A stretch of DNA of 63,327 nt, filler included, from Myxococcota bacterium (GTDB lineage: Bacteria; Myxococcota_C; UBA6777): assembly GCA_023150835.1 (NCBI GenBank). It is 3 parts of 3 records of this genome, joined end to end, with 100 filler letters (N's around TTAATTAATTAA, not from the genome) between each part and the next. Parts side by side here need not be neighbours in the genome. Positions count along the whole stretch, not along the records: positions 29,636 to 58,694 come from JAKLKB010000083.1; 2 more parts are not named here. One strand, written 5' to 3'. The translations under genes were made by a program, and so were the position numbers. Within the stretch, counting starts at the first letter, position 1; every line of letters starts with the position of its first letter. The notes beneath the pieces are model-generated. The model was not told where the DNA came from. It was given only the letters and a program-made list of their open reading frames with translations, and did no database searches. This document shows positions 1-63,327 of the stretch, piece after piece.

Positions 1-28
1 TCTTGATCACCTTTTCTTTTGTTCGCCC

Positions 29-141
29 CCCCTCAATCCCCTTACAGAGGCACATCTCGTTGCCCCAAAAAGGACGAGGGATTTTTGCCCGACGTCGTTC
101 TCACCCCTCAATCCCCTTACAGAGGCACATCTCGTTGCCCC
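29..141 (-). CRISPR. Probable end of a CRISPR array cut by the window edge: 2 repeats and 1 full spacer
   Basis: Identical 38-bp direct repeats at 29-66 and 104-141 flank a unique 37-bp spacer. The minus-strand repeat GGGGCAACGAGATGTGCCTCTGTAAGGGGATTGAGGG(G) has a short hairpin followed by an ATTGAGGG handle resembling ATTGAAAC. Only two copies are visible and no cas genes. Confidence 0.55.
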
Positions 142-145
142 CTCA

Positions 146-257
146 TACGATATCCGCAAGATGTGTGATCGAAGGATCGTGCGTAGATGCCCTACGGTTG
201 GGCAGCCACACCTGTCTGCCCCTACGTCTTACGATCACACAATGGGCGGATCTCGTC
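146..257 (-). mobile_element. MITE family A copy (one end degenerate)
   Basis: TACGATATCCG...CGGATCTCGT ends with internal GTAGGGGCAG..GTGGCTGCCC REP-like hairpin. Confidence 0.75.
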
Positions 258-540
258 TTGGGCTTTTTCTTTCCCCCCCCTCGCCTCCGCAGCGTAGCAA
301 GCGGGGAGAGGGCGGCAGGGGGGTGAGGGGTAAGAACATCGCGAATACTTTGCCTATTTCGCGTTTTGTACCCCTGTGCGGGGGGGCCAACTATGGCTTA
401 ACCTAACGCCTATGTAAGCCTTGGTGATCCCTATCCTCAGTATCCCCCGTGTGAGGTCTCTTGACCGATCGTGTGGATGCTCCTAACCTGCTGTTTCTGC
501 CCCAATCCAAACAGCAACGGATTGGCGCAGTTTTGATACC

Positions 541-655
541 CTCGTGTTCGTGTCTGTTCAAGCGGAGCCGCTGTTTGTTTGAAAAACGTCTGTTTGCCCC
601 GCCGATACGGGGTCAAGGGGCGATAGTCCCTTGTGGGGTATGGGGCAAAGCCCCA
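541..655 (+). repeat. Dispersed structured repeat family B
   Basis: CGTGTTCG...TTCAAGC..GTTTGAA...CCGATACGGGGTCAAGGGG..CCCTTG TGGGG..GCCCCA pattern shared with six other loci. Confidence 0.8.
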
Positions 656-703
656 CCAGCACCCAACAAGTGACGCCTACCCAAGAAAGAAGGAGCATCC
701 CGT

Positions 704-1249
704 ATGTTGGCTCGATGGTCCCTGTTGTTGGTGGTTTTGCTTGGTTTTGCTTTTAGTGCGTCCACCCAAGACGCGCAAGCGCGGCGCAAGAAACCCAAAA
801 AAGATCCCGTCCATGCGCGTGCAATCAAAGCGTGGCAAGCGTTCCCTTTTGTCGGCAATTGCAGTTGGAAAAATTGCGCAAAAGACGGATGGTCTGGCAA
901 TTACGGCTCTTCGCGTTGCAGCTTTTCATCCTGCTTTAAGGACGGCTGGTCTACGTCTTATCGAGACGGGAAGAGCTCTTCGACGCGCTGTAGTTTTAGC
1001 AATTGCGCAAAAGATGGATGGAGTACACAACTTCCCGATGGTTCGTCGGCTTCGACGCGCTGTTCGTTTGGGAATTGTTTTAAGGATGGTTGGACCACTT
1101 CGTTGTGGGGAGGGAAGTCGATCTCTGTTCGCTGCGACTGGAACGACTGTTTGAAAGAAGGGTATTCGCTCCGCCTTCCGAACGGTCGCAGTATCCAGTG
1201 CCGTTGCAATTGGAAGAGTTGTCTCAAAGAAGGTGCGACCTGCAATTGA
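704..1249 (+). CDS. Secreted Cys-repeat protein with 6 repeats of C-x4-C-x-K-[DE]-G-[WYA]
   Basis: AAGGAG RBS, signal peptide ending AQA, six ~21-24-aa repeats. Confidence 0.8.
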   Translation: MLARWSLLLVVLLGFAFSASTQDAQARRKKPKKDPVHARAIKAWQAFPFVGNCSWKNCAKDGWSGNYGSSRCSFSSCFKDGWSTSYRDGKSSSTRCSFSNCAKDGWSTQLPDGSSASTRCSFGNCFKDGWTTSLWGGKSISVRCDWNDCLKEGYSLRLPNGRSIQCRCNWKSCLKEGATCN

Positions 1250-1287
1250 GCGACATCAGGGGCAGCGGGTGGGGGCCGACAGCGCAG

Positions 1288-2364
1288 TCACGAAGCGGCA
1301 TCAGGGGTGGGTGGGGGCCAACTGCGCAGTTCGCCGCTTTGATCGGCAGAGAGGATCGCGATCTCTCCGACAAATGCGACGCGAGAGACGGGGTGTTTGT
1401 GTCCAAACATCTCGCGCACGACTTTGCAAGCGTGAAGATCCCACAGCCGAACACAGCAATCACCTACGCGTGGATCGGCGTTTGGCTGTCCGCTTGCGGT
1501 GAGCATCCAGCGTCCCTCTTTCGAGACGGCCAGATCATGCACGAAAAAGTTTTCGTGAGGTCTCGCGAGAGCGAGAACTTGTTTGTTGCGCTGGACATCC
1601 CAAAGCTCGATCCATCCCGCAGAACGGCTCTTTCCGTTGATCTCCGCGAGACCCTCCATCGCCATCGCTGCGACTGTTCCTTCCGAAAGGAAAGAGAAGG
1701 CGTTGACACGACACGGCAGGGGACGGCGGCCAAAAGACAACAGCCGAAAGCCTTCGGTATCCCACACCCGAAACGGCTGCTCAAGCGATGCTTGCTTTTT
1801 TCCTAATTGCGCTGAGGCCCGTAGTCTCGCCAAGATCACACGAGCATCCGACGAAAATCCTGCTTGCATCACCGCTGCATCCAACTTCTCGAAGCGATGG
1901 ACGACGCTGGCTTTTTCGAGATCGTACAACACCAACAGCGCGTGTTGCTGGCTTTGACCGCCCCCCAACAAGACCTGTCGGCCATCGTTGGAAAAGGCGA
2001 TGCTTTGCAACGCGGAGAGATCTGGAAATCCCTGCATCTCTCGCAGTGCTGCTGCGCCTTCTGACGGCCAAAATCCCAGACGCCCTTGGCCTCCTCCAAC
2101 TCCTGCGACCAACAACGCCCCATCATGCGGCGAATACGCTGCTGCATCGACACCGTCGCTGTACGCTGGAAGGATCCGCAAACGCTCTCCTGTTCGGATA
2201 TCCCAAACAGACAGAGCGTCGTCTTGGGCTTCTTTGCGAAGATCCGTCTTGGTCAATCCCATCGCAGCGACGGCACGTTGCGCATCGACTGTAAGACTTT
2301 GGGTTCGCCATCCATCGCGGCCTTCCATCAACACTCGTCCTTGGATCTCTGGCAACGCTGTCAC
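1288..2364 (-). CDS. WD40 repeat protein
   Basis: LSVWD, FRVWD, IELWD, VRLWD and GHKHPVSRVAF motifs. Confidence 0.8.
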   Translation of the reverse strand: MTALPEIQGRVLMEGRDGWRTQSLTVDAQRAVAAMGLTKTDLRKEAQDDALSVWDIRTGERLRILPAYSDGVDAAAYSPHDGALLVAGVGGGQGRLGFWPSEGAAALREMQGFPDLSALQSIAFSNDGRQVLLGGGQSQQHALLVLYDLEKASVVHRFEKLDAAVMQAGFSSDARVILARLRASAQLGKKQASLEQPFRVWDTEGFRLLSFGRRPLPCRVNAFSFLSEGTVAAMAMEGLAEINGKSRSAGWIELWDVQRNKQVLALARPHENFFVHDLAVSKEGRWMLTASGQPNADPRVGDCCVRLWDLHACKVVREMFGHKHPVSRVAFVGEIAILSADQSGELRSWPPPTPDAAS

Positions 2365-2423
2365 TCAAACCTCCTTTTTACAGGGAGAGCCCGTAAAGCC
2401 CGATGTCTTTAGGCTTGGGTAGC

Positions 2424-2909
2424 TCACGAAGTCTCGCCGATCAGGCGACGCGCCATCGTGCAGCGAGAGACCGCGACCCGTCGATCTTTTTGATCGAGGA
2501 TATCGATGTGGTAAACCATCGTCGTTCGGCCTTTGTGAAGCGGCGAAGAGATCGCCCGCAATGTCCCCTCGCTGACAGGTCGCAGATGGTTGGCGTTGAT
2601 CTCCATACCCATCACCACCTCGCGCAACGGATCGATCGACATCGCCGCTGCAATCGAGGCCGCTGTCTCGGCCATGAGAACGTAGATCCCACCGTGGACG
2701 ATCCCCATCGGTTGAAACAAACGCTCGCTGACTTCGGCAGATACGACAACACGGTCTGCATCGTAAGAGTCGATGTGTATCCCCAACGTCTGCAAGACCG
2801 TATGCGGATAACGCTCGCGCAGCCACGTTTCGATCCGCTCTTGAATACTCGGTTCTTCGGCGCTTTCCGCTTGCTTTGTGCGCTCGCTCTCTTCGTTTTG
2901 TTTCGTCAA
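2424..2909 (-). CDS. PaaI-family hotdog thioesterase
   Basis: QPMGIVHGG..MAETAAS and GMEINANHLRP motifs. TTG start at 2909 follows AAGGAG; the longer ORF start lies inside a MITE. Confidence 0.9.
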   Translation of the reverse strand: MTKQNEESERTKQAESAEEPSIQERIETWLRERYPHTVLQTLGIHIDSYDADRVVVSAEVSERLFQPMGIVHGGIYVLMAETAASIAAAMSIDPLREVVMGMEINANHLRPVSEGTLRAISSPLHKGRTTMVYHIDILDQKDRRVAVSRCTMARRLIGETS

Positions 2910-2932
2910 CGCTTTTTCTCCTTGAAGACTGA

Positions 2933-3044
2933 TACGATATCCGAGTGAAGTGTTCCCGAAGGATAGTGTGTAGACGCCCGATTGTTGGGCAGCCACACCT
3001 GTCTGCCCCTACGTTTTGCGATCACACACCCTGCGGATCTCGTA
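2933..3044 (-). mobile_element. MITE family A copy with TGA target duplication
   Basis: TGA|TACGATATCCG...CGGATCTCGTA|TGA; about 6 mismatches to the copy at 34277. Confidence 0.85.
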
Positions 3045-3061
3045 TGACTTGTTCGATCGAT

Positions 3062-3182
3062 GTGTGGGGCTTTTCCCCACGCACCACGAGAGGGCGAAGC
3101 CCTCTTGACCCCGTAATTGGCGGGGTGATCCTCTGTTTTTCAAACGAACGGCTCTGCTGCTTGAACCTCCGCGAACACGCGG
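3062..3182 (-). repeat. Structured repeat family B
   Basis: Reverse complement of the family B consensus. Confidence 0.75.
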
Positions 3183-3458
3183 TTTGAAATACCGTAAACG
3201 CGGAAGGGGAAGCGCCGTGAACACAGGAAGTTCGAAGTGCCGCGAATACAGGGGTTTGTCGACTGTGTCGTACCGATTCTTCGACGAAAAATAGTCGTGG
3301 AGCTGTGGAGGCGTTACGCTCGTCGATCGGCGTCGATAGACGCGCAGCCCGCCGTTTTTTTCCGAGCCTATTCTGCGCAAGATCGGTTGCCGACGCAAGC
3401 CCACGAATCCATTGCCCCTCTCGGAGTATGCCGTGTCCAATCGACACAGGAGACAGAT

Positions 3459-4637
3459 ATGCCGCAAGCATCGAATCCAAAAGCTACACCCAAAAAACAG
3501 GCCGACCCTTCGAACGCCAAAGCCCTCGCGCAACCACGCCACAAACCAAAGGATCACATCACGCCCCAACGAGCCGCTCCCGCAAAAGCATCGTCAGCCT
3601 CCGAGATGTCGGAGGCCTTGAAGCCATCCCCTGAACGGAAAAAAACGCCCTCTCGCACTTCCAACGAAGCGGCCTCGAAATCCGAGCAAACATCGCCTGC
3701 TGCTCATCCGAAACCGCCTGCTGCTCATCCGAAACCGCCTGCTGCTCATCCGAAACCGCCTGCGACTCATCCGAAACCGCCTGCGACTCACCCGAAATCG
3801 CCTGCGACTCACCCGAAATCGCCTGCTGCTCATCCGAAACCGCCCACCGAACATCCTACCCCCGCACGTCTCAGAGTCCATTCCACCGACGCTCCCGAGA
3901 CGATCCAAGATCCTCCTCGCTTTGCAAAGGCCACAAAAGCCTCGGCCAAGCGCTCTTTCCTCACGACACCGCAACGATGGTCTCGGCTGGATCGGTGGTT
4001 AACGGCGCTGGCGTGTTGCTCTGTCCTCGGATTGATCGGGGTGGTGTATGGCGTCAATCATTGGGCGCGATCGCAAGGAGCCCAAAAGCTCCATCCCTTG
4101 AGCGTTCATCAATTCTCTGATCGCCTCTTTGCCTTTTTTTCTTATGTGGAATGGACGTGGGGACCCCCAAAAGGGAGTTCTGCAAGTTTGGGGTACGAAA
4201 AGGAGATCGTTGCTGCGGCGCTTCACGCAAGGTTGGCTCCCCACCTCTTGAAAGCGATGATCCAGAAAAATTCATCGTTCCAACCGCATCTTGTGAGCGC
4301 TGATGGGGCGATCGGTTTGATGCAAGTGACCCCAACGATGGCGCGTGTGATGAAGCACAAGGGTAGTTTGTTCTTGCCTTCGAGCAACTTGCGTGCAGGT
4401 GCGGGTTATCTGCGTGTGCTTCTGGCGCAGGCCCCTCTCCCCGAAGCGTTGCGCCACTACCGTCAAGCCAGTTGCCCTTCTTGTTCGCAGCGATCCTTGG
4501 TGGTTCGGCGCGGTTATGTCGAACATATCCTTGATATCTCGCGCCGTTTTGCGCGTGATCCCGGCCAACAGATCCGTCGCCAAGTCCGCGCAAACCGCCA
4601 TCTCCGAACCCAGCAGATCGCCGAACATTCCGAATAG
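3459..4637 (+). CDS. Membrane-anchored SLT (lytic transglycosylase)-domain protein, probably inactive
   Basis: AMIQKNSSF..VSADGAIGLMQVTP..NLRAGAGYL. Pro-rich N-terminus and one TM helix. ATG at 3459 follows AGGAG. Confidence 0.8.
   Translation: MPQASNPKATPKKQADPSNAKALAQPRHKPKDHITPQRAAPAKASSASEMSEALKPSPERKKTPSRTSNEAASKSEQTSPAAHPKPPAAHPKPPAAHPKPPATHPKPPATHPKSPATHPKSPAAHPKPPTEHPTPARLRVHSTDAPETIQDPPRFAKATKASAKRSFLTTPQRWSRLDRWLTALACCSVLGLIGVVYGVNHWARSQGAQKLHPLSVHQFSDRLFAFFSYVEWTWGPPKGSSASLGYEKEIVAAALHARLAPHLLKAMIQKNSSFQPHLVSADGAIGLMQVTPTMARVMKHKGSLFLPSSNLRAGAGYLRVLLAQAPLPEALRHYRQASCPSCSQRSLVVRRGYVEHILDISRRFARDPGQQIRRQVRANRHLRTQQIAEHSE
3694..3845 (+). repeat. In-frame 21-bp tandem repeat (PAAHPKP, about 7 copies)
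   Basis: cgcctgctgctcatccgaaac units. Confidence 0.9.
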
Positions 4638-4767
4638 TTCAGCTTTGGAGCACACATCACGAATGCACAAAGTTTCTCTGAGTCTAGTCGCGCCGAACAT
4701 TCCGAATCTTTCGGCCTTGTCGAAGGGAGCCCCTTAATTCGGCCTTGTCGAAGCGATCCCCGATGCT

Positions 4768-5148
4768 TTAGGGCGTAAGGTCCGTCAGGTTAAACTCCGC
4801 TTCGGCTGTCCCTCCTGCGACAACAAGCACTCCGCGTTCGTTGGATTCCCATGTGACGGTTCCATCGATATCTAAGCCTTGCACGCGGATCCCGTAGGTT
4901 TCAGGCACCAAACCGCTCAATCGCCGTTTGCCTGCACCACAAGCTTCGATTTCTTTTTGGTTGTTGTTGATGATGATCCGCATATCGCGTACATCGTTCG
5001 GGCAGCCGCCTTGCCCATTAAATTCCCACGAGATCACCAGATCGCCTGTTGTTGCGCTCGGGCCTGTGGAGATAAAGCAGCCTTGCGAAAACACAGTCAC
5101 AGAAAACAACAAAACAAACAACAACATCAACTTGCGGGATCTTTTCAT
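4768..5148 (-). CDS. Lipoprotein, paralog 1
   Basis: MKRSRK, hydrophobic stretch, FSQG-C lipobox, AAGGAG RBS. Confidence 0.8.
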   Translation of the reverse strand: MKRSRKLMLLFVLLFSVTVFSQGCFISTGPSATTGDLVISWEFNGQGGCPNDVRDMRIIINNNQKEIEACGAGKRRLSGLVPETYGIRVQGLDIDGTVTWESNERGVLVVAGGTAEAEFNLTDLTP

Positions 5149-5271
5149 GGGAAACTCCTTTGGCTTTCTGCACGGGGGCATTTGGGGGGATCGCGCCGGC
5201 TCCTTGGGGTGGTCGTCTTTCTTTGTGCGTGGAAGTACTTTGTTTGTGGGGTGGGTCGGTGAGTCTGTTGG

Positions 5272-5676
5272 CTAGGGGAGATCCGCGAGATCGAAATCGG
5301 CCTCGGCTGTCCCTCCTGCCACAACAACGACTCCGCGTTCGTTGGATTCCCAAGTGACAGTTCCATCGGAATCCAAGCCTTGTACGCGGATCACATAGGT
5401 CCCGGGGGCGAGATCATCCAATTGCCGCTTGTCTGCGTTGCAGTCCGCCATCGCCGAGCTTTGGCCTCCGTTGATCAAGACTCGGACGTCATGCACGTCG
5501 TTCGGGCAGCCGCTGTACCCATTAAAGTCCCATGAGATCACCAGATCGCCCGTTGTCGCGCCGGGGCCGGGACCGGGACCGGGACCGGGGCCTGTGGAGA
5601 TAAAGCATCCCTGAGAAAACAGCACCATGGGAAACAACAAAACAAACAACAGCATCAACTTGCGAGATCTTTTCAT
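5272..5676 (-). CDS. Lipoprotein, paralog 2 (tandem duplicate with expanded PG linker)
   Basis: Closely similar to 4768-5148, including the RBS; GPGPGPGPG insertion. Confidence 0.8.
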   Translation of the reverse strand: MKRSRKLMLLFVLLFPMVLFSQGCFISTGPGPGPGPGPGATTGDLVISWDFNGYSGCPNDVHDVRVLINGGQSSAMADCNADKRQLDDLAPGTYVIRVQGLDSDGTVTWESNERGVVVVAGGTAEADFDLADLP

Positions 5677-6021
5677 GGGAAACTCCTTTGGCTGTCTGCG
5701 CCGAGGCATTTGGGAGGACAACGCCGATTCCTTGGTGTTGTGGCCTTTCCTTGTGGGTCGGGAGGGCTTTGGGCTGTGTGATGGAGGCTATCCTCAAAAA
5801 GCGTACCATCCCGTTACTAAACCACCAAGATATCGATTCTACGAAGGCGGTGCAACTCTTTTTCTGCGGCAGATGGATCTTGTTGTGCAGAGTCGCCGCC
5901 TCTTTGCGTAGAAGCTTGCTCCACCTCAGACGCAACAAATGGAGCAAACTTGCACCAAAAATCGAGGCGGTTGTGGGGGCGCTTGATCGGGAGGTTGTGG
6001 GGGCGCTTGATCGGGGGGTCA

Positions 6022-6175
6022 TACGAGATCCGCCCATTGTGTGATCGTGAGGATGTAGGGGCAGACCCCTGTGTCACTTGGACCAACTCAATCGATTCGT
6101 TGTGACCCCTGTGTCTGCCCAAGAATAGGGCGTCTACGTACTCTCCTTTGCTGTGTGCATCGCTCGGATATCGTA
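6022..6175 (+). mobile_element. MITE family A copy with TCA target duplication on the stop codon of the neighbouring gene
   Basis: TCA|TACGAGATCCG...CGGATATCGTA|TCA; extra internal segment flanked by GACCCCTGTGT direct repeats. Confidence 0.85.
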
Positions 6176-7681
6176 TCAGTTCGCGATCTCTTGAAGGAGG
6201 CGAGGATAAAGACGCAAGACGACGAGTTGATCGGGGTATTGGACGAGCAGATGCCCACGCGAAGACCAGCGTGGGAATCGTGCGTTGGGGGCGATCAGTC
6301 GGCGCTTTTGGCTCAGCCGATGAAGTAGCCACACGCCTTTTGGATCGGCATAGGCGACCAGATCGCGGTAAAGCGTGTTCGTTTGTTTGGGGCAATCGGG
6401 TGCTTCGGCGTGTTCTGCCAGTTTGATCGGGGGCGTCTCGCCTTTGAGCGGCTGCCAGAAAAGTACGGATGATCCACGAAGTAGCGCAGGGGCAGGGCGT
6501 TTGGCTTCGGTTTTGGGCGGGCGCTTGCTTTTTCCGCCTGCTTTGGGCTTGGTGCGTCGAGGCGCTGGTTTGCGTTGGAGCGCGGTTCTTGGGAGGGGTT
6601 TTGAGGGGGAGGTTCGTTCGGTGCGACGTTGTTGAATACGCTTCCAGCAGCGTGCTGAAGCGACGATGTATAGGCCGCTTGCGTCGGGGGACCACGTCAC
6701 CTCTCCACCGCAAGGGGTCAATTTTGTCCCGCGAAAGAGTAAGTCCACGACTGAAACCCCCCCCCCACCGACGCTTCCGTCTGCAAAGCGCCGAAAAGGC
6801 CAGCGAAGGAAAGTCAGCGCTCGCCCTTGGGGTTCCCAGACAGGCGCTTCGCCCCGCGTTAAAAGTAGCAGCCCCGTTTTTCGATCTTGGAGTGGATCCC
6901 AAAGATACACGAACCCTTGAAACACAAAGACCAACCGTCGCGCACCATGCGAATACTGCGGATGCCACCCCGGGAATAGATAGGCCTGATGTTGCTTGCC
7001 GAACAACATGATGCCTTGTTGTTTGACGGCTCTTGCGATATCGGTGTCTTCGGTCGGATCGACGGGATTTTTTTTGGCTGGAGCGCTGCTGTCTCCCGAA
7101 GGATCTTCGGTGTCTTTTTTGGGTACGGTGTCGTTTCCATCGAAAGATCGGGGCGGAGGCACCTTGCGAAGTCGCTTGTTTTTGTGATGCCAGAGAGCGA
7201 GGGTTGCGGGTGGATCGGTGGCTGGACCACCAAAGATCAATCCCAACGGCCCAAAGCTTGGGAAAAAACTATTGGTTGACTGGCCGATCTCTTGGCGTTT
7301 TTTTTCATCCAAGGTGTATCGAAAAAGGCTGGTGTGTCCTGCTGACTTGTCGGTATAAGCGATCCATCGGCCATCTTGGGACCAAGTGCCTGCGCTGCGG
7401 ATCGAAGTCGACCATCGTGCAACTTCGGCGACACCTTCGGGCCATCCCTCGGCGCTCCACGCTCGATCCGCCCACAACACCCAGATCAACAAACACCCTC
7501 CGAAACCTCTGCTCCATCCAAACCATCGGCTCCATCCGAAACCTCTGCTCCCTCCGAAACCTCTGCTCCCTCCGAAACCTCTGCTCCCTCCGAAACCTCT
7601 GCTCCCTCCGAAACCTCTGCTCCCTCCGAAACCTCTGCTCCCTCCGAAACATTGGAGGGCATCGCGGTGTCTCTTGCTCAA
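6176..7681 (-). CDS. Secreted TolB/PD40-like beta-propeller protein
   Basis: WSQDGRWIAY, PVWEPQG, TWSPDASGLY, PRWSSRG motifs; signal region preceded by FGGSRG repeats. Confidence 0.7.
   Translation of the reverse strand: MSKRHRDALQCFGGSRGFGGSRGFGGSRGFGGSRGFGGSRGFGGSRGFGWSRWFGWSRGFGGCLLIWVLWADRAWSAEGWPEGVAEVARWSTSIRSAGTWSQDGRWIAYTDKSAGHTSLFRYTLDEKKRQEIGQSTNSFFPSFGPLGLIFGGPATDPPATLALWHHKNKRLRKVPPPRSFDGNDTVPKKDTEDPSGDSSAPAKKNPVDPTEDTDIARAVKQQGIMLFGKQHQAYLFPGWHPQYSHGARRLVFVFQGFVYLWDPLQDRKTGLLLLTRGEAPVWEPQGRALTFLRWPFRRFADGSVGGGGVSVVDLLFRGTKLTPCGGEVTWSPDASGLYIVASARCWKRIQQRRTERTSPSKPLPRTALQRKPAPRRTKPKAGGKSKRPPKTEAKRPAPALLRGSSVLFWQPLKGETPPIKLAEHAEAPDCPKQTNTLYRDLVAYADPKGVWLLHRLSQKRRLIAPNARFPRWSSRGHLLVQYPDQLVVLRLYPRLLQEIAN
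7497..7650 (-). repeat. In-frame 18-bp tandem repeat (FGGSRG, about 8 copies)
   Basis: cctccgaaacctctgctc units. Confidence 0.9.
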
Positions 7682-7723
7682 TCTTTGCTCCTTTTTTAGA
7701 CGGCTGGTAGGGTAAACAAAAAA

Positions 7724-7840
7724 CCCCGTGTTCGCGGTCGTTCAAGCGAGGCGGTCGTTTGTTGTTAAAACGCTGATCGCTTCGCCGATACGGGGCCAAG
7801 GGGCGAGAGTCCCTTGCGGGGTGCGGGGTGGAACCCCGCA
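7724..7840 (+). repeat. Structured repeat family B
   Basis: Matches the family B consensus. Confidence 0.8.
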
Positions 7841-7943
7841 AAAACCACCCCAACAAGTGGATCGTTTCCTTGCGAGGTATGGGGTTGAGTCCCACAAAAG
7901 CCGAAATAACGAGTCGCCCGTCAAGCGAGCCGATGAGTCCGTT

Positions 7944-9308
7944 CTATTGCAAGAAACCGGCTTGCAGTAGCGTCATCAAGGCTTTGAGGGTGACAAAAGG
8001 GCTGTATACGCCGTCATCCATGATCTGTCGGATCGAACGCTGACCGTCGACAAGATCCAAGATCAGCGATTCGGGCTGGCCGATCATCCCGCGCAGACCG
8101 CGTTGTCCTTTTTCGGTCTTCACAAAGATCGTCTCTTCCGGGTATTGCGAGATCATCAGCTTCCACTCGTCTAGCCGTCGCATCCCTTCCATGATCAGAT
8201 GCTCGACGTTGAGGTTGAGGGGAGTGATCCGCGCAAGCTCGGGGCCGTTGGCTTGGAGCAGCGAAAAGGAAAAGCGCCCGCGTGGCCACGAAAGAAGGTC
8301 GTAGATCAGATCGGAGCTTTGCGCCACACAAGCCCGTTGCAGGTCTTCTCGATCCAGATATCCCAGTTGCACAAGCTGTTCACCCACAGGTACGCGGCTA
8401 TTTGGGCTGCGCGAACGCAAAAACAATGCGAGATCTTTTGCATTGATGCGACCTTGCGCGACCAGATAACGCCCCAACCGAAACACTCCCCCAAGGTGAT
8501 ATCCCAAGGCTTGGGCGATATCGCCGCGTAAGAAAAACACTTCGACGCGCTTGGGGCCGTCTTCGACAACAAGCACCCCTGTTTGCCGTTGCATGGTAAG
8601 CATCTGAAAGATCTCAGGTAAAGCTAGGGCGGCAAGCTCCCCATAAAGAACTTCTACGCCCGGATGGGCATCTCGAAAGCTCCGTACTAGGCCCTCCAAC
8701 GTGTCGTCATCAAGGATCTCGCGCAAGGTTTGGATCACGACTTCGCGCATCGAATCTCGCCGCAACAAGGACTCCTGTTGTTCGAGCCGATGCGTCAACG
8801 GTGGCCACAACAACTCCAGCATCTTTTCGCGCAATCGGATCGAGCGGGGATTCAGATGAGACAAGGGCGGCGGTGTAAAGGATACCGAATCAAAAGCCCC
8901 GCCAGAAGGGGGAGGGTGGGATTGCGAAAGCATCTCTTCGACTTGTTTGAGGACAAGGCGCGGTGAAAAGGGCCGTTGCAGGTAGTTTTGCACCCAATGA
9001 AACAGCGTTCCGGAGGGAGGCTGCGGACCCACCAAAAGGATCGGGATCTCGCTTAAGCTCGATGTCCGGACAAGATCGCGTGTGCCTTCTCCGCTCAAGG
9101 CGGCATGCAAGATCAAAAGTGCGGGAGGCCCTTTGCGCAACGACACAAGAACTTCGCGGGGACTGCTTGGCTCCAGCACACGATAACCGCCCCGTTCCAA
9201 TATCCGCGACAATACCCGCTGTTCCGAGCGATCGGGTATATGCACCAAGATCTCTTGCCCTGTTCCTGATGAAAAGAGCGCTTGCTCCGTTTGTTGATCC
9301 ATCGACAT
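7944..9308 (-). CDS. Pseudo-receiver plus DUF4388 (PatA_N-like) protein
   Basis: N-terminal REC-like fold; GELAALALPEIFQML..RQTGVL..WPRGRFSF..LIMEGMRRLDEW is typical of DUF4388. Start uncertain. Confidence 0.8.
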   Translation of the reverse strand: MSMDQQTEQALFSSGTGQEILVHIPDRSEQRVLSRILERGGYRVLEPSSPREVLVSLRKGPPALLILHAALSGEGTRDLVRTSSLSEIPILLVGPQPPSGTLFHWVQNYLQRPFSPRLVLKQVEEMLSQSHPPPSGGAFDSVSFTPPPLSHLNPRSIRLREKMLELLWPPLTHRLEQQESLLRRDSMREVVIQTLREILDDDTLEGLVRSFRDAHPGVEVLYGELAALALPEIFQMLTMQRQTGVLVVEDGPKRVEVFFLRGDIAQALGYHLGGVFRLGRYLVAQGRINAKDLALFLRSRSPNSRVPVGEQLVQLGYLDREDLQRACVAQSSDLIYDLLSWPRGRFSFSLLQANGPELARITPLNLNVEHLIMEGMRRLDEWKLMISQYPEETIFVKTEKGQRGLRGMIGQPESLILDLVDGQRSIRQIMDDGVYSPFVTLKALMTLLQAGFLQ

Positions 9309-9664
9309 CTTTTTCGCTTTTTCCCCAATCCATTCGACTTTCTGCGTACAAAAAGTCCGACACCTCTTGCCTTGCACAGGGCAACAACACCAACTCGCCA
9401 TCGCCTCGGTCGTTTGGGTGCAACGACTCTCCACGTATCCGCAGGGATAGGCAACGTAGAACAAGCCTGCTCTTATCGTCAATCCTTTTTTCTGGCTGCC
9501 TTGAGACCAAAAATTGAACTCGAAGTGCTTTGTCTGTTGTTTGGAGTGTCCGTTGTTTGGAGTGTCCGTTGTTGTGGCTTGCCAAACCGCTCGATCTGTT
9601 GTAGGCAAAGCATCGTTCTCACGCCTGTGGGCGGCTTTTTTGTCTTCACGACGCAGGAGTTTCC

Positions 9665-10732
9665 GTGTTTGCGAAACTGAAACAATTGCAGGATATCCTT
9701 TCTCAGATCGGCCAAGGCGTCATCGCCTTTTCAGGCGGTTGTGACAGCACCTTTTTGCTGGCTGTTGCGCACGAAGTTCTTGGGGAGCGTGTGATCGCGC
9801 TCACGGCGATCAGCCCTTCCTTGCCCGAATGGGAACGCCAAGATGCCGAACGCTTGGGCCGTTTGATCGGCGCACGCCATCTTTGGATCGAAACACGCGA
9901 GATGGAACGCGAAGAATATCGATCCAACCCGTCCAACCGCTGCTTTTTTTGCAAAGACGAGTTGTTTTCCTTTGCTTGGCGTGAGGCTTCGACGATGGGG
10001 CTTGGGGTGGTGATGGACGGGGCGAATCTTGATGATCGTGGAGACCATCGCCCGGGGCGATTGGCCGCCAAACAACACAACGTTCGCAGTCCACTTGATG
10101 AAGTTGGCCTGACCAAACAAGAGATCCGCGATCTGTCCAAACATCTCGGCCTGCCCACATGGGACAAACCTGCGATCGCTTGTTTGGCATCGCGTTTTCC
10201 CTACGGAACGGAGATCTCCCACGAGCGCATCGCAAGAGTCGCTGCTTGCGAAAAGCTCTTGCGCGATCTTGGCTTTCGCCAGTTCCGCGCCCGTTTTCAC
10301 GATACCATCCTTCGCCTTGAAATCGACAACGCCGAACTCCCGCGTGCTATGGAACCCGATATCCGCGATGCTTTGATCCGAGGCTCCAAACAAGCGGGGT
10401 TCCTTTACGTCACTCTCGATCTTCAAGGCTTTCGCAGCGGCAGTATGAACGAGGCCCTCTCCAAACAAGCCCTATCTACCGCCATCTCCGCACCCGCGCA
10501 ACAAGCCCTATCTACCGCCATCTCCGCACCCGCGCAACCGCCCCTATCTACCGCCATCTCCGCACCCGCGCAACCGCCCCTATCTACCGCCATCTCCGCA
10601 CCCGCGCAACCGCCCCTGTCTACCGCCATCTCCGCAACATCGCAACCGCCCCTATCTACCGCCATCTCCGCAACATCGCAACAAGCCCTATCCACCGCTG
10701 CTGACGCGCTGCATGGAGTCCGTCACTCTTGA
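9665..10732 (+). CDS. larE: ATP-dependent sacrificial sulfur transferase LarE (PP-loop)
   Basis: AFSGGCDS PP-loop, RCFFCK, DGANLDDRGDHRPG, ACLASRFPYG, TLDLQGFRSGSMN. Confidence 0.9.
   Translation: MFAKLKQLQDILSQIGQGVIAFSGGCDSTFLLAVAHEVLGERVIALTAISPSLPEWERQDAERLGRLIGARHLWIETREMEREEYRSNPSNRCFFCKDELFSFAWREASTMGLGVVMDGANLDDRGDHRPGRLAAKQHNVRSPLDEVGLTKQEIRDLSKHLGLPTWDKPAIACLASRFPYGTEISHERIARVAACEKLLRDLGFRQFRARFHDTILRLEIDNAELPRAMEPDIRDALIRGSKQAGFLYVTLDLQGFRSGSMNEALSKQALSTAISAPAQQALSTAISAPAQPPLSTAISAPAQPPLSTAISAPAQPPLSTAISATSQPPLSTAISATSQQALSTAADALHGVRHS
10465..10698 (+). repeat. In-frame 36-bp tandem repeat (LSTAISAPAQ, about 6 copies) forming the LarE C-terminal tail
   Basis: ccctatctaccgccatctccgcacccgcgcaac units. 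Confidence 0.9.
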
Positions 10733-11835
10733 CCCAACACACCAAACAGGCCGACACGGCAGCCGCGTATTCGTCTCTTGCTTTGGCCTCGCCTCCTTCA
10801 CGAAAACAGCGTACCTTCCGCCTTTTGGGGGCTGTTTTGTTGGTTTACCTTGTCACAGTTGGCTTGACCAAGATCTTTTACGAGATGCGTGGGCTTGGAA
10901 GTCTCCAGCAGTACCTGTGGACTGCTGCGATGTTGCTTCAGGTCTATGTGCCTGCGTGGTTGTTGTATCGCCACGATTTGACCATCGCTCACTTTGGCCT
11001 TCACATGAGGCGTTGGCCGCGCAGCGTGTTGTATGCGGGGGGATTGTTTGTTTTGCTGTTGATCCCTTCGGTGGTTGGGCATCATCTGTGGCAGATGTGG
11101 CTTGGGCGCGACGAACGGCCTACGATCTCTTTGCAAAAGTTTTCCGAGTCGCTTCAAGGCGAGCCGCTGTGGGTCGATCCGCGTGATGTGCAAGTCTACA
11201 CCTCGAAAGGGCCTGACGAACAGATTACCGTGCGCTGGCAACACCCGATACATGGGGTTTTGCAAAGTGATGGCTTGATCCACGTTGTGGACGGCTTGCG
11301 TTGGATCGACGGCCCGATCCGCGCTAAAGAGATCCGCATCAACGGAAGCGGCGGAGCGCAGCCGTTGTTTGTGCGCTTGACGGTCGAAGGCTCCTTTCTC
11401 TCCTTCTCTTTTCAACGAGAGCGCCGGCCTCTTCCTGCTTCTTTTCTGCGCTTTGGCCCGCAACGTACCACCCAATCCTCCACAACGCTCTATAAAAACT
11501 TGTTTTGGCTGCTTCAGCTTGTGCTGCTTCAGTTGCTGATGGTGGCTTTGCCTGAAGAGTTTTTCTATCGCGGTTATCTCTTAACGCGGATGGATGCGAT
11601 CTGGCCTGTGCGTACCTTGTGGGGCATCCCCTTGAGTTGGGGGAATCTGCTCTCCAGCCTGCTTTTTGCCTTCACGCATTTTTTGTTTGGTTTCCAAGCC
11701 TACCGACTCAGCGTCTTTTTCCCTTCGCTACTTTTTGGAGCCTTGCGCCAAAAAACCAACTCGCTGCTTGCTCCGATCCTGCTGCACGCTGCCTCCAATA
11801 TCTTGATGAAGATCCTCGAACTGGCTTATCTTTAG
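10729..11835 (+). CDS. CPBP/Abi intramembrane glutamic protease, myxosortase-like
   Basis: EEFFYRG, FAFTH, RLSVFFPSLLFG, H-x3-N motifs; overlaps the larE stop. Confidence 0.8.
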   Translation: MTQHTKQADTAAAYSSLALASPPSRKQRTFRLLGAVLLVYLVTVGLTKIFYEMRGLGSLQQYLWTAAMLLQVYVPAWLLYRHDLTIAHFGLHMRRWPRSVLYAGGLFVLLLIPSVVGHHLWQMWLGRDERPTISLQKFSESLQGEPLWVDPRDVQVYTSKGPDEQITVRWQHPIHGVLQSDGLIHVVDGLRWIDGPIRAKEIRINGSGGAQPLFVRLTVEGSFLSFSFQRERRPLPASFLRFGPQRTTQSSTTLYKNLFWLLQLVLLQLLMVALPEEFFYRGYLLTRMDAIWPVRTLWGIPLSWGNLLSSLLFAFTHFLFGFQAYRLSVFFPSLLFGALRQKTNSLLAPILLHAASNILMKILELAYL

Positions 11836-11877
11836 CCGTTTTTCTTTAGCCGCTTTTCCTGCTTTTTTGTTTGTTTT

Positions 11878-11993
11878 CTGGGGGTTCACCCCAGACCCCA
11901 CAAGGGAGCTTTGCCCCCTTGACCCCGTATCGGCGAAGAGATCACTGGCCTTTCAACACGACGACTCTGTCGCTTGGGGGAGTGCGAACACGG
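11878..11993 (-). repeat. Structured repeat family B
   Basis: Reverse complement of the consensus. Confidence 0.8.
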
Positions 11994-12098
11994 CTTTTTT
12001 GGCCGACTGCGTCTCTCATGAGAGAACTTCCAGCGTTCTTCGACAAAGGCGCGAGTGAGATGGTTTTGTTTGTGGGTGGGTCTTTTTTGGGAGAGTGA

Positions 12099-12219
12099 TA
12101 CGAAATCCGCTCATGGTGTGAGCGAACGATGTAGGGGCAGTCCCCTGTGGCTGCCCGACCGCAGGGCGTCTACAATGGATCGCATCGACTCTTTGTGCAC
12201 ACTTCTCACGGATATCGTA
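12099..12219 (+). mobile_element. MITE family A copy with TGA target duplication
   Basis: TGA|TACGAAATCCG...CGGATATCGTA|TGA. Confidence 0.85.
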
Positions 12220-12301
12220 TGACCTGTTTGTTTGGCTTTGTGGGGTGGTGCCCGATGCTTCGCCATCCGCCTTCTCTATCCATGCAATAAGGAGAGATAT
12301 T

Positions 12302-15300
12302 ATGCTGTTGCGTAGGCTTGTCTATCGAATACCTCTTTTGGGGGTGAGTGTCTTGTTGGGGGGGTTGTTGTTTCTTGGTTGGCCGACCGCTGGGTTTGCG
12401 CAAGTTTTGACATGCGGCAACAATGTTTGTGATTCGACAAGGGGTGAGAACTGCTCGAATTGCCCCGCAGATTGTCGTTGTTCGACGGGGCAGATCTGCC
12501 GATTGGGCCAGTGTGTCTCGGCAACAGCCTGTGGCAACGGAACGTGCGATGCAAACCAAGGCGAGGACTGTACGACTTGCGCTGCGGATTGTGCTTGTGC
12601 GACGGGGCAGATCTGCTTGTTGGGACAATGCCGAAGCGTGAATTCTTGTGGCAACGGGACGTGCAGCGCAAACCAAGGCGAAAACTGTGCGACGTGTGCG
12701 GCCGATTGTGCTTGTGCGTCAGGCCAAACCTGCCAAAACGGCCAATGTGTTGCTTCTTCGGCGTGCGGAAACCGTGTTTGCGATGCAGCGCAAGGCGAGA
12801 ACTGCACGACTTGTCCGAGCGATTGTGCTTGTGCGACGGGTCAAACCTGTGTGCTTGGTCAATGCCGAAACGTCAACTCTTGTGGCAACGGGACTTGCAA
12901 CACCGCTTTGGGTGAAAACTGCGCCAATTGCCCCGCTGATTGTGCTTGTGCGGTCGGTCAAACCTGCCAAAACGGTCAATGCAGTACAACAGCGTGCGGA
13001 AATGGCCGATGTGATGCGAACTCTGGCGAAAACTGCACGACCTGTCCGTCGGATTGCGCTTGCCCAAGGGGCCAAGTCTGTTTGCTCGGCCAATGTCGTG
13101 CAACAACAAGCTGTGGTAACGGCCAATGCGATGCCACACAAGGCGAGAACTGCTCGACGTGTCCCGTCGATTGTCGTTGTCTCAACGGCCAGATCTGTCA
13201 AAACGGCCAATGCTCCACCGCTGCAAGCTGCGGCAACCGTGTCTGCGATACTGCGCAAGGTGAAAACTGCACGACATGTCCGGCAGATTGTGCTTGTCCG
13301 ACGGGTCAAGTTTGTTTGTTAAATCAGTGTATCGGCTCGGCGACTTGTGGGAACGGAAGATGCGACACAGGCGAGAACTGTACGACTTGCCAAGCGGATT
13401 GTCGCTGTAATGTCGGACAGTCCTGTCAAAACGGCCAATGTGTTTCGTCAAGCGCTTGCGGAAACCGCGTCTGCGACACCGCGCAAGGTGAGAACTGCAC
13501 GACCTGTCCTGCGGATTGTGCTTGTCCTGCGGGGCAGTCTTGTTTGTTGGGCCGCTGCTTTGGGGGCGCTGCGTGTGGCAACGGAACTTGCGACGCTACC
13601 GCAGGCGAAAACTGCACGACCTGCCCAGCGGATTGTCGATGCCCAACGGGCCAGATCTGTCAACTCGGGACGTGTCGCACCGCAACAAGCTGCGGAAACG
13701 GTGTGTGCGATACGGCGGCGGGTGAAAACTGCGCCACTTGCGCCCGCGATTGCGTCTGTGCGACAGGACAACAATGTCAAAACGGTCAATGTGTTGCGGT
13801 GAATGCTTGTGGAAACGGTCAATGCGAAGCTACACGCGGCGAAAATTGCACGACGTGTCCGAGTGATTGCGCTTGTCCGTCGGGGCAGCTTTGCTTGTCG
13901 GGGCGGTGCGTGGCTGCGGGGACTTGCGGGGATCGCGTGTGCGATGCTGCGCGTGCCGAAAATTGTTCGACGTGTCCGAGCGATTGCGCTTGCCCGTCAG
14001 GTCAAGTCTGCCAATCGGGCCGTTGTATCGCGATCATCACTTGCGGAAACGGGACGTGTGATGCTACTTCAGGAGAAAATTGTTCGACGTGCGCGGCAGA
14101 TTGCCGATGTGCGTTGAATGAACAATGTTCGGGCGGACGCTGCGTTGCGATCAACGCTTGCGGAAACGGGACGTGTGAAGCTGCACGCGGCGAAAACTGC
14201 GCCACTTGCGCGATCGATTGTGCTTGCCCCGCAGGACAGCGATGTCAAAACGGCCAATGTGCGGCGGTCAACACTTGCGGAAACCGTGTTTGCGATGCGA
14301 CGAGCGGCGAAAACTGCGGAAACTGCCCGACGGATTGCGCTTGCCCCACAGGTCAGCAATGCGTGAGCAACTCTTGTCGTCCGATCAACGCTTGTGGAAA
14401 CGGAACTTGTGAAGCCGCGCAAGGTGAAAATTGCTCGACGTGTCCGAGCGATTGTGCTTGTCCATCGGGTCAGCGTTGCCAAAATAATTCTTGTCAGGCC
14501 GTCACAACGTGCGGAAACGGCACTTGCGATCGTACCGCCGGCGAAAACTGCTCGACCTGCGCTTCGGATTGCCTTTGTCCTGCAGGAGAACAATGTTCGG
14601 CCTCGCTGTGCCGCCCTGTTCAAAACTGCGGCGACAAGACGTGCGACGCGACCGCAGGCGAGAACTGCGGAACTTGCCCACAAGACTGTGCCTGCCCAAC
14701 AGGCCAACAGTGCGTCAACAACGCTTGTGAGATCCCCTCCGCGACTTGCGGCGACAACACTTGCGACACCGCCAAAGGCGAAGATTGTACATCTTGTCCG
14801 CGTGATTGTGCTTGTCCAGCGGGGCAAAGCTGCACCGCTGGGGCTTGCTTCCCGATCAACAACTGTGGAAACGGAACTTGTGAATCTGCACGCGGTGAAA
14901 ACTGCGGAACTTGCCCTGCCGACTGCTCTTGTTCACAAGGGCAGCAGTGCCAAAACAACGCTTGTACTGCGGTGACTTCTTGCGGAAACGGAAAGTGCGA
15001 TAGCAGCGAAAACTGCGGGACATGTCCTGCGGATTGCGCGTGTCCAACGGGCCAACGTTGTCAAAACGATGCCTGTGTTGCTGTTCAAGACTGCGGCAAC
15101 GGCGCTTGCGAAGCCGCGAAAGGCGAAAACTGCACAAGCTGCCCTGTCGACTGTGCTTGTCCAGCGGGCCAAGTCTGTCAAAACGATGCCTGCCAGCCGC
15201 TCAATGCTTGCGGAGATGGGACGTGTGATAGCGCGGGCGGCGAAAACTGCACGAGCTGCCCGGGGGATTGCGCTTGTCCAGCAGGTCAGATCTGTCAACG

Positions 15301-15817
15301 TGGTGTTTGTTCCGCCAGTACAGACTGCGGCAACGGAACTTGTGAAGCTGCAAAGGGCGAAGATTGCACGACTTGCGCTTCGGACTGCGCTTGTCCGTCG
15401 GGGCAAAACTGCCAAGCGGGTGCTTGTATCGATCCAAGCGGCGAAACGACCGAACCCACAGGCGACGGCGGACCCACCGAGTCGACAAGCGAAGGAGATA
15501 TCGAGGCTACGGGCGATGGTGGCCCCACCGAAACCACAGGGGATGGCGGTCCCACCGAGCCGACCTCCGAAGGTACGAACCCCGAAAATGCAGCGGAAAG
15601 CGCAGCGGATGGTACAAACCCCGAAACAACCGCCGAGATCAACGCAGACGATCCAAACAACGCTGACAAAGGCGGAAGCGGTGACGGTGATCCAACCGCC
15701 GAAAAGAATATCGCAGGCGGCGGATGCGGTTGTCAGCAAACATCTGATCCCGCCTTCCCGCTGGTGTTTGGGTTGCTGTTGCTCTTTGTTTTGCGGCGTC
15801 GAATGCTTCGGATATAG
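12302..15817 (+). CDS. Cys-rich repeat surface protein with MYXO-CTERM sorting signal
   Basis: Signal peptide; 26 repeats of about 39 aa with 8 Cys each (CGNGTCD..GENCxTCPxDCACxxGQxC..C); acidic linker; GGGCGC, TM helix, RRR tail. Confidence 0.9.
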   Translation: MLLRRLVYRIPLLGVSVLLGGLLFLGWPTAGFAQVLTCGNNVCDSTRGENCSNCPADCRCSTGQICRLGQCVSATACGNGTCDANQGEDCTTCAADCACATGQICLLGQCRSVNSCGNGTCSANQGENCATCAADCACASGQTCQNGQCVASSACGNRVCDAAQGENCTTCPSDCACATGQTCVLGQCRNVNSCGNGTCNTALGENCANCPADCACAVGQTCQNGQCSTTACGNGRCDANSGENCTTCPSDCACPRGQVCLLGQCRATTSCGNGQCDATQGENCSTCPVDCRCLNGQICQNGQCSTAASCGNRVCDTAQGENCTTCPADCACPTGQVCLLNQCIGSATCGNGRCDTGENCTTCQADCRCNVGQSCQNGQCVSSSACGNRVCDTAQGENCTTCPADCACPAGQSCLLGRCFGGAACGNGTCDATAGENCTTCPADCRCPTGQICQLGTCRTATSCGNGVCDTAAGENCATCARDCVCATGQQCQNGQCVAVNACGNGQCEATRGENCTTCPSDCACPSGQLCLSGRCVAAGTCGDRVCDAARAENCSTCPSDCACPSGQVCQSGRCIAIITCGNGTCDATSGENCSTCAADCRCALNEQCSGGRCVAINACGNGTCEAARGENCATCAIDCACPAGQRCQNGQCAAVNTCGNRVCDATSGENCGNCPTDCACPTGQQCVSNSCRPINACGNGTCEAAQGENCSTCPSDCACPSGQRCQNNSCQAVTTCGNGTCDRTAGENCSTCASDCLCPAGEQCSASLCRPVQNCGDKTCDATAGENCGTCPQDCACPTGQQCVNNACEIPSATCGDNTCDTAKGEDCTSCPRDCACPAGQSCTAGACFPINNCGNGTCESARGENCGTCPADCSCSQGQQCQNNACTAVTSCGNGKCDSSENCGTCPADCACPTGQRCQNDACVAVQDCGNGACEAAKGENCTSCPVDCACPAGQVCQNDACQPLNACGDGTCDSAGGENCTSCPGDCACPAGQICQRGVCSASTDCGNGTCEAAKGEDCTTCASDCACPSGQNCQAGACIDPSGETTEPTGDGGPTESTSEGDIEATGDGGPTETTGDGGPTEPTSEGTNPENAAESAADGTNPETTAEINADDPNNADKGGSGDGDPTAEKNIAGGGCGCQQTSDPAFPLVFGLLLLFVLRRRMLRI

Positions 15818-16030
15818 CGGGGCGTTTGAACAGGCTGTCGGATGGCTCGGATATAGCGGTGTGTTTGAGCATACTGTCGGATGGCTCGGATGTAGCGGTG
15901 TGTTTGATCAGGCTGTCGGATGGCTCGGATACAGCGGGGGGCTGAGCAGGCTGTCGGATGGCTCGGATACAGCGGGGGGCTGATCAGGCTGTCGGATGGT
16001 TCGGATACAGCGGGGGGCTGATCAGGCTGT
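15809..16030. repeat. Intergenic ~38-40-bp tandem repeat, about 6 copies
   Basis: cggata(c/t)agcgg...caggctgtcggatggct units between convergent genes. Confidence 0.85.
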
Positions 16031-16807
16031 GGTTTGTTTGCGGCGCTTTCGTGCGTCGAGATCAAGGTAGATCGAAAAGAAGCAGTAGAAGAGGGGGTAC
16101 GACACGGAAGCCCACACGATCCACGCGGGGGTTTGGGGCTTGAGGGGGTCTTTTCCGGGGTGGTAGAGGACAATCATCGCTACAAAGAAGATCGTCCAGA
16201 GGATCGCACCTCCAATAAAGGTTTTTTGGAAGCGAGGCATCCGACTTGGATAAGCAAAGCGCATCGGACTCACCGTCAACACCGTTAGGATCATCAAGAC
16301 GGAAAGCGAAAAGTACGGACTGATCGGCGTCATAATCAGATGGACATAGATCGCAACAAAGTTCCAATACGAGGGAAAGCCCAAGAAGAAGCCTTCTTCG
16401 GCTTGTTTGGCGTTGGCGTTGGCAAAGCCGAACAGACTGGCGATCATCGGGAAAGAAACCCATAGCCATGCAGGTTGGGGGATCAGCCCTGCGTGTGCGA
16501 TCAAAAACAGCGGAAGGAAGGTATAATTGACGTAATCTACGATGTTATCGAGGTCTCCGCCGTAGATGTGGGGGAGGACTTTTTTGACTTCGAGTTTGCG
16601 AGCGATGAAACCGTCGGTGGAGTCGATGACTGTAGCGACGAGCATCCACATGTAGGCGGCGTAGAGGTCTTTGTTGATGATCGCCATGAGGATCAAGACG
16701 GAGAAGAGTATCCCCGAGGCCGTATAAAGGTGGAGTGCGTAGCAGAGTATCCTGCGCGTAAGGGAATACTCAGTGGGTGCATGGGGGGCGTCTTGGTGCA
16801 TAAGCAT
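16022..16807 (-). CDS. pcs: Phosphatidylcholine synthase-like CDP-alcohol phosphatidyltransferase
   Basis: HLYTASG, DSTDGFIAR..DLDNIVDY, FLGFPSYWN. Confidence 0.75.
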   Translation of the reverse strand: MLMHQDAPHAPTEYSLTRRILCYALHLYTASGILFSVLILMAIINKDLYAAYMWMLVATVIDSTDGFIARKLEVKKVLPHIYGGDLDNIVDYVNYTFLPLFLIAHAGLIPQPAWLWVSFPMIASLFGFANANAKQAEEGFFLGFPSYWNFVAIYVHLIMTPISPYFSLSVLMILTVLTVSPMRFAYPSRMPRFQKTFIGGAILWTIFFVAMIVLYHPGKDPLKPQTPAWIVWASVSYPLFYCFFSIYLDLDARKRRKQTTA

Positions 16808-17191
16808 CTCTCCTGTGCGTGATCTTGTCGTCATCGCGGTTGTTTTGGAGGATTGGAGGGGGACGGGTGTTGCCTGTGCCTTGTGGCGGGCAGTAGTGAT
16901 ATCTTGAGGTGAACGGACTTGTCTAGGGCCTCGGGTGAGGTTCGATGATGGTGTCCGACGGACGGGTGGAATGGCCATCGCGGGTCTGTTTTGTCGAACC
17001 CGTGCAAGATCAAGATCGCTTGAGATGCAAAGGACTTTGCGCGGTGGGCGCGATGTGAGGAATATGTTTTGCTAAAACGAGCGATCCGAGAGATCAGGCG
17101 CAGTACACAAACCATACCAAATCCGCCTGTTGTGTGTGCGGAAGATGCAGTCGGGGTTCCGAGAGGGTTCAACGTTGGATTGTTTCTCCCA

Positions 17192-17309
17192 CACCAAATC
17201 CGCCTGTTGTGTGTGCGGAAGATGTAGGGGCAGCCCCCTGTGGCTGCCCAACCACAGGGGGGTTACAACGGATCGCATCGACGCTTTGTGTACTCTCACG
17301 GATATCGTA
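17192..17309 (+). mobile_element. MITE family A copy, plus a duplicated left-end fragment at about 17115-17148
   Basis: ACCAAATCCGCC...GTAGGGGCAGCCCCCTGTGGCTGCCC...CGGATATCGTA. Confidence 0.75.
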
Positions 17310-17423
17310 CAACGCGATGGTTTGTTGGTTTGGGCGGATATCCTTGTGGGTAGCGCAAGATATCGTGTGTTTGTTTTGCTCAACGAGATACTGTGCGTGC
17401 GTTTTACACAAGAGGAGCGGGTG

Positions 17424-18206
17424 ATGCGACAAGAAAGAATGCAGATCGGGAACGATATCTTGGCAAACGTGGTGATGCCTTTGCGCGCTCCGCGCCCTGA
17501 TGAAGTCGGAGAGACGGGGCGTTTGATCCGTGCGGTGTTGTTTGATATGGACGGTACCTTGATCGATTCAGAAGTCCACACAGGCACGTCGATCGCGGAT
17601 GTGATGGAGCGTTACGGGGTGCGGGAGGCTTCGTTGCCTTCGACGATGACGCGAGGTTGTACGTGGGAGTCGATCTGTGTTGCGTTGCGACAAAAATATC
17701 CGTCGGCAGGGGAGATGCCGATGTTGAGGGAAGAACTGGCGGTGCGTTTTGATGAGCTTGTGCATCGTCGGATCATCCCGATAACAGGGGCAAGAGAAGC
17801 CTTAAAAGAGGCGGCGATGCACTTGCCTGTGGCGATCGTATCGAGTAGTCCGACGGATCTGATCCTAAAGCTGGTACGTGCGTGGGATCTAGAAGAGTGG
17901 CTTCCTGCGGAGCGTTGTATCGGCGGGGAGTTGGTCAAGCGCTCGAAGCCCAATCCAGAAGGGTATTTGTTGGCAGCGGAGCGTTTGGGGGTCGATGCTG
18001 CGCATTGTTTGATCTTTGAAGATAGTTTTGCGGGCTTGAGCGCGGCCCGTTCTTCGGGGGCTTATACGGTGGCGATCTTGGAGTCTGCGGGCAAACATGC
18101 CGAGTTTCAATCGATCGCGGATGTCGGCTTGCAACATTTTCAAGAACTCTATATTGGCTTTTGGAGCCGTCTACGAGCTGGCCTTACGTTGTCTTGGTGC
18201 CCTTAA
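17424..18206 (+). CDS. HAD-family phosphatase (beta-PGM-like)
   Basis: FDMDGTLIDS, SKPNPEGY, IFEDSFAG. Confidence 0.9.
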   Translation: MRQERMQIGNDILANVVMPLRAPRPDEVGETGRLIRAVLFDMDGTLIDSEVHTGTSIADVMERYGVREASLPSTMTRGCTWESICVALRQKYPSAGEMPMLREELAVRFDELVHRRIIPITGAREALKEAAMHLPVAIVSSSPTDLILKLVRAWDLEEWLPAERCIGGELVKRSKPNPEGYLLAAERLGVDAAHCLIFEDSFAGLSAARSSGAYTVAILESAGKHAEFQSIADVGLQHFQELYIGFWSRLRAGLTLSWCP

Positions 18207-18263
18207 ACGCGAGAGCGAAGACACTTTCGTTTTGGTGCTCTTCAACGCGAGATCGAAGGCACC

Positions 18264-20180
18264 TTATGTTTCGGAGACACCGCGCAGGAGTTCGGCTTTG
18301 GTGCGGAGTTGGGATTCCATCTCTTCGGCGGAGAGGTAGCGCGAGATGCAGCGGGCGTTGGTTTGTCGGATGAATTCGAGGGTGTATTCGTCGTGATGGA
18401 TATCGGTAAGAAAGAGGATGCGATCCGCCACGGCGGAATGACTGGCTTTGATCTGCGCATAAAATTCGAGGCAAAAGTTGGAGAATCCGTGCATATCACA
18501 GAGGATCAGGTTGAGGTCGGGATGTGCATCGACAAGGTCGGTGGCTTCGGTGACGGCGCGTGCAAGAAAGAACGTATGAGGCGGGCTGAGCGTGCGGCGT
18601 AAAGCGCGCATATATCGTTGATCTTGACCAAGCAGAAGGATCGTAAAGCGGTCTTTTTTGATCGGGTTGTAGGGTTTGGCGGCGGGAGCGTCTGGGGCGT
18701 AAGGCGAAGAAGCTGTTTGGGAGGGGTTGTTTCGGAGGTGGGCGATCTCTTCGGAGATGGTCGAGGTTTCGAGTGTAAGATGAGAGAGGGCGGGAAGTTC
18801 GAGTGCTCCGTGTTCACTGGCGACATCGACGATAGAAAGAGCGGAGTCGATCGAGCCTTCGGATTCTTCGTTGAACATCACGGGGAACCAAAGGTTGATG
18901 GTACAACGATCTTCTTTGAGATTGAAAAAGAAGCTGCCTTGGGCTTCTTCGATGATGTGGCGGGCAAACAAGTACTCGTCTCCAAAGTCGTCGAGTGCAG
19001 AAAGGGCGGGTGTTGCGTAGGAAAGGCGCAAGAGGACGCGATCCTCTTTCTGTTCGGCATGGATGGAAAGCGTGATCGGGTGGGAGCCGAGGGTGCGAAG
19101 GTGGCGGCGCAAGCTAAAGAGCAGCATGAGGAAGGCTTGTTGGAGCCGCGTTTTGGGGGCGTAAAGTTGAGATTGAGTTTGCCAATCGGTTTGGAGTTTG
19201 AGGTGGTCCATCCCGGCGAAAGCAAGGGGGAGAAGGGGGGTGAGAAGTTCAGAGACTTGGAGGGGTTCGGAAGTGTGGGTGGCCTGTTGAAGCGAAAGCA
19301 AGAGTTGGAGAAAGTTTTGTTGTTGGAGCAATCCCTCTTGGGAGTCGCGGAAGATGCTATCGAGTTCAGCGCGGAGGGCGTCGAGTTGTTTGCGAGCGAT
19401 GAATTCGAGAGCGCGTTCTTGGGCTTCGGGGGCTGCGCTGAGTCGGATCTCGTCGAAGAAGAAGTCGACGGCTTCTTGGAGGATCTTGAGATCATTTTCG
19501 AGGGCTTCGAGGTTGAGTCCGACATAAGCAAGTGGTGGCCGAGACTCGATCAGCGCGGCGGTTCCGAACTGTAGAAGTCCTTGGAGTGCGGGCGGATCGA
19601 GTAGAGCGCGTTGTTGGTAGCGGGTGAGGCGTCCATCAAGATCGTTGATCAGGTGGGTGCTTTGTAAGAGCAGTGCGCTTTGTTGGGCAAAGAGGCGGAG
19701 AAGATCGCGATCCCAACGAGAAAAAACGCCTTTCTCTTGGCTGTGAAGGATCACCAAAGCCATCGGTCGTTGGGGGGTTTTAAGGGGAAGAAGGCAACGA
19801 TCGAGAAAGGGGACTTCAAGCGTCGGCAGTCCGTACAGAGGGTGGCGTGTGGCGTCTTCTTCGATCCAGATATCGCCGTATTCGAGCAGCTTGGCCCAAC
19901 CACTGCCTGCGAGGGGCTGCCAGTCGCCGAATTGGGCGTTGCCTTCGAGGGATTGCCAGACTTGTAGGTAAGCGTTGGCGTTGTTGTTGAGGAGAAGCAA
20001 GTTGACGCTTTGTACACCGGGGAGTTCGTGGAGAGATTCAAGAAGTTGTCCCGTGAGTTTGCGTTCGTTGTTGTGGGCGAGCGGGTCAAGGGCTGAAAAC
20101 AGGCGAAGCAAGTGACCTGTTTTCAGCAAAGGGGGCTGCGTACCGTCAGAGGGAGTCGCGGATCGTGTCTCTTCTTGCAT
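18264..20180 (-). CDS. GAF, degenerate histidine-kinase-like region and receiver domain
   Basis: GAF (LLPLK..VILHS..FSRWDRDLLRLFAQQ), H-box-like PLAYVGLNLE, C-terminal REC-like DLNLILCD. Confidence 0.65.
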   Translation of the reverse strand: MQEETRSATPSDGTQPPLLKTGHLLRLFSALDPLAHNNERKLTGQLLESLHELPGVQSVNLLLLNNNANAYLQVWQSLEGNAQFGDWQPLAGSGWAKLLEYGDIWIEEDATRHPLYGLPTLEVPFLDRCLLPLKTPQRPMALVILHSQEKGVFSRWDRDLLRLFAQQSALLLQSTHLINDLDGRLTRYQQRALLDPPALQGLLQFGTAALIESRPPLAYVGLNLEALENDLKILQEAVDFFFDEIRLSAAPEAQERALEFIARKQLDALRAELDSIFRDSQEGLLQQQNFLQLLLSLQQATHTSEPLQVSELLTPLLPLAFAGMDHLKLQTDWQTQSQLYAPKTRLQQAFLMLLFSLRRHLRTLGSHPITLSIHAEQKEDRVLLRLSYATPALSALDDFGDEYLFARHIIEEAQGSFFFNLKEDRCTINLWFPVMFNEESEGSIDSALSIVDVASEHGALELPALSHLTLETSTISEEIAHLRNNPSQTASSPYAPDAPAAKPYNPIKKDRFTILLLGQDQRYMRALRRTLSPPHTFFLARAVTEATDLVDAHPDLNLILCDMHGFSNFCLEFYAQIKASHSAVADRILFLTDIHHDEYTLEFIRQTNARCISRYLSAEEMESQLRTKAELLRGVSET

Positions 20181-20378
20181 AACGTACCCTGTGGAAGGTG
20201 GTGAGCGGAACGGTCGTTTGATTTGGGCGCAACGCAGGTGTTGGGTGTTGCTTTTCGGGGATCTCTTATGTGATGTGGGTGGTTTCGCGAGGGGTGTGGG
20301 TCTGCGCAGAGATCCGACGCGGATCGTTATAGGCCAACAGGGGGGGGAGGGTCAACCCGTTTTTTGTGGGGGGTGTTT

Positions 20379-20494
20379 TGTGGGGTGTGACGCCACGCCC
20401 CACCATAGACTGTCGCCCCTTGACTCCGTGTTGGCGAAGAGATCGCAGGTCTTTCAAACCAACGACTCTCTCGCTTGGTGTCACGCGAACACGG
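20379..20494 (-). repeat. Structured repeat family B
   Basis: Reverse complement of the consensus. Confidence 0.7.
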
Positions 20495-20559
20495 GTTTTT
20501 TGTCAAATGCGTAAGTCCTATAGTTTATACGAAAAGCGGAAATGACAAAACTATTTTGT

Positions 20560-20810
20560 TGAATTGCCATCGCAGTTGTTGCAAACGCCTCTGCACTTTT
20601 TGGGGAGTGCTTGTTTTGCGCTGTAAAGTGCTTTCTCAAGGTTGGGAGGATGCGTTGCAGTCGTTGCAAAGGCATTTCTACTGTTTGGGGAGGCTTTGTT
20701 TTGGGATTACGATCGGCTTTTGAAGTGTGGGGGAGCGCTTTGCAACGGCAGCGATCGGCATTTGAAACGTGGGGGAGCGCTTTGCAGCGATTGCAATCGC
20801 GATTTTACAT
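20560..20810. repeat. Degenerate 42-bp periodic tandem array
   Basis: TGGG(G)AG..C motif at about 20601, 20643, 20686, 20728 and 20770. Confidence 0.55.
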
Positions 20811-20893
20811 ATCGGATCAGAAAAAGCAGCACTTGTAGGCGCTCGATCAGCGGCGTGGTTGGTTTGTTTCGGGTTTGTGCGGCGTGAACCCCC

Positions 20894-21009
20894 CCGTGTT
20901 CGCAGGAGTTCAAGCGGCGCAGTTGTTTGTTTGAAAAACCACCGTTGGTTCCGCCGATACGGGGTCAAGGGGACGCAGTTCCCTTGTGGGGTGTGGGGCA
21001 ACGCCCCAC
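20894..21009 (+). repeat. Structured repeat family B
   Basis: Matches the consensus. Confidence 0.8.
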
Positions 21010-21073
21010 AAAAGGAAGAAGCCCGAAAAGAAGAAGCCCGAAAAGAAGAAGCCCACGCAAAACCCCGAGTGGG

Positions 21074-21334
21074 CTAGGATTTTTGGGAGGCGGCTTCTTG
21101 TTCGGAGCGTTCGTCGAGTTCTTCGAGGACCACTTCGTTGCCTTCGACGCGAACGCCGAAGCGGTCGATCTGTGAAGGGTCGATGGCACCGCGATCGACG
21201 AGTTGGCGGAGGATTTCTTTGTGGCGTCGTTCGTGTTCTGCGGGCATCCAGTCGTTGGCGGACTCGTAGTCGACCCAAAGCTCACGGCGTCCAGTTTCGG
21301 GGTCGTGGATGTAAGATATCTTGATCTCGCCCAT
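21074..21334 (-). CDS. Small protein resembling FtsH ternary-system accessory domains
   Basis: DPETGRRELWVDYES..D..PAEHERRH; GGAG RBS; directly downstream of the AAA protease. Family link is from recollection. Confidence 0.7.
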   Translation of the reverse strand: MGEIKISYIHDPETGRRELWVDYESANDWMPAEHERRHKEILRQLVDRGAIDPSQIDRFGVRVEGNEVVLEELDERSEQEAASQKS

Positions 21335-21368
21335 GTATAGGCTCCTTTGGTGGTGTATCGTTTCGAGG

Positions 21369-23540
21369 CTAGTGGGTTTCGGTCTCGGCGCTACCTTCCA
21401 TCTCTTCTTCGGGCCAGCGGAGTCCGAGAAGATCAGCGATGGCCTTGCTGTCCATCTCCCCTTTTTCGGTGAGGGCTTGGGTGAGGGTTTCGAGATCGCT
21501 GCGGCGTTCGGCCAAGAGTTTTTGGGTGATATCGTGTTGTTCTTTGAGGAGTTGGTTGATCTCTTTGTCGATGAGTTCGCGGGTCATGGCACCGACGGAG
21601 GTTTCTTTGCCGTCGCCTGTGCGGTAGACGCGGGGTCCAAAGCGTTCGGACATACCCATGTCTTCGACCATCATACGGGCCATGCTGGTGGCGAAGTCGA
21701 GGTCATTTTTGGCTCCGATATCTTGTTCGCCTTCAAAGATCAGTTCTTCGGCGGCACGGCCTGCGAGAGCGATCTGGATCATCTGAGTGAGGGTTTTGCG
21801 GGTGGCTCCTTGGGTGACGTAGCTGTGGAGCGAGACCATGCCTTCGACGTCGGGGTTGTCGGCTTCGATGGTGACTTTTTGGATGGCTTGTGGTCCGAGC
21901 AACACAGCGGCAAGTAGGGCGTGTCCCGCTTCGTGATAGGCGGCTTTGAGGCGGTCGCGTTCGCGTTTTTTCTTGGAGCGGAAGGGGGCAGGCCCCATCA
22001 CTTCGTTGACTTCTTCGCGGGAGATGGGGAAGGGCGAGCGAAGATCACGTCGGCGGGCTTGAAGGCGTTTGAGTTTTCGAGCGATGCCGTAGAGGTGATC
22101 GCCAGAATAGCGCATATTTCGGGTGGGATCGACATAATTTCCCGTGCGTTCGATCAGGTATTCCATGACTTCTTCGGGGATGGAGAAGCGAAAGCGTTTG
22201 GCGTAGATATCGAGGATCGAGCGGCGAGCGGTGCGATCGGGATAAGGGACGTGGAGTTGGTATTCAAAGCGTCCCGGGCGTAGCAGGGCGGGATCGACGC
22301 TTTGGGAAAAGTTGGTGGTGCCGACGACGAAGACCATCTCTTCTTTGCGAAAGCCGTCCATCTCGGTGAGAAGTTGGTTGACAAGGCTGTGTTCGACACC
22401 TGAGCCGTGATACATACCGCGCTGCGGGGCGATCGCATCAAGTTCGTCGAAGATGATGATGGCGGGTGCGGCAGATCGGGCTTGTGCAAAGATGCGGCGG
22501 AGATTGGCTTCGCTTTCGCCGACCCACTTGGACTTGATCTCGGGGCCGCTGACAACGATGGCGGTGGCGTTGAGTGCGGTGGCCATCGCTTTGGCGAAGT
22601 AGGTTTTTCCCGTACCGGGGGGGCCGTAGAAGAGAAAGCCCCGAGGGAGGGTATCTTCGAGTTCTTGGGCGCGTTCCATCCAAGCGGGATCTTCGCGTAG
22701 TTGGAGGATATCGAGGATCTCTTCGCGGATACGCTTTTTGATATCGTTGTATCCACCGATATCTTTGTCGAGGTCGACTTCGGGGATCTCCATGCCACCG
22801 AGCAAGGTCATCTCGCGCAGAGTGCGTTCGATCTTTTGGCGTTGGGGTTCGCGTTCTTCGGGAGGAAGGGCGATCAGGGGAGGAAATTCAAGAAGGCGAG
22901 CCATGAGTTTGCGCAGTTTGACAGCGTTGAGGCCAGAAACGTACTTGTAGAGGCGAAACAGGTTGAGGTGATCGGTGCCGAAGCGCTGGGCTTCTTCGTA
23001 AGAGATCAGGTGGGGCAAGGTATCACGGCGAAGGCCGACGAGTTCGCGTTTGACGTCGAAGAGGTCTTCGATGGCTTTAGGCAGATGGAGCGCGGGATCG
23101 TTGAAGGCAAGGAAGGTGAGTTCGGGATCTTGGGCCATCGCGGCGATGGATTCGCGAGCAGGCGTTCCGAGGGAGGTTTCGGTGGTGGTGGCGAGCAGAT
23201 CGAGGTGGGGGAGGACGACCACGCTGTCTTCTTCGCCGATGTGATCTTGGACTTGTTGCCAGAGATCTTCGACCATCGCGTGCATAAAGGAGCGGCCTTC
23301 TTTGGAGGGGGGAGACTGGATAAGGATGCAACGCCGCGTCGGATGGCCGTTTCGCAAGCGATCGCGGATCTCTTTGTAAAGCATTAAAGAGAGGGATTTT
23401 TCAGCGATGACGCGCACAGAAAGACCAGAGCGCAGCATGGACTCGATCCAATCGAGATCTTCGGCGTATGCTTTTTTGACGGCAGCTTGGAGAGAGATGC
23501 GGCCTTTGCTGAAATGTTCGGTCGTAATCGGGATCAACAT
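21369..23540 (-). CDS. Soluble FtsH-like AAA+ ATPase with M41 metallopeptidase domain
   Basis: GPPGTGKT, IIIFDELD, TNFSQSVDPALLRPGRFE, HEAGH, GAKNDL; no TM segments. Confidence 0.9.
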   Translation of the reverse strand: MLIPITTEHFSKGRISLQAAVKKAYAEDLDWIESMLRSGLSVRVIAEKSLSLMLYKEIRDRLRNGHPTRRCILIQSPPSKEGRSFMHAMVEDLWQQVQDHIGEEDSVVVLPHLDLLATTTETSLGTPARESIAAMAQDPELTFLAFNDPALHLPKAIEDLFDVKRELVGLRRDTLPHLISYEEAQRFGTDHLNLFRLYKYVSGLNAVKLRKLMARLLEFPPLIALPPEEREPQRQKIERTLREMTLLGGMEIPEVDLDKDIGGYNDIKKRIREEILDILQLREDPAWMERAQELEDTLPRGFLFYGPPGTGKTYFAKAMATALNATAIVVSGPEIKSKWVGESEANLRRIFAQARSAAPAIIIFDELDAIAPQRGMYHGSGVEHSLVNQLLTEMDGFRKEEMVFVVGTTNFSQSVDPALLRPGRFEYQLHVPYPDRTARRSILDIYAKRFRFSIPEEVMEYLIERTGNYVDPTRNMRYSGDHLYGIARKLKRLQARRRDLRSPFPISREEVNEVMGPAPFRSKKKRERDRLKAAYHEAGHALLAAVLLGPQAIQKVTIEADNPDVEGMVSLHSYVTQGATRKTLTQMIQIALAGRAAEELIFEGEQDIGAKNDLDFATSMARMMVEDMGMSERFGPRVYRTGDGKETSVGAMTRELIDKEINQLLKEQHDITQKLLAERRSDLETLTQALTEKGEMDSKAIADLLGLRWPEEEMEGSAETETH

Positions 23541-23570
23541 CCATGTATCCTTTTTGTCGCTGGCGTCTTC

Positions 23571-23687
23571 GACGATATTCGAGAGGATTGTGATCTGCGT
23601 ATCGGTATCCGCTGTAGACGCCCTATGGCTGGGCAGCCCCTGTGGCTGCCCCTACATCGTTCGCTTACACTATGGGCGGATTTCGTG
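23571..23687 (-). mobile_element. MITE family A copy (degenerate)
   Basis: GACGATATTCG...GTAGACGCCC..GGGCAGCCCCTGTGGCTGCCCCTAC...CGGATTTCGT. Confidence 0.7.
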
Positions 23688-23816
23688 TGAGCGCGTGATT
23701 TGACGGGCTGTCCATTCGAGGATTTGCGCCAAAATAATCTTCGTATCCTAAAGCGCCCCTACACAAGAAGCAACCGCTTGTGTTTTCTCGTGTGGATCGA
23801 TTTCGGTCAGTCCTGT

Positions 23817-26800
23817 TCAGGAAGAAAAGAAGCCTTTGAAGAGGTCGCGCAGAGCGCGAGGGAGTTTGTCGCCGAGGGTGGCGGAGAATTCTTCCCAAAG
23901 GGTTTGGAGCAGCCAGTCGCTGATCTCGTGGAGACGTTGGATCTGTTCGATCAGTGCGATGAGTAGACGGCGGGTATCTTGGAGGGGGAGGGTGGCGATC
24001 TCTTTGACAAGGCGCTGGATGATAGCGCGGCAAGGGCCGGTGGCTCCGATGCGTGCGAAGGCAAGCAGAGCATCGGTGAGATAGGCGATGCCGGTGGTTT
24101 GGTGGTCGGGGTGGGCGAGATGGAGATCGGCAAGGGACTGATAACTGAGTGCGATGCCAAAGCCCGATTGAAGGCGATCGCGGTTGATGGCGAGGGCTTG
24201 TTGGAAGTGTTCTTTGGCCGCGTCCCATTCGGTGGCATCGGGGATATCTTGTTTGGTGAGTAGTTTGGCGCATTGGAGGTGTGCTGCGCCAAGGCCCGAA
24301 AAGGACATCGCCATCCCAAGGAAGTCGTTGAGCGCACGTTTGGCTTGGATGGAGCCTTCAAAAGATTCGGCGGCTTGTTGGAGTTGTTCGAGGCTTTGGG
24401 TGGGGTTGTCGTCGAGCGTCGCCAAACCAACGAGGATACGAGCGAGATTGTCGTAGGCTTGGGCAAGAAGTTCGGTCTGCTCGCTGCTGCGGTGCGCAAG
24501 AGTCCGTTGCAAGGCGTCTTCTGCAAGTTGTCGTGCATCCAACAGCAAAGCGCGCTGTTGTTCTTTTGGGAGGGATGCGTGTTGGGTCTCAAAGGCGCGG
24601 CGTTTGACGGAGCTTTGGAGATGGCGGATCCAAGCGCGATGGGGAGAGCGTTCTTCGATGCTCTCGCTCTGCTCGTTTTCTTGGAGCAGAGACCATGCAC
24701 GATCGAGAGCGGTTGCGGCTTCTTCGGGATGGTTGGTGTCGAGTTCGTAGATCCCGAGAAAGCGCAACACGACGGCTTGTTGAGCAGGATCTTTGGTTTG
24801 TTCTTGGATGCGTTGGAGAGCTGATAGATAAACGACGCGCCCTTCTTCATAAGCGCGCTGGCTGAGGCGTCCTCCCGATTCTTGGGCCAGCAGCTTACGT
24901 TTGTTGTCGGCTCGTGCAAGCAAAAGCTCGGTCATCTCTTGCGGAAACGCGATCAGCTGATCGGCATACGCAGGGCGATCGAGCAACAAGCCGAACAATG
25001 CGTCGACTTCGATGTACTGCCCTCGGCGTCCCAAGGCTTGTCCGAGTTCTTGGAGCAAGACCAGATCCCCTCGCGAGATCTCTTTGAGGACCACATCAAG
25101 CACGCCATTGTGGCGCGTTAAAGCCCGAACATCGAGGTTTTGTAGCGCACGAAACAAAATGTAGCGATTGCGTTGCCCAAGGCTTGTGCTGCGATCGTTG
25201 AAATCAGCAACGGCTTGAAAGGCGTGCTCCTCGATCAACCGCAACAAGATCAACGCCAGCGCTCCTTCGAGCGGTCGGAAACGATCGCTGTGCTCGGCCA
25301 TCGCCAACAACCACCCCACAGGATCTTTTTGCATCAAAGATCCTTCCGATCGGCCCGCGTGTTGCGAATCGCGAGGCTCCCTCTGGTCGTCTTCCGTGTC
25401 TTGCGTGTGTTGCGAATCGCGGGACTCCCTCTGGTCGTCTTCCGTGTCTTGCGTGTGCTGCGAAGCGCGGGACTCCCTCTGGTCGTCTTCCGTGTTTTCC
25501 GTGTCTTCCGTGGACTCTTCTTGTGTTGTTGTCTCTGTTGGTTTTGCGGTGGGATTGGGGTGGATGGTTTCCCAGTCGACGGGCGGGAGGGAGTGCCAAT
25601 CGATCTTGTGGGTCCAGAGTTCAAGGAAGACGAGGTATTCTTGGAGTTGTAGGGAAGCAAAGCCAACGGTGCGCAGGGGTCGATCGTGGGGTGTACGCCA
25701 TTGGCGCAGGAGGATACCGCGAGCGCGGAGGTCGTCGTAAACGGTGGTTCCGTATTTGAAGCTATCGAGGAAAGGTGCGAAAGCGGCTTCGGAGAGCAGG
25801 GTGGCTTCGGGGAGGAGGGCTTGCGAGTCCCAGAGGTGGGGGGAGTGGTAGATATCGCTGTTGCCATAGAGCATGCGACAGATCAGGAGAGAGAAGAAGT
25901 CGCGTTCACCTTCTTGGAAACGTTCTATATAGAGTTCAAAGAGGTCGGTGAGGTGGATATCGTCTTTGAGTTCTTTGCGGTGATAAGTTTCCATAACGAC
26001 GGGTAGAAGGGAGGGATGTGCGAGGATGGAGCGTGTCATGCCAAAGCGTTCGAGTTCTTGGATATCGGCGCGTTCGGGGCGGTAGCGTGGTGTGCCGCTG
26101 GTGTCGGTGTAATTGTAGAAGCGTTGGTAAGCGCGGAGCAGTTCGGGTCGTTCAGTTTGGTTGTCATCGCGGAAAGGAGGAAGAGATTGGAGTACACCGT
26201 GAACACCGCTGCGTTCGCGGTAGAAGAGTTCTTGGGGGGGGTGGAAGCTGCCGTTGCGGAGAAAAGACCGCATAGAAGGGTCGTGGAGATGGTGTTCGAG
26301 GAAGCTGCGTCGAATGGAGAGGAAGAGGCGGAACCAAGGGTGAGATCGATGGAGTTTTTGTGCGAGAAGAAGGGCCTCTGCAAAGCGTTGGATGCCGTGT
26401 TTTGGGGTTTCGTGAAAGCCGTCGATGTAGAGGCAAAATTGGGGTCGATCTTCGTTCTGTTTGCGTTGGACGTGGAGGTCAGGATCGAAGAGGCTGCGGA
26501 AGTGTTTGAAGATCTTGAGTAGAGATTGTTCGGGGCGCTTTTGTTGGGCGAGTTGTTCTTCGGGGGAGGATTGGATCTGGAGTTCATGGTAGAGCCATGT
26601 GGCGAGGTTTTGATGGGGTGCAAGGAGTCCGATATCCAAGAAGAAAGTGTAGCGTTTTTCGGGTGGTTTGCGTTCACGGTTGGCGCGGACTTGCAAACGT
26701 GCGTGTTGGAGCAAGAGCAAGGTGTGGCCCATGCCGGCTTCACCGGCGAGCAAGAAGACGTTGGGGGCGTCGATGCGCTCATTTTCGAGGAAGTTGTCGA

Positions 26801-29535
26801 GTTTTTTGGCGTCATCGCGTTCGACCAAAAGGGCTTCTTGTTCGCGCAGGCGGCTACGTGCGAAGACTTGGCGGAAACTGGCGCGGGAGCGTTTTTCGAG
26901 AAACAACAGGTCGATGCCTTCGAGGGTACGGCTTTCTTGCATCTCGCGCAGTTGGGCGAGTTGGTTTTCCCATTCGAGGCTATCGGTGAGGGATAGGGGG
27001 CTTTGCCAGTAATCGCGGTTGTCGCTGTGGCCGATGGCGCGGAGGTGAAGTTGCGGGCTGCGGTTGATGTTGTAAGCCCACCAGAGGGCTTTGGGAAGAT
27101 GTCCATGAAGTAGGCGTTGGGGTTGGGGAGGGGGATTCCAAGAAAGCTGTAGGGCAGGGGAGAGGCGGAGTGGAGTGAATTGTTCGTAGGTGAGATAGAG
27201 TTTGTGTGCTTCAAGATGAGAGGGTGCATCGTGGAGGGGTTGGAGCCAAGGGGTGACGCCGCTCATGGTGATCTGCCACCAAGAGGCGCGAGGTGCATCG
27301 TGTGTCGTCGAGGGATCGGGGAAGCAAAAGAAAAAGGTGGGTCGGGCGGCCATTCCTTCGCTGTATCGGAGCAAGGCGCGATGGAGGATCTGGGTGTAGC
27401 GAGAGAGTAGGTCTTGGAGGCGCAGAGAACGTTGGGTGAGATCGTGGCCGAGGGCTTCGGGTCGGAGGGCTTCTTTCATCTCGAAAAAGATCTGGAGGGG
27501 ACTGGCTTGGGCGGTGCCTTCGGGGGATGTAGGTGGTTGTTGTGAAGCGGTCCATTGTGCAAAGCGATGAAAAGGCGCGATCCAGCTATTGGGATCTTCG
27601 AGGGTGGGGATTTGCGCAAAGAATTCTTTCCATCCTTGGGGATCTTCGAGAGAGAGTTTTTCGAGAGCGTCGGTGTATTCAGGGGTTCGCTCGAAGCCTT
27701 CACCTTCGAGGTAGGCGGAGACAAGGATCACCGCGTTGAAATGTTGGAGGCTCCAAAAAGTGTCGTGGATGGTCTGGAGCTTGCGCAAGATCAAGTCTTC
27801 TGCGGATTGAAGTTGTTGGCGGTGTTGGCGGTAGAGGTCGCGTTGCTGTTGGAGAGCATCGCCTTGTAAGGGGGCTTGTTTGGCTTGCTGTTGGAGAGCA
27901 TCAAGTTGTTGAGCGAGTTGAGACAGGGTGTTTTGGATGTGTTGGCGGGCGTATCGTTGTTGGGTGACTTGGTGGAAGAGGCGGGCGACAGGCCAAGGAA
28001 AGCTGAGTCGTACAAGCGAAGCAAGAGCGACGGTGGCTTCAGGCGTTTGAGGATCTTGGCAGACGGAAGAAAGCAGTGATTGGGCGATGGGGAGTCCAGC
28101 GTTGGGGTGGCCGCTGGCTTGGTCGGCATACCCCATCGCACGCAAGATCGCCAAGCGAAGCGTGGGAGCGGCTTTTCGTAAGTTGGCGAGTTCTTGGATC
28201 GCGGTGTCGATGCCGATGTGACCGAGTGCATCAAGAATGGTGTGGAGCTGTTCGTCTGGAGAAGAGACAGCAGATGCGGCAAATGGATCGGTGGGATCGG
28301 AGATGACGGAGGATTCGAGTGGAACGGTGGTTTTGGATGTGGCGGTTTCGGAGATGGCGGAGGATTCGAGTGGAACGGTGGTTTTGGATGTGGCGGTTTC
28401 GGAGATGACGGAGGATGCGAGTGGAGCGGTGGTTTTGGATGTGGCGGTTTCGGGGATGGCGGAGGATTCGGGTGGGGTGGGTTGTAAGGCTTGAAGAGCG
28501 AGCAGGAGTTCTTGTGTGGTGGATTGCCAGATGGGAAGGTCTCCATCGAGGGCGGGGCGTTGTAGTCGTGCGATGGAAAGGATGGAACGTGTGGCAGCGA
28601 GCCGAATTACGGGTGAGGGTTCGCGTAGGAGGGTTTGGAGGACAAAGAGGGCGCGGTTGCGGAGTTGCCAGATCTGTTCGCTGGTGAGGAGTTCGGTTTC
28701 GATATCGCTGAGGGCGACGCTGTGTTCGCCATAACGGACGGAACGCTCAACGACGCGAGCGATCTCTTGGAGTATACGGGCGCGGATGGCATCTTCGGGG
28801 GGGATGAACAACCAACGGACCCAAGGCCCGAGGATAGGCCAATTGCGGAAAGCGTAGAGTCTTCGCCATCGGTCGGTTCGGAGGGTGGGGGCTGCGATGC
28901 CGATCAGGGCCTCAAGAGCCCAAGCGCGATCTTGCATATTTCCGATTAAGTTGATCTGTTCTTCGCGGAGTATTCGGCTCCATCGCTCTTCGGGGGGCAT
29001 GGGTGTGGGTTTGAGGAAGGGCAGGAGGCGCGGAAGGGCGCGGGTACGCATCCATTGAAAAAACCAGATCAGGCCAGCGAGAGGGTCGAGCAGCGCGTGG
29101 TTGCCTTTGACGCCGCGCACAAGGAAAGCGGCCCAGATACGGGGATAACTATCGACAGTGCGTTGGATGCTGTCTTGGTGTTGTTTGAGGGGGTGGGCAG
29201 CGTTGGCGTCGTTGGCGTCGACAGCTTCTCGGTTGACGCGGATGCCGAGAAAGGAATCCATCAGGAGCAGGTAGATCAGCAAAAGTCGCTTGGCATAAAA
29301 GAAGATCAGAAGGGCGCGAAGCAGCGAGCCAACAAGCGTATAGCCCGCACCAAGAGCGAGGTATTCGGGTTGGCCGGTCGAAGGGCTGTAGACGAGCTTT
29401 TGCGTGTGTGCATCGCGAGCGTGGATCTGGCCGATGACAGTAAATCGTAGCCAGTCGGTGAGCGTGGGGCGCAAGAGTTGATCGGAGGGTGCGGAGGGGA
29501 GGGAGGGTGCGGAGGGGAGGGAGGGTGCGGAGGGG
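23817..29535 (-). CDS. Giant HEAT-like, STAND-like NTPase and TPR protein; 5' end lost at the contig break
   Basis: Open frame of more than 1885 aa running into the gap; FLLAGEAGMGHT and LYIDGFHE; C-terminal TPR-like helices; internal 48-bp and 51-bp repeats. Confidence 0.7.
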
Positions 29536-29635
29536 NNNNNNNNNNNNNNNNNNNNNNNNNNNNNNNNNNNNNNNNNNNNTTAATTAATTAANNNNNNNNN
29601 NNNNNNNNNNNNNNNNNNNNNNNNNNNNNNNNNNN
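29536..29635. other. Artificial contig linker
   Basis: N44-TTAATTAATTAA-N44, with stops in all six frames. Confidence 0.97.
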
Positions 29636-29744
29636 TGAGGCGAACAAACAGCTTTTGCCCGACTGGGAGAAGAGCTTTTGTGTGGGAGAACAGAGAATTC
29701 CGAGGCAGCGAGGGCGTATGGGACCATAGCGCATAACGGGGTGA

Positions 29745-29850
29745 TACGAGATCCGCCTGTAGTGTGATCGTCAAAGGTAGGGGCAGCCTTGTGTGGCTGC
29801 CCAATCACAGGGCGTCTACGTACTCTCGTACACATCACCCAGATATAGTA
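29745..29850 (+). mobile_element. MITE family A copy (right end degenerate)
   Basis: TGA|TACGAGATCCGCC...CAGATATAGTA. Confidence 0.75.
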
Positions 29851-29889
29851 TCGATCACCACGCCCCTTCCCCCCGCCTTTCCACTCCAA

Positions 29890-30005
29890 TAGGACTTACG
29901 CAGTTCGATACGAAAAAGGCCCATGTTCGGGCGTGGGCGGTTCGCGAACCGCCTCTACAACATTCTGATATCTCAGGGTTTCCCTTTTCAGCTACGTAAG
30001 TCCTA
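29890..30005. mobile_element. MITE family C with TAGGACTTACG inverted repeats and TCCAA flanking direct repeat
   Basis: TCCAA|TAGGACTTACG...CGTAAGTCCTA|TCCAA; internal GGCGGTTCGCGAACCGCC hairpin. Confidence 0.75.
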
Positions 30006-30024
30006 TCCAAGCAAGACGCCCCGC

Positions 30025-30936
30025 TCACGGCACAAATTGTTGTTTGCCTGTGACGAGCAGATCCGAGGCGGGCGGAGGGATCGTTTCTTCGATGGATTGG
30101 CCGTTTGTGGCCGTCAAGCGAAGGCGCAACGGCTGTGTTCCCGCTCCCTTGGCATCGAGAAAATAATTGTAGCGTTCTCGTGGCAGGCTCTGCCATTGGT
30201 TGTTTTTGAAAAGCTCGACCTGTTTGAGCGGTAAGCGATGATTGCGCACTTGGATCGCCGTCCACCACTGCGAAGACCCGTCCTTGTAATGGTATTGGAT
30301 CGGCCCGACCTCTGGGCAAGAAACCACCTGCCACGTGATCGCGATCACCCCCTGCACAGGATCGCCGATCTTCGCGAATGCTTCGCGGCTTAGATCCAGA
30401 TGCCCTTTTGAACACTCAGGACAACGATCCGTGATCCGCACCAACACGCTTCCCTTCGGTCCATCCACCTTCACGCACGCACCGCAATAATCGGCCATCC
30501 CATACTCTTGTTCGTTCATCGCAGCCACCAACGGCACAGACACCGATGGAAAGCTGCAATTGCCCGAACCATCGGCATCATAATACGTCGCTTTGCCTTG
30601 ATGGATCACCGCATCTTTCCACGTTTCAGAAGGCCCATCCAACGGCTGTTCTGGCACCTTTTCTGCGATCTTCTCGGGCGGATCGCTCTCCGACACCCCC
30701 TCTGCCATCGCTTCTTTGATGGCTTCGCTCGTCTCGGACACCGTCTCCACCATGACGCGCTCCTCTGTCCCCGCGTCAACCTCCCCGTCCTGCGCATATT
30801 CCTCCCGCTGTTCGGTGCTTTGCGACTCCGTTGCTGCCTTTTCTTCGGTTTTCGGAGAAATCCCCTCGCACCCCCACACCGATCCCACAAACAAAACACA
30901 TCCGATCCATCCAATCACCCACGCCATCGGCCTCAT
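30025..30936 (-). CDS. Bacterial expansin (EXLX1/YoaJ-like) lipoprotein
   Basis: GKATYY..GNCSF, CGACV, ITDRCPEC..HLDLS..AF, KDGSSQWW..QVRNH; VWG-C lipobox and acidic linker. Confidence 0.9.
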   Translation of the reverse strand: MRPMAWVIGWIGCVLFVGSVWGCEGISPKTEEKAATESQSTEQREEYAQDGEVDAGTEERVMVETVSETSEAIKEAMAEGVSESDPPEKIAEKVPEQPLDGPSETWKDAVIHQGKATYYDADGSGNCSFPSVSVPLVAAMNEQEYGMADYCGACVKVDGPKGSVLVRITDRCPECSKGHLDLSREAFAKIGDPVQGVIAITWQVVSCPEVGPIQYHYKDGSSQWWTAIQVRNHRLPLKQVELFKNNQWQSLPRERYNYFLDAKGAGTQPLRLRLTATNGQSIEETIPPPASDLLVTGKQQFVP

Positions 30937-31108
30937 CGCATCATCCCTCCATCACAATCCGCTCCCCGCAAACACACAGGCAGCGCACCACGATAACGCG
31001 GATCACCCAAAAAACAAAAGACATCCACTCCACAACCCCCACTCCACAACCCCCCCTCCGTTATCCACAACCCGATCTTCCCGATCACAACACCCCCAAA
31101 AAGATCGT

Positions 31109-31128
31109 GATCCGATCGTGATCGGATC
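31109..31128. promoter_or_regulatory. GATC-rich palindrome in the divergent intergenic region
   Basis: GATCCGATC-GT-GATCGGATC; function inferred only. Confidence 0.35.
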
Positions 31129-31339
31129 GATCAAAAAAGAAAGAAAGCATAACGTCCTGTATTCCCAAAAGAAAAAAATTTTACATCTTCGATTGAATAT
31201 GCTTGTGACGATCCAGTCTTATAGCAACGAATCGACACGATGTGGTTCGCTGGTTGTGAAGTCACAATCAGTCTGTTTCACGGTCCCCCTTGGAGGTGGC
31301 AACATCGCCACCCCGCAACCCCTTCGAGGAGTCTCTGTC

Positions 31340-31861
31340 ATGAAAAAATTGCTCGTCGCAATGTTCGCTGGCGCTCTCGTCGCTGCTTTCTCCCTCACCG
31401 CACAAGCTGAAGTTCTCGGCTTCCGCAACTACTACAAGCCACCGAAATCCAACTGCAAAGGCCATTGCACCACCTCTTGCCGCAACTTCCGCACCACCAA
31501 GTGCAAAAACGTCCTCCAATGGAAAACCAAGTGCTCCACCCATTTCCGCACTTGGGGCAAAAAGTGTCAAACCTACGTTCAAAAACGCACCATCTGTTCG
31601 CCTTTGAAAAACTGTCACCAAAGCTGCATCCGTTTCGTCAATGACAAAGGCGCTTACATCAAGTGCTTCGGCAAACTCAAGTGCAAGTATATCCCCAACT
31701 GCCGCACCGGCTACTTCGGTACCCGCACCGTGTGCAGCCCCATCCGCACCAGATACACCCATTGCACCAAAACCCCCGTGTGGACCCGCCGCTGCACCAC
31801 CGCAACCAAGCCCGGCTGGTGCGTGACCAAGTGCTCCAGCATCTGCGTCACCCGCCGCTAA
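31340..31861 (+). CDS. Secreted cationic 18-Cys protein
   Basis: GAGGAG RBS, signal peptide MKKLL..AQA, C-ending codon bias, terminator downstream. Confidence 0.85.
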   Translation: MKKLLVAMFAGALVAAFSLTAQAEVLGFRNYYKPPKSNCKGHCTTSCRNFRTTKCKNVLQWKTKCSTHFRTWGKKCQTYVQKRTICSPLKNCHQSCIRFVNDKGAYIKCFGKLKCKYIPNCRTGYFGTRTVCSPIRTRYTHCTKTPVWTRRCTTATKPGWCVTKCSSICVTRR

Positions 31862-31909
31862 TCACTTCCGCCTTGTGCGGTGTGTAAGGCTCGGCTGAAT
31901 ACAGCCCTC

Positions 31910-31944
31910 AAAAAGCCCTTCTCCCACAAAGAGAAGGGCTTTTT
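31910..31944. terminator. Bidirectional intrinsic terminator
   Basis: AAAAAGCCCTTCTC-7 nt loop-GAGAAGGGCTTTTT between convergent genes. Confidence 0.85.
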
Positions 31945-31967
31945 GCATTTCCGAAAAAGCCCACCGC

Positions 31968-32945
31968 TTAACGGCGGAACGGCAGAGTAGGCGAAGAAGT
32001 CGGCGGTGTAGAGACACCGCAGGCGGCTCCACTAGAGGGGGTGGCGTCTGTACGACAAGCCTGCCCTTCATTTCGAGGAGCCGCGTTGCTGGAGTGCAGG
32101 TTGGTGGGGCGAGAGGACGCAGGAGACAGCGGAGTCGAAGGCATCGGCAAAACACCCAAACCACGGCACTGTTCGCCTGTGAGCAACGCAAGCGCCTGAT
32201 GCAACGAAGCCCTTCGCTGATAGCCAATCAATCGTGCGACTTCGTACCCTTGGGGGTTCACGAAGGCAAAGGTTGGAACACCACGGATCTGATAACGTTG
32301 GGCGAGATGTTGGTGCTCAGGGCGGCTGATATCGATCTTGATCACTTCGACTCCTTTTTGGGGATCGTTGCACTCTTGCTCGATGGTCGCCACGATCGGG
32401 ATCATTTGGCGGCAGATCGGACAATTCGACGAGACGAATTCGACCATCCGAGGGCGTGTTTGTGCATTGGCGATCTGCGTTTTTGCGGTGCTTTGGATGG
32501 CTTGGCTGAGCGGGTTGGGACGAGACAGATCACGCGAAGCGGAAGGCGCGGATGCTGTAGGAGCTTGAAGCACACTAAACATGACGTAGATCCCGACTCC
32601 AGCAAGCAAAGCGCCTGTACCTCGCTCGATCCGAGGTAGCCATTGCATAAATCGCCGTAGATACGGCAGCAACGTACCCGCACCCAAAGAAGCCAACCAC
32701 AACGGCGTCGCAAACCCCAATCCGTACAACAACAAAAACCACGCCCCCATCCAAGGATCGCTGGTTTTTGCAGCCGTGTATGTCAACACCGCCCCAAGGA
32801 TCGGCCCCACACAAGGCGTCCATCCCAACGCAAACACAAAGCCCATCACAAAACTGTTCAAAACTCCCGTTGATAGGCCCAAGCTGCGATCATCGATCCG
32901 TTTTTCGCGATTCAACAAATCAAGATGCAAGACCCCCAAAAACTT
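31968..32945 (-). pseudogene. ccdA: CcdA/DsbD-beta plus thioredoxin fusion, 5'-truncated
   Basis: FALGWTPCVGPILG and CPIC thioredoxin are present. Homology begins abruptly at KFLGVLHL, and the first TM helices and first Cys are missing. Confidence 0.65.
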
Positions 32946-33019
32946 GTCACGCGACGATCTTCGCTGTCGATCAACGTCACTTGTTCTTGATGTCGGATAG
33001 TTCGAAGGAAAAGGAAGAT

Positions 33020-34153
33020 TCAGGGTTTTTGAAGTATTTGACGGTAGTCATTGCCGCGAACAAAAAAGATGCGGCACATCTCATGGAGGCGGGAATAGAT
33101 GCGGTCGCCGACGCGATCGCGAAGTGTATCGCGGCTGAGGAATTCTTCGCTGTCGATGTGTCCACGTCCTCGGCTACGTTCGCGCAGCGTGGTTTCGGGA
33201 TCGAGTGTGTAGTTGGTGGTGATCAGCGTGGTGCGACCGGCATTGTAGCGGCAAGAGATCAGCGTATCGATGATGCCAAGCTCCCACTTGCTGTTGCGGC
33301 CTTTGCCGAGATCGTCGAGCAAAAGGACATCGATATCAACCAGCGGTTGAAGGATGTGCTGTTCAGGGACATCGCGGGTGTAGCCATCGCGCATGTCTGA
33401 AAGCAGCAGTCCAAAGTCTTGGAAACGACAAGCGATCCCGCGTTCGAGGATCAAGTTGCGCAAAAAGCCGACCATCAGGTGCGTTTTGCCGACACCGGGC
33501 GAACCCATCAACAAAACCCCCGCATCACCGGGCTTGAAAGAGCGATTGGAGGTCGGATCGTAATAAAGTTTGTAAAAGTGAGCGCGGGCTTTGGCTTGGC
33601 TATCGTCGTTTGGAGCGAAGGCATCAAGCGTTTTGTCTGCAAAACGCGACGGGATGTGCGCCGCACGATAAAGCTCCATCCGTCGGGCAAGTTTGCGACA
33701 ATCACAAGTCTTCCATGCGCGGTTGCCGCTTTCAAGAGAGATGATGCTGCCCCCCTCTCCGTTGCATTGGGGGCAGATCTCCGCTTGGCAGCTACAGAGC
33801 TTGACGTCGGCTTGGGATTCGGCTGCAAACGTCAAGTAGCCCTTCCATTCGCAACGTGGGCAGTTTCCAAAGAATTTGTTTTCTTCGACGGGCTTTTGCG
33901 CGGGACTGGCTTTGACGTTGACGCGGTAAAAGCTCGTGGGTTGTCCTTGAACACGCGCACGAGGAAGCTCCCGCGAAGCTTCTGCAATCTGCGGCTCATC
34001 AGAGGCCGGTGCTTCGGCGTTTTTTGGATTGTGCGACGGATCTTCTTTGGTTTCGGGAAACACGATCTGTTGGGGAACGATCTTTTGGTTTGTGCGTGTG
34101 CGGTAGGGGCTACGTGCAGGAAGTTCGTAGCGATTCAAGGGATTGTTGGACAT
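33020..34153 (-). CDS. DnaC/IstB-family AAA+ ATPase with N-terminal Cys (Zn) modules
   Basis: CPRC..CSC..CPQC..CDC, IPSRFADKTL, GSPGVGKT, LLLDDLG, DRIYSRLHEMC. Confidence 0.85.
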   Translation of the reverse strand: MSNNPLNRYELPARSPYRTRTNQKIVPQQIVFPETKEDPSHNPKNAEAPASDEPQIAEASRELPRARVQGQPTSFYRVNVKASPAQKPVEENKFFGNCPRCEWKGYLTFAAESQADVKLCSCQAEICPQCNGEGGSIISLESGNRAWKTCDCRKLARRMELYRAAHIPSRFADKTLDAFAPNDDSQAKARAHFYKLYYDPTSNRSFKPGDAGVLLMGSPGVGKTHLMVGFLRNLILERGIACRFQDFGLLLSDMRDGYTRDVPEQHILQPLVDIDVLLLDDLGKGRNSKWELGIIDTLISCRYNAGRTTLITTNYTLDPETTLRERSRGRGHIDSEEFLSRDTLRDRVGDRIYSRLHEMCRIFFVRGNDYRQILQKP

Positions 34154-34276
34154 CGTGGTCGGTCTCCATACGCGACCCCCAAAGTATCGCCGCCGATCAG
34201 GGGTGTCAAAGGGAGGCGGGGGAGAAGCGTCACAATCCGAAGACAAGACGGGGAGTTGAGCAAAAAGGCCGGATTA

Positions 34277-34388
34277 TACGAGATCCGCAGGGCGTGTGAT
34301 CGCAAAACGCAGGGGCAGACAGGTGTGGCTGCCCAACGATCGGGCGTTTACACACTATCCTACGGGAACACATCACTCGGATATCGTA
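34277..34388 (+). mobile_element. MITE family A copy with TTA target duplication; an empty copy of the site is adjacent
   Basis: GGA TTA|TACG...CGTA|TTA TTCGGG versus uninterrupted GGATTATTCGGG at about 34467. Confidence 0.9.
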
Positions 34389-34469
34389 TTATTCGGGAGA
34401 ATGGCGTCGGAAGGCAGCGAGAAGGAAAACATCCGAAGACAAGGCGGGGAGTTGAGCAAAAAGGTCGGA

Positions 34470-36215
34470 TTATTCGGGAGAATGGCGTCGGAAGGCAGCG
34501 AGAAGGAAAACCGCCCCGATGGCAGCGAGAAGCAAAGAAAGCGTGACGGGGATCACTTGGGAGGGGGGCGGGGGGAGTAGTTCGCCCACGCGCAGGATCA
34601 TGCTGTGTTCGGGAAAACGCACGCCTAGTTTTCGAAGGGCAGGGATCTCGTTAACGTTGATATTTTCATCGGGTAATTCGAGTTCAAGCGGCCCGGACGG
34701 GCGCAAACGCAAGGTCTTGAGAAGGCCCGTGTAGGTGCGCGCTGCGGGGACGTGGTTTGGATCTTGGAGGTCATCTTGCCAAACGGGTAAGCGCGTTATG
34801 CGGTCGGGTTCTTCGGGGTTTGTGACCACATCCTTCCATTCTTTTAAGATCTGCGATGCTTGTACAGGAGCAAGGATCAAAAGCTGCCGATGTTCGCGAT
34901 CTGCAAACAACGCGTAAGATTCGACTTTTTGGGTCTTTGGAACTCGAACGGAGAGGATCGCAAAGGTCATCCGATCAGGGCGCACCGCGATCTGTGCGAT
35001 ACGAAACGAAGTGACGGTCTTGTTCGAGACTTCGGAGGCTTGCATGATCTGAGGGGAAGAGGGAGCCGAGGGGCCACCCGAAAAAAACAGCGCATAACCA
35101 AGCCACAAAAGGCCGAACAAAAGCAGCACTCCGCCTGACACCGCCATCCCGAGATGCGGCCCCGTCGCCAGCGGAGCCGCCACTTCTTCCTCGATGTCGT
35201 CTTCCCATGCTTCCGATGCAGGGATCGACGGAGGAGCGGTTCGGACAGAAGAAGCCGATGCGTTTTCCCCCACAGACGGCACAGGCCGCGCAGAAGAAGC
35301 TGCCAAAACGCCTGAATCATCCGCCTTTTCAGTCGAGGGCGGCAACGAAACGGAGGCTGCTTTGGTTTTCGTAGAAGGGGCTTTTTGGGGGGGCGACGCT
35401 TTTTGGGTAGATGAAGCTGTTTTGGAACCCAAAGCATCGGTCTTTGGAGTGAGCGGGTCTGCTTTTGGAGAGGAAGCCAAAGCATGGATGGCGTCGGATT
35501 TTTGAGAAGAAGGAGAAGACGGCGTAGCCTCAGAGGGAGAAGCCTTTGCCTCGGCAGGTGCGGATGCAGCAGGCTTTTGGGTGGGCTTGGAAGGAGCGGG
35601 AGGGCTGGGTTTGTTGCTGCGTTGTTGTGCAAACAAATTGAGGATGCGGGATTCTTCACAGGGTCGGATCTGCATAAACCCCAAATCGACGAGCAGATCG
35701 CGCAGATCGGCGGGCGGTGCAAACATGACTTCGAGGACAAAAGAAGGCTGTTTTTTGGGATAACGCTTACGAAATGCGGAAGACGTGGTGTAGGCGATAG
35801 CGATCTGGACGCGCTCGCGGAGTTGACGCATCAAAAAAGGGTCCGCCTCCCAATCCAAGGGTTGAATCAAGATGATCTCTGCGAGCGTACCGCTTTCTTG
35901 CACACGATCGATGGCGGCGGGTGGGCCTTCTTCTTCGGGATCAAGAGGTCGAAGTTCGATGCCCTCCGTGACCAACCAACGGCGGATCTCAGGGGGAGGA
36001 GCAAACATAGTTTCGAGGATGATCTGTGCGGAGTGTGCGCGATATTGGATGCGAAACTGCGGATCGGCGAGTTGTTCTTGCTGCTTTGCAACCCGCTCCC
36101 GCAGAGATTTGACAAGATGAGGCTCCGTCTCCCACTCTTTTGGTTGAAGAAAAACAAGCTCAATTCCACCGTCTTGTGCGCGCTGAATACGATCGGCTTG
36201 GGCATTGAAGACCAT
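34470..36215 (-). CDS. Membrane protein with a duplicated N-terminal domain, Pro/Ser linker and two TM helices
   Basis: DR(I/V)Q..LQP..WE..P.L...LRERV..LE..FAPP occurs twice; GGAG RBS. Confidence 0.7.
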   Translation of the reverse strand: MVFNAQADRIQRAQDGGIELVFLQPKEWETEPHLVKSLRERVAKQQEQLADPQFRIQYRAHSAQIILETMFAPPPEIRRWLVTEGIELRPLDPEEEGPPAAIDRVQESGTLAEIILIQPLDWEADPFLMRQLRERVQIAIAYTTSSAFRKRYPKKQPSFVLEVMFAPPADLRDLLVDLGFMQIRPCEESRILNLFAQQRSNKPSPPAPSKPTQKPAASAPAEAKASPSEATPSSPSSQKSDAIHALASSPKADPLTPKTDALGSKTASSTQKASPPQKAPSTKTKAASVSLPPSTEKADDSGVLAASSARPVPSVGENASASSVRTAPPSIPASEAWEDDIEEEVAAPLATGPHLGMAVSGGVLLLFGLLWLGYALFFSGGPSAPSSPQIMQASEVSNKTVTSFRIAQIAVRPDRMTFAILSVRVPKTQKVESYALFADREHRQLLILAPVQASQILKEWKDVVTNPEEPDRITRLPVWQDDLQDPNHVPAARTYTGLLKTLRLRPSGPLELELPDENINVNEIPALRKLGVRFPEHSMILRVGELLPPPPSQVIPVTLSLLLAAIGAVFLLAAFRRHSPE

Positions 36216-36241
36216 CACAAACTCCGAATAATAGGGGGGTT

Positions 36242-37123
36242 CTACTGACGCAACTCTTCTTGAAGAACGTGCATCCCTTCGCGCACTTCGCGAAACAACC
36301 AAGCGGCTTTGGAAAAAAACTCGGAAAAGACCTTGTGTTGGCGCTTATGAAGTTCAAGCATCTGTGTGCTTGCGCGTCGAAATGACCTCGATATCTCGTC
36401 ATCCCCACGCAGCGGACATTGTTTCAACAGCACATCCATCCGATGCTGCCAATCACGCGACCAGTCCTGCCAAGCCGTCAAATAATAACGATTCCCTCGC
36501 CGCACCCGAAACCATAAGTTTTTCGATTCTTGTTCCATCTCTTGATCGAGTCTTCGCAGACGCGCCACGCAAGTACGCAACCGATGCGGTGGCATCACAT
36601 AGCCCTTGCGTTCGGTGTTTTCGAGCGGGATCCAGACTTGTGGGGGTGCATGAACAGCCCGATAGATCGAAACAAAGATCGAGATCACCACCACGCCCGC
36701 AAACAGGCCAAAGCAGATCAACGCCACCAAACGCCCAAATCGTTGCGCTTCCTTTAAGGCGATCTGCTCGGGATCAAGGGGCTCTTCGACCTTTTTTTCC
36801 TGCCCCGCCTGCCAAGGGAAATACACCTCTTTGATCGGATTGCTCGGAGCGGCTTCGCTGCTCTTCGCGGAGGCGGCTTCTTGTGTTGCGTCGGGCGTTC
36901 TTTCGGCCCTTTCTTCGTGGGCGGCTTCTTGGGCGACGTTGGGCATCGACTCAACCTTTTTTTCGAGGGCGGCTTCGCTGCTTTTTTGGAAATAGGCTTC
37001 GCCAGTCTCTTCGCGAGCAACGGATCCGCTGTGAAGCGTTCTTGCCGCATCTTCCGCGACTTCAGCGATAGGTATCTCCGTAACGTGCAGCATGGACGGT
37101 GTAGACGGCTTTTGTTGCGGCAT
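36242..37123 (-). CDS. Hypothetical single-TM protein
   Basis: AGGAG RBS, acidic N-terminus, TM helix, helical C-terminus. Confidence 0.7.
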   Translation of the reverse strand: MPQQKPSTPSMLHVTEIPIAEVAEDAARTLHSGSVAREETGEAYFQKSSEAALEKKVESMPNVAQEAAHEERAERTPDATQEAASAKSSEAAPSNPIKEVYFPWQAGQEKKVEEPLDPEQIALKEAQRFGRLVALICFGLFAGVVVISIFVSIYRAVHAPPQVWIPLENTERKGYVMPPHRLRTCVARLRRLDQEMEQESKNLWFRVRRGNRYYLTAWQDWSRDWQHRMDVLLKQCPLRGDDEISRSFRRASTQMLELHKRQHKVFSEFFSKAAWLFREVREGMHVLQEELRQ

Positions 37124-37325
37124 CGCGTTCGATCTCCTGCATAGAAAACACCTCACCAGAACGAAAAGGTGGATGGCCCCTGCCTTGCGAAAAAACGCAC
37201 ACAAGCTAACGCAGAACCAAGCCGTTGGGAAGAGCCATCGCAGCCACCCCACGCAGCAGCGGATCCGCATCGGTGAAGGTCATGGGGTGATTCCCCCTCA
37301 AAGCCACTTCGCGGCACGCATCCGT

Positions 37326-38495
37326 TCAGCGAAGAATGCGCATATTCGGGAGTTTCAGCAGGGTTCGGCGATCCGAAGGTTGGCCGTGTAGAAAGGCGAT
37401 TAGTGCTTTGGGATCGTTGGGTTTGTCGGGCGGATACCAAAAGGTATCTTGGCGGGCGGCTTGCGCGATCTGCGCGATCAAGATAGGCCAAGGCAGCCCG
37501 AGCGAATAGATCTGCAAAAGCTGCCCACTCGCATCCAGATCGAGGATGCGGATCTGCGAAGGATAGCTGCACGCGCCCGAGGTGACGATCTCCGTCACCG
37601 GCCACGCGGGATGCTTTTGAACGCGCTGGATGTGGTGATGCCCCGTCAGGACCAAAGGAACTTGATAATCCACCATCAACTTGAGGATGGCGTCTGCGTT
37701 GTCGGTGTGAAAGTTTCGCCACAGATGCCCTGAATCCTCCCGATTTGCGGGATGATGGGGGATCAGCGTGTGATGGATCATCAAAAAGATCTGCTTCTTT
37801 CCTGCGTGGCGTTGTAGCGTCTGCTTGAGCCACGCAACTTGCGCATCATCCACACGACCATTCCATGTATCGCGCAACGTACCGTCTGGTGTGTCCGAGC
37901 TATTCAGGCCGATCACCATCAGACCACTCGTCACTTCGTGCGCATAATATGGCAAAGCGCTGTCGTATCCGCCGATCCTTCCGCGATACGCCGCCACCAC
38001 CTCTCGAACGCCCCAGTTTTCTTTGGGCATCCACACTTTCTGCACATCGTGATTGCCGGGAACAACGAGCGTTGGAAACGGCAGCGCCTTCAACATCCGC
38101 AACATCGCAGCGTGGTTCCAAGGCTCCGAATCCCGCGTCATGTCCCCCGGCAATAACAGCAAATCGACCTTTCTTCCCGTCAATCGGCCCATTTGATGCA
38201 GCGTTCGCAGATGATGCCCCACGATCCAAGGCGCAAACCGCAACGCCTTAAAATCCAAGCTCTGATCTCGCAACGCAAAGTGCGGATCGGTCATCACCCC
38301 GATCCGATAGCGCACTTTTTTGGGATCGACTTGCATCAACGCTTGAAGATCATCGGCCAAAGCCAGCCCCTCTGTCGAAGGAAGGCCCCGTCCTGTCGGA
38401 CGAGTCGTCTGCCCCCAAGCTTCTTCGCCCCCCACACACACTGCCCCTGCCGCTACTCCCCACAATAGGCTCCACAAAAACTCCCGACGTTCCAT
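37326..38495 (-). CDS. Tat-exported calcineurin-like metallophosphoesterase
   Basis: ERREFL Tat motif; TDPH, GDMT, PGNHD, HH, TGHHH. Confidence 0.88.
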   Translation of the reverse strand: MERREFLWSLLWGVAAGAVCVGGEEAWGQTTRPTGRGLPSTEGLALADDLQALMQVDPKKVRYRIGVMTDPHFALRDQSLDFKALRFAPWIVGHHLRTLHQMGRLTGRKVDLLLLPGDMTRDSEPWNHAAMLRMLKALPFPTLVVPGNHDVQKVWMPKENWGVREVVAAYRGRIGGYDSALPYYAHEVTSGLMVIGLNSSDTPDGTLRDTWNGRVDDAQVAWLKQTLQRHAGKKQIFLMIHHTLIPHHPANREDSGHLWRNFHTDNADAILKLMVDYQVPLVLTGHHHIQRVQKHPAWPVTEIVTSGACSYPSQIRILDLDASGQLLQIYSLGLPWPILIAQIAQAARQDTFWYPPDKPNDPKALIAFLHGQPSDRRTLLKLPNMRILR

Positions 38496-38518
38496 CACTT
38501 CCGACGCTCCTTGTGGAT

Positions 38519-39472
38519 TCACCACCCAAGCCAAGCCCACGGATCACCCCGTAGCAACGCCTCGATCACTTGGGTATACACACGATGTTCACGATACAAC
38601 ACACAGCGCGAAAAATTCGGAGAGGATGCAGAAACCCCCACAGACGCCCCCACAGACGCCCCCACAGACGCCCCCACAGTCTCCGAAAACGCATCCACCG
38701 CTTCATCCGAAACACTTACAGTCTCCGAAGACGCATCCACCACAACGCCAGAACAAGCCTCGATCAAGACCAATTCTGCGGGGGCCTCTTCAAAGGGATG
38801 CACCGAACGGATATGCGAAGCTTGCCAACCAAAGCGCTCAAAAATGCGCAGCAGCCGAGCCGATTGCTTTGCAGGAAATACCCACAACGACACGCCTTCC
38901 ACAGACAACATCGAATTTGCGGCAGAGGCGATCTCAACAAGCTCTCCGTGGATCTCGTGACGCGCCGCAGCACGCTCGGGGTGGCGGCTGACATCTCCCG
39001 CTGATACGGGCTGATACGGTGGATTGCAGGTGAGCAGATCGACCGCTTGTGCAGGCCGCCATGCACGCAGATCCGTGTGAACCAAAGAGATCACGCCCTC
39101 GCGCTGATTGGCCCGTAGATTCGCCCGCGCCAAAGAGATCATCGACGCCTGCACCTCCACCGCTGACCACCCTTCAAAGACCCCAAAAGCCTGCAATGGT
39201 CGGGCTTCTGCAACGCGATCTGCAAGATACAACGCCGCCAACGGAACCACACCGCTGCCCGTACAAAGATCGACCGCCCCGATCGACCGATGGATACGGT
39301 TTTGCAACAACAGCGCTCGTTCCACAGCAAAGGCTGCCAACAACACCGCATCAATCGAAAAACGATACCCTTTTTGATGTTGAAAGATCGTCACAGCGCG
39401 GCCAAAGATCCCATCCTCCGAGATCGGCCAATCTCCATACAACGGCACAACCAAACCCTCACCTGCTCCCAT
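38519..39472 (-). CDS. tRNA1(Val) A37 N6-methyltransferase family (YfiC/TrmN6-like)
   Basis: QHQKGYRFSIDAVLLA, DLCTGSG, CNPPY, ARHEI. Start uncertain. Confidence 0.85.
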   Translation of the reverse strand: MGAGEGLVVPLYGDWPISEDGIFGRAVTIFQHQKGYRFSIDAVLLAAFAVERALLLQNRIHRSIGAVDLCTGSGVVPLAALYLADRVAEARPLQAFGVFEGWSAVEVQASMISLARANLRANQREGVISLVHTDLRAWRPAQAVDLLTCNPPYQPVSAGDVSRHPERAAARHEIHGELVEIASAANSMLSVEGVSLWVFPAKQSARLLRIFERFGWQASHIRSVHPFEEAPAELVLIEACSGVVVDASSETVSVSDEAVDAFSETVGASVGASVGASVGVSASSPNFSRCVLYREHRVYTQVIEALLRGDPWAWLGW

Positions 39473-39640
39473 ACCAGACGGATAGATATCCCGCCGAAAA
39501 CAGCCTGAACCCTCTTGGCGAAGGGTGAAAGATATCCTATAGTCGGCGCGCTCGCAAGCCGCAAGTGGCGGCTGAAAATGACGCAAGCGACCAGAAAAGA
39601 CGCGCCACGACACCGACGATACGAGAGGATCAAAAGAAAG

Positions 39641-40144
39641 ATGTTCCAGCGCTTTGTTTCTCTATCGGCCCTATGCCTCGGCCTTTTCGCATCCCTCTCC
39701 CCAACACACGCCAACGAACCCTACACCAAAGAAGAACTCAACCTCTCCAAACCACCGCCTGCACGCATTCAAGACAAGCGTCTCCAACGCGTCTACCAAA
39801 CACTCGCCAAACAATACAAGCATGTCTACGGATACGCCGCACAAGACGGCTACTTGATGCCCAGAGAGATCCAAGAACTCGGCTTCCATCGCCGATTGAT
39901 CCGCCGCATCATCGATATCGACGAAAACTACGCACAGCTCCGTAAAGAACTTCAAAGCCTCCATCAAAAAGCACGCACACTTCGCCGCCGTCGAAAAACG
40001 CTCGATCAGGCCGATCAAAAGCGACAAACTGAGCTGCTCGCCAAACAAGAACACATCGAACAGATGATCCGCCGCTTTGCTTGCCGACACGACGCGCAGT
40101 ACAAACAACGCAACCCCAAACATTGCCCCAAGATCACCCTCTAA
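39641..40144 (+). CDS. Secreted hypothetical coiled-coil protein
   Basis: Signal peptide ending THA; coding-like bias. Confidence 0.7.
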   Translation: MFQRFVSLSALCLGLFASLSPTHANEPYTKEELNLSKPPPARIQDKRLQRVYQTLAKQYKHVYGYAAQDGYLMPREIQELGFHRRLIRRIIDIDENYAQLRKELQSLHQKARTLRRRRKTLDQADQKRQTELLAKQEHIEQMIRRFACRHDAQYKQRNPKHCPKITL

Positions 40145-40187
40145 CACGGCACGCACAAAGCCCGAAGTATCGCCGGACAGGGTTCGC

Positions 40188-41255
40188 ATGGCTCACTCTC
40201 CACCCAAAACACCACCACCGCCATCCAACCCCAGCACCCAACCCCCTCAAAGCATTCCGCTCTCTTCTGCGCCTTCCACCTTTCCTGTTCCACCTTCCAC
40301 CTTTCCTGTTCCACCTTCCGCGCCGCCACCTCCGCCTCTTGTTCCTGTTCCTCCTTCGGCCCGTTCCGTTTCGCCTCAACCACCCGAGCCGAGCCGAAAG
40401 GCGCGGCTCGGTTTTGGTGCAGTCGCGGATCCACACAGCGACTTTTACCAGATGCTCGGGATCGAAGCACGCGCATCCATCGCCGAGATCGACGAAGCGC
40501 TGCGTTCTGGCGTTCGTTGGTGGAACGGACAACAAGCCAACCCCAAATATCGACACCTTGCCCCTGAAGCTCTCGCAAGGCTCCGTGAAGCTCGTGAAAC
40601 CTTGCTCGATCCGATGTGTCGTCAAAATTATGACCGCTCGATCCAAGCCTTTCGCCATGCGCACCGCGAAGCCCGTTGGCAGCCGATCCGCGATCTCATG
40701 GATGTCCTGTTCCGCAAACCCCCCGCCACCACCGCCCAAGAAGACCTACTGATCCGCTACGCGCAAAAGCGCGGACTGGACGACGATGAGATCGAACGAC
40801 TTATCCAAGAAGAATTCTTGCGACGTGGCCTGACACGCCCCCTCCGCATCGCTCCCAACGCCGTCCCCCAACACCCCCCAAACGTCCGTTTCGGTTATCG
40901 CGTATCCATCGCAGCCATCGGACTCTGCACCGTCGGGTTGGTCGCCATGTCGCTGTTTGATCTTTCCCGTCCTGCCGTCCTTTTGATGCTTCCTCTACTC
41001 AACAACCTCCGACTGCTTGTGCGCGGATTGCACCTGCCCGAACGCACCGAAAAGGACCAGCCCAACGCATGGGATTGGATGGTCGGGATCACTGTGCTTG
41101 GTGGTTCGACACTCGCCGCTCTCGCCGATGCGTGGCGCTCCAGCCTGTTTCCTTTGGGCGCAAGCGTCTCTGTTCTGATCTGGTTGACTTGGCTGCAGAT
41201 TGTGTTGTTATGGCGCAAAACGCCGCTACGTCTCGAAGATCCTCTCGACGAATAA
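40188..41255 (+). CDS. J-domain-like membrane protein without the HPD motif
   Basis: DFYQMLGI..ASIAEI...AREtLLDP..RQNYD; about 4 C-terminal TM helices. Confidence 0.7.
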   Translation: MAHSPPKTPPPPSNPSTQPPQSIPLSSAPSTFPVPPSTFPVPPSAPPPPPLVPVPPSARSVSPQPPEPSRKARLGFGAVADPHSDFYQMLGIEARASIAEIDEALRSGVRWWNGQQANPKYRHLAPEALARLREARETLLDPMCRQNYDRSIQAFRHAHREARWQPIRDLMDVLFRKPPATTAQEDLLIRYAQKRGLDDDEIERLIQEEFLRRGLTRPLRIAPNAVPQHPPNVRFGYRVSIAAIGLCTVGLVAMSLFDLSRPAVLLMLPLLNNLRLLVRGLHLPERTEKDQPNAWDWMVGITVLGGSTLAALADAWRSSLFPLGASVSVLIWLTWLQIVLLWRKTPLRLEDPLDE

Positions 41256-41430
41256 CCGATGTAGCACCAGCTTTTTATGAGTGGCGTGACGTGTTGTGAC
41301 CACGAGCTGCACTACAACCAAGCCGTTCACGGGCGGAGGTATCCGCGCAAAAGACCGCTCCTCTTTTCCACCCTCGCCGTCTTGCCCCCAACACAAGCCG
41401 GCACAACCACTCAACCCAACGAGAGGTGCG

Positions 41431-41904
41431 ATGGAACGCATCGGAATTCACTGTCAAACCTACGGCCATTGGAAGGATATTCTTGTTTGCGCGATGTCGT
41501 GCCCTCACAATCAACGCTGCAAACAATTTTCCGCATGGCGCGAAGACCACGAAGAAGTCTTGTGGAAGCGCGTACTTTCTTATCTACGCGCCCATCCCGA
41601 ACACCCCTACCGACTTGATTTTCACCCCATACCCTCAACCCTCTGGGAGGATCACATGAAACGCTACGCATGCCTTATCGGCGAAACCATCCAAATCAAA
41701 ACCGAAGAAGAGATCACCGAACACCTCCTTTCTGGCGGCGAGATGTTCGAGCAGATCATCGAACTGGGCCGAGAGATGGAGATCCAAATCAAACTCGTCC
41801 CAAGCAGCGGCCCCAAACCCGCCAAAGAAGTCGAAGACAACGGCATCTCCGCCAAACCCAAAAAGAAGAAACCCTCCGATAAAACCGCCGAAGCTGCCGC
41901 CTAA
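41431..41904 (+). CDS. Hypothetical protein with an N-terminal Cys/His cluster
   Basis: GAGG RBS; second RBS plus ATG in frame at 41656. Confidence 0.7.
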   Translation: MERIGIHCQTYGHWKDILVCAMSCPHNQRCKQFSAWREDHEEVLWKRVLSYLRAHPEHPYRLDFHPIPSTLWEDHMKRYACLIGETIQIKTEEEITEHLLSGGEMFEQIIELGREMEIQIKLVPSSGPKPAKEVEDNGISAKPKKKKPSDKTAEAAA

Positions 41905-42091
41905 GACGAAATCCGCCCATCGTGTTACCGTAATGGTGTAGGGGCAGCCCCCTGTGGCTGCCCAAGCACAGGGCGTCTGGTTTGACAGTGTTCTACTCTC
42001 TGCAAAAAAATCAAAGGGCAGCCACAGAGGGCTGCCCAAGCACAGGGCGTCTGGGCGCTATCCTTCGATCATAGATCACTCGGATTTCGTA
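41905..42091 (+). mobile_element. MITE family A copy with TAA target duplication on a stop codon and an internally duplicated hairpin
   Basis: TAA|GACGAAATCCG...CGGATTTCGTA|TAA. Confidence 0.85.
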
Positions 42092-42810
42092 TAAACCCCT
42101 CCCCTCGCAACGGAAGGATCGAGAAGATCCGCAGCAAGCAGGACAGGCAATCGCAGCGACAGGTGCGATTGCAGCCGTGTTTGCAAGGCCAAAAGATCAC
42201 ATCGTAAGCCGCGATCACGCAAGTTGGTTGTAAAGTCCCGATGTTCGCGACCTTCCCGATAATCGGGCTCGCGGGGCGGATGTTGGAGATAGCGCCCGAA
42301 CAGATCGCGTGCAGCGTCGACCAGCAAGACAGCCTGATACACAAGCAGATGGCGTTGGCGACGCAATGACGAGCCGAGGATCTTGCGCCCATCGATCGCA
42401 AGGTCGGACATCCCACGCTGTACGACATCGCCGATACCGTCCGATGCAAGGGCTTCTTGGAGTGGTGTTTGGATCAAATGAAAGTAGCGTTTGTTTCCAA
42501 AAGGATCGCTCAGATACGCGGCAACCGCAACAATCAACATCCCGGGAGCCAAAACGACGGTTCCTCCGCCGCCTTGGCGGCGATACAGCGGGATCTGTTC
42601 TCGTTGCACAACATCCAGATGCAGATCGCGTTTTGCATCGCAGCCTTTGCCCAAAACGATGCATAATTGTTCTTGGGCAAAGACCTTGCAGCACCACGCA
42701 TCGCCGCTGTGTTCGAGTTGATCGACGATCTGCTGATCTCCCGAATAATCGGGGATCAACAAGCCTGCATCGCGATCAGGCACAAAAGAAGAAGGGGGTG
42801 GATGGATCAA
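42076..42810 (-). CDS. Lipoate-protein ligase A family protein
   Basis: RRQGGGGTVVL, SDLAIDGRKILGS, YLQHPPREPDYR..H; the last codons come from the MITE. Confidence 0.85.
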   Translation of the reverse strand: MIHPPPSSFVPDRDAGLLIPDYSGDQQIVDQLEHSGDAWCCKVFAQEQLCIVLGKGCDAKRDLHLDVVQREQIPLYRRQGGGGTVVLAPGMLIVAVAAYLSDPFGNKRYFHLIQTPLQEALASDGIGDVVQRGMSDLAIDGRKILGSSLRRQRHLLVYQAVLLVDAARDLFGRYLQHPPREPDYREGREHRDFTTNLRDRGLRCDLLALQTRLQSHLSLRLPVLLAADLLDPSVARGGVYTKSE

Positions 42811-42853
42811 GTGATTTGTAGGTTCCTGAGAAATAAGGGAATCGATCCAATAA

Positions 42854-42974
42854 GACGATATCTGAGAGAAGTGTACACAAAGGGTAGGTGCGATCCGCTG
42901 TAGACGCCCTGTGTTTGGGCAGCCACGGGGGGCTGCCCCTACATCTTGACGATCACACGATGGGCGATTTCGTA
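42854..42974 (-). mobile_element. MITE family A copy abutting a stop codon
   Basis: TAA|GACGATATCTG...CGATTTCGTA|TTA; the flanks differ by one base. Confidence 0.75.
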
Positions 42975-44192
42975 TTATTGGCAGGTTCCTTTGCCAAGGA
43001 CGCACTGTTTGTTTCCGCCGATGCTCAGACAATTGTATTCTTGGCCGACCTTGGGGGTAGGACAATCCGTGTCCACGTTACACGCTTTGCCGCAAAACTT
43101 GGTTCCGTTGTAATCGACGCAAAGGTTGGCGGTCGACACGCCGATATTGCAGTCTTTGTCGGCAGTACAAGGATCACAGGTTTGCGGGATCTTTTTGCAC
43201 TTGCCTTCCACGCAGATCTCTTCGCCTGCCTTGCAAGAAACTCCCACACAAGGATCGGCGCAAAAGTCTGTTTGCGGATAGCAGACTTTGGAACCTGCGA
43301 CTTTGTCTGACGAACAAAAGAAGCCTTGTGGACAATCGTTGGTGCCTTCGCAAGCCGTCAAACAACGCGGGCCATCCTTGAGTCCCTTGTCTTTTTGAAC
43401 ACAAAAGTCCTTGCTGATGCCGCAGTCGCTGTCGTTGGTACAGGTCGCACAAAGGCCCTTTTTACAAACGCCGCGTTGATCGTTGGCGGTGGGATCGCAG
43501 CGTGTCAGATCCGAACCGGGGTTGCGCTTGACGCAGTCTGCGTCCGTTTTGCAGATGATCGGGGGCTTACAGAAATAACTTTCGCACACAGGCTTTTGGC
43601 TATCGGTGCAGTCCTTGTCTTCGCGGCATTGGACTTGTCGGCATTGCTTATCGCGGCAAGCCTGACGCGCAGGGCAATCGCCGTCGGCAAGACAAGCCAC
43701 GCACTTCGCGGTGTCTGCATCGCATTTGGGTTTTGTGGCTTCTTTGCAGTTGTTATCGGACTGGCAAGCTGCGACACGACAGCATTGTTCTCCGCAGACC
43801 GTACCTGTCGAACAATCCGAGTTGCTCTTACAAGAAAGCGCGCACAAGTTACACTTAAATCCCGCCCCGTCAGGGATACACTCGCCCCCCATACCGCAGT
43901 CCGTATCCTTCTTGCAATCTTTTCCGCTGTTGGCGTAGGCCCCGCAACATCCGCTGTTGCAGATCTCGTTGGTCTTGCAATCTTTGCGATCCACACAAAG
44001 GCTTGCGCCACCCGCACAGGTGTTGCACTTGGCTTTTTCCACGCAGGTGGGATTGCTTTGGTATTGAGCGGTCTTACAACAAACCTGTTGATCCATGCAG
44101 TCTGTGTCTGCTGTGCAAGTGGCGGGACCACTCGGACAGCCCGAGGACATCAACAGAACAAAAAAAACAATACAATACAAAAGGATACGCAT
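42975..44192 (-). CDS. Cys-rich lipoprotein
   Basis: MSSG-C lipobox; many CxxDxDC repeats. Confidence 0.85.
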   Translation of the reverse strand: MRILLYCIVFFVLLMSSGCPSGPATCTADTDCMDQQVCCKTAQYQSNPTCVEKAKCNTCAGGASLCVDRKDCKTNEICNSGCCGAYANSGKDCKKDTDCGMGGECIPDGAGFKCNLCALSCKSNSDCSTGTVCGEQCCRVAACQSDNNCKEATKPKCDADTAKCVACLADGDCPARQACRDKQCRQVQCREDKDCTDSQKPVCESYFCKPPIICKTDADCVKRNPGSDLTRCDPTANDQRGVCKKGLCATCTNDSDCGISKDFCVQKDKGLKDGPRCLTACEGTNDCPQGFFCSSDKVAGSKVCYPQTDFCADPCVGVSCKAGEEICVEGKCKKIPQTCDPCTADKDCNIGVSTANLCVDYNGTKFCGKACNVDTDCPTPKVGQEYNCLSIGGNKQCVLGKGTCQ

Positions 44193-44544
44193 CTTCTTCT
44201 CCGGCATCGGTGCGATCAGGGCAAGGAGCCACCATCGAAAGGGCAGATGTAGCGAGCAGAAGGCTTTCCTGTCAAGAGGGTTCCCCATCCCGCTGGCTTC
44301 TACCCGCGTACGACAAGCCCGTACTTCCTTTTGCGTTGTTTTTTCGTGACAAGCAAAATCTTTTGCGCTGTTTTTTCTCGACAGGCTCGATCGAGTTCCA
44401 AGCCCAAGCCCGCATCGCGTTCTTCTCGGTTGCGTCCTGCGCATCTCCCATCAAAGCCGTCGCCTCAGATCGGTGCCTTGTGTTCTTTTGACGATCCACT
44501 ACAGTTCTTTGCGCTTGTACTGCCACAAAGGAGCCTCCTTCGAG

Positions 44545-47500
44545 ATGACCGCGAACAAACAAGATCCCGCCGATCAAGGGGGATGGTACACCATTGCTGT
44601 GGCTCGCCTTTTCCGCCTTCAACGGCAAGAAGTCGAGCGCGTTTCGTGGATGTTTGTTTACAGCTTGCTTGCTGTAGGCGCTTTCATCCTTGGGCGAATT
44701 GTCCGTGATACGCTGTTGCTCTCTCTTCCTCGAAATCAGGGTCTTGATGCGCTACCGTGGTTGATCGCTCTCTCCGCAGTGGCCGTCAGTGCGGCGTCTT
44801 ATGCCCTGTCGCGAACCACCAGCGAGCGCCGCCGCGATCAAACCATCCAGATCGTGAACCTTGCCCTCGTTGGATGCCTTTTTGTGTTGTATCTTGGGCG
44901 ACTGCTGTTGCCGCCAAGCGTGGGCTTTGTAAGCGTCCAAGCCACTTACGTTTATGTCGAAGTGATGGGCGCTTTGCAAGTCATCTTGTTTTGGACCTTT
45001 GCTTCGGAGCTCTTTGATCCAAGAGCGGCACGCCGCAGCTTCGCCATCATCGGGGGCGGTGCCGTCCTCGCCAACCTGTTGGCTTTTGGCATCCGCCCCT
45101 TGCTCTCGGTGCTTTCCGACCCCCATCACTTGCTGTGGGTGTTGTGCTTGATGATGCTTGGTTGCGTATGGGTGGTTCGCCGCATCGGGCAACAAAACCT
45201 CGCAACCCTCGAAGAGAGCGCACGAAAGAAAAAACCTTCTACACGCCCACACACTCCCAAACAACGCAAAGAGCGCGCATGGCTCAGTCATCCCCATCTC
45301 GCTGTCTTGGCGATGATCGTTGGCGTCACCTTTGTGGCCTCGACCTTGATCGACTATCAATTCAAAGCCATCGTCGCCCAAACCTACCGAACCCCCGAAC
45401 AGATCGGGAGCTACTTGGGTTCTTTTTATGGCATCACGGGGATCTTTGCTTGCGCTGTCCAATTTGGCCTTGCAAACCCGATACTGCGGCGTTTTGGGAT
45501 ACGCTTCTCTTTGCTGCTTTTGCCTCTTGCTCTGCTTGGAGGATCTGCCTCGCTCGGATGCTCTCTGCTGCCCGCCCTGCTGGCGATCGCCTTCACCAAG
45601 GGCAGCGAGAATGTCTTGCGTTATACGCTGTACGATGTTTCGCAAAATCTGTTGTATGTACCGATAGTCGGGCCTTTGCGTGCGCGAGCCAAAGGGTGGA
45701 TCGATGGAATCCTCAAACCTGCAGCGATCGGGTTCAGCGCGATCGGGATCGCCCTTTTCGGATACTTGGGGGTATCCTCACATCGGCTTTCTTGGGTGGT
45801 GGTTGGGCTGCTTTGTGTATGGATCATCCTGATCTTTCGTGTTCACCGAGAATACGTCGCCACGCTTGTGCGCTCCATGCAACGCAGCCGACTCGGCCTC
45901 GAAGGTTCCGCCCTCCATCTTGATTCCGAAGCCTCCGCCCTCGCTTTGCGCAGCGTCCTCTCCCAAGGCACACCACAACAAATCCTCCATGCCATCGAGC
46001 TATTACCTCACATGGCAGAACATTCTTGGTCTTCCGAGATCGCCCGTCTGTTGAAAAGCCCCCACACCGAAGTCTGCATCGCGGCCCTCACTATCCTCCC
46101 ACACCTCCATGAAACCCAACACGACGCATCGATCCGCCCCCTTCTCAAACATCCCGACGATCAGGTTCGCGCCCAAGCTATCGAGATCCTGTGTATCTTG
46201 CGCACAGAAGACGCAACCCACGATGTCCTCCCCCACCTCGGAGATCCTGCTCTCTCCGTTCGTAAAGCCGCCATCATCGGCCTGATCCGCGATGGCGGCC
46301 TTGATGGTGTGTTGCATGCCGCCGAACCCTTCAAACGTATGCTTGATTCCCCCGATCCTACACAACGTCAATGCGGAGCAGAGATCATCGCTTCTCTTGG
46401 CGTGCGCACTTTCTATCAACCGATCCTGCGTATGCTCCAAGACCCCATCCTCTCGGTTCGCATCAAAGCCATCCAAGCAGCGGGTTCCCTTCGCTCTGCG
46501 CATTTCACCGACGCGCTCTTTTCGATGCTCCACGAACGCTATGTGTCCTCTCATGCAGCCCGTAGCCTCGGACTTTACGGACCCGTTCTCTTGCCTCGGA
46601 TCCAAGAAAAGCTCGCCGATCCCACACAAGCACCGATCTCTCCCCTTCTATTTCGCATCCTCAGCGCGATCCCCCAACCCGAAACACTCGCTCTCCTTGA
46701 GCAGCTTCTCCCCAAACAATGCGCCTCTCGGCGCTCTGTTGTCTTACGCGCCATCTCTCGGCTCCGCCAACTACAACCCAACCTTCACCCCGATGTCGCC
46801 CTGCTCCGCTCTTGCCTTCGCACTGCCCTTCACGACGCCTACTTCTGGCAACTCGCCAAACAAACCCTTCACGCCTCTTTCCCCCAAGCCACCGCCCTCC
46901 ACGATGCTCTCCACGAACGTACTCACCTCGCACAACAAGAGATCTTTCTTCTGATCGACCTGATTTTTCCGCACCAACAGATCACCTTGATCCACCAAAA
47001 GCTCCTCCAATCCGACACACGCTTACGAGCCAACGCGCTCGAACTCCTCGACAACCTCCTTCAACCCGAACCCCGCACGCGCCGAGTCTTGCTTCCTCTT
47101 CTCGAAGGTGCCCACTCCATCGAGCGCATTGCCCTTGAATTCTTTCAACTCAAGCCCCTGCCGCTGCCTGCCCTGATCCCCTCCTTCCAAAAAGAACCTT
47201 GCCTTTATGCCTTCCTTCTTTGGACGCTCGCAACCGACCAAAACACCCCACCCACCGATCTTTTTCTTCAAGCCCGCAGTTCTCCCGATCCCTTGCTGCG
47301 CGAACTCACAGCCCTCCTGCTTTCTCGCACACTCCCAACCCACGAACGTGATGCGCACCTCGCTCCTCTTTTGCAGGACACTTCTCCAACCGTGGCGCGA
47401 TACGCCAACGTCCTGCTTTCTCGCACACCACACGAGGCCCCCATGCTTTCGACCTTTGAAAAGATCCTTTTCCTCAAAGAAGTCGACTTGTTTCAACGTC

Positions 47501-47889
47501 TTTCCACCGAAGATCTCTCGCAGATCGCACAGATCGCCGAAGAGATCCACGTCGAAAAGGACGAAGACGTGATCGTCGAAGGCGAACTCGGCGATGCCCT
47601 CTACATTTTGATTGAAGGCTCCGTCTCCGTGTTCAAAGAAGGCATCCTCTTGACCACGTTGCGCGAAAAAGAACCCTTCGGAGAGATGGGAGTGCTCGAC
47701 CATGCCCCGCGTTCTGCAACAGTCCGCGCCCTCGAAGACCTTCGGCTTCTCAAGATCGAACAACAGGCATTTCGCGATCTCATGGACGATCGTATGGAGA
47801 TCGCCCACAGCGTGATCCAAGTCCTGCTCAACCGACTCCGCAAAGCCAACCAATCCTCCGTACAATCTCCCGAAAAATCTACGTTCTGA
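44545..47889 (+). CDS. Npt1/Npt2 (NTT/TLC)-type MFS transporter fused to HEAT repeats and a cNMP-binding domain
   Basis: RDTLLL, FWTFASELFDPRAARRSF, LIDYQFK, RARAKGWID; HEAT repeats; FGEMGVLDHAPRSATV. Confidence 0.88.
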   Translation: MTANKQDPADQGGWYTIAVARLFRLQRQEVERVSWMFVYSLLAVGAFILGRIVRDTLLLSLPRNQGLDALPWLIALSAVAVSAASYALSRTTSERRRDQTIQIVNLALVGCLFVLYLGRLLLPPSVGFVSVQATYVYVEVMGALQVILFWTFASELFDPRAARRSFAIIGGGAVLANLLAFGIRPLLSVLSDPHHLLWVLCLMMLGCVWVVRRIGQQNLATLEESARKKKPSTRPHTPKQRKERAWLSHPHLAVLAMIVGVTFVASTLIDYQFKAIVAQTYRTPEQIGSYLGSFYGITGIFACAVQFGLANPILRRFGIRFSLLLLPLALLGGSASLGCSLLPALLAIAFTKGSENVLRYTLYDVSQNLLYVPIVGPLRARAKGWIDGILKPAAIGFSAIGIALFGYLGVSSHRLSWVVVGLLCVWIILIFRVHREYVATLVRSMQRSRLGLEGSALHLDSEASALALRSVLSQGTPQQILHAIELLPHMAEHSWSSEIARLLKSPHTEVCIAALTILPHLHETQHDASIRPLLKHPDDQVRAQAIEILCILRTEDATHDVLPHLGDPALSVRKAAIIGLIRDGGLDGVLHAAEPFKRMLDSPDPTQRQCGAEIIASLGVRTFYQPILRMLQDPILSVRIKAIQAAGSLRSAHFTDALFSMLHERYVSSHAARSLGLYGPVLLPRIQEKLADPTQAPISPLLFRILSAIPQPETLALLEQLLPKQCASRRSVVLRAISRLRQLQPNLHPDVALLRSCLRTALHDAYFWQLAKQTLHASFPQATALHDALHERTHLAQQEIFLLIDLIFPHQQITLIHQKLLQSDTRLRANALELLDNLLQPEPRTRRVLLPLLEGAHSIERIALEFFQLKPLPLPALIPSFQKEPCLYAFLLWTLATDQNTPPTDLFLQARSSPDPLLRELTALLLSRTLPTHERDAHLAPLLQDTSPTVARYANVLLSRTPHEAPMLSTFEKILFLKEVDLFQRLSTEDLSQIAQIAEEIHVEKDEDVIVEGELGDALYILIEGSVSVFKEGILLTTLREKEPFGEMGVLDHAPRSATVRALEDLRLLKIEQQAFRDLMDDRMEIAHSVIQVLLNRLRKANQSSVQSPEKSTF

Positions 47890-48031
47890 TTTTAACGCCT
47901 TGCCGCTCAAATCCTTGCGCCTTTGCTTCTATGCGAAGATAATGCGAGTGTTTGCTTGGAAAGAGCGCACAACAAACAAATCCTTGTTCCTCCACATCAA
48001 GCGGGCCATCGCTGCGCAAAGTACTCTCACC

Positions 48032-50275
48032 ATGCAAGAGGACGCCCCATTGAGCCACTTAGAACAGCGCATCATCGCAGAAGGTCGATACAAACTCCTA
48101 CGCCCCTTCGCACGCGGCGCGCACGCAGAGATCTGGGAAGCCCAACAATCGGGCTTTGAAGGCTTTCAGCGTACCGTTGCCATGAAGATCGTTCGCATCA
48201 CCCCCGAGATACCTGATATATCGCGTGAAAGCCTCTTGCGTGAAGGGCGCCTCGCCGCCATCCTCAACCACCCCAATATCGTCCAGATCTACGATGTCGG
48301 CGAAGAAAACGACCTTGTCTACATCGCGATGGAATATGTTCGCGGCCTCGATCTGCGACGTTGTTTGCTCCGACACACCCAACGCTACAACGCCCCTCTC
48401 CCTTGGCCGATGGTTGCGGGCCTTGGCGCATTGATCGCTCGTGGACTTTACCATGCCCACGAACAAAAAGACGAACGCGGCACCCCCCTTCGCATCGTTC
48501 ACCGAGATATCAAGCCAAGCAATGTGCTGCTTTCTCGGGATGGACTCGTCAAGCTGATCGACTTTGGGATCGCCAAAAGCTTTACCCTCTCAAGCAACCG
48601 TTCTCTCGACTTCAAAGGGACGGTGGCTTATGTTTCCCCCGAACAACTCCTCGCAAAAGAAGTCGATCATCGTAGCGATTTATTCTCTCTTGGCGTCCTC
48701 CTTTATGAGATCCTTGCTGGAACACGCCCATTTGGCCCCAAAGGGGCCGCTTTCGGAGAGATTATGCACGCCATCCTCCAGTCCGAAGTAACACCTTTGC
48801 GCGCATACAACCCAGATATCCCCGCAGTGTTCGACAATTTGGTTTTGTCGCTGCTTGACAAAGAGCCTGCATCGCGCCCCGATTCCGCCCGAGACGTGTT
48901 TCGATGTCTCGAAAACCTTCTGCGCGACGAGCAACACTACATCCACCAAGAAGATTACGCGGACTTCTGTGAGACCCTTTTTCAAGAGCACAGCACAGCA
49001 GTCTCTGAACCTCCCCCTGCTCCGCCCGATACGGCCCCAAACTCTCCCGAACACAACCAACAACAAACCGCCTTGTCTTCGGGCTTTTCGACACTCCCTT
49101 CCCCACCCACCGAAACGGTGGACTACGACCAAGCCACCACCCTCCTGCCCGGGCTTCGGCTTGAAGACTTTCTACCACCTCCCGAGGCCATCCCTCCAGC
49201 AGATCCCGATCTCTCCACCGATCCACAGGCTCTCCAACGCCCGCCCCCCTCTCCCCATCTTCCTTCTTCACGCCCCCGCGCTCTATCTCCCCATGAATCC
49301 GCACAAACCACTACACAGCCTGCCGTGTCTTCCCATAAACCGGCACAAACCACTACACAGCCTGCCGCGTTTTCCCATGAATCCGCACAAACCGCCACAC
49401 AGCCTGCCGTATTCCCTGCCGTATCTCCCCATGAATCCGCACAAACCACGCTCCAACAGGCGATCTCCTCTGATGAGCAAGACGAGATCACGCACCTAGC
49501 CGCCTCTGCTTATTTAACCTCTTCCGACACCGCAAACCTCACCTACCTCAAGGAAGACGACGAAGGCGAAAACACCAACGCCAATCCATCCGAAACATCC
49601 GACGCCTCCGAAGATGCGGGTGATGAAACCAGCCTGTCCCATCCTTCCGCATCCATCGAACTCCCGACATTCGTGTCTTCTCACTCTCAAGGAGCTTTAC
49701 CCGCTCTTGCCGCAACACTCCCTGACAGTGTTGTTCATCTCCACAAACGCCCGTCATCCGTTCCTTATGCGCAGCTTCCTGTCACGCCGCCACACACACA
49801 CCACGTCGCTCACCTCAATGAAACCACCCAACCCACCGACACCACAAACCAAGAACAGACCGATCCGTCCGCCGTTCTCATCGGAAAACTCGATCCAAGC
49901 GAACAAACCAGCCGCTTTTTCATCCCCCCCACTGAAAAAGCCCTCCCCCAAATCGACCCTGTTCCTGTTCTGGTTGGAACGATCTCCCCCGAATCATCGC
50001 CTCTTTGGAACGCTTCTCCGCCCACATCGACCCGATCAACCTCTTCGAACAAACCTTCCACAAACCGACCGTCGCCTCCACCCACCTCTTCGCCCTTTGC
50101 ACACATGCCCTCGATGACTCCCCGCCCAATGCAGCCCCCTTCTTCGATCGCTTCCGAACCGACGGTCATCACCAGCACCCCTTCGCTGCTTCAAAAGCCC
50201 GGATTCTGGATGTTTGTGATCACGCTTTCTTTGCTTGCGGGGGGCTTTGTCGCTTGGTTTCTACGCAAAGGCTAA
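48032..50275 (+). CDS. Hanks-type Ser/Thr protein kinase with C-terminal TM helix
   Basis: VAMK, HRDIKPSN, DFGIAK, GTVAYVSPE, DLFSLG. Confidence 0.93.
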   Translation: MQEDAPLSHLEQRIIAEGRYKLLRPFARGAHAEIWEAQQSGFEGFQRTVAMKIVRITPEIPDISRESLLREGRLAAILNHPNIVQIYDVGEENDLVYIAMEYVRGLDLRRCLLRHTQRYNAPLPWPMVAGLGALIARGLYHAHEQKDERGTPLRIVHRDIKPSNVLLSRDGLVKLIDFGIAKSFTLSSNRSLDFKGTVAYVSPEQLLAKEVDHRSDLFSLGVLLYEILAGTRPFGPKGAAFGEIMHAILQSEVTPLRAYNPDIPAVFDNLVLSLLDKEPASRPDSARDVFRCLENLLRDEQHYIHQEDYADFCETLFQEHSTAVSEPPPAPPDTAPNSPEHNQQQTALSSGFSTLPSPPTETVDYDQATTLLPGLRLEDFLPPPEAIPPADPDLSTDPQALQRPPPSPHLPSSRPRALSPHESAQTTTQPAVSSHKPAQTTTQPAAFSHESAQTATQPAVFPAVSPHESAQTTLQQAISSDEQDEITHLAASAYLTSSDTANLTYLKEDDEGENTNANPSETSDASEDAGDETSLSHPSASIELPTFVSSHSQGALPALAATLPDSVVHLHKRPSSVPYAQLPVTPPHTHHVAHLNETTQPTDTTNQEQTDPSAVLIGKLDPSEQTSRFFIPPTEKALPQIDPVPVLVGTISPESSPLWNASPPTSTRSTSSNKPSTNRPSPPPTSSPFAHMPSMTPRPMQPPSSIASEPTVITSTPSLLQKPGFWMFVITLSLLAGGFVAWFLRKG

Positions 50276-50292
50276 GACGATATCCGCTCTAT

Positions 50293-51612
50293 TTATGGGC
50301 GTGAACGATGGGTCGGAGCAGAAAAGGGCGCAGGTGCAGAAGAAGAAGGAAGGCCGCTGGGTCGAGTCGAGGGTTGTGTCAGAGGGAAGGGATCGCCTGA
50401 TCTTGCGGATGAACGGGAAGAATCGCTTGGTTTGGGTTGAAAGCTTTCGCGGATACGTCGAGCTTCTTGTTCGCTTGGTCCTTGAAGGTGTTCTTTTAGG
50501 ATCAGACTGCGCAAAGACAACAACTGCTGTTGCGTTTTCTTGATGATCTCATCGTCTTGCACGCCATAATTTTCTGCGGCTTGCAGATTTTTCTCAAAAG
50601 CCACGATCGCTTTGTCTAGCAAGACGCGGATTTTTTTCTTGAGCATATCGGCGTAGATCTGCTTTTCTTCTTGGTTCAGGTGTTTTGGGATTGGAGCGCG
50701 CATCATATCGTCGTACATCTGCCGATACATCTCACCGATCTGAAACAGCGAAGACACCACCCAACGCGGATTGCGGATGCGGATCGCCCGAAGGTAGTGG
50801 GCTTGGGCAGTCAACAGCTCACTGGCTTTGTAGTTCAGGTCTTTTTTCATCGAATCCTTGTCGGCCTGAAACGCTCGCGCACGGAAGCGATCGTCGTGCA
50901 AACGACCCAAATAAAACTGGGCCATCGCCGCAAAATAATCGTTGCCAAGGTACTGTTTGGATTTGGCTGAATGGAAAAGCCGCAAGGTACGACGAAAGGC
51001 ATCCTCTGCCATCACCTCGTTTTTGAGATGGTAATATGCAAGTCCCAAACTCCCCAACACTTCGAGCTGATCTGAGGTCTCTACGTCTTTTCGTTCCGCA
51101 AGCTCGCTGTAGATCTTGACGGCGTCCTGAAAGCGCTTGGTGATCAAATAAGCCGCACCAAGGCGAAATTGAGCATCTCGTGACTCTTCGGTATCAGGGC
51201 GCTCCTTCAAGATCCGATGATACAACGTGATCGCGTGGGGGTGTTGTTGGAGGCGCTCGTACGTCAACGCAAGATTGTAAATCGCAAGATGCCGATAACT
51301 GCTTTGCGGAAAGGCCGTCAATAGGCGCATATAGTAGAGGCGGGCTTTGTTATAATCTTTGGTCTGAAACGATTCTCCTGCGTGTTCAAACAAAGATTTG
51401 GGGTGCATCTGTTCGACGTGTACGACCTTTCCATCCTTTGCATAAAAGACCATCGGATCGGCTTGTACAGTCTTTTTGGCGGAGATGCGCACTTGCGAAG
51501 AGGTGGTGCATCCGCTCAAAAAGCCCGAAGCAAGGGCCATCATCAAGGAGAGGCGTACGACATCTACTCTCAAAGCGCGTTGTATGTGGCGGCTCGGTCG
51601 AATCGAAAGCAT
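50293..51612 (-). CDS. TPR-repeat lipoprotein
   Basis: LSG-C lipobox; multiple TPR helices. Start could be 51543. Confidence 0.8.
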   Translation of the reverse strand: MLSIRPSRHIQRALRVDVVRLSLMMALASGFLSGCTTSSQVRISAKKTVQADPMVFYAKDGKVVHVEQMHPKSLFEHAGESFQTKDYNKARLYYMRLLTAFPQSSYRHLAIYNLALTYERLQQHPHAITLYHRILKERPDTEESRDAQFRLGAAYLITKRFQDAVKIYSELAERKDVETSDQLEVLGSLGLAYYHLKNEVMAEDAFRRTLRLFHSAKSKQYLGNDYFAAMAQFYLGRLHDDRFRARAFQADKDSMKKDLNYKASELLTAQAHYLRAIRIRNPRWVVSSLFQIGEMYRQMYDDMMRAPIPKHLNQEEKQIYADMLKKKIRVLLDKAIVAFEKNLQAAENYGVQDDEIIKKTQQQLLSLRSLILKEHLQGPSEQEARRIRESFQPKPSDSSRSSARSGDPFPLTQPSTRPSGLPSSSAPAPFSAPTHRSRP

Positions 51613-51676
51613 GGCGGCGCTCCTTTTTGTTGGCTCCGAAGATTTCACTCGCAGGACACAACAAAAGTCGTGTCCT

Positions 51677-52906
51677 TTATGTGCTGTGTTCGCTATCGGG
51701 AAATGTTGTCGGCGCAACGCCCCCTTGCAGGAGCGTTTGGCTCAAACGTGCAAGCCCGACAAGATCATGGATCTCTTCGTTGACCAGAGGCAATCGCCCC
51801 ACAAAAGGCTTGCCGATCGCACGTTCTCGCAAAAAGACAATCTCACGATGCGCAAGTTCCGCAGCCGCATACACAAAGCGATGATACGCCCGAAGCTCTC
51901 GGGCGATCGTCCCCAAAGCCCCCTGCTCGCCTTGCATCGAAGGAAGTCCCCGCAAGGCCACCTCGATCGCCTGTTCGGACGGCAGATCTGTTTCGTTCAC
52001 GAGCGCCAACCATCCCTCCCCATGACGCAGATAACCCGGAACACGATTGACCCAGAACCCCGCAAAAGGCATCCGCGCTTCCAATAACCGTTTTTGAAAG
52101 AATAAGGCTTCGAGGATCGAGGTGCGCTGCGGGGCCGTGACCATAAAAAATTGGCTGTGTGGTGCGCGCAGCAGCTTTTCGGTTTCTTGCGCATGCAGCC
52201 GAAAACCATCGTACAGCCCGCCAAGTTCTTGTAGCAACTGACTGACATCGTCGATCACTTCTCGGCCTGTCACACGCCCCAAAGCCCGTAGCAGAGACGC
52301 CCCGCCCCAACGCAACAAGCGACCTGCTTGGCTTCCTTCGTCCGAAACGTGCTTTTGAAACCATTGCAAGGGCTGGAAGTTGAGTACCCCCATCAGTCGC
52401 TCAGGCGCTTCCAAAAAGTCGATGGCATTGGCCGTTGGTGGCGTGTCCAACACGATCAGATCGTAGGCTCCCGTCTCCACAAGCTCGTGCAAGCGCGACA
52501 CCGCCATGTAATCTTGCGCCCCCGCAAGCGCCGTACTCATCTGTTGATACCAAGGATTCTCTTTGAGACTTTCGGCGCTTTCCACGCTTGGAGCGTACCG
52601 ATCCACCAGCCGATCGAACGTCTCTTTGTGGTTGAGCATCATCGCAAAAAAGCGCCCATCACAAGCCACGCCTGCCTCCGCAAACCGCGCAGCATCGACC
52701 TCGAATGGATGATCACTACCAAACGCAGAGTTCTCGATCCCAAGCGCGTTGGCCAAACGCCGCGCAGGATCGATCGTCATCACCAAACTTTTGCGCCCCG
52801 CGATCGCCGCCCCCAACGCCATCGCCGCACTGACCGTCGTTTTGCCCACACCACCCGAACCCACATTGACGATCACCCGACTGTCTCGAAGTATCTGCGC
52901 GATCAT
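51677..52906 (-). CDS. ArsA/Get3-family ATPase, second of a pair
   Basis: GSGGVGKTT, TIDPARRLANALG, LDTPPT; ATGA overlap with the upstream gene. Confidence 0.9.
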   Translation of the reverse strand: MIAQILRDSRVIVNVGSGGVGKTTVSAAMALGAAIAGRKSLVMTIDPARRLANALGIENSAFGSDHPFEVDAARFAEAGVACDGRFFAMMLNHKETFDRLVDRYAPSVESAESLKENPWYQQMSTALAGAQDYMAVSRLHELVETGAYDLIVLDTPPTANAIDFLEAPERLMGVLNFQPLQWFQKHVSDEGSQAGRLLRWGGASLLRALGRVTGREVIDDVSQLLQELGGLYDGFRLHAQETEKLLRAPHSQFFMVTAPQRTSILEALFFQKRLLEARMPFAGFWVNRVPGYLRHGEGWLALVNETDLPSEQAIEVALRGLPSMQGEQGALGTIARELRAYHRFVYAAAELAHREIVFLRERAIGKPFVGRLPLVNEEIHDLVGLARLSQTLLQGGVAPTTFPDSEHST

Positions 52907-53946
52907 CCACGCCTCCCGACCTGTTCCATCGACGCCAGATCCGACACCGCAAACGGTGTGCTGTGTTGGCAAACCTCCATCAAGGTCTTCATCATCCCCC
53001 GAAGATCGTGGTCTTCTGGCTGCGGCAATCGCGGAAGCGTGTACGTCGGTAGTTTGACTTCTCGCACAAGCTCCAACAAATACCCTCTCGCTTTATTTAG
53101 ACGATGCAAACCGCCTTCTGCCGCCAACGCCAACGCCACAAGCTCGGGCTCTCGCTGCGCATCCTGATTCAGTCGGTGAAACAGCCGCTCCGCCGCCGTC
53201 TCAAGCATCGGATGTTCCGAAGATTCGGGGTCTAGCGGATGGCGCGGCCATTGATTCAAAAACAGCGCACCCAGCGGCATCTTCAGTTCTTCTCGGATCT
53301 TTTGGCACAACTCGATGGTTTCGTTGGTGGGCATCTCTTCGGGCAAACAGACCAAGTTGATGCACGTCATCCGTGGATCGAGCAACATCCGCTGGATCTT
53401 TTCAGCGGCTTGACGCATCGGCCCGGCAGGTACGGTATCCAACACCACTTTGGCGATCCGCAACAACGCCAGTCCATGCCCCGTCGAAGGCGCATCCAAG
53501 ATCACCAGATCAAAGCGCGGTGCGCCTTTGACTTTGTCTTCTTCGACATGAAACCACACTTTGCCGATAAAGATCAGCTCTTGTAATCCCGGAACCGCCC
53601 GCAAAAAGTAGCGGATCAAACGATTTTCAAACACAAGGTTGTACAGCAAGCGCATCCCGAGAACTTGGACCACATACTCCTTCATCGCAGGAGCGGGACG
53701 GATATTGACCACCGAGATCCGCTCATGGGCCGACCAGATCTGATCGAGCGAGTCGTCCTCTTCGGGCGGTGTTCCTCCTAAATACTGGCTCATGCGCTCC
53801 TTGGCGTTGATCTCGCACACCAACACGCGCTTCCCACGCGCTGCCGCTGCACGCGCCAACATCGCCGACACTGCGCTCTTTCCAACGCCGCCCTTGCCCA
53901 TATTGATGATCAATTGTTTCGACAATAGATGCTCAAGCAAAACCAT
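52903..53946 (-). CDS. ArsA/Get3-family ATPase, first of a pair
   Basis: GKGGVGKS, LDAPSTGH, LPEEMPTNET. Confidence 0.9.
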   Translation of the reverse strand: MVLLEHLLSKQLIINMGKGGVGKSAVSAMLARAAAARGKRVLVCEINAKERMSQYLGGTPPEEDDSLDQIWSAHERISVVNIRPAPAMKEYVVQVLGMRLLYNLVFENRLIRYFLRAVPGLQELIFIGKVWFHVEEDKVKGAPRFDLVILDAPSTGHGLALLRIAKVVLDTVPAGPMRQAAEKIQRMLLDPRMTCINLVCLPEEMPTNETIELCQKIREELKMPLGALFLNQWPRHPLDPESSEHPMLETAAERLFHRLNQDAQREPELVALALAAEGGLHRLNKARGYLLELVREVKLPTYTLPRLPQPEDHDLRGMMKTLMEVCQHSTPFAVSDLASMEQVGRRG

Positions 53947-54253
53947 CTCCTTCCACCCAAACGACACCCCCCTCTCTCACAGCGCACGCCTATTTCGTGC
54001 GACGAAACCGCCTGAACTTGGGTGGTGTGCTTTTCGTGCGCTGTGTCTCAACGAGGCCTTTCGACTGACCCACCACAACGCGCACACGCAAAAAGCAAAG
54101 CATCTATGCACAAAGACGCCCTCCCACGCAATGCTTTTCTACACGCCCTTGCATTCGCTTTGCTCGGGTGTCAACCCACACCGACGAACTCAAGAAGACG
54201 AGTTAACGCGCCTCGGTGCATTCGTATATGAGCAGCAGCGAAGATCTTCGCTG

Positions 54254-54564
54254 TTATTTCAAGATCCAATCCTGCCTTTGTTCTGTAAGAGCTATCGCAC
54301 GAATCGTCGCCCAAACCATCTGTTTGACTTCTCCGTCTGTTTTTTGCTCCACGAGAATCCGATGCTTTTGCAAAGGCGCAAAAAAAGTTTTGGGGATATG
54401 CGGATTGTTTAACGTCGAGCCACGTGTGCTTAGATACAGAGATCTTTCCCGCAAGATATCCAACATTCTTTGTGGGCTGTAGCCATCGGCAAGATCCATC
54501 TGCGTTTTGTATTGCTTTTTTGTCCATTGCTTTTTATGCGGCGATCATCTTGGACGGTGGCCAT
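54254..54564 (-). pseudogene. Possible remnant of the cognate restriction endonuclease
   Basis: ATG immediately after the MTase stop (MATVQDD) that soon leaves frame, plus a short off-frame fragment (..RGSTLNNPHIPK..); AT-richer DNA. Confidence 0.35.
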
Positions 54565-55730
54565 TTAGCCTCCCAACAACTCTAAAACCACTTTTGCGAT
54601 GGCATAACTGACGGGCGGACAAACAGAATTGCCGATCTGCCCTAAAATTTGGTACACAGCCCCATCAAAATGCCAATCTTCTGGAAACCCTTGCAAGATC
54701 GCGCAGTCTTGCACAGACAACCGAAAATGCTCATTTTCGGGTGGAAATTGGCCAGCCATAGTCCGATTTTTTTGCACACCATTCGGCCAGATCTGCAAAT
54801 GGTCCCACACTCGTTGGCTTGCTTTGCTGTTCAGGATGCTCGTTGATTTTCTGGGTCCTGTAAAACCAGATCGCAACGTGGGTGCAAGAGCATCCCATCC
54901 AAGATCCTCCAGCCCCAACGCTTCTCGCACTCCCATCGTGCGGGGTAGAAAACAAAGCAAGTCCCGCTCAAAAGAATGGGTTGGTTGTGGTAAACGAAAA
55001 CGGCGGAATATTTTTTCCGAGCGACAACCAATAAAAAAAAGCCGCTTTCTTGCCTGAGGAACGCCAAAATCGGAAGCACACAACAAAAATCTTGTTATGT
55101 GGTAATTTTTTGAGAGTGGTTCGGAGATCACTTTTTCGACATAATCAGCAAATTTAGGCTCACCAAGGCCCGGAACGTTTTCCGCAACGAAAACAGACGG
55201 TAACAATGCCTTTATCGCTTTTGTAAAAGAGGGCCACATATCGCGACTGTCTTGTGCTCCCTGTTGCTTCCCGGCGACAGAAAAAGGCTGACACGGTGGG
55301 CCTCCATGAACAACGTCGATAGAATCCTGATACAAAGGCCAATCCTGCCGCAAAACATCTCCCTCCACCCCACCAAAAACTTTCCATGCAGGACGGTTTC
55401 TTTGTAACGTTCGCTGGCAGACTTCCAAAACATCGTAGCTTGCGACGTGGTGAACTACTCGGCTCTAAAGAGCCGAGCTTCGGATCAGAAGTCAAAACCT
55501 GCCCGTTCAAACCCCAGATCAAGTCCTCCTCCTCCCGAAAACAGCGAGAGAGCACGAAAACCATTCTTTGGCAGCAGGGGCATCAGCACCTCGGGGTACA
55601 GCTTCGGCTTATTTTCAGGACGAACCACACAGGCGAGATCACCATTCATCGCAGCCACCTTGCGCATCCGCGATCTTTCTGCCACATGGCGATACCACTC
55701 TCGTTTTTTGTCTGAGATCTCGTAAGGCAT
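54565..55730 (-). pseudogene. dcm: DNA (cytosine-5) methyltransferase interrupted by a 41-bp insertion
   Basis: Motif I LFSGGGG lies in the upstream fragment; GGPPCQPFS, ENV, QARKR, QGFP and IGNSV lie downstream. Removing 55450-55490 restores AGFD-HVASYD in frame. Confidence 0.88.
55450..55490 (-). mobile_element. IS200/IS605-type minimal element (PATE-like or internally deleted IS)
   Basis: Inserted 3' of TTGAC with no target duplication; GAAG-CTCGGCTC-TTTA-GAGCCGAG-TAG-TTCAC right-end-like hairpin. Confidence 0.75.
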
Positions 55731-55955
55731 ACAGATCCACCCCAAAGTACGTTAAAAACCACCCAAAACGCGCATAAAAAACAACCACCCCAACGATACC
55801 GTTGGCTTTACCTTCGGCGAAACGAAAACAAGAGAGGCTTCTAATACCTAGCGGAACAAATGTCAAGCAAGACAAGGGACGTGCTTGACATCTTGTGCGT
55901 CCCCGCCTACTTTGCGGGCCGTTTGATGAAACCGCAGCACCTTCGGAGACACACC

Positions 55956-56969
55956 ATGACCGCCCTTATTCACAGCATCCCTTATGATCGCCCTATCCCA
56001 AAAGATCGCCCGCTGCGTATCGTTTTTATGGGGACCCCTGAGTTTGCCGTCCCCACCCTCCAAGCCCTCCTCGACGGGCCTCACGATATCGTCGCCGTTT
56101 ACACACAACCCGACCGCCCCCAAGGGCGTGGAAAAAAACTGACGCCTCCTCCCGTCAAAGTTCTCGCAGAACAAGCAGGCATCCCGCTATTTCAGCCAGA
56201 AAAGTTTGCAACCCAAGACGCTTACGAGCGCTTTTGCAGCGATGCACCCGATCTTGCGGTGGTTGTCGCCTACGGCAAGATCTTGCGCGCTCGTTTTCTT
56301 GCTGTACCGCCCCTTGGCTGTATCAATTGCCACGCCTCGCTTTTGCCCTATTATCGGGGAGCAGCACCGATCCAATGGGCGGTTGCGCATGGAGAAACCC
56401 AAACAGGCATCACCACGATGCTGCTGGATGAGGGCATGGATACAGGCCCGATGCTGCGCTGGAATAGCCTTGCCATCGCCCCCGAAGAAACGGGCGGAAG
56501 TGTCCATGATCGACTGTCATGGCTCAGCGCAACGACACTCACGCAAACACTAGAAGATCTGATCGAAGGCCGCTTGACGTTGACGCCCCAAGATCATAGC
56601 CGCGCCACCCACGCCCCGATGATCCACAAAGACGATCTGTGGATCAACTTTGCCCAGCCTGCGCCCTCCGTTTCAAACTGGGTCCGAGCGCTGGATCCTG
56701 CCCCGGGCGCACGCTGCCTTGATCCCGAAGGTGAAGCGTGGAAGCTATTTGCCTCCGCCCCGGTCGAGCTCGAACACAGCGCCCAGCCCGGTGATTTGTT
56801 GCGTGTCGAAAAAGAGGCGCTGTGGATCGCCTGTTCCCAAGGAGCGATCCGTGTTCAAGAGGTCCAAAAGCCCGCAAAGCGCCGAATGACCGTCCAAGAA
56901 ATGCTCTCAGGAACCCATCTTCCCGAAGGATGGCGCTTTTCTATCCCCGTATCCCCGAAAACCCTCTAG
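55956..56969 (+). CDS. fmt: Methionyl-tRNA formyltransferase
   Basis: FMGTPEFA, TQPDRPQGRG, INCHASLLP.YRGAAPI, GMDTGPM. Confidence 0.96.
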   Translation: MTALIHSIPYDRPIPKDRPLRIVFMGTPEFAVPTLQALLDGPHDIVAVYTQPDRPQGRGKKLTPPPVKVLAEQAGIPLFQPEKFATQDAYERFCSDAPDLAVVVAYGKILRARFLAVPPLGCINCHASLLPYYRGAAPIQWAVAHGETQTGITTMLLDEGMDTGPMLRWNSLAIAPEETGGSVHDRLSWLSATTLTQTLEDLIEGRLTLTPQDHSRATHAPMIHKDDLWINFAQPAPSVSNWVRALDPAPGARCLDPEGEAWKLFASAPVELEHSAQPGDLLRVEKEALWIACSQGAIRVQEVQKPAKRRMTVQEMLSGTHLPEGWRFSIPVSPKTL

Positions 56970-57014
56970 CCCCGTATCCCCGAAAACCCTCTAGCCCTCG
57001 CACGAGTCCAACGC

Positions 57015-58373
57015 ATGTCATCTAATGATTCGCTCAATCCGCGCTCCGCCGCCGCGCAGATCCTTCATCGCGTTCTTCACGAAGACGCTTACGCTGCTCG
57101 CCTTGTTGATCACGCCTTGTCAAAACCCGGATGGGACAGCCGTGATCAAGCACTCTTGACCGAGATCGTCTATGGCGTCTTGCGAAGGCTGCTCTTGCTA
57201 GACCGAGGCATCGGGCGTTTTGCGTCGCGTGGCTTGGATTCGATCGATCCCATGACCCTCCAGCACTTGCGCATCGCTGTCTATCAGATGCTTTTCCTCG
57301 ACCGCATCCCTCACCACGCCATCCTTCACGAAGCTGTCGCCGCCATCCAAGCCCTGCGCGGTCCCAAGATCGCCGGCTTTGCCAACGCAGTCCTTCGCAA
57401 GATCCAATCCCACCTGCGCGATCTTCATCCCCCTGATCCCTTACTCGATCTGCCCGGTTATCTCTCGATCTCCCAAAGCCACCCCGCTTGGTTGATCGAG
57501 CGATACCTCCAACAGCTCGGCCCCGACCGCACCGAAGCTCGCCTCCAAGCCCACAACCAACCCCCTGCCCTCGTCCTTCGCGTCCACGCCCCTTGGGGCT
57601 CACGCGAGGATCTGCTTCGCGTCCTTCAAGAACACGCCATCCAAGCCACACCAACGACCTTTTCTCCAGATGGCCTCCGAGTCGAGTCCTCTTCAGGTCC
57701 GATCATCCAGAAATTATTCAAAGAACTTCCCCAGTCTTTCGTCATCCAAGATGAAGCAGCCCAATGTATCGCCCACCTCCTTGAACCCCAGCCCGACGAG
57801 CGCATCCTTGATGCTTGTGCCGCACCCGGCGGAAAAACCGCCCACCTCGCCTCGCTTGCCCCACACGCCCAGATCACCGCTGTCGATCGACACGCCAACA
57901 AGCTGCACTTGGTCCAAGAAGTCTGTGATCGCCTCCATCTCTCCAACGTCCGCATCCGTCAAGCCGATCTGACCCAGCCCCTCCCCGAAGACGGCTTTGA
58001 CCGCATCCTCTGTGATGCCCCCTGTTCCGGCCTTGGAACGCTTCGGAAAAACCCTGAGATCCGCTACCGCCGCACGCTCCAAGATATCCAGCAACTTTCG
58101 CAAACACAACGAAAGCTGCTTCACCAACTCGCCCTCGCCCTCAAACCCAACGGGCGCTTGATCTATGCTGTTTGCACCGATACACCCGAAGAATGCGAAG
58201 AAACTGTCCAACATTTTCTTCAAGAACATCCCGAATTTTCGATCGAAACCGATCCTCCCTCCCATCTCCCCTCCATCGCTCCTTTGCTCGATGCTTCGGG
58301 CTTTTTCCGCACCTCCCCCGAACAACATCAGATGGACGCCTTTTTTGCCGTTCGATTGCGCAAAAACGCCTAA
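57015..58373 (+). CDS. rsmB: 16S rRNA m5C967 methyltransferase
   Basis: NusB-like N-terminus, QDEAAQ, DACAAPGGKT, DAPCSGLG; follows fmt. Confidence 0.95.
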   Translation: MSSNDSLNPRSAAAQILHRVLHEDAYAARLVDHALSKPGWDSRDQALLTEIVYGVLRRLLLLDRGIGRFASRGLDSIDPMTLQHLRIAVYQMLFLDRIPHHAILHEAVAAIQALRGPKIAGFANAVLRKIQSHLRDLHPPDPLLDLPGYLSISQSHPAWLIERYLQQLGPDRTEARLQAHNQPPALVLRVHAPWGSREDLLRVLQEHAIQATPTTFSPDGLRVESSSGPIIQKLFKELPQSFVIQDEAAQCIAHLLEPQPDERILDACAAPGGKTAHLASLAPHAQITAVDRHANKLHLVQEVCDRLHLSNVRIRQADLTQPLPEDGFDRILCDAPCSGLGTLRKNPEIRYRRTLQDIQQLSQTQRKLLHQLALALKPNGRLIYAVCTDTPEECEETVQHFLQEHPEFSIETDPPSHLPSIAPLLDASGFFRTSPEQHQMDAFFAVRLRKNA

Positions 58374-58408
58374 CGCTACCCCCCTCCCCACCCACAAGGC
58401 AGGACTTA

Positions 58409-58530
58409 TACGAAATCCGCCCGTTGTGTGATCGTAAAAATGTAGGGGCAACCCCCCGTGGCTGCCCAAAAATCGGGCGGTTCGCGAACCGCCCCTACAT
58501 CATGCGATCATACATGACGCGGAGATCGTA
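58409..58530 (+). mobile_element. MITE family A copy
   Basis: TTA|TACGAAATCCG...CGGAGATCGTA|TGA; contains GGGCGGTTCGCGAACCGCCCCTAC. Confidence 0.8.
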
Positions 58531-58615
58531 TGAGAGGGTGTCTAACATAGCGATATCTTTTGGACTGGTAGACAGAAACATCGGAGGAATGGACGTCTTG
58601 TGATGTCCCCTCTCA

Positions 58616-58694
58616 GACGAGATCCGCCCGTTGAGTGATCGTAAAAATGTAGGGGCAGCCCCCTGTGGCTGCCCAACCATCGGGCGGTTCGCGA
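58616..58694 (+). mobile_element. MITE family A copy truncated by the contig end
   Basis: TCA|GACGAGATCCGCC...GTAGGGGCAGCCCCCTGTGGCTGCCC. Confidence 0.8.
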
Positions 58695-58794
58695 NNNNNN
58701 NNNNNNNNNNNNNNNNNNNNNNNNNNNNNNNNNNNNNNTTAATTAATTAANNNNNNNNNNNNNNNNNNNNNNNNNNNNNNNNNNNNNNNNNNNN
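58695..58794. other. Artificial contig linker
   Basis: N44-TTAATTAATTAA-N44. Confidence 0.97.
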
Positions 58795-58919
58795 CGATTT
58801 CTGCAACCCAATTCTTTCTGAAGCCTCCGAAGCACCCGAAGCACCCGAAGCATTCGCTTTCATCTCCCACCAAGCCTGTTCGCTTCGCTCACACACGCCT
58901 GTGGTGGGAGCCTTCCCGC

Positions 58920-59591
58920 TCATCTTGTGGTAAATTGGATATTGATCGGATCATCCATATCGATGGATTGGCTGCGCGCACACAGGGCTTCTGGTGAGAC
59001 CGATGGGCCAAGCGCGAGAAAGTCTTGCCATGTCCAAAAGCCCGTATAGTCGGCTGTTGTTTGCATCGGCGATTCGGCTTGGTAGACGATCAAGTATTTG
59101 AGCGCAGGCAAGCGCTGGCTTGCGAAGGTTTGGGGCGTAGCGACGGCGATCTCGGGGCAGATCGTGTGTACCATCTCGACGTAGCGGGCTTGGCGGAAGT
59201 TTGGAATCAAGAACAGGGCTTGAACCTGCGCAAGTTCAAGCGCATACGCAAGCTCATCGGTGCGGTACGACGGATTGATATTGACCAAGACGATCCCTGT
59301 ACGCGCCGTCGCCATCTGCAACAACAACCATTCGAGATTGTCTGTTGACCAGATACCGACACGCGCTCCGCGTTCAAGGCCCAATGCCATCAAAGAACAA
59401 GCGACCTCGTCGATCGCTCGATCGAGTTGGGCGTAGGTGACGCGGCGTTGGTGAGGGATCGAGACGAAGGCGTCGTTGTCAGGATAACGCGCAACGATCT
59501 TTCGCAGATGCGCATCCACGGTGCTTCCGAGCAATCGTTCTGTTCCGCCTGTGTGAAGGTATGCGTGAGAAAGTGTCGGTGTATCGGCCAT
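58920..59591 (-). pseudogene. Acyl-CoA synthetase (AMP-binding), 3'-truncated
   Basis: LVNINPSYR..EL.YAL; ends DDPINIQFT-TR-stop where TSGTTG is expected. Confidence 0.8.
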
Positions 59592-59791
59592 CTTGGATGT
59601 TCCTTCGATCTGTATGGGAGTCTTTTGGATCTCGCGCAAAACGCTTGAGTGTGTTTTGATGCGCATCAAGCCTCTCACCGATCTACGCCCACGCTGCAAG
59701 ATGTAGAGGCGTGATCGAGAAGCCTTTGGGTACGAGAGAGCCTGTGGGATCGTTGTATCGCGTACATCGCAAGACAAAGCAAGGAGCTATC

Positions 59792-60811
59792 GTGACGAAG
59801 AAGTCTTTTGGGGTCGGGTGTTTGTGGCTTGAACAAACCGTATCAAACGGGCGCCTGCCGTTGAAACAAGCTTTATCAAGCGGGCTTCTGGGATCCAAGC
59901 GAGCCGCATCAGACGGGCTTCTGGGATCCAAGCGAGCCGCATCAGACGGGCTTCTGGGATCCAAGCGAGCCGCATCAGACGGGCCTTTGGGATCCAAGCG
60001 AGCCGCCTCAGACGGGCCTCTGGGATCGAAACAAGCTTTTGGGGCCAGATGGACATGGCTTGGGCGGGCTATCGGGGTGGGGTATCTGTGGCTTGGGCGG
60101 GCTATCGGGGTGGGATGTCTGTGGCTTGGGCTGTGGAGCAACGTACAAGGCGACACCAACGGTCCGTCCAAAAAGACCCCACAACCGCAGAAAGGTGTGG
60201 TGATCAAAGCTCTTTCGCCGCTTGAACAAAAAGCACGCAACGCACGAGCGCAAGCTACTTCGCGTCCGACTTCTCGGCCTATGGGGGCGATACGAGCGCC
60301 CCGTCCATCTCCGACCGTTGTGCGTGTCCCGCCGCTGTCTGTGGGGACGCGGTATTTTTTACGCCCTGTTCCTCGCGTGATCTTGTTTTCCAAAGGCAAA
60401 AAGCCTGAACACGCTTACAATATCGCGCTGTTGGCAGAGCGGTTGCAAAAAGCGCCTCACAGCTTGGTGAACAAGACGGTTGATATCGAAGGTTTGGTGA
60501 TCCGCGATGTCAAGGCGCTCAACTGCACGTTGATGTTGTGCCTCAAAGGGTTTCCTTGTTGCAACCGTTGTTCGCAGCCGTTGATGTTGCGCGATGCGTG
60601 GGGCCAACAAGGATTCGTCTTCGGTGGCCTCTACAAAGGCCGCTACGTCGGATGTTCAGGAACAGAGTGCTCGCAGATCTGCGCTCCGTTGGTGCAAAAC
60701 AAGCGTTATCGACTGCGTGTGACGATCAAAAAACTCGATATCTGGAGCGCCACCAAGCTTTCTGTTTACGAGATGTATCACCTGCATCTTGTGTCCTTCC
60801 GCCCGTTGTGA
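59792..60811 (+). CDS. Hypothetical, probably exported Cys-containing protein with repeat-expanded N-terminus
   Basis: AAGGAG plus GTG; 33-bp and 30-bp in-frame repeats; CTLMLC..CCNRC..C..C..C. Confidence 0.6.
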   Translation: MTKKSFGVGCLWLEQTVSNGRLPLKQALSSGLLGSKRAASDGLLGSKRAASDGLLGSKRAASDGPLGSKRAASDGPLGSKQAFGARWTWLGRAIGVGYLWLGRAIGVGCLWLGLWSNVQGDTNGPSKKTPQPQKGVVIKALSPLEQKARNARAQATSRPTSRPMGAIRAPRPSPTVVRVPPLSVGTRYFLRPVPRVILFSKGKKPEHAYNIALLAERLQKAPHSLVNKTVDIEGLVIRDVKALNCTLMLCLKGFPCCNRCSQPLMLRDAWGQQGFVFGGLYKGRYVGCSGTECSQICAPLVQNKRYRLRVTIKKLDIWSATKLSVYEMYHLHLVSFRPL

Positions 60812-60917
60812 CGAGAGCTTCATCGGGCTTTGTGTGACATTGTTTGTCGAACAAAAAGTGCAAGTGTCGGCATCCAACAACAACCAAGTGTTGTCGATCC
60901 GCAACAGATGGCAAAAA

Positions 60918-61032
60918 CCCGTGTTCGCGGCATCTCGGACGGCGGCGCTGTAAGTTTGAAAACGCCTATTCGCCCGTCTATATGGGGTCAAGGGGGCAAA
61001 GCTCCCTTGCGGGGTATGGGGCCGCGCCCCAC
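60918..61032 (+). repeat. Structured repeat family B
   Basis: Matches the consensus with compensatory changes. Confidence 0.75.
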
Positions 61033-61101
61033 ACAAAACCATTCAAATGCGAAACTCTACCCAAAGAAGAGAGCGGTGATCTCGATGAGATGGAGCGATG
61101 T

Positions 61102-63327
61102 GTGAGAAACAGAGAAGACATCGTAGTGGTTGGGATGGGCGTTTTTTGCGCGATCGGATCGGATGTATCGGCGTTTTGGTCCTCTTTGGTGGCGGGGCGA
61201 GACGGGATGCGCGAAGTGGCGTCGCTTGAGCCTGCTTTTTCTGCGCGGATCGCGGGCTTGATCCACGAAGAAGAACGTGCGCGTGTGATCGCCTCGGTCG
61301 AAGGGGTTGATCCGTGTGTGTCGTTTGCTTTGCAGGCTGCGCGTGAGGCCAATGCGATGGCGGGAGAGAGCGGGTTTCGCGCATCGCGGGTGGGTTTGGT
61401 GTTTGGAACGAGCATGGGCAGCCATGAAACACGGATGCGCTACAACGATCTGCACGAAGCAAAGGCAGCACGGATGTTGGCGCATCACACGTTTGCTGCG
61501 GCGCAATTTGGCGTCGAGACAGCGCTTGTTGCGGATGCACTCGGCATCCAAGGCCCGCGCTTGACGATCAGCACAGCGTGTACTTCTTCGACCCAAGCCA
61601 TCGGGCTTGCGCGTGAGTTTTTGCACGAAGACTTGGCGGATCGGGTCTTTGTGATCGGGTCCGATCCTTTTGCGATGGAAGTGTTCGCGGGATTTTATAC
61701 CTTAGGCGTGATGAGTGCTTCGCCGTGTGCGCCTTTTGGAGAGCCTGTGGGGATGAATGTCGGAGAAGGCGCAGGGGCTTTGGTGTTGGAGCGCCAGACG
61801 GATGCTGTGCGGCGTGGGGCAACGCTTTACGCTGCGTTGCGTGGCTACGGGATGTCTGTCGATGCCTTCCATCCAACCACGCCCGAACCCGCAGGAAAAG
61901 GTGTCGCGCAGTCGATCCGTGAGGCGCTTTGTGATGCCTCACTGGAGCCACAAGATATCGGCTACTATAACGCTCACGGGACGGGGACCGCGAGCAACGA
62001 CGCTGCCGAATGGAAAGCCATCCAACAAGTCTTTGCAGAACGCGCTGCGATGTTGCCGATCAGCTCGACCAAAAGCTACCTCGGACACGCCCAAGGAGCC
62101 GCTGGAATCCTCGAAGCCATCGCAACGATCATGGCCTTGCGCGAACAAGTCTGCTTGCCTACGCTGCATCTTCACACCAAACGCCGACAAGCGCCCGATG
62201 ATCCGATCGCTTCGGAGGTTCCGCGCCCTTGCTCGTACAACGCCGCGATCAGCCACAACTCGGCCTTTGGCGGCCTCAACGCAACGCTTGTGTTTTCGCA
62301 CCCCACATCGCCCGACTTCGCTCTGGATGGGCGTGATGGGATGGACCACAAAGCCTCTACAGCGACCGTCGTTTCAGGACCGACGTTGTCTCTTGCTCGT
62401 TCGATCGCGAAGGATGCGCTCTCGATCTCGATCGCGGAGGATGCGCTCTCGGTGGTGTACGTCTTGGGGGTCGGATCGGTGACCGCGCATGGGACGGGCG
62501 GGATCTTGGATGCGTTGCGCGAAGGCAAGCCGTTGAAGCGGTGGCCCGAAGAGACGCGCTGGTTGGCAAGCGAACACAAGCAAGCGGGCTTTGTCCCGAA
62601 GATCGAGACGGGTGGACTCTTGCGGCGCGGAGAGACACGTGGAATGGACGATATCTCTCGCTATTTGACGATGGCGAGTGCAGCAGCCCTTCAAGACGCA
62701 GGGATCGCCATACGTGGAGATCTGCGCGAGCGAACGGGCCTTTTTGCGGGAGTTTCGCGTATCCCTGCGGAAAGCTGCTGGCGATTTTTGCGGATCGCAC
62801 GAGAGCGCGGATGGCATCGTGCGCCTGCCCATGAGTTCGCACGCTTGGTTCTCAACGCACCTGCGGGGGCTTGTTCGTTGGCGCTGGCGTTGCGCGGTGC
62901 GGGGACGACCTTGGTCGGTGCGGGAAGTGGCCTGATGGCGGCGATCTACGGAGTTTGGTGGCTGCGATCGCGCCCCGATACAGAAGTGATGTTGGTCGCA
63001 GGATGCGATGAGTTGGGTGACGACGATCTGCGCGAACACGAGAACACCGAGACGGGGCCTTTTCTTTCCGAAGGAGCAGGTGTTGTGGTCTTGGCCAACG
63101 CGCAGATCTGCAAAAGAGAGGGCATCGTGCCTCAAATCGCCGTCCGTGCGGTCTCCGTGATCGGAACGCTCAAAAGTGCCGATGATGGGGCCATTCGCGA
63201 GGCGCTTGGTTCTTGGATGCTGCGCGCAGGGCAGCCTGACGCGATCTTTTGGGCGGGTTCTTCGGATGCCAAAATCTCTCTGTTTCAAGAGATCATGTCG
63301 CCGTTGTATGGCCCGCAGGTTGCGCGG
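61102..63327 (+). CDS. Beta-ketoacyl synthase fused to a chain-length-factor-like domain; runs off the window and is absent from the ORF track
   Basis: Hand translation gives IVVVGMG, ISTACTSS, NAHGTGT..ND, STKSYLGH..GAAG, NSAFGG, then a second KS-like domain (LVLNAPAGACSLAL) with no stop between. Confidence 0.88.
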   Translation, partial: MRNREDIVVVGMGVFCAIGSDVSAFWSSLVAGRDGMREVASLEPAFSARIAGLIHEEERARVIASVEGVDPCVSFALQAAREANAMAGESGFRASRVGLVFGTSMGSHETRMRYNDLHEAKAARMLAHHTFAAAQFGVETALVADALGIQGPRLTISTACTSSTQAIGLAREFLHEDLADRVFVIGSDPFAMEVFAGFYTLGVMSASPCAPFGEPVGMNVGEGAGALVLERQTDAVRRGATLYAALRGYGMSVDAFHPTTPEPAGKGVAQSIREALCDASLEPQDIGYYNAHGTGTASNDAAEWKAIQQVFAERAAMLPISSTKSYLGHAQGAAGILEAIATIMALREQVCLPTLHLHTKRRQAPDDPIASEVPRPCSYNAAISHNSAFGGLNATLVFSHPTSPDFALDGRDGMDHKASTATVVSGPTLSLARSIAKDALSISIAEDALSVVYVLGVGSVTAHGTGGILDALREGKPLKRWPEETRWLASEHKQAGFVPKIETGGLLRRGETRGMDDISRYLTMASAAALQDAGIAIRGDLRERTGLFAGVSRIPAESCWRFLRIARERGWHRAPAHEFARLVLNAPAGACSLALALRGAGTTLVGAGSGLMAAIYGVWWLRSRPDTEVMLVAGCDELGDDDLREHENTETGPFLSEGAGVVVLANAQICKREGIVPQIAVRAVSVIGTLKSADDGAIREALGSWMLRAGQPDAIFWAGSSDAKISLFQEIMSPLYGPQVAR

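Follow-up and report, generated by a model that had tools for sequence, protein, structure and literature searches.

The window (the whole stretch of DNA that was analysed, 63,327 nucleotides in length) is made of three contigs joined by runs of N at 29536-29635 and 58695-58794. The gene described here and its neighbours all lie on the middle contig. Its open reading frame (ORF) extends on the plus strand from an ATG at 31340 to a stop codon at 31859-31861 and encodes a protein of 173 amino acids. The original prediction gave this gene its own ribosome binding site and its own terminator, and both were recovered. A GAGGAG ribosome binding site (31326-31331, plus strand) is found 8 nt before the ATG, and its AGGAGT core is invariant in a three-species alignment of this and two other species. 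Past the stop codon, a hairpin at 31909-31945 followed by TTTTT has a folding energy of -23.2 kcal/mol on the plus strand (z -6.15 relative to shuffles) and of -25.7 kcal/mol on the minus strand. It is assigned to neither strand and is read as a two-way terminator of the 31340-31861 gene and the convergent thioredoxin gene. The hairpin was not listed by a simple terminator scan, probably because the flanking A and T runs lengthen the stem. An Rfam search returned below-threshold matches only, on the same hairpin, and a consensus promoter scan upstream of the gene found no sigma-70-like site.

Sec signal peptides are generally recognised by an n-h-c layout and the AXA rule. By these criteria residues 1-23 (MKK...TAQA; 31340-31408, plus strand) are predicted to be a Sec-type signal peptide, which in our reading would be cleaved after AQA at residue 23, with E as the next residue. 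The signal peptide is kept in the orthologs of the protein. The mature chain (31409-31858, plus strand) is polycationic, 150 amino acids long and contains 18 Cys. Selection was followed in the frame of the gene, where dN/dS is 0.43 relative to a 95%-identical ortholog and 0.44 relative to a 54%-identical ortholog in which 18 of 18 Cys are kept. The ORF is a real gene under selection in its frame. An antisense ORF of 164 amino acids (31268-31762) was also considered and rejected with a dN/dS of 1.4-1.5, the value relative to the 95%-identical ortholog being 1.5; the openness of that frame is due to the codon make-up.

The gene is represented in RNA from sludge and bioreactor communities. Ten RNA runs, belonging to four studies, contained 44-75% of the words sampled from the gene stretch, and four of these runs, one per study, were aligned to 4.6 kb around the gene. 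Run X5 contains three mismatch-free contigs spanning 31246-31905 at a depth of 908-2161, and four mismatch-free contigs of the neighbouring genes at a depth of 4-5.1. Run X17 contains one contig of the gene (depth 80.5) and two more divergent contigs of the neighbours (depth 2). The neighbouring genes are without cover in runs X6 and X12, an observation that carries no weight. The contigs start at 31245 (X6, with adapter letters before), 31246 (X5) and 31256 (X12), which defines an apparent 5' untranslated leader at 31245-31339; it is placed on the plus strand after the gene because the RNA contigs carry no strand. They stop at 31904-31907. Adapter letters directly abut 31245 in X6 and 31904/31905 in X5 and X6, and these adapter-flanked ends suggest a single-gene RNA of approximately 660 nt. 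The RNA end falls just before the terminator hairpin and not after it. The gene appears to be among the most strongly represented transcripts of the organism in wastewater sludge, although contig depth is a poor measure of expression, the runs were picked for holding the gene and the contigs are strandless, so that the depths are a strong hint of high expression and not a measurement of it.

A recount of the mature chain agrees exactly with what the original prediction had listed, namely 150 residues, 18 Cys with the same gaps, only two acidic residues and a richness in Lys, Arg and Thr. The composition is T22, K19, C18 and R14 with eight Ser, one Glu and one Asp, so that K+R is 33 against a D+E of 2 and the net charge is approximately +31. 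Thr, Val, Tyr, Trp and Gly are plentiful in the chain, and Ala, Leu and Glu are scarce. The gaps between successive Cys are 3,3,7,9,10,9,5,3,[12],5,5,10,9,9,8,3,3. The N arm reaches from Cys39 to Cys96 and contains nine Cys (31454-31627, plus strand), beginning with a CxxxCxxxC cap formed by Cys39, 43 and 47 (31454-31480, plus strand). It is followed by a central turn of 12 residues, IRFVNDKGAYIK (31628-31663, plus strand), which includes a conserved motif. The C arm reaches from Cys109 to Cys169 with a further nine Cys (31664-31846, plus strand) and ends in a second CxxxCxxxC cap (31820-31846, plus strand) that is part of the arm.

The near-palindromic Cys spacing on which the original prediction was built is not an accident. 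The mirror statistic, which is the summed gap differences, is 5; it was equalled in 2 of 100,000 gap shuffles and in none of 100,000 random placements of 18 Cys, and chance is excluded as the source of the symmetry. Because the two halves of the gap list are nearly symmetric in themselves, the list also agrees fairly well with itself when it is shifted directly by 9 gaps (mean difference 1.375). A tandem duplication of the two halves was considered and rejected, as the arms have no residue similarity in direct orientation (z 1.30, a score reached by 50 of 500 shuffles). If the Cys are paired from the outside inwards, the positions of the partners sum to 162,162,162,161,161,162,161,161,159. Such sums keep almost to a single register, interrupted by a few one-residue bulges and, beside the turn, by an offset of two residues. 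The ladder in this protein would require one-residue bulges (periods 11, 11, 9) as well as this offset, which counts against it.

The abundance of Thr (22) and Ser (8) next to 18 Cys in 150 residues, together with two nearby ORFs without a family, might also suggest that the Cys do not serve disulfides at all, and that the product is a lanthionine-type precursor or a metal-binding protein. We give this idea hardly any credence. The protein has, by rule, a typical Sec signal instead of a leader, and none of the neighbours with an assigned family is a modifying enzyme. Neither version would give a meaning to the regular spacing of 10 residues or to the symmetry of the arms, and CxxC, CC and CxxCH motifs are absent from the 173-residue protein.

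The original prediction left room for membership of a known family. Searches of Pfam, NCBIfam and the PDB sequences found no match to the protein above noise; the below-threshold rows were Spectrin (0.0026), PAN_3 (0.17), Rep_trans (0.26) and SIK3 (0.81). The best score in the ESM Atlas, 0.82, is within the range reached by shuffled proteins. Within the near length range, a search of 5.8 billion clustered proteins found only one other protein, which is 75% identical, and a HMMER search of 1.84 billion representatives of all lengths added one further relative (43%). Two more loci were found in a scan of JGI metagenomes. The GTDB phylum of the host consists of six genomes in one family, and the profile of the protein family matches all six; two of them are Myxococcota or Myxococcales MAGs by their NCBI titles. 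Among 35 genomes of other lineages, the profile gave chance-level matches only (E above 0.01). The relatives were found only in one phylum-level lineage of six genomes, MAGs labelled Myxococcota. Searches of the open-access literature turned up no account of such a bacterial family.

Each genome carries 3-5 paralogs, and four types are distinguished: A (the 31340-31861 protein), B, C and D. Two modules per chain are found in all of the D proteins and in part of the B proteins, and the relatives reach 472-588 amino acids with two modules and up to 11+11 Cys. The genomic contexts of the paralogs have no common theme. Those of the B paralogs include a gamma-glutamyltranspeptidase, an acyl-CoA dehydrogenase and a sigma factor, and those of the C paralogs an HD protein, PhoD, a VWA protein and kinases. 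The dN/dS is 0.43-1.0 for the family gene compared with 0.07-0.19 for the neighbouring genes. The non-Cys residues change fast on an invariant Cys frame.

The paralogs were used to examine the symmetry independently of the Cys themselves. The turn was set by its residues (xxGWxxxx in types C and D, [IV]N[ND][EK] in types A and B) and the Cys were counted outward from it. A conserved turn with an arm on either side is common to every module of the family. Of the 21 modules, which come from 15 proteins, 19 have arms with equal numbers of Cys (5+5, 9+9, 10+10 or 11+11), and the lengths of these arms are nearly equal. Types C and D are regular and follow 3,3,7,9xN,[9],9xN,7,3,3 with N = 6 or 7, while the second modules follow 9x9,[9],9x9 and are capless at both ends; thus a module carries the CxxxCxxxC cap either twice, once at each end, or not at all. 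The gain of a rung in one species likewise involved both arms together (7+7 versus 6+6).

The residues between the Cys define the register of the arms. N-arm rungs resemble C-R-D-Y-T-R-W-Q-T-Q and C-arm rungs resemble C-x-x-V-P-Q-R-Y-x-R, and in an antiparallel nested alignment the Trp at +6 of an N-arm rung is opposite the Pro at +4 of its C-arm partner. The agreement of Trp and Pro rungs is 0.89 in the nested alignment (shift 0), 0.69 and 0.76 when the arms are slid by one rung, and about 0.5 when they are slid by two. Across 92 nine-residue rung pairs from 11 proteins, a count that excludes two near-identical orthologs and two asymmetric B proteins, all 58 of the 58 Trp rungs are opposite a Pro rung; the remaining pairs have neither residue (24) or Pro only (10). 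Because the members of the family are kin, these counts of modules and rungs are not independent of each other.

The composition also alternates with a period of two. Trp, Thr, Pro, Asn and Gly are on the parity of the Cys, and Tyr, Val, His and most of the Arg are on the other. In the gaps of even period, 96 of 96 prolines are on the Cys parity. In a two-stranded antiparallel ribbon, disulfides occupy non-hydrogen-bonded pairs, and residues of the same parity point their NH groups outward. A Pro at such an outward site costs no cross-strand bond and blocks the open edge.

The alternation bears on a different architecture, a hairpin of long helices that would run antiparallel and be stapled through Cx9C and Cx3C pairs in the manner of the mitochondrial twin Cx9C (CHCH) proteins or the plant alpha-hairpinins. 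Facing Cx9C and Cx3C spacings are indeed the hallmark of these helical hairpins, and a single-sequence AlphaFold run placed a helix over residues 36-51, albeit in a poor model (pLDDT 36.8). A helical hairpin is nevertheless very hard to accept. The compositional period is two and not 3.6, nearly every C-arm rung contains a Pro (96 in total), Thr, Val, Tyr, Trp and Gly abound in the chain and Ala, Leu and Glu are few, the model built from the alignment consists of strands throughout and there is no Pfam CHCH match.

With an alignment of eight sequences, the best of five AlphaFold models reached a pLDDT of 67.7, with 82 residues at or above 70, and the other four remained at 30-37. The best model is a single long monomeric hairpin, all strand. 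Its N arm is predicted as strands 39-84 and 92-101 and its C arm as strands 104-115 and 123-169, with the reversal at residues 102-103, so that the strands start at the first Cys and end at the last. The ends of the paired strands (39-84 with 123-169 and 92-101 with 104-115) give sums i+j of 205-208, which is the nested register. Structure prediction, which had been proposed as a check, therefore came out divided: one model of five is a long hairpin in the nested register, and four are poor. A prediction of self-association with two copies of residues 24-173 scored 0.22 relative to a mark of 0.42 and weighs neither way.

Searches with the model found no solved relatives by Foldseek or VIA-align; the matches were other very long hairpins at low scores. 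The only Foldseek match in the PDB with E below 0.001 was a protein from the upper tail of Staphylococcus phage Andhra (8egr_I, E 4.3e-4, TM 0.20); the stems of the lysenin, aerolysin and anthrax-toxin pores ranked below it. In an exhaustive VIA-align search nothing exceeded Z 3.2, and the best match was the stem of the anthrax protective-antigen pore.

One subtype does not conform to the symmetry. In the single-module proteins of type B one arm carries 10 Cys and the opposite arm 9, and the resulting odd number of Cys is found in three assemblies (the host genome, P0003 and one metagenome contig). This form resembles a two-module B protein from which the second half of module 1 and the first half of module 2 are missing. 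The two-module protein used for that comparison is from the best-assembled genome. The 10+9 form could be a tandem duplication collapsed in short-read assembly, or it could be a real form with one free Cys. A strict ladder leaves the 19-Cys form unexplained unless the assemblies collapsed such a duplication.

The odd Cys would find a place if the arms were antiparallel with bonds that are intermolecular or mixed, giving dimers, sheets or a disulfide-linked network of a coat or matrix. A free two-stranded ribbon has two open edges, and open edges favour association. The hairpin was also missed by four of the five AlphaFold models, and the YTV proteins of planctomycetes are described, in the available portion of the source, as Cys-rich envelope proteins cross-linked by disulfides (PMC8567305). 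Even so, we regard a network as quite improbable. A conserved tight turn is exactly central in each module, which an antiparallel dimer would not need, the confident AlphaFold model is a monomeric hairpin, and the outward Pro on every C-arm rung would look like a design against association at the edges.

The original prediction proposed that nine nested bonds hold the chain in a very long two-stranded ribbon. Arm symmetry, the Trp-Pro register, the parity of the residues, the position sums and one model argue for this proposal; four poor models of five and the odd Cys count of one subtype argue against it. Given that the symmetry of the paralogs, the Trp-Pro pairing, the Pro parity and one model agree, the nested ladder is well supported but not proven. 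Each module is probably one very long antiparallel two-stranded beta ribbon in which the k-th Cys pairs are nested, with nine disulfides in the present protein. We infer the connectivity, export and oligomeric state of this ladder protein. Counting outward from the turn, each Cys of the N arm would be bonded to the Cys of the same rank in the C arm, from C1-C18 through C9-C10. The Cys would all lie on the same face, at non-hydrogen-bonded sites that recur roughly every ten residues. In the intervals between rungs, an N-arm Trp would be opposite a C-arm Pro, and on the other face a Tyr would be opposite a Tyr, Phe or His. An arm of approximately 60 residues at approximately 3.3 A per residue would give a stiff rod about 20 nm long and 1 nm wide, and the longest modules of the family would reach about 30 nm. 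The number of rungs would set the length of the rod.

A chain of this kind would need oxidation after export, for which the genome may be equipped by an unusually large DsbA/VKOR set. The host genome has 19 DsbA-domain matches and one VKOR; no match to DsbB was found in it. One of its frames encodes a membrane anchor and seven DsbA domains, each with CPFC and spaced by approximately 190 residues, and another encodes VKOR-DsbA-DsbA. DsbA matches number 12-27 in the six genomes of the phylum compared with 0-7 in 35 unrelated genomes, which are smaller and not size-matched.

The convergent neighbour (31968-32939, minus strand) encodes half of a DsbD/CcdA membrane domain fused to a thioredoxin (Pfam DsbD_TM 2.4e-12, Thioredoxin 3e-12). 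In a second species, a full-length fusion of 436 amino acids is the convergent neighbour of the 54%-identical ortholog. Proteins of the CcdA/DsbD-thioredoxin kind carry reducing power to the periplasm. The neighbour could provide reducing power for proofreading, and this would suit a substrate with nine disulfides. The two genes are not an operon. The divergent neighbour (30025-30936, minus strand) encodes a secreted DPBB (expansin/RlpA-like) protein (Pfam DPBB_1 2e-12), and a DPBB gene is also upstream in that second species, where one further gene separates the two. Apart from these two neighbours, families were assigned to an IstB-like ATPase, a phosphoesterase and a methyltransferase; two ORFs have none. 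The host has ordinary peptidoglycan genes (PBPs and Mur ligases). A protein wall in place of peptidoglycan was rejected on this account, and nothing suggests the need for one.

The faces of the ribbon would differ in composition (Trp, Thr and Pro versus Tyr, Val and His), yet both are rich in Lys and Arg, which make up 24% of the even and 39% of the odd positions. Hairpin antimicrobial peptides are amphipathic, and the chain is not clearly so. Arg and Lys would be displayed together with Tyr and Trp on both faces, and this was weighed in considering the function, along with the strong representation of the transcript, the signal peptide, the charge near +31, the variation in rung number, the number of paralogs and the fast change of the non-Cys residues. 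Because the protein would be an abundant rigid polycation rich in Arg and Lys plus Tyr and Trp, we tentatively propose that it acts outside the cytoplasm by attaching to polyanionic polymers or surfaces, as a strut or adhesive of the envelope or of a floc matrix. Candidate targets would include LPS, peptidoglycan-associated anions, eDNA and exopolysaccharide. The high level of the transcript and the fast change of the non-Cys residues fit several roles. A purely structural role is less easily matched with the dN/dS of 0.43-1.0, which is high for a highly expressed gene and looks more like an arms race.

The same fold could instead be a weapon, a giant protegrin-like polycation that breaches the anionic envelopes of prey or competitors, in which case the paralogs and the fast loops would be the marks of an arms race. 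The lineage is labelled Myxococcota, and Myxococcota are known for predation. The protein has a signal peptide and a strongly cationic chain (K+R 33, D+E 2), there are 3-5 paralogs per genome and the transcript is well represented. Fast change on a fixed Cys frame is the pattern of defensin-like and toxin-like families, and the family gene shows it next to slowly changing neighbours (0.07-0.19). These loops on a fixed frame suit a weapon almost as well as a strut or glue. Nested disulfides are moreover an idea common to the known hairpin antimicrobial peptides, as far as the accessible part of a survey extends (PMC13001179). The chain, however, is 7-9 times the length of any hairpin antimicrobial peptide in that part of the survey (16-21 residues), and it has no clearly hydrophobic face. 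Among the nearby genes none for immunity, export or lysis can be recognised, and the variation in repeat number resembles a tuning of length. A weapon seems rather unlikely, although an antimicrobial role is the foremost rival reading. On balance we lean towards a nested-ladder rod acting as a polyanion-binding strut or adhesive.

A bolder extension of the rod is that the phylum invented a protein material, cationic beta-ribbon rods of 20-30 nm that are nanometre-thin, made in bulk and set in length by matched rungs. Their zipping would be the work of the seven-DsbA protein, a membrane-anchored string that would close the rungs one by one and would be recharged by VKOR-DsbA-DsbA. This extension is improbable as a whole. 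If it were true, the ladder and poly-DsbA proteins would be one lineage-specific system, a disulfide-stapled extracellular or periplasmic scaffold or weapon without counterpart in known bacterial cell biology. The co-occurrence of the family with DsbA chains of up to seven or more domains raises the question of the way in which a cell makes a large number of ordered disulfides within a single chain.

The protein is most likely a long ribbon with nine cross-bridges, a design previously seen only in very small antimicrobial peptides. A real ladder would make it by far the longest natural disulfide-stapled beta hairpin, with 9-11 rungs per module as opposed to three or fewer in known peptides. 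The family would then offer a natural series of rung numbers. It could serve as a model of the way in which two-stranded ribbons remain straight and in solution, and stiff protein rods of a chosen length could be designed after it. An abundant extracellular polycation could also matter for floc formation or predation in treatment plants.

Several known systems resemble the ladder proteins in part. The twin Cx9C (CHCH) proteins and the alpha-hairpinins share facing Cx9C and Cx3C motifs on antiparallel segments in nested order, and such motifs are found in the gap lists of the family. Those proteins are helix-loop-helix structures with two bonds, whereas the ladder family has 9-11 rungs, and sequence statistics and prediction indicate strands and not alpha-helices, with a period-two composition, the 96 prolines of the even-period gaps on the Cys parity and an all-strand model. 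The hairpins of pore toxins and phage tail knobs were the only structural matches to the model and share its predicted long two-stranded form. They are found only inside oligomeric barrels, lack disulfides such as those proposed for the ladder protein and are amphipathic, which its chain is not clearly, and the noise-level scores point to likeness of shape and not to kinship.

The YTV proteins of the Planctomycetales (PF07639) are lineage-restricted, Cys-rich and exported, as is predicted here. A weak look-alike in the ESM Atlas is a cluster that is partly YTV (score 0.76, YTV on 10% of the members). Membership was ruled out, as neither the protein nor five of its relatives hit the YTV profile when E was allowed to reach 10. 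With the 21-bit cut-off, the profile has no match in the genome of the host; its best score there (E 0.209, 15.3 bits) is at another locus. We know of no mirror Cys pattern in YTV proteins. They are exported, Cys-rich cell-wall proteins and among the most abundant in envelope preparations, according to the available portion of their description (PMC8567305).

The closest likeness in design is to the cystine-ladder hairpin peptides. These are of animal origin and have 16-21 residues and one to three bonds in the part of the survey at hand (PMC13001179), and the cystine ladder of the theta-defensins is treated in a source also available in part (PMC6327110). Like the protegrins, tachyplesins, arenicins and theta-defensins, the ladder protein is cationic (K+R 33, D+E 2) and would be one hairpin with its strands tied by nested disulfides, which are putative here. 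It differs from them in size (150 residues, 18 Cys and nine putative bonds in the mature chain), in its bacterial origin with a Sec signal, in having no sequence relation to them and in the lack of a clear hydrophobic face. Perhaps it works like a cystine-ladder peptide, but it is no member of that family. We rate the principle of the nested ladder as known, its scale as unprecedented and its rung count as modular.

A B-type paralog of the ladder protein in the genome of the window (contig C220, locus L002:1417-2019, minus strand) has 19 Cys, arranged as 10 + 9, and the same count is found in the B-type protein P0003 and at locus L042. Another species (G002) has a two-module protein of 357 aa, and the 19-Cys forms equal the front half of its module 1 joined to the back half of its module 2. 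They may represent a tandem duplication that was collapsed in short-read assemblies. At one further locus (L039) the B-type gene (7218-7742, minus strand) adjoins a gamma-glutamyltranspeptidase gene (4872-6701), which lies approximately 500 bp downstream on the same strand. This arrangement may reflect a link with the supply of thiols or cysteine.

The C- and D-type relatives (loci L003, L022, L023, L033 and L037) carry a very basic tail behind the ladder modules, which contains two further Cys, 35 residues apart. Their C-termini are acidic and often end in Phe (…DEGDDF, …DKDEEF, …NNEEF) or consist of an Asp run. The A type, to which the gene in the window belongs, has no such tail. The tail could serve in charge masking or in sorting. 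Directly upstream of paralog C on contig C106 is a long run of short-unit repeats (L003:976-1460) that is open in several frames, giving RLF, SVS and EET/ETE repeats. It is flanked by an HD-domain gene on one side and the C-type ladder gene on the other.

In the window, nested GATC-rich palindromes, GATCGTGATCCGATCGTGATCGGATCGATC (31100-31130), lie where the promoters of the divergently oriented DPBB and ladder genes are located. The convergent neighbour (31968-32939, minus strand) is a DsbD/CcdA-thioredoxin fusion of 323 aa, of whose membrane domain only the second half is present. The short form is shared with the close relative G001 (97% identity over 323 aa); the full-length ortholog of G002 has 436 aa. 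In this lineage the gene has either been truncated or encodes a half-transporter that works. The IstB/DnaC-like ATPase at 33020-34246 (minus strand) has a Cys-rich, zinc-ribbon-like N-terminal region and, at 82% identity across species of the genus, is the most conserved gene of the neighbourhood. Three large minus-strand ORFs, at 23817-29474 (1885 aa), 34470-36302 (610 aa) and 36242-37270 (342 aa), matched no Pfam family at E 0.001.

DsbA domains occur throughout the phylum, with 12 to 27 matches per genome in all six genomes; the longest frames that carry them reach 1701 aa. In the genome of the window such loci are found on C128 (49308-53228, L043) and C113 (8976-10580, L044), both on the minus strand, as well as on C40 and C83. 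One frame of 1426 aa has a membrane anchor followed by a tandem array of seven DsbA domains, all of which contain CPFC, spaced approximately 190 aa apart; a second has the domain order VKOR, DsbA, DsbA. Such an architecture is unusual for an oxidase and may be connected with the ladder proteins.
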